From contig WSZX01000292.1 of NCBI GenBank assembly GCA_013139935.1, positions 1 through 27,099 on the forward strand: a stretch of 27,099 nt of DNA. The letters are read 5' to 3'. Below are positions 1-27,099 of the stretch, in pieces. A program made the position numbers and the translations under genes. How positions within the stretch are numbered: position 1 is the stretch's first letter; every line of letters begins with the position of its first letter. The notes under the pieces were generated by a model, which ran no database searches, was not told the DNA's origin, and worked only from the letters and a program-made list of their open reading frames with translations. Origin of the DNA: Ardenticatenales bacterium (GTDB lineage: Bacteria > Chloroflexota > Anaerolineae > Promineifilales > UBA4811).

Positions 1-1054
1 CCACTTCGACCTTCATCTGGATGCGACGCAGGAAAGCCAAGTCGACCAGATCGGCCGGGTCCAGATTGGTGGAGAAGACGATAAGCTGCTTGAAGGGAAC
101 TTCCAGTGTTTGGCCCGTTCGCAGCCGGAGAAAGTCAATCTCGCTTTCCAGCGGCACAATCCAGCGGTTGAGCAACTCGTCAGGCCGTATCCGCTGACGG
201 CCCAGGTCATCGATCAAGAACATCCCCCCGTTGGCCTTGAGTTGTAGCGGGGCATCGTAGAACTTGCCGGTAGGCTCGTAGCGCAGTTCCAGAGAGTCCA
301 TTGTCATTTCGCCCCCCACCATCACCCCCGGCCGCTTGAAGAGCGCCCAGCGCTGGTCAAAGTTCTTCAACGCGGACTGCCGGTTCCTACCGGGCCCTTC
401 CTGCCTGGGAAGCTCCACCGGGACGTGAATCTGAGGGTCATGAATCTGAATCACTTGGCCGGCAACGGTGAGAGCATAGGGGAGCCAGATGGGGGCACTG
501 CCGGCCAGCAACTCTGCGACGGTCTGGGCTATGGTGGTCTTGCCATTTCCGGGAGGCCCGTAGATGAACAGCGACGAGCCAGCATTGATGGCCGGACCAA
601 TACGCCGGTGAAAGTTGTCGGGCAACACGAGGTGACTGAGGGCGCGTTTCACCTGTGACGGGAAGATACGGTTCTCCTGCGCGGTCTGGATCAGAATGGC
701 CCGCCTATAAGTGTCCAGGTCCACCGGAGCGGGCCCCACGTACTGGCTTCGTTCCATGGCCTCTCGCGCACGTTTGGTGCCCTCTTCAGTCAACCGATAG
801 ATGTAGCTCAACCTCCCGAGCGCCCCCGTTCCGGCAATTTCCACGAGATGTTCCATCTGCATCTGCGACAGGAGAGGGTCCAATACCTGATTGTGCACAC
901 GGGTCACTTCCGACATGCGCCTGACGCTCACGTCGCGCTCTCGGAACAAGAGGCGGTATATCAGATCGCTCACCAGCGAAATGGGAATCTTGAGCGCCTC
1001 AGCGGTTCGTGGCAGGGCCAGAGTCGCCATGAGCTTGGGTGATATCTCTACCAT
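1..1054 (-). CDS. AAA+ ATPase of unknown function with N-terminal winged-helix-like region (partial, runs off the left edge)
   Basis: Not in the ORF track because no stop lies in the window. Translated by hand from ATG 1054: MVEISPKLMATLALP...LFIYGPPGNGKTTIA (Walker A)...GGEMTMDSLEL...PLQLKANGGMFLIDDLGRQ (Walker B)...NRWIVPLE...LIVFSTNLDP...AFLRRIQMKVEV. The SD GAGGAA overlaps the stop of the upstream gene. Confidence 0.9.
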   Translation of the reverse strand, partial: MVEISPKLMATLALPRTAEALKIPISLVSDLIYRLLFRERDVSVRRMSEVTRVHNQVLDPLLSQMQMEHLVEIAGTGALGRLSYIYRLTEEGTKRAREAMERSQYVGPAPVDLDTYRRAILIQTAQENRIFPSQVKRALSHLVLPDNFHRRIGPAINAGSSLFIYGPPGNGKTTIAQTVAELLAGSAPIWLPYALTVAGQVIQIHDPQIHVPVELPRQEGPGRNRQSALKNFDQRWALFKRPGVMVGGEMTMDSLELRYEPTGKFYDAPLQLKANGGMFLIDDLGRQRIRPDELLNRWIVPLESEIDFLRLRTGQTLEVPFKQLIVFSTNLDPADLVDLAFLRRIQMKVEV

Positions 1055-1061
1055 GATTTCC

Positions 1062-3185
1062 TCACAGATCTTCCCGGCTAAGGATGACCCCCCGGCCGTC
1101 CACCGCTAGCGCCCCTTTGCCGGCCGCCAGGACACGTAGCGGATTGATGTCCAGTTCGGCGACCTGTGGCAGGTCGAGCGCTAACTGGGAAAGCCGCAGG
1201 AGTGTGTCGATAACGGCGCTGCGGTCGGCCGGGGGCGCTCCACGCCAGCCCGCCAGCCGCCGGCTCACCAGCGTAGAGTCCAGCATCTGTTCCGCTTCTC
1301 CCCGGGTCAACGGTGCAATCCCCACTGCGACATCACGAGTCAACTCGACCTCGGTGCCTCCGCTGCCCACCAGCAGCAGCGGGCCAAACTGCGGATCCCG
1401 CTTCCATCCGACAATGACTTCCAGCCCGGTGGCGACCATCTGCTGCACCATCACCCCATCCACCTCAGCCCGGGGCCGGCGCCGGCGAACGGCGGCCATG
1501 ATTCGTTCATATCCTGCGCGTACAGCACTCGCATTGCTCAATCCGATCTCCACGCCGCCTACATCGCTCTTGTGGGTGATGTCCAGGGAGGTCACTTTGA
1601 GAGCCACCGGATAGCCCAACTCTTCCGCTACCGCCACAGCTTGCGCCGCTGTGGTGGCCTGATCATGGGCGGGGGTGGACAGGCCGTACGCTTCCAGTAG
1701 GCGAGAGGTTTCAGAACCACCGAGAATAGCTGCGCCGGATTGAACGGCAGTTTTGACAATCGCCTGGGCAGTTTCCCGATCTGCCGGGAAAGGGTCGATG
1801 GGGGGCTCGGGGGGTGTTTCGAGCCAGCGGCGGCGTGCGAGCATGGCAGCCAGGGTGGACGCAACCCGGCCGGGAAAGGCGTAATTGGGGATCCGTCGCC
1901 GGTGCAGAATCGCGAGTGCGTCGGCCGTACTGGCGAGCCCCATGATGCAAGCGAGCACCGGCTTGCCCGGCCCCGCCGCGACCTCGCCTATTACCTCGGC
2001 CAGACTGGTAGGGTAGAACCAGTCCTGAGGGGCCTGAATGACGACGGCAGCGTCTACTGTCTCGTCGGCGAGCAAGGCGTCCAGTGCCCGGGCATAGGTA
2101 GCGGGACCTGAGCCAGCCAGGATGTCCACCGGGTTGCGCACGCTGGCATGGGGGGGGCAGCGAGAAGCCAGATAGTCTAGGGTGGCGTCTGTGAGCGGAG
2201 CCAGGGTCAGGCCAGCTCCTTCCAGCGCATCGACCGCCAGGATGCCGGGGCCACCTCCGTTGGTCAGCACAGCCACTCGGTTCCCCCGGGGGAGTGGTTG
2301 CCAGGCGAGTGCCCTGGCCCAGTCGAACAGCTCTTCTAATGAGCCAGCCCGCAAGACGCCCGCCTTACGAAAAGCGGCGTCATAGGCCTTAGCGCTGCCA
2401 GCGAGCGCGCCGGTGTGGCTTGCCACGGCCTGGGCGCCGCCCTCGCCCCGACCGACCTTGAGCATCACGACCGGCTTAACCCGTGCTGCCTCTGCGGCCA
2501 CCTGGAGAAAGGCGCGCCCATTAGCCACCCCCTCCAGGTAGCCTGTGATGACGCGTGTCTGTGGATCGGCGGCCATCTCGGCCAGCAACTCGGTTTCGTT
2601 GACATCGGCGCTGTTGCCCAGGCTGACCATTCGTGAAAAGCCAACTCCGGAGCCCAGCGCCCAGTCGATCACCGCCGCCACCACCGCACCCGATTGGGAG
2701 ACAAAGGCGATATCACCGGTGCGCGGCATGCCCACGACGAAGGTCGTGTTGACCGGTGTGTGGGTGTCTATGGTGCCAATGCAGTTGGGCCCCAGCAATC
2801 GCAGATCGTAGCGTGCGGCGATCTCTTGGAGTTCGCGTTCGCGTGCCTGCCCTTTCGGTCCTGTCTCGCCAAAGCCACCACTGACCACGACGGCGGCCGG
2901 GACACCCGCCTCTCCGCACTGGGCCACGGTCGAGACTACATAGCGCGCAGGCACCACAACAATAGCCAGGTCCACGGGCTGTGGCACGGCTGCGATTTCC
3001 GGGTAGCAGCGGTACCCTAGCACCTCGCGGGCACGGGGGTTGACCGGGTAGATATCGCCCCGGTAGTGGTAGTCGTGGAGATTTCGGACCACGCCGTGCC
3101 CCAGCTTGTGCGTGTCTCGACTGGCGCCGATGATCGCTATGCTGCGGGGATTGAAGAAATGGCTAAGGTGCTGTCCCTTGTTCAT
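1062..3185 (-). CDS. Acetate/acyl-CoA ligase (ADP-forming), fused alpha/beta type (CoA-binding, ligase and ATP-grasp domains)
   Basis: Motifs IIGAS, YPVNP, GFGETG, GPNCIG, SQSG, SHTGALAG (phospho-His), TNGGGPG, NPVDI, LKVTSLDITHKSDVGGV, DPQFGP and DINP. No GNAT domain is present. Confidence 0.93.
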   Translation of the reverse strand: MNKGQHLSHFFNPRSIAIIGASRDTHKLGHGVVRNLHDYHYRGDIYPVNPRAREVLGYRCYPEIAAVPQPVDLAIVVVPARYVVSTVAQCGEAGVPAAVVVSGGFGETGPKGQARERELQEIAARYDLRLLGPNCIGTIDTHTPVNTTFVVGMPRTGDIAFVSQSGAVVAAVIDWALGSGVGFSRMVSLGNSADVNETELLAEMAADPQTRVITGYLEGVANGRAFLQVAAEAARVKPVVMLKVGRGEGGAQAVASHTGALAGSAKAYDAAFRKAGVLRAGSLEELFDWARALAWQPLPRGNRVAVLTNGGGPGILAVDALEGAGLTLAPLTDATLDYLASRCPPHASVRNPVDILAGSGPATYARALDALLADETVDAAVVIQAPQDWFYPTSLAEVIGEVAAGPGKPVLACIMGLASTADALAILHRRRIPNYAFPGRVASTLAAMLARRRWLETPPEPPIDPFPADRETAQAIVKTAVQSGAAILGGSETSRLLEAYGLSTPAHDQATTAAQAVAVAEELGYPVALKVTSLDITHKSDVGGVEIGLSNASAVRAGYERIMAAVRRRRPRAEVDGVMVQQMVATGLEVIVGWKRDPQFGPLLLVGSGGTEVELTRDVAVGIAPLTRGEAEQMLDSTLVSRRLAGWRGAPPADRSAVIDTLLRLSQLALDLPQVAELDINPLRVLAAGKGALAVDGRGVILSREDL

Positions 3186-3229
3186 CCTGGCCCACGCTGA
3201 TTAGCGGATGGGAAATATCCGTTCGATCG

Positions 3230-3238
3230 ATTGTAGCA
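3230..3238 (-). promoter_or_regulatory. Extended -10 promoter (TG-C-TACAAT) for the acyl-CoA ligase/ATPase operon
   Basis: The minus strand reads TGCTACAAT about 45 nt upstream of ATG 3185; the identical nonamer precedes the DUF151 gene. Confidence 0.5.
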
Positions 3239-3308
3239 CGACTTGGCCGGGTTGCCCAATGCAATCGACCGCCGGTTACTTTTGTCACTACAGGCCCGGC
3301 GCCCCCTG

Positions 3309-3317
3309 TGCTAGTAT
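3309..3317 (+). promoter_or_regulatory. Extended -10 promoter (TG-C-TAGTAT) for tdh-kbl
   Basis: TGCTAGTAT lies about 45 nt upstream of ATG 3361 and is divergent from the promoter at 3230-3238. Confidence 0.4.
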
Positions 3318-3360
3318 GGGGCTTGTTGCCCTCTCTCGATTCCATAAGGATGAGACAAGC

Positions 3361-4344
3361 ATGCCTGGAAAGGAAATGAAAAGGATATTGGTCACGGGAG
3401 CAGTGGGTCAGATCGGTTCCGAATTGACCATGGCGCTCCGGGAAAGATTCGGCAATGAGAATGTGGTGGCAACCGGGCGCAGCACTGCCCCCAGCCCCAC
3501 CCTGCGAGACTCGGGCCCCTTTGAATTCATCGATGTGGCCAAGAAGAAGACGATCGAAGCGGTCGTGGAGAGGTACCGGATTGACACCGTCTACCACCTG
3601 GCGGCCATACTGTCGGCCGTAGGTGAGAAAAAACCTCAACTGTGCTGGGACGTCAACGTGAACGGCCTCTATAATGTCCTGGAGATAGCCCGTGAAAGGG
3701 AGTTGACGCGGGTTTTTTGCCCTAGCTCCATTGCTGTCTTTGGCCGCCACACGCCCGTGCACAATACGCCGCAGGAGACGATTCTGAGCCCAACCACGAT
3801 GTATGGTGTCACCAAGGTTGCAGGTGAGGCGCTCTGTGACTATTACTTTCAGCGGTTCGGCGTGGATGTGCGCGGCATGCGCTACCCGGGGATCATCAGC
3901 AGCGAGACTCTGCCCGGCGGCGGGACCACCGATTATGCAGTCGCCATCTATTATGAGGCGGTAGCCAACCAACGCTACACTTGCTTTGTGAGAGAGGACA
4001 CGGTGTTGCCAATGATGTACATGCCGGATGCCATCAAATCGGCGATGGATCTGATGGAAACCGACCTCTCCCGCCTTGAACACCACAGCAACTTTAATCT
4101 GGCGGCGATGAGCTTCTCGGCCGGGGAACTGGCCGCAGAGATCAAGAGGCACATTCCTGAGTTTCAGGTAGAATACGAGCCCGACTTTCGGCAAGAGATC
4201 GCGGACTCGTGGCCGCGAACCATTGACGACAGCAGCGCCCGCGAAGAGTGGGGCTGGGAACCGGGATATGACCTGGCGGCGATGACGGCCCACATGCTGG
4301 AACGACTGAGCAACCGTCATGCCAGGGGAAAGCTATACAGGTGA
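3361..4344 (+). CDS. tdh: L-threonine 3-dehydrogenase, NAD-dependent epimerase/dehydratase (extended SDR) type
   Basis: ILVTGAVGQIG Rossmann motif, HLAAILSAVGE, PSSIAVFG, YGVTK (YxxxK), RYPGIISS, GGGTTDYA, LPMMYMPDA and RQEIADSWP; adjacent to kbl. The start could be 3361 or 3376. Confidence 0.88.
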   Translation: MPGKEMKRILVTGAVGQIGSELTMALRERFGNENVVATGRSTAPSPTLRDSGPFEFIDVAKKKTIEAVVERYRIDTVYHLAAILSAVGEKKPQLCWDVNVNGLYNVLEIARERELTRVFCPSSIAVFGRHTPVHNTPQETILSPTTMYGVTKVAGEALCDYYFQRFGVDVRGMRYPGIISSETLPGGGTTDYAVAIYYEAVANQRYTCFVREDTVLPMMYMPDAIKSAMDLMETDLSRLEHHSNFNLAAMSFSAGELAAEIKRHIPEFQVEYEPDFRQEIADSWPRTIDDSSAREEWGWEPGYDLAAMTAHMLERLSNRHARGKLYR

Positions 4345-4357
4345 CGAGGAGCCAATC

Positions 4358-5557
4358 ATGAGCGATAAACTTGACTTTATTCGTGATGAGCTGGAGGAGA
4401 TGCATCGCAGCAAATCGTACATCAACATGCGGACGATGGAATCTCCGGCCGACGGCTGGATGGTGGTGGACGGCCGGCGAGTGCTCAATTTCTGCACCAA
4501 TAACTACCTGGGCCTGGCGAACCATCCAAGGCTGAAGAAAAAGGCGCAGGAGGCGATCGACAAGTGGGGCGTTGGTCCGGCCGCCGTGCGCACGATCGCC
4601 GGCACGCAGGCGCTTCACCTGGAATTCGAACGTCGAATGGCGGAGTTCAAAGGGGTGGATTCCTCTTTGCTGGTGCAGTCTGGTTTTTGCGCGAACCAGG
4701 CGGCTATTCCAGCACTGGTGGGACGGAACAGGGCGACCGGAGAGCAGGATGTCATGTTTTCCGACCGGATGAATCACGCCAGTATCATTGATGGAGCAAG
4801 GCTCTCCGGGGCCAAGATCGTTGTGTTTGAGCATTGCGACCCGGTCAGCCTGGAGAAGGTGATCGAGGAGAACCTGCCCAAATATCGTCGGGGCCTGATG
4901 GTGACCGACGGGGTGTTCAGCATGGATGGCGATATTGCACCGCTGGACAAGCTCTATGCCGTTGCGGAAAAGCACGGCGTGATAACGATGGTGGACGACG
5001 CCCACGGCGAAGGAGTTCTGGGACGGGGCAAGGGCATCGTGGCCCACTTTGGACTGCACGGCAGATTCGACATTGAGGTTGGTACCCTTTCCAAGGCATT
5101 CGGCGTGATGGGGGGTGTCATTGCGGGCAAGCAGGAGGTGGTAGACTATATCAGGCAAAAGGCACGGCCCAACCTCTTTTCCAGCGCCATCACCCCGGGC
5201 GACACAGCCGCCTGCCTGGCGGCGGTGGAGATGCTGGACGAATCAGAGGCGCTGGTCGACAAACTGTGGGCGAATACTGGCTATTTCCGATCAAGGATGG
5301 AAGAGCTCGGATTTGACACCGGCCGCACCGAGACCCCGATTGTGCCCATTATCATCGGCGATGTCGCCAAGGCCAAAGAGTTCTCCACCCGCTTGTTCGA
5401 GCAAGGCGTTTTCGCGATGGCGCTTGGCTTTCCCACCGTTCCTCGCGGCACAGCCCGCGTTCGGGTGATGAACACGGCTGCCCACACAGAGGAAGATCTG
5501 GACAAAGGCTTGGAGATTTTTGCCCGAGTTGGCCGGGAACTCGACGTTATATCCTGA
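4358..5557 (+). CDS. kbl: Glycine C-acetyltransferase (2-amino-3-ketobutyrate CoA ligase), PLP-dependent alpha-oxoamine synthase
   Basis: LNFCTNNYLGLANHP, NHASIIDG, TDGVFSMDGD, DDAHG and GTLSKAFG (PLP lysine); SD GAGGA before ATG 4358; directly follows tdh. Confidence 0.88.
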   Translation: MSDKLDFIRDELEEMHRSKSYINMRTMESPADGWMVVDGRRVLNFCTNNYLGLANHPRLKKKAQEAIDKWGVGPAAVRTIAGTQALHLEFERRMAEFKGVDSSLLVQSGFCANQAAIPALVGRNRATGEQDVMFSDRMNHASIIDGARLSGAKIVVFEHCDPVSLEKVIEENLPKYRRGLMVTDGVFSMDGDIAPLDKLYAVAEKHGVITMVDDAHGEGVLGRGKGIVAHFGLHGRFDIEVGTLSKAFGVMGGVIAGKQEVVDYIRQKARPNLFSSAITPGDTAACLAAVEMLDESEALVDKLWANTGYFRSRMEELGFDTGRTETPIVPIIIGDVAKAKEFSTRLFEQGVFAMALGFPTVPRGTARVRVMNTAAHTEEDLDKGLEIFARVGRELDVIS

Positions 5558-5583
5558 TTTTCTCCGGCATTAATCAGCCATAT

Positions 5584-5625
5584 GATCAGGCAGGGGCGAC
5601 CCGGGAGGGTCGCCCCTGCCTGATC
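5584..5625. repeat. Perfect 19-bp inverted repeat with GGGA loop (REP-like hairpin, possible terminator)
   Basis: GATCAGGCAGGGGCGACCC-GGGA-GGGTCGCCCCTGCCTGATC, 26 nt after the kbl stop. Confidence 0.85.
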
Positions 5626-5642
5626 CTGGGTACCGCACCGGG

Positions 5643-5768
5643 GAGGGTGTGGAAAATAGGTCCTCCGCGGGGGGAGAGAGATGCAGGGGTCGGAATCCTG
5701 CCCCCAACCAGATTCCCTTTTGAGGCGCGGAACTGCATGGGGAACCGTGTCCTTTTTTCGACGCCATC
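5643..5768. mobile_element. MITE-like element A with imperfect 14-bp terminal inverted repeats
   Basis: Left end GAGGGTGTGGAAAA (5643-5656); right end TTTTCGACGCCATC (5755-5768, 11/14 match). The same end motif recurs at 19218-19535. Confidence 0.45.
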
Positions 5769-5798
5769 CACGGTACACTTGGCTTTCTCTCTGCTCCA

Positions 5799-5807
5799 TG
5801 CTACAAT
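5799..5807 (+). promoter_or_regulatory. Extended -10 promoter (TG-C-TACAAT) for the DUF151 gene
   Basis: TGCTACAAT lies 36 nt upstream of ATG 5844; SD GAGGAG at about 5834-5839. Confidence 0.5.
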
Positions 5808-5843
5808 CTTTGGCGGAGCCTTCCAGCACACGCGAGGAGCTTT

Positions 5844-6335
5844 ATGGTAAGAGTGGTCATTAGCAGCATCCGGGTGAGCCTGATGTCTCCGCATCGCGTG
5901 ATTCTTCTCAAAGAGGTTGACAGCGAGCGCCAGCTACCCATCTGGATTGGACCCTTTGAGACGGATGCTATTGTGGTCGAGTTGCAGCAGATCGAGACGG
6001 CCCGGCCGCTCACCCACGATTTGCTCAAAACAGTGATCACCGAGCTTGGCGGAACGGTGTCGCACGTGACGGTGAACGCACTGCGAGATGACTATTTCAC
6101 CGCCAGGGTTATCATTGACAAGAACGGAGACGTGCTGGAGATCGACTCGCGCCCCTCCGATGCGATTGCTCTGGCGGTTCGTGCCCAGGTTCCCATATTC
6201 GTGTCCGAAGAGGTGATGGAGGAGGCAGGCGTATTGCCGGAAGAGGAGATCTCATCGGCCGGCGACATTGACGTCCCTGATGAAGAGTTGGACGTTTACC
6301 ACGACTTTCTGGACACGCTGGATCTGGATGATTGA
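5844..6335 (+). CDS. Bifunctional nuclease family protein (DUF151, DNase/RNase)
   Basis: RVILLKE...LPIWIGPFETDAI...RPLTHDLL...IDSRPSDAIALAVR...PIFVSEEV, followed by an acidic tail. Confidence 0.9.
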   Translation: MVRVVISSIRVSLMSPHRVILLKEVDSERQLPIWIGPFETDAIVVELQQIETARPLTHDLLKTVITELGGTVSHVTVNALRDDYFTARVIIDKNGDVLEIDSRPSDAIALAVRAQVPIFVSEEVMEEAGVLPEEEISSAGDIDVPDEELDVYHDFLDTLDLDD

Positions 6336-6528
6336 TCCTTGCGGATAGTGTGTGAGCGCTGCGCCTCATGCTATCGTGGGTAGCTGAAGGGAGTTGGTCC
6401 CGCGGCGCGTGGCGATCTTTGGCGCCCTGTCAGCACGAGTTCCGCCGCACCGGGCGTAACCTGAAGGTACCTGGTACTGTCAGGTTGGGCGCACAGTCCA
6501 GAGGGGCTCACTGTAGGAGCACGAGGAA

Positions 6529-8337
6529 GTGAAGATGGGTAAAGCCAATCCGGCCCCGAGCCTGACGCCGGATAGAGTTTCCCCGAGCAACGTCGAGGCC
6601 GAAGAGGCGGTTCTGGGGTCCGTTCTAATCAACCCGGACGCGCTGCTAGATGTGGCCACGTTTCTCAGAGCGGAAGACTTTTTTCTGGTAAAGAACGGCT
6701 GGATATGGGACGCTATCCTGGCGGTTCAAGAACGCCGTGAACCCATTGATTTCCTGACCGTCACCAACGAGCTGGAGAGCCAGCAACGACTGCAGGAAGC
6801 TGGCGGGCAGGTCTACATCAGCCGGCTGATGGATGCAGTTCCCAGCGCCATTCATGCCGAGGCGTATGGCCGAATTGTGGAACGCACCTCGCTGCGCCGG
6901 CGCCTCCTGGGCGCTGCCAGTGAGGTTGCTCAACTGGCCTGCAATGAAGCGGAGAACATTGAGGTAGTTCTAGACAAATCGGAGCAGGCGCTCTTTGGCG
7001 TCTCTGAAAGGCGGCTGACTCGGGATCTGCAGCCTATCAAGCGGGTGGTGAACGAGTATTATGATCGGGTCAAACGGCTCTCAGAGCATGATGAGCTTCT
7101 CATGGGGGTCCCTACCGGGTTTCGGGTTTTGGACGAACTCCTGGGTGGGCTGCAGCGCTCCGATCTGATCATCGTCGCCGGCCGACCGGGGATGGGCAAG
7201 ACAGGGCTGCTCCTCAACATCGCGCTCAACTGTGCCCGCCATCATCGCATGCGGGTGGCCGTCTTTTCCCTGGAGATGAGCGCCGAACAGGTGGTGGGAC
7301 GGCTGGTGGCGGCCGAGACCGGCATCGACTCGCAACGACTGCGGCGCGGCGCGTTGCGCCAGGACGAATGGCCTCTGTTCACTGAAGCGACCGGGCGGTT
7401 GGCTGACACCCTGATCTTCATCGATGACACTCCCTCTATCACTCCGTTGCAGTTGCGAACCAAATGCCGCCGGTTGTACGCCGAGTATGGGATAGACCTG
7501 ATTGTGCTGGACTATCTCCAGCTCATGAGTGGCGACTTTCGCAGTGAGAACCGAGTGCAGGAAATAAGCTACATCTCACGTCACCTGAAAGGGATGGCGC
7601 GAGAGATGAACGTACCCGTCCTGGCGGCGGCCCAACTCTCCCGCGCCGTCGAGCAGCGCCAAGACAAACACCCCATGCTGTCAGACCTGCGCGAATCAGG
7701 CTGCCTGGCAGGGGACACCCTGGTGCAATTGGCGGATGGGAATTGGGCGCCGATAAGGGAGCTGACCAAGAACGGCGCCTCGTTCAGCATCAGGGCGCTG
7801 AACCAGGAGACCTGGAAACTGGAATCCGTCGAAGCGCGGAAGGCGTGGAGAACTGGCACCAAGCCGGTATTGAGGCTCACCACGGGTCTGGGTCATAGCA
7901 TTCGGGCCACGGGCAATCATCGATTCAGCACCCGTTGCGGCTGGAGACGACTCGATGGTCTGGAAATCGGCGAGTACATCGCGTTGCCCCGGCCGCTCGG
8001 AATCAGCCAGAGCGTGTCGAGCGAGGTGCATTGGGACCAGGTGTTTGCTATCGACCCTGACGGGATGGAGGACGTGTACGACCTGGAAGCGCCGAGACAT
8101 CACAATTTCGTCGCCAACGATATCATCGTTCACAACAGCATCGAGCAGGACGCGGATGTGGTGATGTTTATTTACCGGGACGAATACTATACCAAGAACG
8201 AGACTGAAAGCCCCAACATTGCTGAAATCGTCATCGCAAAGCACCGCAACGGCCCTACAGGCAGGGTGGACCTCTATTTCCAGGAAAAGTTAGCCCAGTT
8301 CCGCGAGTTGGAGCGCCATCAATTCGCCCCATCGTGA
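6529..8337 (+). CDS. dnaB: Replicative DNA helicase DnaB, intein-containing precursor (about 457 aa after splicing)
   Basis: PSNVEAEEAVLGSVL, GVPTGF, GRPGMGKT (Walker A), FSLEMS, LDYLQLM, QLSRAVEQR and DLRESG|intein|SIEQDAD, AKHRNGPTG. Start is GTG 6529 or ATG 6535. Confidence 0.97.
   Translation: MKMGKANPAPSLTPDRVSPSNVEAEEAVLGSVLINPDALLDVATFLRAEDFFLVKNGWIWDAILAVQERREPIDFLTVTNELESQQRLQEAGGQVYISRLMDAVPSAIHAEAYGRIVERTSLRRRLLGAASEVAQLACNEAENIEVVLDKSEQALFGVSERRLTRDLQPIKRVVNEYYDRVKRLSEHDELLMGVPTGFRVLDELLGGLQRSDLIIVAGRPGMGKTGLLLNIALNCARHHRMRVAVFSLEMSAEQVVGRLVAAETGIDSQRLRRGALRQDEWPLFTEATGRLADTLIFIDDTPSITPLQLRTKCRRLYAEYGIDLIVLDYLQLMSGDFRSENRVQEISYISRHLKGMAREMNVPVLAAAQLSRAVEQRQDKHPMLSDLRESGCLAGDTLVQLADGNWAPIRELTKNGASFSIRALNQETWKLESVEARKAWRTGTKPVLRLTTGLGHSIRATGNHRFSTRCGWRRLDGLEIGEYIALPRPLGISQSVSSEVHWDQVFAIDPDGMEDVYDLEAPRHHNFVANDIIVHNSIEQDADVVMFIYRDEYYTKNETESPNIAEIVIAKHRNGPTGRVDLYFQEKLAQFRELERHQFAPS
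7702..8136 (+). mobile_element. DnaB mini-intein (145 aa, class 1, no homing endonuclease)
   Basis: Begins CLAGDTLVQL (Cys1), has block B ATGNH (T70/H73) and block F DVYDLEAPRHHNFVAND, ends IIVHN with +1 Ser. Inserted between LRESG and SIEQD; no LAGLIDADG motifs. Confidence 0.96.
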
Positions 8338-9044
8338 TGCGAGGATTCAGCGGGTTTCCCGCCGGTAGACTGAAAACCATAGCGCTGCCGGCCCTCTTTT
8401 TCAGCGAGTTGCTGCCGGTGATTGACAACCTGGCAGAACTGCGAGTGACGCTTTTCGTGTTCTGGGCCTTGCACCAGAAGGAAGGACGAATTCGCTATCT
8501 GCGGCTTGAGGATTTCTTGGTTGACGACCTCCTCATGGAGAGTCTGGCAAAACAGCGCCGTACGGCTGAAGCATTGGTCAACGATGCGTTGGAACGCGCT
8601 GTGGCGCGTGGGACTCTGCTGCAGATCAGGGTGGAAGGCACGGCCGATGCTCAAGACCTCTATTTCTTGAACACCGAGCGGGGCCGAGCGGCCGTGGACG
8701 GAATCACGCGCGGAGAATGGCGTCCAACGGGCGACCCAACCGAACCGATAAGCCTGATGGCTGAACGACCCAACGTGTTTGTTCTCTATGAACAGAACAT
8801 CGGTCCTCTGACTCCCATGATTGCCGAGGAACTGAGGGATGCCGAGGAGAGCTATCCGATTGCGTGGATAGAGGAAGCCATCAAAGTGGCAGTGAACAAC
8901 AACGCGCGCAAGTGGGCCTATATCTCGCGTGTGCTAGAGCGTTGGAAAGCAGAAGGAAAACATGATGCGACCAGTGGAGGAGATACTGCCAGGGATCGCC
9001 GCCGATACATTGAAGGCGAGTATGGAGACATCATCCAGCATTGA
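8337..9044 (+). CDS. DnaD-domain (DnaB_2) primosome protein
   Basis: C-terminal NVFVLYEQNIGPLTPMIAEEL...WIEEAIKVAVNNNARKWAYISRVLERWKAEG is the DnaD domain signature. ATG overlaps the dnaB stop (TGATG); GTG 8334 is an alternative start. Confidence 0.88.
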   Translation: MRGFSGFPAGRLKTIALPALFFSELLPVIDNLAELRVTLFVFWALHQKEGRIRYLRLEDFLVDDLLMESLAKQRRTAEALVNDALERAVARGTLLQIRVEGTADAQDLYFLNTERGRAAVDGITRGEWRPTGDPTEPISLMAERPNVFVLYEQNIGPLTPMIAEELRDAEESYPIAWIEEAIKVAVNNNARKWAYISRVLERWKAEGKHDATSGGDTARDRRRYIEGEYGDIIQH

Positions 9045-10389
9045 GAGCGAGTGGCGGACGGCAGTGGCAGCGGAGAAGGCAGAGGCTGAAAAGCCCCCCT
9101 GCCCCGTTTGCAGCGGCATGGGTTTTGTTGTCCCTGATGTGCCGTTGGGCCACCCAGAGTACGGCCGGGCAACCCCCTGCGAGTGCAGGAGGAGAGATAT
9201 CAAGGTGCGGCAGATGGCGGGCTTGCGGGCCGCCAGCCAATTGGAGCTTTTGGAGGATCAGACCCTGGAGAGCTTTATTCCGGAGGGGATCGGTCTGACC
9301 GAGGCCAAACGGCGCAACCTGCGGATGGCATACGAACGGTGCGTGGAGTTTGCGATGGATCCGTCAGGATGGATTCTACTGCGCGGTGGCTATGGCTGTG
9401 GGAAGACCCATCTCGCGGTCGCCATTGCGAATAACCGGATCGCCCAAAACCGGCCGGCGATATTCACTACCGTGCCCGACCTGCTCGACTTTCTGCGGTC
9501 CTCATTTGCCCCGAACTCGCAGGTTGGTTTTGACGAGCGTTTCGAACAGATTAGGTCGGCCCCCCTTTTGATTCTGGACGACTTTGGCACTGAGAGCGGC
9601 ACCCCCTGGGCGCGGGAAAAGCTCTTTCAGATATTAAATCATCGCTACAATGGCCGGTTGCCCACCGTCATCACCACCAATTATGAACTGGAAGAGATTG
9701 AACTGCGAATGCGCTCCCGACTGGTGGACCCAGGCCTGGTGCACATTGTCACGATCCTGGCACCGGATTTTCGGCGCGCCGGGGTGGATCAGGAGCAATC
9801 AGAGCTTTCCAGCCTGAACCTGCATTTCGACCAGACCTTTGCTTCTTTTGACTTGCGCCAGGGCGCATTGCCCCGGGCAGACCAAGAGAACCTGCAACGA
9901 GCCTATGAGATAGCCAGCAGCTACGCGCAGGGTCCCGAGGACTGGTTGGCGTTCACCGGCCCTCATGGTTGCGGGAAGACGCACCTGGCGGCCGCCATCG
10001 CCAATCACTGGAGGCAGCAGGGATACCCGGTGCTGTTCGTAGGTGTGCCTGATCTGCTGGACGATCTGCGCGCTACCTTTAGCCCCGACAGCACTACCAG
10101 CTATAGTAAGCGATTCAAGGAAATCCGCGCCGCGCGCTATCTGATACTGGATGATCTGGGCATGGAGAGCGCCACCAACTGGGCTCGGGAAAAGCTGTAT
10201 CAGATATTTGACTACCGCTACAATGCGCGCCTGCCCACCGTCATAACCACAGCGACTCCCTTTGAAGAGCTGGACAGCCGTCTGGCGAGTCGTGTTCTGG
10301 ATCCCACCCATTGTACGCCCTTTGCCATCATGGCCCCCTGGTATCGAGGGGGAAAAACGCGGGGCGCTCGAAAGCGATCTGCTCGCTAG
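9022..10389 (+). CDS. DnaC/DnaI/IstB-like helicase-loader ATPase with two tandem AAA+ domains
   Basis: N-terminal Cys cluster CPVC...CEC; domain 1 GGYGCGKT (9385-9408) and LILDDFGTE; domain 2 GPHGCGKT (9958-9981) and LILDDLGME; both contain WAREKL.QI..RY...LPTVITT. The start at ATG 9022 is inferred. Confidence 0.88.
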   Translation: METSSSIESEWRTAVAAEKAEAEKPPCPVCSGMGFVVPDVPLGHPEYGRATPCECRRRDIKVRQMAGLRAASQLELLEDQTLESFIPEGIGLTEAKRRNLRMAYERCVEFAMDPSGWILLRGGYGCGKTHLAVAIANNRIAQNRPAIFTTVPDLLDFLRSSFAPNSQVGFDERFEQIRSAPLLILDDFGTESGTPWAREKLFQILNHRYNGRLPTVITTNYELEEIELRMRSRLVDPGLVHIVTILAPDFRRAGVDQEQSELSSLNLHFDQTFASFDLRQGALPRADQENLQRAYEIASSYAQGPEDWLAFTGPHGCGKTHLAAAIANHWRQQGYPVLFVGVPDLLDDLRATFSPDSTTSYSKRFKEIRAARYLILDDLGMESATNWAREKLYQIFDYRYNARLPTVITTATPFEELDSRLASRVLDPTHCTPFAIMAPWYRGGKTRGARKRSAR

Positions 10390-10401
10390 GAGTTCATATC
10401 A

Positions 10402-11955
10402 ATGCCTGGAACCGGCAGCAGCCCTACTGAGAAACTGCAGCTTCTCTACAAGATCAGCCTGCAGCTCAGCAGCACCCTCAACCTGGATGATGTCCTGGGC
10501 AAAGTGCTCTCGCTGACTGTGAGCACGTTGGGCGCCAGCAAGGGAAGCATCTTTGTGCTCGGCAGCGACGGCCGAGTGGTGCGCAGACTATTGGCTCGCG
10601 GCGATTTGCCACTGGAGGATTCGCGGCAGGTGGTTGCGAGGGTCATGGAGGTCGGCCTGGCTGGCTGGGTGTACAGGCACCGAACGCCGGCTATCATCTC
10701 CGACACGCGTGACGACAAGCGTTGGGTAACGTTCTCAGATGACACCACGACTCCCCGCTCGGCGCTGGCTGTTCCGCTTGTGCGGGGCGAAATCATCAAT
10801 GGATTGCTGACTCTGGTTCATCCTCAACCAGGTTTCTTTTCCAACTATGATGTGGAGCTGGCTGTCGCCATTGCCGGCCTGGCAGCAGTAGCGGTGGAAC
10901 ATGCGCTTCTCTTTGCCCAGGTCAACGCAGAACGCCGGACCCTGGCGGCCGTTTTGCAGAGCGTGCGCGCTGCCATCGTGGTGACCAACGCGGAACAGCG
11001 GATACTGCTCCTCAACCCATCGGCGGCGGCGATCCTTGAGACTGACCCACAAGAAGCGATTGGCAAGCCGCTGGAGGCGATCATAGCCAACCCCAGCCTG
11101 CTCCAGCTATACGAGCAGAGTTCGCCCGACATGATAGCACCTATCACGGGAGAAGTGCACACCGCGGACAACTCGTCTTTCAATGCCACCCTCTCACCGG
11201 TGCCTGGGGTGGGGTATGCCACTGTATTGCACGACATCACCTTTCTGAAACGGCTGAATGACCTCAAGACAGAATCTCTGACGGCCGTCTCGCACGATCT
11301 GCGAGGGCCGCTAGGGATCATCCTTGGTTCAGCGCAGATGATGGTCCAGCATGCTCAAGAGCAGAGCGAGTTCATCGAGCTGATCACCAGCGCAGTGGAC
11401 AGAATGCGCACCCTGGTGGAGCGCCAGTTGGACCTCTCGCGAATCGAGGCCGGCCAGCATCTAGAGTGGGAAACGGCCCCCATCCAGGAGGCGTTGGATG
11501 ATGTGTTGATCGAGGCACGCGCCCAGGCGCAGCTCAAGCAGGTCCAGTTTTCTGCACACTGTTCTCCCGATCTGCCCCCAATCCGCATGGACCGCATGCG
11601 CCTGGGGCAGGCGGTGGCAAACCTGCTGGACAATGCGATCAAGTACACTCCGGCCGGGGGCCGGGTAATGCTCTCCGCCGGCAAGGACCCCGATCAAGAG
11701 GCCATCGTCATCCGGGTAACAGATACTGGGCCGGGCATCCCGCCGGAGGCCCTGCCCAAGCTGTTCAGCAGGTATTCGCAGGTCGACTCGGTGCAGACTG
11801 TGGAGCAGCAAGGCGTGGGGCTGGGGTTGGCCATTGTGCGGTCGGTGGCGAAAGCACATGGCGGCCGGGCTTGGGCAGAAAGCGAACTGGGGCAGGGAAC
11901 CACCTTTGCCATCGCCATTCCATACAATAGCGCGCCTGCTGATGGCAGCAGTTAG
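10402..11955 (+). CDS. Cytoplasmic sensor histidine kinase (GAF-PAS-HisKA-HATPase_c)
   Basis: GAF region (GLAGWVYRHRTPAIISDTRDDKRW, SALAVPL), PAS (IVVTNAEQRILLLNPSAAAIL), H-box SHDLRGPL, N-box NLLDNAIKYT, G1 DTGPGI and G2 GVGLGLAI; SD AGGAG at 10388-10392. Confidence 0.93.
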   Translation: MPGTGSSPTEKLQLLYKISLQLSSTLNLDDVLGKVLSLTVSTLGASKGSIFVLGSDGRVVRRLLARGDLPLEDSRQVVARVMEVGLAGWVYRHRTPAIISDTRDDKRWVTFSDDTTTPRSALAVPLVRGEIINGLLTLVHPQPGFFSNYDVELAVAIAGLAAVAVEHALLFAQVNAERRTLAAVLQSVRAAIVVTNAEQRILLLNPSAAAILETDPQEAIGKPLEAIIANPSLLQLYEQSSPDMIAPITGEVHTADNSSFNATLSPVPGVGYATVLHDITFLKRLNDLKTESLTAVSHDLRGPLGIILGSAQMMVQHAQEQSEFIELITSAVDRMRTLVERQLDLSRIEAGQHLEWETAPIQEALDDVLIEARAQAQLKQVQFSAHCSPDLPPIRMDRMRLGQAVANLLDNAIKYTPAGGRVMLSAGKDPDQEAIVIRVTDTGPGIPPEALPKLFSRYSQVDSVQTVEQQGVGLGLAIVRSVAKAHGGRAWAESELGQGTTFAIAIPYNSAPADGSS

Positions 11956-13501
11956 ACGCTGCCTTTCGCCTGATCTGCTTCCCCTCATGCTCCTGGCCCT
12001 GCTACTGGTGGGCTGCCAGGCAACACCAGAGCCAGCGTCCGCACCATCCGGGGGCGGAGCCATAGAGATGTTCCCCACCCGCTCCCCGACTCGAGCGGCA
12101 CAGCAGGTCGAGACCGCGCTTTCGCCAACCCCGCAGCCGATTCCGACCCGGCCCGTTGTCAGCCCGACACCGGACCCGACACGCCCGGCCCAGGCAGAGC
12201 CGTACCGGGAGAGCCATCTGGTTCAATACGGGGAGAGCCTGGGTGCCATTGCCGAATCCTACAACACTACGATTGAAGAATTGATGGCTCTCAACGACCT
12301 GGCGTCCCCTGACAACCTCCAGGCAGGGCAGACTCTGCTTGTCCCGGCCGGTGAGCTTCCGGTCGGGCCGGCCGAGAAGATCATTCCGGACAGCGAGCTG
12401 GTCTACGGACCGGCGTTTTCCCATTTCGATGTGACGGCTGTGGTCAATAACTGGGGGGGCTATTTGGCCGGTTATATGGAGAACGTCGAAGGAGCCGAAC
12501 GCACCGGCCCAGAGATTGTCCAACTGGTCGCCCAGCGTTTCAGTGTGGGCCCTCGCCTGCTGCTGGCTCTGCTGGAGCATGAGTCCGGCTGGGTCACTGA
12601 AACGAGCCCTTTGGAGGAGACTCTGCTCTATCCCATGGGCAAAGTGGAACAGGATTGGGATGGGCTATTCATCCAATTGAGCTGGACCGCCAATCAACTC
12701 AATCGTGGTTACTATGGCTGGGAGTCGGGTTGGCTTCAAAGGGTCAGCCTGGTTGACGGGACATTGGTGCAACTGGCTCCGGGGCTCAATGCCGGTACGG
12801 TGGCAGTGCAGGCGTTTCTGGCTATGCCCAACTCCTTCCCTGTCTGGCAGGCTCAAGTGGCGCGGGACGGAAGCCTGATGGCTATCTACAGGGCATTCTT
12901 TGGCGATCCGTTCCAGTATGCGATTGAACCGCTCATTCCTCCCGACCTGGTCCAGCCGGTGATGGCGCTACCCTGGGAGGAGGGGGAGACGTGGCATTTT
13001 ACCGGTGCGCCGCATGGCGGTTGGGGGAGCAACAGCGGCTGGGCCGCCCTCGATTTTGCCCCAGGCGGCGAGCAGCTGGGCTGCAACCCGTCGCCCGACT
13101 GGGTCAGGGCGATCTGTGCCGGCCGGGTGGTTCGCAGCGAGAACGGCGAGGTGGTGGTCGATCTTGACGACGATGGCTATGAGGGCACCGGGTGGAGTGT
13201 TCTCTATATGCACATTGAAGGCGACGGGCGCGTCCCGGCCGGCGCCTGGGTGGAAGCCGGCGAAAAGATCGGGCATCCCTCGTGTGAAGGAGGTTTTAGC
13301 AACGGCACTCACCTTCACCTGGCGCGGCGCTACAATGGCCGGTGGATCGAGGCGGATGGCCCGGTTCCATTCGTGATGGACGGGTGGATACCCCAAAGCT
13401 ATGGGTCTGCCTACGACGGCATCCTGACAAAAGGAGAAGAGATCCGCGAAGCGTGCGAGTGCCATGATCTCGAGTTCAACGGGATCCGTGCCGGGCAGTA
13501 A
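11942..13501 (+). CDS. Lipoprotein with LysM and M23-like peptidase domains (putative peptidoglycan hydrolase)
   Basis: Lipobox LLVGC, Pro/Thr linker, LysM (HLVQYGESLGAIAESYNTTIEELMALNDL...LQAGQTLLVP) and M23-like motifs (ALDFAP, LYMHI, GEKIGHPSC, GTHLHLARR). The start at ATG 11942 is inferred and overlaps the kinase stop. Confidence 0.85.
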   Translation: MAAVRRCLSPDLLPLMLLALLLVGCQATPEPASAPSGGGAIEMFPTRSPTRAAQQVETALSPTPQPIPTRPVVSPTPDPTRPAQAEPYRESHLVQYGESLGAIAESYNTTIEELMALNDLASPDNLQAGQTLLVPAGELPVGPAEKIIPDSELVYGPAFSHFDVTAVVNNWGGYLAGYMENVEGAERTGPEIVQLVAQRFSVGPRLLLALLEHESGWVTETSPLEETLLYPMGKVEQDWDGLFIQLSWTANQLNRGYYGWESGWLQRVSLVDGTLVQLAPGLNAGTVAVQAFLAMPNSFPVWQAQVARDGSLMAIYRAFFGDPFQYAIEPLIPPDLVQPVMALPWEEGETWHFTGAPHGGWGSNSGWAALDFAPGGEQLGCNPSPDWVRAICAGRVVRSENGEVVVDLDDDGYEGTGWSVLYMHIEGDGRVPAGAWVEAGEKIGHPSCEGGFSNGTHLHLARRYNGRWIEADGPVPFVMDGWIPQSYGSAYDGILTKGEEIREACECHDLEFNGIRAGQ

Positions 13502-13540
13502 CGCAACGGCACTCTTTTCCACCAACAGCAGATCACCGCG

Positions 13541-14263
13541 ATGCTTACACTTGACCGGCAGAACGCCTACCGAGACCGGTTGCGGCTGCTTCAGCCGGGC
13601 TGGCGCCCAGCAACCGAGGTGTACGAAGCAACGATTCGTCGGTATCTTGAGCCGGGCATGCGGCTGCTGGACGCCGGGTGCGGTCGGGGGGGAGTAGTGG
13701 AACAACTGGCGGAGCACGAATTCCGGATAGTGGGCATTGATCCTGACACGGGCTCGCTGAGAGAACATCGGCTGCCGACCCAGGCCATGCCGCGCGCAGC
13801 CGGTTCTGTCGACCGGCTCTCGTTTGCATCCTCTGCTTTTGATCTCGTGATTGCCGGCTGGGTGCTGGAACATCTCTCCCGGCCGGCGGCCGCCTTTGCC
13901 GAGGTGGCACGCGTGCTGCGCCCAGGAGGGCATCTGATTGCGATCACTCCCAATGGTTGGCATCCTATGACATGGCTCAACCGGGTGTTGGGCTGGGCCA
14001 TGCCGTTGCAGGGGTGGCTGGTTCCTCGCCTGTACGGCCGGGCGCAGGAGGACGCGTTTCCCGTCCGTTACCGAGCCAACAGTGTCCCGCGGCTCTGCCA
14101 ACTGGGTGCGGCGGTGGGCCTGACCCCCGTCATCATCCAGACCGTCGGTGATCCTACCTACCTGGCGTTTGGCGATGCTCTTTTCACGCTGGGTCAGAAA
14201 TTGGAGAAACTGCTTCCGGCGGGGGCACGGGTTCACATCGTGGCTGATTTCGTTCGCCAGTAG
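13541..14263 (+). CDS. Class I SAM-dependent methyltransferase
   Basis: LLDAGCGRG motif I, VGID, FDLVIAGWVLEHL and RVLRPGGHL. Confidence 0.88.
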   Translation: MLTLDRQNAYRDRLRLLQPGWRPATEVYEATIRRYLEPGMRLLDAGCGRGGVVEQLAEHEFRIVGIDPDTGSLREHRLPTQAMPRAAGSVDRLSFASSAFDLVIAGWVLEHLSRPAAAFAEVARVLRPGGHLIAITPNGWHPMTWLNRVLGWAMPLQGWLVPRLYGRAQEDAFPVRYRANSVPRLCQLGAAVGLTPVIIQTVGDPTYLAFGDALFTLGQKLEKLLPAGARVHIVADFVRQ

Positions 14264-14485
14264 CGCCTGGCGACGGATCTTGTGCCACTGCCGTTCCGCG
14301 CTGCGCAAGGGGACTGTTCCCCCGCGGCGGGTCCGTTTTTCTTGACCCTCAAGTGCGAGGAGGTCGAAGAAGGCGCTGTCTAATTGAACCGAGCGCGGCG
14401 CGTGTGGAGGTTCATGGGTACGTCAGTCCCTAACCGCCATGCGGCGCACTGATGATCTAGAAGCTGCAGTGCGATGAGCGGTAGA

Positions 14486-15076
14486 TCAGCGCTTCTGTAG
14501 CGAGAGGAACTCGGACGCAGCTACCCCAGCCAGAATCCCGGCCGGCACGCCGGCAATCATTTCTCCTTGCCGCCATGTGTTGACCCGGCCCAACACTTCC
14601 ACCGTGATCATCTTGCCGCCAATGAAATCGCCAAGCATCCACACCATGGCACCCAGAAACCCTCCGGCGACCACCGAAATCAGCAGGGCGACCAGGCCTA
14701 TCATTCCCCTTTTGAACACGAGTGCCCCTGCCCCCAACCAGGTTGCCAAAACAGAGCCAACCAGCGCGCCGTTGAGCATAGTCGGAAGTGAAAAACGCGC
14801 TCCGAGGCCAGCGGACCCGGTCGTTTGTCCCGCAAACGCGCCCAGCCCCGTGAGCAGGAGCGCCCCAACAATAGCTCCTCCGATCGCCCAGAAGATCAGT
14901 TCGTCGACATAGTCAAACAGGAGGATAAGCATCAATATGGCAGGTGCGGAAATCATCCCACCCAATATTCCGCCGCTCACATCCGCAAAGCCAAGCCTTC
15001 GCGCGATGATCCCCACCGCTGATCCTAGGACTGCACCCAGGATTACCCACAAAATGACTCTGCCCACATTCCTCAT
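14486..15076 (-). CDS. Gly-rich multi-pass membrane protein of unknown function (196 aa)
   Basis: About six hydrophobic segments with GxxxG-type repeats. SD CAGGAGGG precedes ATG 15076 (MRNVGRVILW), so the start is trimmed from the ORF-track value 15232. Confidence 0.75.
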   Translation of the reverse strand: MRNVGRVILWVILGAVLGSAVGIIARRLGFADVSGGILGGMISAPAILMLILLFDYVDELIFWAIGGAIVGALLLTGLGAFAGQTTGSAGLGARFSLPTMLNGALVGSVLATWLGAGALVFKRGMIGLVALLISVVAGGFLGAMVWMLGDFIGGKMITVEVLGRVNTWRQGEMIAGVPAGILAGVAASEFLSLQKR

Positions 15077-15181
15077 TCTGTTCCCTCCTGGATTCTCAAC
15101 TGGTGGCCAGCACGCCCTTGGAGTGTCGAAGAACAGGCAAGGTGACATTTTCTCTGTTATTGGGTCCGTTCCTGGGACAGT

Positions 15182-15211
15182 ATTATAGTCCAAACGCGCC
15201 GGTTTGTGCAA
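15182..15211 (-). promoter_or_regulatory. Sigma70-type promoter TTGCAC-N18-TATAAT for the membrane protein gene
   Basis: On the minus strand, TTGCAC is at 15211-15206 and TATAAT at 15187-15182. Confidence 0.55.
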
Positions 15212-15610
15212 CACGGTTCGCCTGATCACCACCAGGCCTTCTTGTCGGTAAATGAGATTCCGGCGTGCCCGCGAAGCCTGTCACCGGTAGGGGTGGAAAT
15301 CGGGCCGGCCGCCAGGGCAGAGAGATTGGAGGGGCGGAATCCCACCGCTGCCGGTTTTTCATGCTATCCTTATTGGTCTGATACTCCGCAGCTTGCTGCG
15401 GGGAAGCTGATCAGCAGGGCGGAACGGCCGAGGGAGCACCTTTCTTGCGACACTCTCCCATCGTTTCCTTGATGACACTTGTCCTGGCGGCAAGTGCGCT
15501 TTGTCACTGACTGCTGTCCAGCAGGTGAATCATACTTGCAGCGCGACCTTCCGGTGGGACCATGATCTCGCCTGAGAAGGCCTGATGGTGGTATACGAAC
15601 ACGAGACACG

Positions 15611-15865
15611 ATGGAACCGGTTTCGGACCCGACAGATCAGGCCGCGAGCAAACCCAAACCAGCCCTTCCTCGAGGGAGGGTGGTCATTTTCCGCAAATGG
15701 TGCAAAGAGTGTGGCCTGTGTATTGCCTTTTGTCCGCGCGGAGTCCTGGGTTCGGCTGAGGATGGAAGCACCATTGTTGTTAACCCCGATGAATGCACGG
15801 CCTGTCTCTGGTGCGAGCTCCATTGCCCGGACTTTGCCATCACAGTGAAGCACATCAACGAATGA
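15611..15865 (+). CDS. korD: 2x[4Fe-4S] ferredoxin, delta subunit of 2-oxoacid:ferredoxin oxidoreductase
   Basis: CKECGLCIAFCP and CTACLWCELHCPDFAI; first gene of the oxidoreductase cluster. Confidence 0.88.
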   Translation: MEPVSDPTDQAASKPKPALPRGRVVIFRKWCKECGLCIAFCPRGVLGSAEDGSTIVVNPDECTACLWCELHCPDFAITVKHINE

Positions 15866-15883
15866 ACGAATGAACGAATTAAC
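15857..15883 (+). repeat. Short tandem repeat (AACGAATG, about 3.4 copies) at the korD stop
   Basis: AACGAATG AACGAATG AACGAATT AAC read directly from the sequence. Confidence 0.8.
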
Positions 15884-15925
15884 TAGTGGCTGTCGCTCGG
15901 TCGGTTGGTTTGTACGGAGTGCTGC

Positions 15926-17050
15926 ATGACCATGCCTCGAATGATGCAGGGGAATGAAGCTTGCGCGGCCGGCGCGATCGCGGCCGGGTGTCTGTTTTTT
16001 GGCGGTTATCCCATCACCCCCTCGACGGATATCGCAGAACACCTGGCGCGCGAGCTTCCCCGTGTAGGAGGTGTGTTCATCCAGATGGAAGACGAGATTG
16101 CGAGCATGGCCGCCGTCATTGGGGCATCGATTGGCGGAGCCAAGGCGATGACTGCCACAAGCGGCCCTGGATTCAGCCTGATGCAGGAGAACATCGGCTA
16201 TGCCGCAATGACCGAAGTGCCATGTGTGGTGGTGAACGTGATGCGACTGGGCCCGAGTACCGGGCGGCCGACGAGCCCTTCGCAGGGGGATGTGATGCAG
16301 GCTCGTTGGGGTTCCCATGGTGACCATCCCATCATTGCCCTTGCCCCCGCCTCGGTACTAGAGTGCTTTGAGATGACCGTGCGTGCCTTTAATCTCTCGG
16401 AGCGGTATCGCATTCCGGTGATTGTGCTGATCGATGAGGTGGTGGGGCACATGCGGGAGAAGGTGATCTTGCCCCCACGGGAGGATATCAAGGTGCTCGA
16501 GCGGCTGAGGCCGAGCGAACCGCCTGAATGGTACAAGCCGTACGGCAGTTCGCCGAGCGATGTGCCGCCATTGGCCCCATTTGGCTCCGGTTACCGCTAT
16601 CACATCACGGGTCTGCACCACGACGAGGCTGGGTTTCCGACGAATCGGGTGAATGAAGTCCGACCATGGACCCGCCGTATCTTTCGCAAGATCAAGGCGA
16701 ATGTACACCGCATAGCACGGTGTGAAACAGACGGCGTCGAAGACGCACGAACCGTGATTGTTGCCTATGGATCAGTTGCTCGCGCTGCCAGCGAAGCGAT
16801 CAAGACGGCCCGGGCCAAGCGGCGGAAAGTAGGACTGTTACGATTGCAGACCCTGTGGCCCTTTCCTACTCGCACGGTGGACGCCGTCTGCCGCGAGGCC
16901 AGGCGGGTCATTGTGCCGGAAATGAACCTGGGCCAGATGGCGATTGAGGTGGAGCGGATTGTTGGCGATCGGAAGGTGCGCCGCGTGAACCGGATCGACG
17001 GAGAGATGATCACCCCGCGGGAGATCCTGGACGCAATAGAGGGCAAGTAA
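15926..17050 (+). CDS. korA: 2-oxoacid:ferredoxin oxidoreductase alpha subunit
   Basis: QGNEA, GYPITPS, QMEDE, TATSGPGFSLMQE, GPSTGRPT, TGLHHDE and VPEMNLGQ. The 2-oxoacid substrate cannot be fixed from motifs. Confidence 0.92.
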   Translation: MTMPRMMQGNEACAAGAIAAGCLFFGGYPITPSTDIAEHLARELPRVGGVFIQMEDEIASMAAVIGASIGGAKAMTATSGPGFSLMQENIGYAAMTEVPCVVVNVMRLGPSTGRPTSPSQGDVMQARWGSHGDHPIIALAPASVLECFEMTVRAFNLSERYRIPVIVLIDEVVGHMREKVILPPREDIKVLERLRPSEPPEWYKPYGSSPSDVPPLAPFGSGYRYHITGLHHDEAGFPTNRVNEVRPWTRRIFRKIKANVHRIARCETDGVEDARTVIVAYGSVARAASEAIKTARAKRRKVGLLRLQTLWPFPTRTVDAVCREARRVIVPEMNLGQMAIEVERIVGDRKVRRVNRIDGEMITPREILDAIEGK

Positions 17051-17051
17051 G

Positions 17052-17924
17052 ATGAGCGTCAAGCATCCACCTTCAGCCTATACCTACCTGCGCCACAAAA
17101 AGAAGTTCCCGCATGTTTGGTGTCCGGGCTGCGGTATCGGGATTGTCATGGGCGCGATCATTCGGGCGGTGGATGGTCTGGGGCTGGACCAGAATCACGT
17201 GGCGATTATCTCGGGGATCGGCTGCACCAGCCGGATGCCGGTCTATATGGATTTCAATACCATGCACACGACCCACGGCCGGGCGCTGGCCTTTGCCACC
17301 GGCCTCAAGCTGGTCCGGCCGGACATGCACATCATTGTCGTGATGGGGGACGGCGATGCGCTGGCGATAGGGGGGAATCACTTCATCCACGCCGCTCGGC
17401 GCAACATCGGCCTCACTGCAGTAATCCTTAACAATCATATCTATGGCATGACCGGGGGTCAGGTTTCGCCAAGTACCCCGGTAGGCATGGTCGCCACCAC
17501 CGCGCCGTATGGGAACACTGATCCCCCGTTTCCCATCACCGACCTTTCGATAGCGGCCGGGGCGGCCTATGTAGCTCGCTCCACAGTCTACCATTCGCAT
17601 GAGTTGGAAAAGTATATCCGGACCGGGCTAGAGGTCCCCGGTTTTGCAGTGATAGAGGCAGTCAGCTATTGCCACACGACCGTCGGCCGGCTTAACAAAC
17701 TGGGTGGCGCCGTCGAAATGATGCGCAACCTGAAGGAAACCAGTCTCACTCGACGGATGGCTGAAAAGCGCTCGCCCGAGGAGCTGGAGGGAAAGATCGT
17801 GCGGGGTGTCTTTTATCACGATGCGTGTCGGAAGGAGTATTGTGCTCTCTACCAGGAGATACAGGAAAAGGCCGGTGGCGCTAAACTGGCCGCCCGGCGA
17901 ATCAGCAGCATGGAGATGGTGTAG
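17052..17924 (+). CDS. korB: 2-oxoacid:ferredoxin oxidoreductase beta subunit (TPP-binding)
   Basis: WCPGCG, SGIGC, HGRA and GDGD...IGGNH...NNHIYGMTGGQ.SP TPP motif. Confidence 0.93.
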   Translation: MSVKHPPSAYTYLRHKKKFPHVWCPGCGIGIVMGAIIRAVDGLGLDQNHVAIISGIGCTSRMPVYMDFNTMHTTHGRALAFATGLKLVRPDMHIIVVMGDGDALAIGGNHFIHAARRNIGLTAVILNNHIYGMTGGQVSPSTPVGMVATTAPYGNTDPPFPITDLSIAAGAAYVARSTVYHSHELEKYIRTGLEVPGFAVIEAVSYCHTTVGRLNKLGGAVEMMRNLKETSLTRRMAEKRSPEELEGKIVRGVFYHDACRKEYCALYQEIQEKAGGAKLAARRISSMEMV

Positions 17925-18517
17925 TGAAGGACGCGAGCGACCGGTTTGAGGTCAGACTGGCCGGTTCGGGCGGGCAGGGGTTGATCCTGGCGGGGGTAAT
18001 CCTGGCAGAGGCTGTTGCCATCTATGATGGCCGGAACGCGATCCAGACCCAGAGCTATGGTCCGGAGGCGCGGGGTGGGGCCTCTAAATCAGAAGTCATT
18101 GTGAGTGACGGAAGGATCGACTTTCCAAAGGTGATGTTGGCCGATGTGTTGCTGGCATTAAGCCAAGAGGCCTGTGATACATACTTTCATGGTCTCAAGC
18201 CAAAGGGCCTGCTGGTGGTGGATTCGGACCTTGTTGAGCGGGCTCCCACCAGCAAGGCGGTGGGGGTCCCCGTCACCAAGATGGCGATCGAGGCCACCGG
18301 CAAGGCGATCACTGCCAATATTGTGGGTCTGGGACTGATTGGCGGGCTGACGAGTGTCGTTTCTCGCCAGGCGCTTGAGAAGGCGGTGACGGAGCGTGCC
18401 CCCAAGGGCACGGCCGAGATGAATCTGAAAGCGCTGGCGGCCGGATGGGAGAAGGCGCTCGAGATCAAAGAGGCTTCCAGATCGGTACGCCCTGGGCCCC
18501 GGCGAAGAGAGTCGTAG
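17924..18517 (+). CDS. korC: 2-oxoacid:ferredoxin oxidoreductase gamma subunit
   Basis: LAGSGGQG, QSYGPEARGGASKSEV and NIVGLG; GTG start overlaps the korB stop (TAGTG). Confidence 0.92.
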   Translation: MKDASDRFEVRLAGSGGQGLILAGVILAEAVAIYDGRNAIQTQSYGPEARGGASKSEVIVSDGRIDFPKVMLADVLLALSQEACDTYFHGLKPKGLLVVDSDLVERAPTSKAVGVPVTKMAIEATGKAITANIVGLGLIGGLTSVVSRQALEKAVTERAPKGTAEMNLKALAAGWEKALEIKEASRSVRPGPRRRES

Positions 18518-18593
18518 TAGTACACCGGGCGCGTGGGTGGGTCCGGCAATGGCATGGACGGGGGGTTGTTTGCCGGCACTGCCTGCTTGCCGA

Positions 18594-19034
18594 CTAGTCC
18601 ACATCTTGTTCGGGGCGGCGGCGGTAGCGCTTTCTTGAACTCCGGCGTCGTTTGTCCTCAAGCCTTCTCTCCCTGGCCGCTCGCGACGGCCGGGTGAGAA
18701 GACGTTTCTTTGGCGGCCGGAGAGCCTGTTGCAGCAGCGCTCGAAACCGGGCAACGACCGCCTCCCGGTTCTGGTACTGGCTGCGCGACTGGCTGGACAC
18801 CAGGTGCAGCACGCCGTTTTGGTCAATCACATGGCCGAGCCCGGCAAGCAACCGCTCCCGCTGAACGTCGTTCAGGCGGGATGAGCCACCGACGTCAAAC
18901 AGCAGTTCAACCCGGGTCTCGGAGCGGTTGGCGTGCTGCCCGCCGGGCCCACCGCTGCGCGAAAAGCGGAATGTGAGCTCGCTGAGGGAAATGCTCAGAC
19001 CAGGGTAGATTGGAATAGCTTTCTCGTCGCTCAT
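18594..19034 (-). CDS. arfB: Alternative ribosome rescue peptidyl-tRNA hydrolase ArfB (YaeJ)
   Basis: FSRSGGPGGQHANRSETRVEL (GGQ motif), SQSRSQYQNRE and a basic tail TRPSRAARERRLEDKRRRS; start trimmed to ATG 19034. Confidence 0.93.
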   Translation of the reverse strand: MSDEKAIPIYPGLSISLSELTFRFSRSGGPGGQHANRSETRVELLFDVGGSSRLNDVQRERLLAGLGHVIDQNGVLHLVSSQSRSQYQNREAVVARFRALLQQALRPPKKRLLTRPSRAARERRLEDKRRRSSRKRYRRRPEQDVD

Positions 19035-19217
19035 GGCGGCAACGCTCTCCCAGGGCAGCAGGCCCATCGCGCCGATTGCCAGGCTGCATACTGGCACCCG
19101 ATAAGAAATCACTTCCCGCTTTGAATGCGGAATCAGGTGCACTGCGCGTCCGCAAAAGGCCAAGTTGTTTTTCAACTAGTATGCCAACTGGCGCAGGAAA
19201 CGCAACCGAGCATCTAG

Positions 19218-19381
19218 GAGGGTGTCGAAAATCAGCCACAAAGTCAATCACACTCGCGCAACTCGTGCTGTGAGAGACAGAGACGGGGGGGATTGTAGGG
19301 AGCATTGATCCATACAATCCCTCCCAATCTCCAGCAGTGTGGCGCTCCGCTTGGTCTGACAGCGCGTTTTTCCACACCCTC
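19218..19381. mobile_element. MITE-like element B (14-bp terminal inverted repeats, internal hairpin)
   Basis: GAGGGTGTCGAAAA (19218-19231) and TTTTCCACACCCTC (19368-19381), 13/14 match. Flanks are CATCTAG/CATCCAG; internal inverted repeat at 19285-19297/19313-19325. Confidence 0.55.
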
Positions 19382-19395
19382 CATCCAGCATTCTT

Positions 19396-19535
19396 GAGGG
19401 TGTTGAAAAAGGGGCTGCGGCGGCGGGAGAGAGTGGCAGAGGCGGCTTTCCTCACCTGCACTGCCCGCAGGCGCAAGTGTGTGCGACAGCGGAAGTGCAG
19501 AGGGGACGGCGCCTCGCTTGTTCTTCTGCACCCTC
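19396..19535. mobile_element. MITE-like element C, tandem to element B
   Basis: GAGGGTGTTGAAAAA (19396-19410) and TTCTTCTGCACCCTC (19521-19535), 12/15 match. Exact 6-bp direct repeat ATTCTT on both flanks (19390-19395 and 19536-19541). Confidence 0.55.
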
Positions 19536-19611
19536 ATTCTTCAGTGCGCAAAGGGTGCTGGGACAGGTCTGGTCCCGGGTGAGAGTAGAGACGAAAGGCG
19601 GCGGCAAGGAT

Positions 19612-19640
19612 TTCGCAATTATGTACGGACGCTCTATAAT
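19612..19640 (+). promoter_or_regulatory. Sigma70-type promoter TTCGCA-N17-TATAAT, probably producing a leaderless mRNA
   Basis: TATAAT at 19635-19640, followed 7 nt later by ATG 19648 with no SD sequence. Confidence 0.55.
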
Positions 19641-19647
19641 CCCACCC

Positions 19648-21429
19648 ATGCCCTTGACGATGATGGTGAACTCTGGGAGGCGCGCCGCTGGCCGGACCGC
19701 AGTGGGTTGTCTCGTGGCTCTACTGGGGCTGGCCGGCTGCGTTTCCGTGCCGCTTTCATCGCTGACGCCGGCCCCAACCCCGGACCCAACCGCCACGCCT
19801 CTTGTTCCTCGGCCAGCCACCGAGACCGCGGTGATACCACCTTCGGCGACGCCAAGGATACTCATCCCTACCTGGACGCCTACCGCCATCCCTGAGGTGC
19901 CCACACTGACGCCGGTTCCTCCCCTCACCCTGGCTGTTGAACCAGGTACTCTACCGATCCTGGCGGATGCGTTCCGGCAGTTGATTGACTCCCGTCCAGC
20001 CGAGTTCGCCTGGGCCGAGGTGGGCGCGGCCGACGTAACGGCCGGCTTTGATCCCACCTTGCCGCTGGGCCATTGGGTCTTTGCGGCCGTGGCTCCTTTT
20101 TACACGATCCCGGACGAGGTAGAGTATGCTGACATCGTCTCCGCCTGGAACGGCGCGGCCAAGGGGCCGTTTGCCGGCCGCCCATTCCTGTTTGGCCAGG
20201 AGACGGCGGACGCGCTGGAATCTCAATTCGGCCACCGGCCGATCGGCGCTCAACTCGTGGATTCGGCGGAGTTGCTGGATGCTGCCTGGGCGGCGAGGCC
20301 GGCCTGGGCTATCGTTCCTTTCGAGGCCCTCGAGCCGCGCTGGAAGGTGCTGCGGGTGGATGGCCTGTCACCGCTGGACAGACGGTTGGACCCGGCAGTC
20401 TATCCCCTGGCGCTCCCGGTAGGGCTATGCGGCCGGGCAGACAAGGTGGAAGAGGTCTGGATCGCACTGGGCGGACCGGCCGCCAGTGTGACCAACCGAG
20501 ACGAGAGCCTGATGACGGTGTTGGCAATGACGGGGGTCACCGCCCTGGCGCGAGCCACCGCGTACGCGATGGAGATATCCGGCATCACCTACCCGGGCGA
20601 GGAGGTCGCCCGGGTGCTGCAATCGGCTGATATCGTGCATGTGAGCAACGAGGTCTCTTTTGCCAGCGACTGTCCATACCCCGACCCGGCCCGCCAGGAA
20701 GGTCCCATTCGATTCTGTTCCGATGACCGCTATATCGAACTGCTGGAATTCATCGGCGCGAACGTCATCGAGCTTACGGGCAACCACAACAATGACTGGG
20801 GCACGGCCGCTTTTGACCATACCCTGGCGATGTATCAGCAGCGAGGGTGGGGAACGTTTGGGGGCGGGGCAAACGCGCTGGAGGCAAGCCAGCCGCTGAC
20901 CGTTACGCACAACGGTAACACCATCGGCTTGATGGGGTGCAACCCGGTTGGACCTCGATTTGCGTGGGCCACGGTGGACAGCCCCGGGGCGGCCTATTGC
21001 ACCATGCAGTCGCTGGCGGCCTCGGTGACCGAACTGGCAGCGCAGGTGGACGTGGTGGCGGTGGGCATCCAGTACCGGGAGCACTATACCTATGCCGCGA
21101 CCAGCCAACAAAGGACGGATTTCCTGGCATTGTCGGCGGCCGGAGCGGACATTGTCAGCGGGAGCCAGGGACACCATGCTCAAGGATTCGCCTTTGCCGC
21201 TGGTGGTGGCAGCATTGTTCACTTTGGGCTGGGAAACCTCTTTTTTGACCAGATGGACAAACTGGGCACCCGGCAGACCTTTATTGACCGGCATGTGATA
21301 TATGCCGGCCGGCTCATCGCCACTGATCTGTGGACAGGGTTGATAGAGAACTGGGCCCGCCCGCGGGCCATGACACCGATCGAACGGGCCGACCTGCTCC
21401 GGAGCGTGTTTGCCGCCAGCGATTGGTGA
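19648..21429 (+). CDS. CapA/PGA_cap-family (metallophosphoesterase fold) lipoprotein with N-terminal extension
   Basis: Lipobox LAGC and Pro/Thr linker; C-terminal ADIVHVSNE, IELTGNHNNDWG, ADIVSGSQGH and HFGLGNLFFDQ. Start uncertain (19621-19666). Confidence 0.82.
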   Translation: MPLTMMVNSGRRAAGRTAVGCLVALLGLAGCVSVPLSSLTPAPTPDPTATPLVPRPATETAVIPPSATPRILIPTWTPTAIPEVPTLTPVPPLTLAVEPGTLPILADAFRQLIDSRPAEFAWAEVGAADVTAGFDPTLPLGHWVFAAVAPFYTIPDEVEYADIVSAWNGAAKGPFAGRPFLFGQETADALESQFGHRPIGAQLVDSAELLDAAWAARPAWAIVPFEALEPRWKVLRVDGLSPLDRRLDPAVYPLALPVGLCGRADKVEEVWIALGGPAASVTNRDESLMTVLAMTGVTALARATAYAMEISGITYPGEEVARVLQSADIVHVSNEVSFASDCPYPDPARQEGPIRFCSDDRYIELLEFIGANVIELTGNHNNDWGTAAFDHTLAMYQQRGWGTFGGGANALEASQPLTVTHNGNTIGLMGCNPVGPRFAWATVDSPGAAYCTMQSLAASVTELAAQVDVVAVGIQYREHYTYAATSQQRTDFLALSAAGADIVSGSQGHHAQGFAFAAGGGSIVHFGLGNLFFDQMDKLGTRQTFIDRHVIYAGRLIATDLWTGLIENWARPRAMTPIERADLLRSVFAASDW

Positions 21430-21570
21430 GGCGGGAACAGTATCCAGAGCTTTGGAATCAGTTCGGACACTGCTAATCCAGTTGGCCAGGACAAGGGATG
21501 GTGGTGGAGGGCAGGTCCGAACGTCAAAGGAGAGGGATACCGTCGCGATGCAAGGAACGTTCAGGTCGAG

Positions 21571-21576
21571 TATAAT
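21571..21576 (+). promoter_or_regulatory. -10 element (TATAAT) upstream of the L,D-transpeptidase gene
   Basis: Perfect TATAAT 50 nt before ATG 21627; no clear -35. Confidence 0.4.
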
Positions 21577-21626
21577 GGTGCGGTGAGATCTCTGCAATCT
21601 GGGACGCCTAGAGAGTAGGATACGCG

Positions 21627-22748
21627 ATGCGTTGGCATTGGATTGTTCTCGGTACTGCCCTGGCGCTGGTTGCGACACAGGAAGGCGAGGCATCTGGCGG
21701 TGTCTGCTTTGCATTGAGCGAAGATGGGCCGGCGCTATGCCCCACGGAGCAGGCCCGCAACGTGTCCGTTTTCCGGCCGGTAGGGTTGCCCGCCCGGGAG
21801 GTGGAGATGGTTGTCTATGAGACGTGGGCCGACGAGGAACATGTCAGCACGCCGGATGTGTACGCCTGGATAGATGATTATACGCCCATCTATCGCCTTC
21901 CGGCCGAGGCGGCCGCCGGCCTACCCCCAATTCGCGTCTCTCAGCCGGGTTTCACCTACGTCAGCCTGTCGGGTGAGACGTGGACTGATGACGAACATTG
22001 GTACCAGATCAACGTCAATTCTCCCCGCAACTCGGAACGAGCAGATGAATACGTGCATGAGAGGAATATCCACCTGGTGCGGCCATCCAGCTTTGCCGGC
22101 ATCCGCCTGGCGTCGCAACCGGCTCTTCCCTTTGCCTGGATTCTGCGTAACGTGCGGCCCAGCTCCCTGCCCGGCGAACGGGCCGATCCTGATCATCCCA
22201 TGCTCTATCGCTACGATCTGGTCAATATCTATGGCGCGGAACGAATCGATGGCCACTCCTGGTATCTGATTGACCCCAATCAATGGGTGAGGCAGGGGTA
22301 CGTGGGAATGGTAGACATTGATCCCCGGCCGGCAGGGGTAGGGCCGGGAGAAAAGTGGATCGAGATCGACCTGTATGAGGAGACGTTGGCTGCGTACGAA
22401 GGCGATCAGATGGTGTACGCAACTTTGGTATCCGGCGGGCTGCCTCAATGGGCGACCAGGCGCGGCCACTTTCGTATCTATGAGAAGGTGCTGATAGCCA
22501 AGATGAGCGGCCAACACGGGAAATCGGATTACTATTATCTGGAAGATGTTCCCTGGACGATGTACTATGACTATGAAATCGGATTGCATGGCGCGTACTG
22601 GCACGATGCCTTTGGGTACAGGCACAGCCATGGGTGTGTAAACCTGCCGCCCATTTCAGCCCAGTGGCTCTACCAGTGGACTGCTCCATTTGTTCCAGAA
22701 GGGATCAACCGCTTTCGGGGGGAGGGGACCTGGGTTTGGGTGCATTAG
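21627..22748 (+). CDS. Secreted L,D-transpeptidase (YkuD/ErfK family)
   Basis: Signal peptide; WIEIDLYEETLAAYEG, TLVSGG...TRRGHF, VPWTMYY and GLHGAYWH...SHGCVNL (catalytic His/Cys); two short SH3-like segments upstream. Confidence 0.92.
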   Translation: MRWHWIVLGTALALVATQEGEASGGVCFALSEDGPALCPTEQARNVSVFRPVGLPAREVEMVVYETWADEEHVSTPDVYAWIDDYTPIYRLPAEAAAGLPPIRVSQPGFTYVSLSGETWTDDEHWYQINVNSPRNSERADEYVHERNIHLVRPSSFAGIRLASQPALPFAWILRNVRPSSLPGERADPDHPMLYRYDLVNIYGAERIDGHSWYLIDPNQWVRQGYVGMVDIDPRPAGVGPGEKWIEIDLYEETLAAYEGDQMVYATLVSGGLPQWATRRGHFRIYEKVLIAKMSGQHGKSDYYYLEDVPWTMYYDYEIGLHGAYWHDAFGYRHSHGCVNLPPISAQWLYQWTAPFVPEGINRFRGEGTWVWVH

Positions 22749-22848
22749 CGACTGATACGCCGACGACCGGCCGTCTGCGCGTGCGGGGAGTGGGGAAAGA
22801 GGGATATGGTGTTGTACGAGTTGGGTAAACAGCCGCGCCGGACGCCAG

Positions 22849-23223
22849 ATGGATCGCCGCGCGTTTGAGCAACTGGTGGTGGGGGCATTGGATAGCCTGC
22901 CGGCCGATATCCGGCAGTTGCTGGACAATGTGGAGGTGACGGTGGACCGGGAGCCGTCCCCGACGATTCTGAAGCAGTTGGGGATGCGGAGGGGGCAGTT
23001 GTTGTTAGGGCTCTACCAAGGGGTTCCCCAGACGCGGCGCACCAGCCACTATGGGCTGGTCCTGCCAGACAAGATCACCATCTACCAGCGGCCGATCGAA
23101 CAGATTTGCCGCACACCGGCCGCAATCCGCGCTCAGGTTCGCCAAACGGTGATCCATGAGTTGGCCCACCATTTCGGGATTTCCGACGCACGGCTGTCCG
23201 AGATCAAAGCGGACCGAGGTTAG
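22849..23223 (+). CDS. Minimal zincin metallopeptidase (Zincin_1/DUF1025)
   Basis: LLGLYQGVP, PDKITIYQRPI and TVIHELAHHFG (HExxH). Confidence 0.9.
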   Translation: MDRRAFEQLVVGALDSLPADIRQLLDNVEVTVDREPSPTILKQLGMRRGQLLLGLYQGVPQTRRTSHYGLVLPDKITIYQRPIEQICRTPAAIRAQVRQTVIHELAHHFGISDARLSEIKADRG

Positions 23224-23240
23224 CACTTGTTAAGGAATAA

Positions 23241-23271
23241 CTACCCGTTTTCGATAGTGATTCACGGGTAG
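23241..23271. terminator. Candidate hairpin/terminator between convergent genes
   Basis: CTACCCGT (23241-23248) and ACGGGTAG (23264-23271) form an 8-bp inverted repeat; no strong U-tract. Confidence 0.3.
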
Positions 23272-23414
23272 AGCGGTCACAAACTGCCAAGTTGTTGTTG
23301 GTCAAGTACTTGGCTTTGCTCGCGCTTTTCCAGTACGGCATAGCACGCGCGGAACCTGCGCTACGGGGGGGGCAGCATTGCAAGGGGGTGGTGGAGCGGC
23401 GCCCACGCAGCCAG

Positions 23415-24143
23415 TCAGAGATTGCGGTAATCAATCTCAACCTGGTAATCGGGTACCACGTGGACGCCAGTGACGATGAGCCACATCTTGCCCTGGAATC
23501 CCCGGCTGAGGCCCAAGGCCAGGTAGACCTCCTCGGCCGGGAGCCGCCGCAGCAGCGCGTCCTCTTCCATCCTGAGTTCTCCCCCCTTTTCTCCCAACCA
23601 GCTCCGTCCCAGGGCTCGCCACTTGATATCTGTGACCGGGAGTCCTCGCGGCGAGTTTGCCTGTGGGTGACAGGTGCCACTCAGAGTGAAGCCGATGCGA
23701 GCTTCATACTTTAGCGAGTAGGGATCGAGGGTGAAGTGAGCCCAGAGGCGATCCGACCGGACCAGGCACAGGGAGCGAGATGGGTTTCGGCCCAGCACCT
23801 CTTCAGCGGCCCGGTCGAGGTGCTCTGCCAAAAAGCGGGCGCGGCGCTCGCCCTCCAGGCGTCGCAGCAAGCGAGGGCGGTGGTAGATGAAATCGGTGAT
23901 CCAGTCTTCGGTGTGGGGCGGGATGGGGCGGCGCCTCAACAGTTGCAGTTCGACGACATCGCCTAGCTGAATGACCCGCCCCTGGGCATCGGTGAGGTCG
24001 CCCAGCAGCAGGCTCGAGCGCTCCTTGATCGGGCGCACCCAGCTCAAGCGGCTGGCCGGGTGGGCTTGGTGGACAAGGCCGGCCGTACAAACGCCGCTGA
24101 GCATACGGGTCATTGACAAGACCAGAATCTCCTGAGCCGGCAT
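23415..24143 (-). CDS. Dual OB-fold domain protein (DUF488-associated)
   Basis: Pattern ILVLSMTRMLSGVCTAG...WVRP...GDVVEL...PPHTEDW...SL...VTDIKW...LALGLS...LIVTGV matches my recollection of the dual-OB family found beside DUF488 genes. SD AGGGAG is present. Family name not verified by search. Confidence 0.65.
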   Translation of the reverse strand: MPAQEILVLSMTRMLSGVCTAGLVHQAHPASRLSWVRPIKERSSLLLGDLTDAQGRVIQLGDVVELQLLRRRPIPPHTEDWITDFIYHRPRLLRRLEGERRARFLAEHLDRAAEEVLGRNPSRSLCLVRSDRLWAHFTLDPYSLKYEARIGFTLSGTCHPQANSPRGLPVTDIKWRALGRSWLGEKGGELRMEEDALLRRLPAEEVYLALGLSRGFQGKMWLIVTGVHVVPDYQVEIDYRNL

Positions 24144-24157
24144 CGGGGCTCCCTGTG

Positions 24158-24604
24158 CTAGCCTTTGAGGTGGACCACAGCCAGGTCAGAGAAACGGTCG
24201 GCCCAATACTCGGCAACCAGGCGCCGGTGACATTGGTCGGGCGCCGGCTCTGAACAGAGCAAGCAGACCGCCCCGTGGCGAGAGAGGATGTCGCGCCCGA
24301 TGGCCTCGGTCGGCCGCTCTACCAGTGTTTGGTTGAAGCGCTTCTCGTAGGCGACCCAGTCCTTGTCCTGACGGTAGGCATCTAGGGTCTCGGTGGTGGG
24401 GGCCAGGTCAGTATGGTGTTCGTAGGCGATGCCAAACCCTTGGCGCAGCAGATAGGCGAGGTCGTCACGCTTGGCATAGCCGCACAGTTGCGACGTGTTG
24501 CGCAGCCGGATGTCAATGACTGCATCCACGCCAGCCTCACGCAACAGGCTAATGAATCGGGACAATGGCTTGCGCTGAAAACCAATGGTGTAGATGGTAG
24601 GCAG
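24158..24604 (-). CDS. DUF488 family protein (second paralog), probable CTG start
   Basis: (M)PTIYTIGFQRK...DAVIDIRL...YEHHTDLAP...LLCSEPAPDQCHRRLVAEY. The conserved IYTIG motif lies upstream of the ORF-track TTG start (24565); SD GGGAGG is 6 nt before CTG 24604. Confidence 0.85.
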   Translation of the reverse strand: MPTIYTIGFQRKPLSRFISLLREAGVDAVIDIRLRNTSQLCGYAKRDDLAYLLRQGFGIAYEHHTDLAPTTETLDAYRQDKDWVAYEKRFNQTLVERPTEAIGRDILSRHGAVCLLCSEPAPDQCHRRLVAEYWADRFSDLAVVHLKG

Positions 24605-24677
24605 GCGGTTCCTCCCTTGAAGATGCGGCTGGATGAGGTTTCTGTTTTCCGGAACCCTGTCTGATTGTACTCTGATT

Positions 24678-25178
24678 CTAGAATAGCGTCAGTTGCTTCA
24701 ATTCCGGGTGCGCCTCGACAGTATCACCGTCAGGGCGGATGTGGATCACGCGGGCGTCTCGGGCCAGTAGCTCGGGAGTGACCAGCAAGGCGCGGTGACA
24801 GCGGCGATGGTCGCCCTCGCTGCACATCATGGCGACGGTGTTGGTGCGGGCCAGTTCCAGCAACTGCCCCACGCCGGCTTGAAAACCGGGAGTTGCTGCG
24901 ATAAGGTCATAGTTGGGATGTTCATCGGCCTCTTGGGTGTCGTCTGACGGCCGGCCGCCGAGTGTATCACCCATGAAGAGATAGGTCAGGCCGGCCTCTG
25001 TCAGGGATTGGACGAGTGTCTCGCGATTGAAGTGGGGCACCCAGCGGCTGTAGGGCTGGCTCCGCACATCTGCCAGAGTGGTAATCCCATGGCGCTGCAA
25101 GAGGGCGACAAAGGTCTCCGGCTCGTGGTCGCTGTGGCCGATCGAATAGATGATGGGTGAGTTGGTGGCAGCCGTCAT
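24678..25178 (-). CDS. DUF488 family protein with C-terminal QLTLF motif
   Basis: IYSIGHS, LADVRSQPYSR, LGGRP and MCSEGDHRRCHR; ends in KQLTLF. Confidence 0.9.
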   Translation of the reverse strand: MTAATNSPIIYSIGHSDHEPETFVALLQRHGITTLADVRSQPYSRWVPHFNRETLVQSLTEAGLTYLFMGDTLGGRPSDDTQEADEHPNYDLIAATPGFQAGVGQLLELARTNTVAMMCSEGDHRRCHRALLVTPELLARDARVIHIRPDGDTVEAHPELKQLTLF

Positions 25179-25212
25179 TGCGGATGATTACCCCTATCTA
25201 GCCAGTGGGTGG

Positions 25213-25241
25213 ATTATAGCCGGGCGGGGCGATATGGCCAA
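25213..25241 (-). promoter_or_regulatory. Sigma70-type promoter TTGGCC-N17-TATAAT for the DUF488 operon
   Basis: On the minus strand, TTGGCC is at 25241-25236 and TATAAT at 25218-25213, 34 nt upstream of ATG 25178. Confidence 0.55.
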
Positions 25242-25406
25242 CAAGCGGCCTGCGCTGGTTCCTGCTTGCCCTCTCGGAGCGTGTGGCCAATGGGGACGAT
25301 TTCTGCCAGTCGGGGTGACAAGGGTGCTGCGGAGACAAGAATCGAGCCTGATCTGAACCCAGCCAGTCCAGGCAGTGTTGGAATGAGTGTTGCGACGCAT
25401 GGTAGC

Positions 25407-25447
25407 GTGCAACAAATGTTGCACCTCCTGGAAATCCAAGGTAGAAT
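25407..25447 (+). promoter_or_regulatory. Promoter TTGCAC-N17-TAGAAT with an overlapping palindromic operator
   Basis: GTGCAACA-AA-TGTTGCAC (25407-25424) covers the -35 (25419-25424); TAGAAT is at 25442-25447, upstream of the RpiR gene. Confidence 0.6.
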
Positions 25448-25478
25448 GCAGCCTGAGGTTTGATGGGTAGAGTTATCG

Positions 25479-26372
25479 ATGTCCGGTAAGCACGATGGCG
25501 AACTGAGCCCGGCTGCGAGCCAAGCTCCTCTGGAGGAGAGGATCGTGGCGGCTTTGTCGGGCCTCAGCAGGAAGCAGAAGGAGATCGCCCGTTTTGTACT
25601 GGACAATCAAGAGATCGTGGCCTTTTCCTCGGCAAGCGAACTAGGGGGGAGAACCGATAGCAGTGCAGCCACGGTGGTGAGATTCTGCCAGGCACTGGGG
25701 TACAAGGGCTACATAGACCTTCAGTCAGCGGTCCGCGACCAGGTATCCCGCCAGTGGCCGGCCGTGCGACGTTTTCAGGAGCGGCTGGACAACCCTCTGC
25801 CCAAAGAGGACCTAGTGGCCCGCGCCTTTAGCACCGACATCCAGAATATCGAGCGCACGGCCGAGCTCACGGCCGGCGACCGTCTGCAAGCTGCAGCGGG
25901 AGAGATACGCCGCGCCCGGCAGATACTGGTGGTAGGAGGCGGATTGACCTCAACGGTGGTCGGGTTCTTTGCCCATGCGCTGCAAGTGATTGGGCTGCCG
26001 GTCCAGTGTGTCGCCGGCGGGGGCGAGCCGCTGGCGTTGGCGCTGGCGTTTCTGCGGCCGGATGACGTGGTGATTGGCGTCGGTTTCTGGCGGAATCTCC
26101 GGGACGTGGTTCAAGCCATCGAGCAGGCGCAGGAGATTGGAGCCACAACCATCGGCATTACCGACAGCAGGCTATCCCCCTTGGCTCGGCTGCCGGACCA
26201 TCATTTTCTGGTTGCGACGAGCGGGGTGGCGCACAATCTCTCTCCGGTTGCGACGCTGTCGCTGCTGAATACGCTGGTGGCGACCCTATCGTTTGACATG
26301 CCGGAGCGCGTCGTCGAATCCTTGCACATGGTGGACGAAGCATATAGGCGGAGCGGCTTGTTGGCCGAGTAG
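25479..26372 (+). CDS. MurR/RpiR-family transcriptional regulator (HTH + SIS)
   Basis: LSRKQKEIARFVL...SASELG...SAATVVRFCQALGYKGY HTH, followed by a SIS domain (DDVVIGVGF, TIGITDSRLSPLA). Confidence 0.93.
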   Translation: MSGKHDGELSPAASQAPLEERIVAALSGLSRKQKEIARFVLDNQEIVAFSSASELGGRTDSSAATVVRFCQALGYKGYIDLQSAVRDQVSRQWPAVRRFQERLDNPLPKEDLVARAFSTDIQNIERTAELTAGDRLQAAAGEIRRARQILVVGGGLTSTVVGFFAHALQVIGLPVQCVAGGGEPLALALAFLRPDDVVIGVGFWRNLRDVVQAIEQAQEIGATTIGITDSRLSPLARLPDHHFLVATSGVAHNLSPVATLSLLNTLVATLSFDMPERVVESLHMVDEAYRRSGLLAE

Positions 26373-26481
26373 CGATTGTAGAGACGGAAAGGAGGTGAGG
26401 CGCCCTCGGCGAAACGTGGGAACTCGGACCGTATTCAAGTGTTTGGTATCGGATTGAAGCGAAAGAGAGGAGAGATCGAAG

Positions 26482-27099
26482 ATGTTTGCTTTTAAGAGAT
26501 CACTGCTAATAGGCGTCTCACTATTGACAGTACTGGCTCTGTTGGGAGGTTGTGCGACCCCCACCCCGGAGGTGATCGAAAAGGAGGTCATCGTCACGCA
26601 GATCGTGGAAGAGACGGTGATCGTGGAAGGCACGCCCCGAATCGTGGAAGTCGAAGTAGAGAAGGTGGTGACGGCCACGCCGATCGTGGGTCCGCAGCCG
26701 GGCGGCACTATGGTCATTGGGTTGTCCGCCGAGATCATGACACTGGACCCGGCCGATTACCGCGATACTACAACCGAGACCGTCATCCGCAACATGTTCG
26801 ACGGTCTGGTGACTCGCTCCAGCGACGGCCGGGTGTTGCTGCAACTGGCCGAATCGGCCACGCTGATTGACAGCGTCACGTGGGAGTTTGTGCTCAAAAA
26901 GGGCGTTACCTTCCACAACGGCGAGGACCTGACGGCCGAGGACGTGAAATTCACCTTTGATCGCATCATCACCGAGAATGCGATCGAGTACACCGAGCCC
27001 CACACCTCCCCGCGCAAAGGCCTCATCGGGCCTGTGGAAAGCGTCGAGATCGTGGACGACTATACGGTGCGCTTGTACCTGTCGGCCCCCTTCCCGGCG
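26482..27099 (+). CDS. ABC transporter substrate-binding lipoprotein, family 5 (peptide/nickel-type), partial
   Basis: Translated by hand from ATG 26482 (SD GAGGAG): lipobox LGGC, EKEVIVTQIVEETVIVEGTP linker, TLDP, MFDGLV, LAES, WEFVLKKGVTFHNGEDLTAEDVKFTFDR and VEIVDDYTV; runs off the right edge. Confidence 0.93.
   Translation, partial: MFAFKRSLLIGVSLLTVLALLGGCATPTPEVIEKEVIVTQIVEETVIVEGTPRIVEVEVEKVVTATPIVGPQPGGTMVIGLSAEIMTLDPADYRDTTTETVIRNMFDGLVTRSSDGRVLLQLAESATLIDSVTWEFVLKKGVTFHNGEDLTAEDVKFTFDRIITENAIEYTEPHTSPRKGLIGPVESVEIVDDYTVRLYLSAPFPA

Follow-up and report, generated by a model that had tools for sequence, protein, structure and literature searches.

An operon of two DUF488 paralogues and a DuOB protein in an Ardenticatenales bacterium, and its possible role in processing DNA ends or lesions

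The closest described systems

The grouping of two DUF488 proteins with a DuOB protein is already on record, being catalogued as PDC-M45 in PADLOC and through the DuOB and DUF488-N3a models in Pfam. PDC-M45 is a phage-defence candidate listed as cassette CAS_00153 in supplementary table 8 of Payne et al. (bioRxiv 10.1101/2024.01.29.577857), where 145 such PDCs are described as untested candidates, and it entered PADLOC through a copy located inside a BREX, DISARM or type I RM system. It is made of the same three families as the locus considered here: PDC-M45A is the DuOB protein, PDC-M45B an A-type DUF488 protein and PDC-M45C a B-type DUF488-N3a protein. Another PADLOC entry, PDC-M19, is similar in having a DUF488 domain and an OB-type partner, but it consists of two genes with a single DUF488 fusion protein, whereas the present locus has a pair of DUF488 paralogues.

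Both DuOB and PDC-M45 are computer predictions only. The literature searched yielded no functional study of PDC-M45, or of DUF488 with rhodanese or DuOB, and no biochemical or genetic data on any member of the module. DUF488 is a large and widespread family for which we know of no activity. Burroughs and Aravind reportedly predicted, in 2023, that the clade takes part in DNA-end processing within conflict systems that modify nucleic acids.

The operon and its relation to PDC-M45

The locus lies in a window of 27,099 nucleotides (the whole stretch of DNA that was analysed) from a MAG that is 79% complete. Three co-oriented genes occupy the minus strand from 25178 to 23415, in the order A-type DUF488, B-type DUF488-N3a, DuOB, and they are confirmed as a real operon encoding two DUF488 proteins and a predicted double-OB protein. 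Its features are as follows.

25213..25241, minus strand: match to a sigma-70-type promoter, TTGGCC-17-TATAAT (by pattern only, agreeing with the consensus at 10 of 12 positions)
24678..25178, minus strand: gene 1, A-type DUF488, 166 aa (Pfam PF04343, PADLOC PDC-M45B)
24681..24695, minus strand: C-terminal QLTLF of gene 1, a pentapeptide of the beta-sliding-clamp-binding type (from motif conservation)
24611..24618, minus strand: Shine-Dalgarno AAGGGAGG for gene 2 (from sequence; two independent assemblies from this lineage have it unchanged)
24158..24604, minus strand: gene 2, B-type DUF488 (DUF488-N3a), 148 aa with a CTG start (PF04343, PF22751, PDC-M45C)
23415..24143, minus strand: gene 3, 242 aa, predicted dual OB-fold protein (DuOB, Pfam PF22557)

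The predicted promoter precedes gene 1 by about 35 nt; its region has 4 promoter-like sites, where shuffled sequences predict 0.6. Gene 3 begins with an ATG 14 nt after the stop codon of gene 2. The predicted start of gene 2 is a CTG (24604-24602), 6 nt from its Shine-Dalgarno sequence. The earliest in-frame ATG, GTG or TTG is the TTG at 24565, and initiation there would remove the IYTIG motif, which is thus retained only with the CTG start; in 7 of 7 homologues checked, the codon aligned to this CTG is ATG. Assembly error was considered as the source of the CTG and rejected, because two further, independent assemblies (L089 and L090) carry the same codon. Pieces of gene 1 and gene 3, with at most one mismatch, turn up in metatranscriptome contigs of cold-seep and marine-sediment origin, which is not proof of transcription.

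How close is this operon to PDC-M45? Gene 1 matches PDC-M45B at E 1e-49 (residues 9-161 on profile positions 5-157 of 204) and gene 2 matches PDC-M45C at E 2.4e-47 (profile positions 2-144 of 145). The match of gene 3 to PDC-M45A is weak (E 2.8e-9) and covers only residues 3-87, on positions 4-88 of 230; for the archetypal locus L054, the E values against PDC-M45A, B and C are 4e-83, 2e-74 and 4e-71. The source table lists the cassette as A>>B>>C (DuOB-A-B), an order seen in loci L048-L056, and the window has the permuted order B-C-A. The sub-clade to which the operon belongs differs from PDC-M45 in its dedicated TPR-RecQ and in its QLxLF terminus, and the copy in the window has no defence system around it. 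Genes 1 and 2 also match PDC-M19A (6e-13 and 2e-15). No NCBIfam model matching any of the three proteins was found, and no sequence relatives of gene 1 or gene 3 were found in the PDB.

The DUF488 pair

Both paralogues belong to Pfam DUF488 (PF04343; gathering cut-off 22.2 bits), gene 1 with 81 bits (E 1.4e-22) and gene 2 with 80.6 bits (E 1.9e-22). Gene 2 also exceeds the cut-off of 27 bits for DUF488-N3a (PF22751) with a score of 42.5 bits; gene 1, at 21, falls below it. The motifs IY(S/T)IG, D-x-R and C-S-E-x5-C-H-R are found in both. In alignments of 33 A-type and 34 B-type sequences, a set of residues (G, D, R, C, E, C, H, R) is 100% conserved, and all of the family-invariant residues are retained in the window: G14, D37, R39, P42, S44, G70, G74, Y90, C119, E121, C127, H128 and R129 in gene 1, and G8, D31, R33, Y61, H63, C117, E119, C125, H126 and R127 in gene 2.

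The AF2 model of gene 1 (pLDDT 88.5, with a C-terminal tail of low confidence) places a strand at residues 115-119 that ends in C119 and a helix at 128-139 that begins with H128-R129. Foldseek matches the model to Cdc14B, a plant phosphatase entry (4kyr/4kyq), a Sulfolobus PTP and PRL-1, with probabilities of 0.92-1.0 and weak E values of at least 7e-3. The possible likeness to cysteine phosphatases such as Cdc14, PRL and the Sulfolobus PTP lies in the predicted fold and in an invariant cysteine that closes a strand, after which come a loop and a helix starting with His-Arg. Unlike those phosphatases of the PTP/rhodanese superfamily, however, the DUF488 proteins have a second invariant cysteine and an invariant glutamate, and their alignments do not contain the C-X5-R signature; the pattern is C-x-E-x5-C-H-R (C-x7-C-H-R), and the arginine five residues past the cysteine of gene 1 varies among homologues.

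A clamp-type tail on the A-type enzyme

The bacterial clamp-binding consensus described by Dalrymple et al. in 2001 is said to be of the QL[SD]LF type, and a pentapeptide of this kind, QLTLF, forms the extreme C-terminus of gene 1. Among the 120 cluster representatives nearest to gene 1, a QLxL[FLMIW] tail is the C-terminal end in 96 and lies within the last 12 residues in 117. The residues that precede QLTLF vary among the homologues. Repair and replication proteins that bind the clamp likewise carry a C-terminal QLTLF or QLSLF after a variable linker, but there the tail belongs to a polymerase, ligase or mismatch protein rather than to a DUF488 enzyme. In the wider set, a looser form of the motif occurs in 29 of 33 A-type tails and 0 of 34 B-type tails (shuffle mean 2.0), figures obtained with a regular expression composed post hoc and with sequences that are kin and hence not independent. 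The DnaN gene of the host genome is located at L088.

The DuOB protein

Gene 3 matches DuOB (PF22557; gathering cut-off 27 bits) over nearly the whole profile, with 57.1 bits and E 3.3e-15 (residues 5-226 on positions 2-209 of 210). In its AF2 model (pLDDT 94.9) both halves run b1-b3, helix, b4-b5. The fold matches (RADX, CTC1, TEBP, LEF-3, RPA, PriB and SSB) are nearly all ssDNA-binding OB proteins, and they are weak. The N-terminal half matches many ssDNA-binding OB domains with Z 3.3-4.2, and the best VIA-align result, with both halves on LEF-3, is Z 5.7, all below the level of a secure match; overall, the fold matches are statistically weak, with Foldseek E values of at least 3e-3. A complex prediction in which DuOB was partnered with genes 1 and 2 scored 0.05 against a mark of 0.32, which speaks neither for nor against binding.

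A preliminary description of this DNA had drawn much the same picture from the letters alone, and it holds up well in these respects: the three co-oriented genes behind a near-consensus promoter (a pattern match), the family assignments, the motifs and cysteines kept by both divergent paralogues, and the OB-type third protein, for which the model and strand order now argue along with the weak ssDNA-binding matches.

Distribution and the RecQ link

A search for related loci with the DuOB protein alone gave 3 loci, and family searches of whole genomes took its place. Both DUF488 types adjoin DuOB in about 32 of the 45 loci examined, with A always preceding B. The triad is thereby far from a chance assembly, and its persistence across genomes, which the preliminary description had expected, is borne out. 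Its distribution is patchy: it occurs in 5 of 41 relatives and, across the phylum, in 49 of 401 genomes.

Clustering of 359 neighbouring ORFs from the 45 loci left RecQ as the sole family that recurs beyond sets of three loci. A RecQ gene lies immediately downstream of the triad in eight loci (L008, L011, L015, L073, L075, L081, L082 and L083), and in L009 inserted genes separate DuOB from RecQ. DuOB is fused to RecQ in L064, L068, P0129 and P0214, and to HRDC in P0212 and P0262; in the fused RecQs, DuOB takes the N-terminal position that a TPR region occupies in the unfused ones. The RecQ-linked or fused operons, which come from Anaerolineae and other phyla (L008, L009, L011, L015, L073, L081-L083, P0129 and P0214), share with the window orthologous proteins, the order A-B-DuOB and the clamp-type tail, and their DuOB proteins are 57-73% identical to that of the window. 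The window differs from them in the absence of an adjacent RecQ, in the presence of a Zincin_1 gene instead, and in the CTG rather than ATG start of gene 2.

Does the helicase still accompany the triad when it is not next to it? The four triad-bearing relatives, G001, G002, G003 and G021, and no others, have a full-length orthologue of the TPR-RecQ (above 800 bits); the remaining 36 relatives give helicase-core matches of at most 300 bits, or none at the cut-off. In G001, which belongs to the same genus as the host, the orthologue is on a different contig from the triad, and no DUF488 or DuOB gene lies within 8 kb of it. At the window locus itself no RecQ adjoins or is fused to DuOB, which is followed by the convergent Zincin_1 gene. 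Searches of the host MAG with the RecQ protein and with RecQ_Zn_bind found no RecQ. The HRDC matches on contig C210 come from a single 432-aa frame that holds two such domains. The helicase gene appears to have been relocated away from the triad in this genus, leaving the triad alone behind its own promoter. The earlier view of the module as self-contained is right only locally; relatives have the triad next to a dedicated RecQ or fused with it, and the two co-occur genome by genome. The same description had linked DUF488 to DarT-like and glycosylase genes, which the 45 loci do not bear out: no glycosylase, DarT, nuclease or toxin family recurs in more than 3 loci, each cluster being limited to one three-locus set, and the one AlkZ-like gene seen is in the neighbourhood of L011.

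A possible pathway at blocked DNA ends

The best reading of these observations is that the role of the operon is directed at DNA. More specifically, we give an even chance to a complex that is tethered to the clamp, partnered by RecQ and engaged in processing DNA ends or lesions. That even chance also covers the placement of the operon as a diverged, gene-order-permuted member of the DuOB plus two-DUF488 group, within an Anaerolineae-type sub-clade that has a dedicated TPR-RecQ.

In such a scheme, RecQ would open the duplex where there is a gap, stalled fork or blocked end, and DuOB, judging from its fold and its fusions, would hold the single strand or 3' end that is laid bare. The A-type DUF488 protein would be tethered to the beta sliding clamp through its conserved C-terminal QLTLF. 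The A-type and B-type enzymes could then use their site of strand, Cys, loop, Cys-His-Arg and helix in the manner of a cysteine phosphatase, removing or transferring a phosphate-linked group on the DNA; this group might be a 3'-phosphate, what remains of a sugar-phosphate, or an adduct of the ADP-ribose type. A bolder version is somewhat unlikely as it stands: an undescribed bacterial pathway of DNA repair or replication restart, in which the clamp-held DUF488 pair, guided by DuOB and TPR-RecQ, cleans blocked ends or adducts at primer-template junctions.

If this bolder version is right, it would provide a first function for the large DUF488 family. The pairing of paralogues, the clamp-type tail, and the fusion or co-inheritance with RecQ narrow the unknown function to a few options that can be tested at the bench, and the same three features bear on whether PDC-M45 should count as a defence system. 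The copy in the window contributes a natural case of an unlinked helicase and a fixed CTG start, rather than a new kind of system.

Defence, DNA marking or a metal site?

The main rival to DNA-end or lesion processing is anti-phage defence, as the PDC-M45 label implies: the clamp tether and DuOB would detect phage DNA under replication or gain access to it, and the DUF488 proteins, joined by RecQ where it is present, would damage this DNA or stop its replication. In favour of this, all three proteins match PDC-M45 models, PDCs were defined by their location within BREX, DISARM or type I RM systems, the triad is patchy among relatives, and RecQ-family helicases are found in the defence systems Dpd and PsyrTA. 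Three copies adjoin restriction or defence genes: L057 is beside an Eco57I-type methylase and an SNF2/PLD helicase, L017 beside HsdM, and L009 beside JetD, AAA_15/21 and an N6_N4 methylase. The copy in the window, however, is not part of a defence island, and no defence genes are near it; in its lineage the order RpiR, triad, Zincin_1-YkuD-PGA_cap is stable among ordinary genes, and proteins of the sub-clade are 56-90% identical and constant in length. Nor does any nuclease, toxin or membrane effector recur with the triad as RecQ alone does, and the literature search found no mention of PDC-M45 beyond its listing as a candidate. We consider a defence role unlikely.

Alternatively, enzymes held on the clamp might add a covalent mark (a thio-, phospho- or sugar-linked group) to new DNA or take it away, in a replication-coupled modification distinct from repair. 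The prediction that Burroughs and Aravind reportedly made, of DNA-end processing in nucleic-acid-modifying conflict systems, would agree with this, thiol-relay or redox chemistry would suit a pair of invariant cysteines spaced 8 residues apart, and a pair of methylase genes is inserted in the L009 operon. Against it, no donor-synthesis or transferase gene recurs with the triad, there is no restriction-like reader, and a RecQ partnership suits repair more than marking. Such a function is improbable.

Finally, Cys-Glu-Cys-His might be a structural or catalytic metal site in proteins whose target is RNA or a small molecule, with only an indirect link to DNA, given that these four residues are typical zinc ligands, that the C-x7-C-H-R spacing departs from the classical phosphatase signature, that CobU and SUMT methylase are also among the DUF488 fold matches and that OB folds bind RNA too, but this is very improbable in view of the fusions of DuOB to RecQ and HRDC, the clamp-type motif on the A-type enzyme and the predominance of ssDNA binders among the DuOB fold matches.

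Operon organization and the start of gene 2

The preliminary description had proposed three co-oriented genes behind a single promoter, and this arrangement was borne out by open reading frames on the minus strand with a promoter match upstream of them. Pfam searches likewise recovered each family that had been suggested.

25241-23415, minus strand: three-gene operon with promoter match (ORFs and Pfam)
25241-25213, minus strand: putative sigma-70-type promoter, TTGGCC-17-TATAAT (pattern match)
24678-25178, minus strand: gene 1, 166 aa, DUF488 (PF04343, E 1.4e-22)
24158-24604, minus strand: gene 2, second DUF488
23415-24143, minus strand: gene 3, 242 aa, DuOB over its entire length (Pfam, 57.1 bits vs cut-off 27)

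Gene 2 also scores above the cut-off for DUF488-N3a (42.5 bits vs 27), the 'active' subclade model; DuOB is Pfam's 'dual OB-containing domain'. Gaps of 73 nt and 14 nt separate genes 1 and 2 and genes 2 and 3, respectively.

Translation of gene 2 most probably begins at a CTG codon (24604-24602, minus strand), judging from sequence context. The earliest in-frame ATG, GTG or TTG is a TTG at 24565, and a start there would lose the IYTIG motif. The CTG aligns with the ATG start in 7/7 gene 2 homologues aligned and is preceded at 6 nt by a strong Shine-Dalgarno sequence, AAGGGAGG. Because two assemblies of this lineage made independently of each other (L089, ENA; L090, NCBI) share AAGGGAGG-AACCGC-CTG without a difference, the CTG is fixed in that lineage, and assembly error is ruled out as its source. 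The gene caller also truncated gene 2, to 121 aa, in a further ENA contig, 31 kb in length. Metatranscriptome contigs include fragments of genes 1 and 3, a presence that is not in itself proof of transcription.

A conserved and catalogued triad

The triad is a real, well-conserved operon of a catalogued, uncharacterised kind. Of the 401 genomes sampled from the phylum, 49 carried DuOB; about 19 kb was fetched around 38 of these matches, and metagenome loci were added. Conservation across genomes, as expected from the preliminary description, is evident in about 32 of 45 loci, where a gene 1-like (A-type) and a gene 2-like (B-type) DUF488 both adjoin DuOB. A always precedes B, in the arrangement A-B-DuOB or DuOB-A-B, and DuOB stands without these companions in 8 loci. 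One genus has two tandem DuOB genes before the DUF488 pair (DuOB-DuOB-A-B; L049:9286-10798), and a second DuOB match was found in six of its genomes (G228, G254, G278, G317, G357, G420). At another locus (L060:9440-11023, plus strand) the DuOB frame extends to 527 aa with NHL/beta-propeller matches at residues about 350-490, possibly a fusion or else an ORF called too long.

All three genes match models of the PADLOC phage-defense candidate PDC-M45 (M45B for the A-type DUF488, 1e-49; M45C for the B-type, 2.4e-47; M45A for DuOB, 2.8e-9, in its N-terminal part only). L054, in which the genes run DuOB-A-B, scores 4e-83, 2e-74 and 4e-71 against these models, and from these strong matches we take that order to be the PDC-M45 archetype; the window, ordered A-B-DuOB, is a diverged variant. 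The screen behind the PDC systems, termed 'guilt-by-embedding', selected genes lying inside BREX, DISARM and type I RM systems; in it PDC-M45 is cassette CAS_00153, with three families, and all 145 candidates are untested according to their authors (10.1101/2024.01.29.577857). The papers searched contain no mention of PDC-M45.

The three proteins

Both DUF488 paralogs had been described as keeping the IY(S/T)IG, D(V/I)R and C-S-E-x5-C-H-R motifs. In sequences from the phylum, 33 of the A type and 34 of the B type, the IYTIG glycine and the motifs D-x-R and C-x-E-x5-C-H-R show 100% conservation in either type. The A-type sequences have P42, S44, G70, G74 and Y90 as additional invariants (n=33). 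In the AlphaFold2 model of gene 1 (pLDDT 88.5), a strand (115-119) ends at C119 and a helix (128-139) opens with H128-R129. Foldseek found no significant match to this model in the PDB (best E 3e-3); the matches of highest probability (0.92-1.0, E not significant) are cysteine phosphatases, namely Cdc14B, a plant phosphatase entry (4kyr/4kyq), Sulfolobus PTP and PRL-1. These fit the rhodanese-phosphatase superfamily, in which Burroughs and Aravind reportedly placed DUF488 in 2023. The classical C-X5-R phosphatase signature is not retained.

Gene 3 had been read as a dual-OB protein, and its very confident model (pLDDT 94.9) is consistent with this: each half consists of strands 1-3, a helix and strands 4-5, an order typical of OB folds. 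The structural matches, though weak (best E 7e-3 with Foldseek, best Z 5.7 with VIA-align), are nearly all to ssDNA-binding OB proteins (RADX, CTC1, the Oxytricha telomere end-binding protein, baculovirus LEF-3, RPA, PriB, BRCA2 and SSBs).

Gene 1 ends in HPELKQLTLF, of which QLTLF is a putative beta-clamp-binding-type motif; the bacterial consensus is QL[SD]LF. Among the 120 closest cluster representatives (56-91% identity), QLxL[FLMIW] is terminal in 96, exactly QLSLF in 61 of these, and the motif falls inside the last 12 residues in 117, while the residues immediately before it vary. In the wider set, a clamp-motif-like pentapeptide (QLSLF, QLGLF, QLTMF, QxDLF, QMDMF or NGDLF) occurs in 29/33 A-type vs 0/34 B-type tails (shuffled tails: mean 2.0, maximum 7), a count weakened by the pattern having been composed after the sequences had been inspected.

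Association with RecQ

In the sub-clade closest to the window a long RecQ helicase (about 720 to 1,080 aa in the sample) lies downstream of DuOB on the same strand (L008, L011, L015, L073, L075, L081, L082, L083), with an N-terminal TPR region in those copies scanned with Pfam; at L009 inserted genes separate the two. Elsewhere DuOB is fused to the RecQ N-terminus and replaces the TPR region (L064, L068 and the proteins P0129, 1,047 aa, and P0214, 900 aa), and P0212 and P0262 are DuOB-HRDC fusions. Clustering of 359 neighbor ORFs gave no other recurrent neighbor common to more than 3 loci. Single sightings, possibly incidental, are an ADP-ribosylglycohydrolase gene (614 aa) after RecQ (L008:14886-16730) and an AlkZ-like DNA glycosylase gene before the triad (L011:5552-6805). 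At two loci DuOB and RecQ are separated by a TM1586-type nitroreductase-like gene (L008:10686-11606, L009:8795-9664), which at L009 is followed by a methylase and an unknown gene.

Among 40 relatives, the four that carry the triad (G001, G002, G003, G021), and no others, have a full-length orthologue of this RecQ (>800 bits, with alignments spanning roughly residues 50 to 1,000); the remaining 36 have helicase-core matches of at most 300 bits or none at the cut-off. Since the relatives are not independent, this co-occurrence is no formal test but is suggestive. G001 belongs to the window's genus; its orthologue (1,010 aa) is on a separate contig, where neither DUF488 nor DuOB lies within 8 kb. 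No RecQ was found in the genome that holds the window, a 79% complete MAG of 535 contigs. In this genus, therefore, the RecQ gene is separated from the triad, which has retained its own promoter (pattern match). The proposed self-contained module thus holds at the window, where no RecQ is adjacent, but not in relatives with RecQ downstream of or fused to DuOB. The window copy adds little novelty beyond its unlinked RecQ and CTG start.

Possible functions

The best-supported explanation, which we consider about as likely to be right as wrong, is that the triad is a DNA-processing complex acting at the replication clamp with a dedicated RecQ. It draws on gene content, conservation, motif conservation and the linkage, fusion and co-occurrence with RecQ; all of its binding and chemistry we infer. 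The clamp would tether the A-type DUF488, DuOB would keep hold of the single strand or the DNA end, and a phosphate-linked group on DNA would be the target of the two cysteine enzymes. These mechanistic leads are worth testing.

The main rival, anti-phage defense as in PADLOC's reading, seems to us unlikely, if still a serious contender. It is favored by the patchy distribution and by some neighborhoods: the module lies beside an Eco57I-type methylase and SNF2/PLD helicase (L057), beside HsdM (L017), or beside JetD, an AAA_15/21 ATPase and the inserted methylase (L009). Other copies have housekeeping genes for neighbors, SpoVR and DUF444 for example. The window triad is flanked on one side by an RpiR regulator and peptide ABC transporter and on the other by Zincin_1, YkuD transpeptidase and PGA_cap, a synteny that further assemblies of the lineage share. 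None of ten neighbors of the window triad gave a meaningful PADLOC match. Replication-coupled DNA marking is distinctly less probable than defense, and a metal-site or non-DNA role is very improbable.

Beside the triad of another genome, a DUF444 gene and a SpoVR gene (L066:2810-8003, plus strand) both carry inteins with LAGLIDADG endonuclease domains. In the window, a DnaB helicase gene (6529-8337, plus strand) contains an intein (Pfam Intein_splicing, residues 400-536, within DnaB_C), and just downstream a 475-aa protein (8962-10389, plus strand) has two IstB/DnaC-type AAA+ stretches (residues about 137-254 and 286-445).
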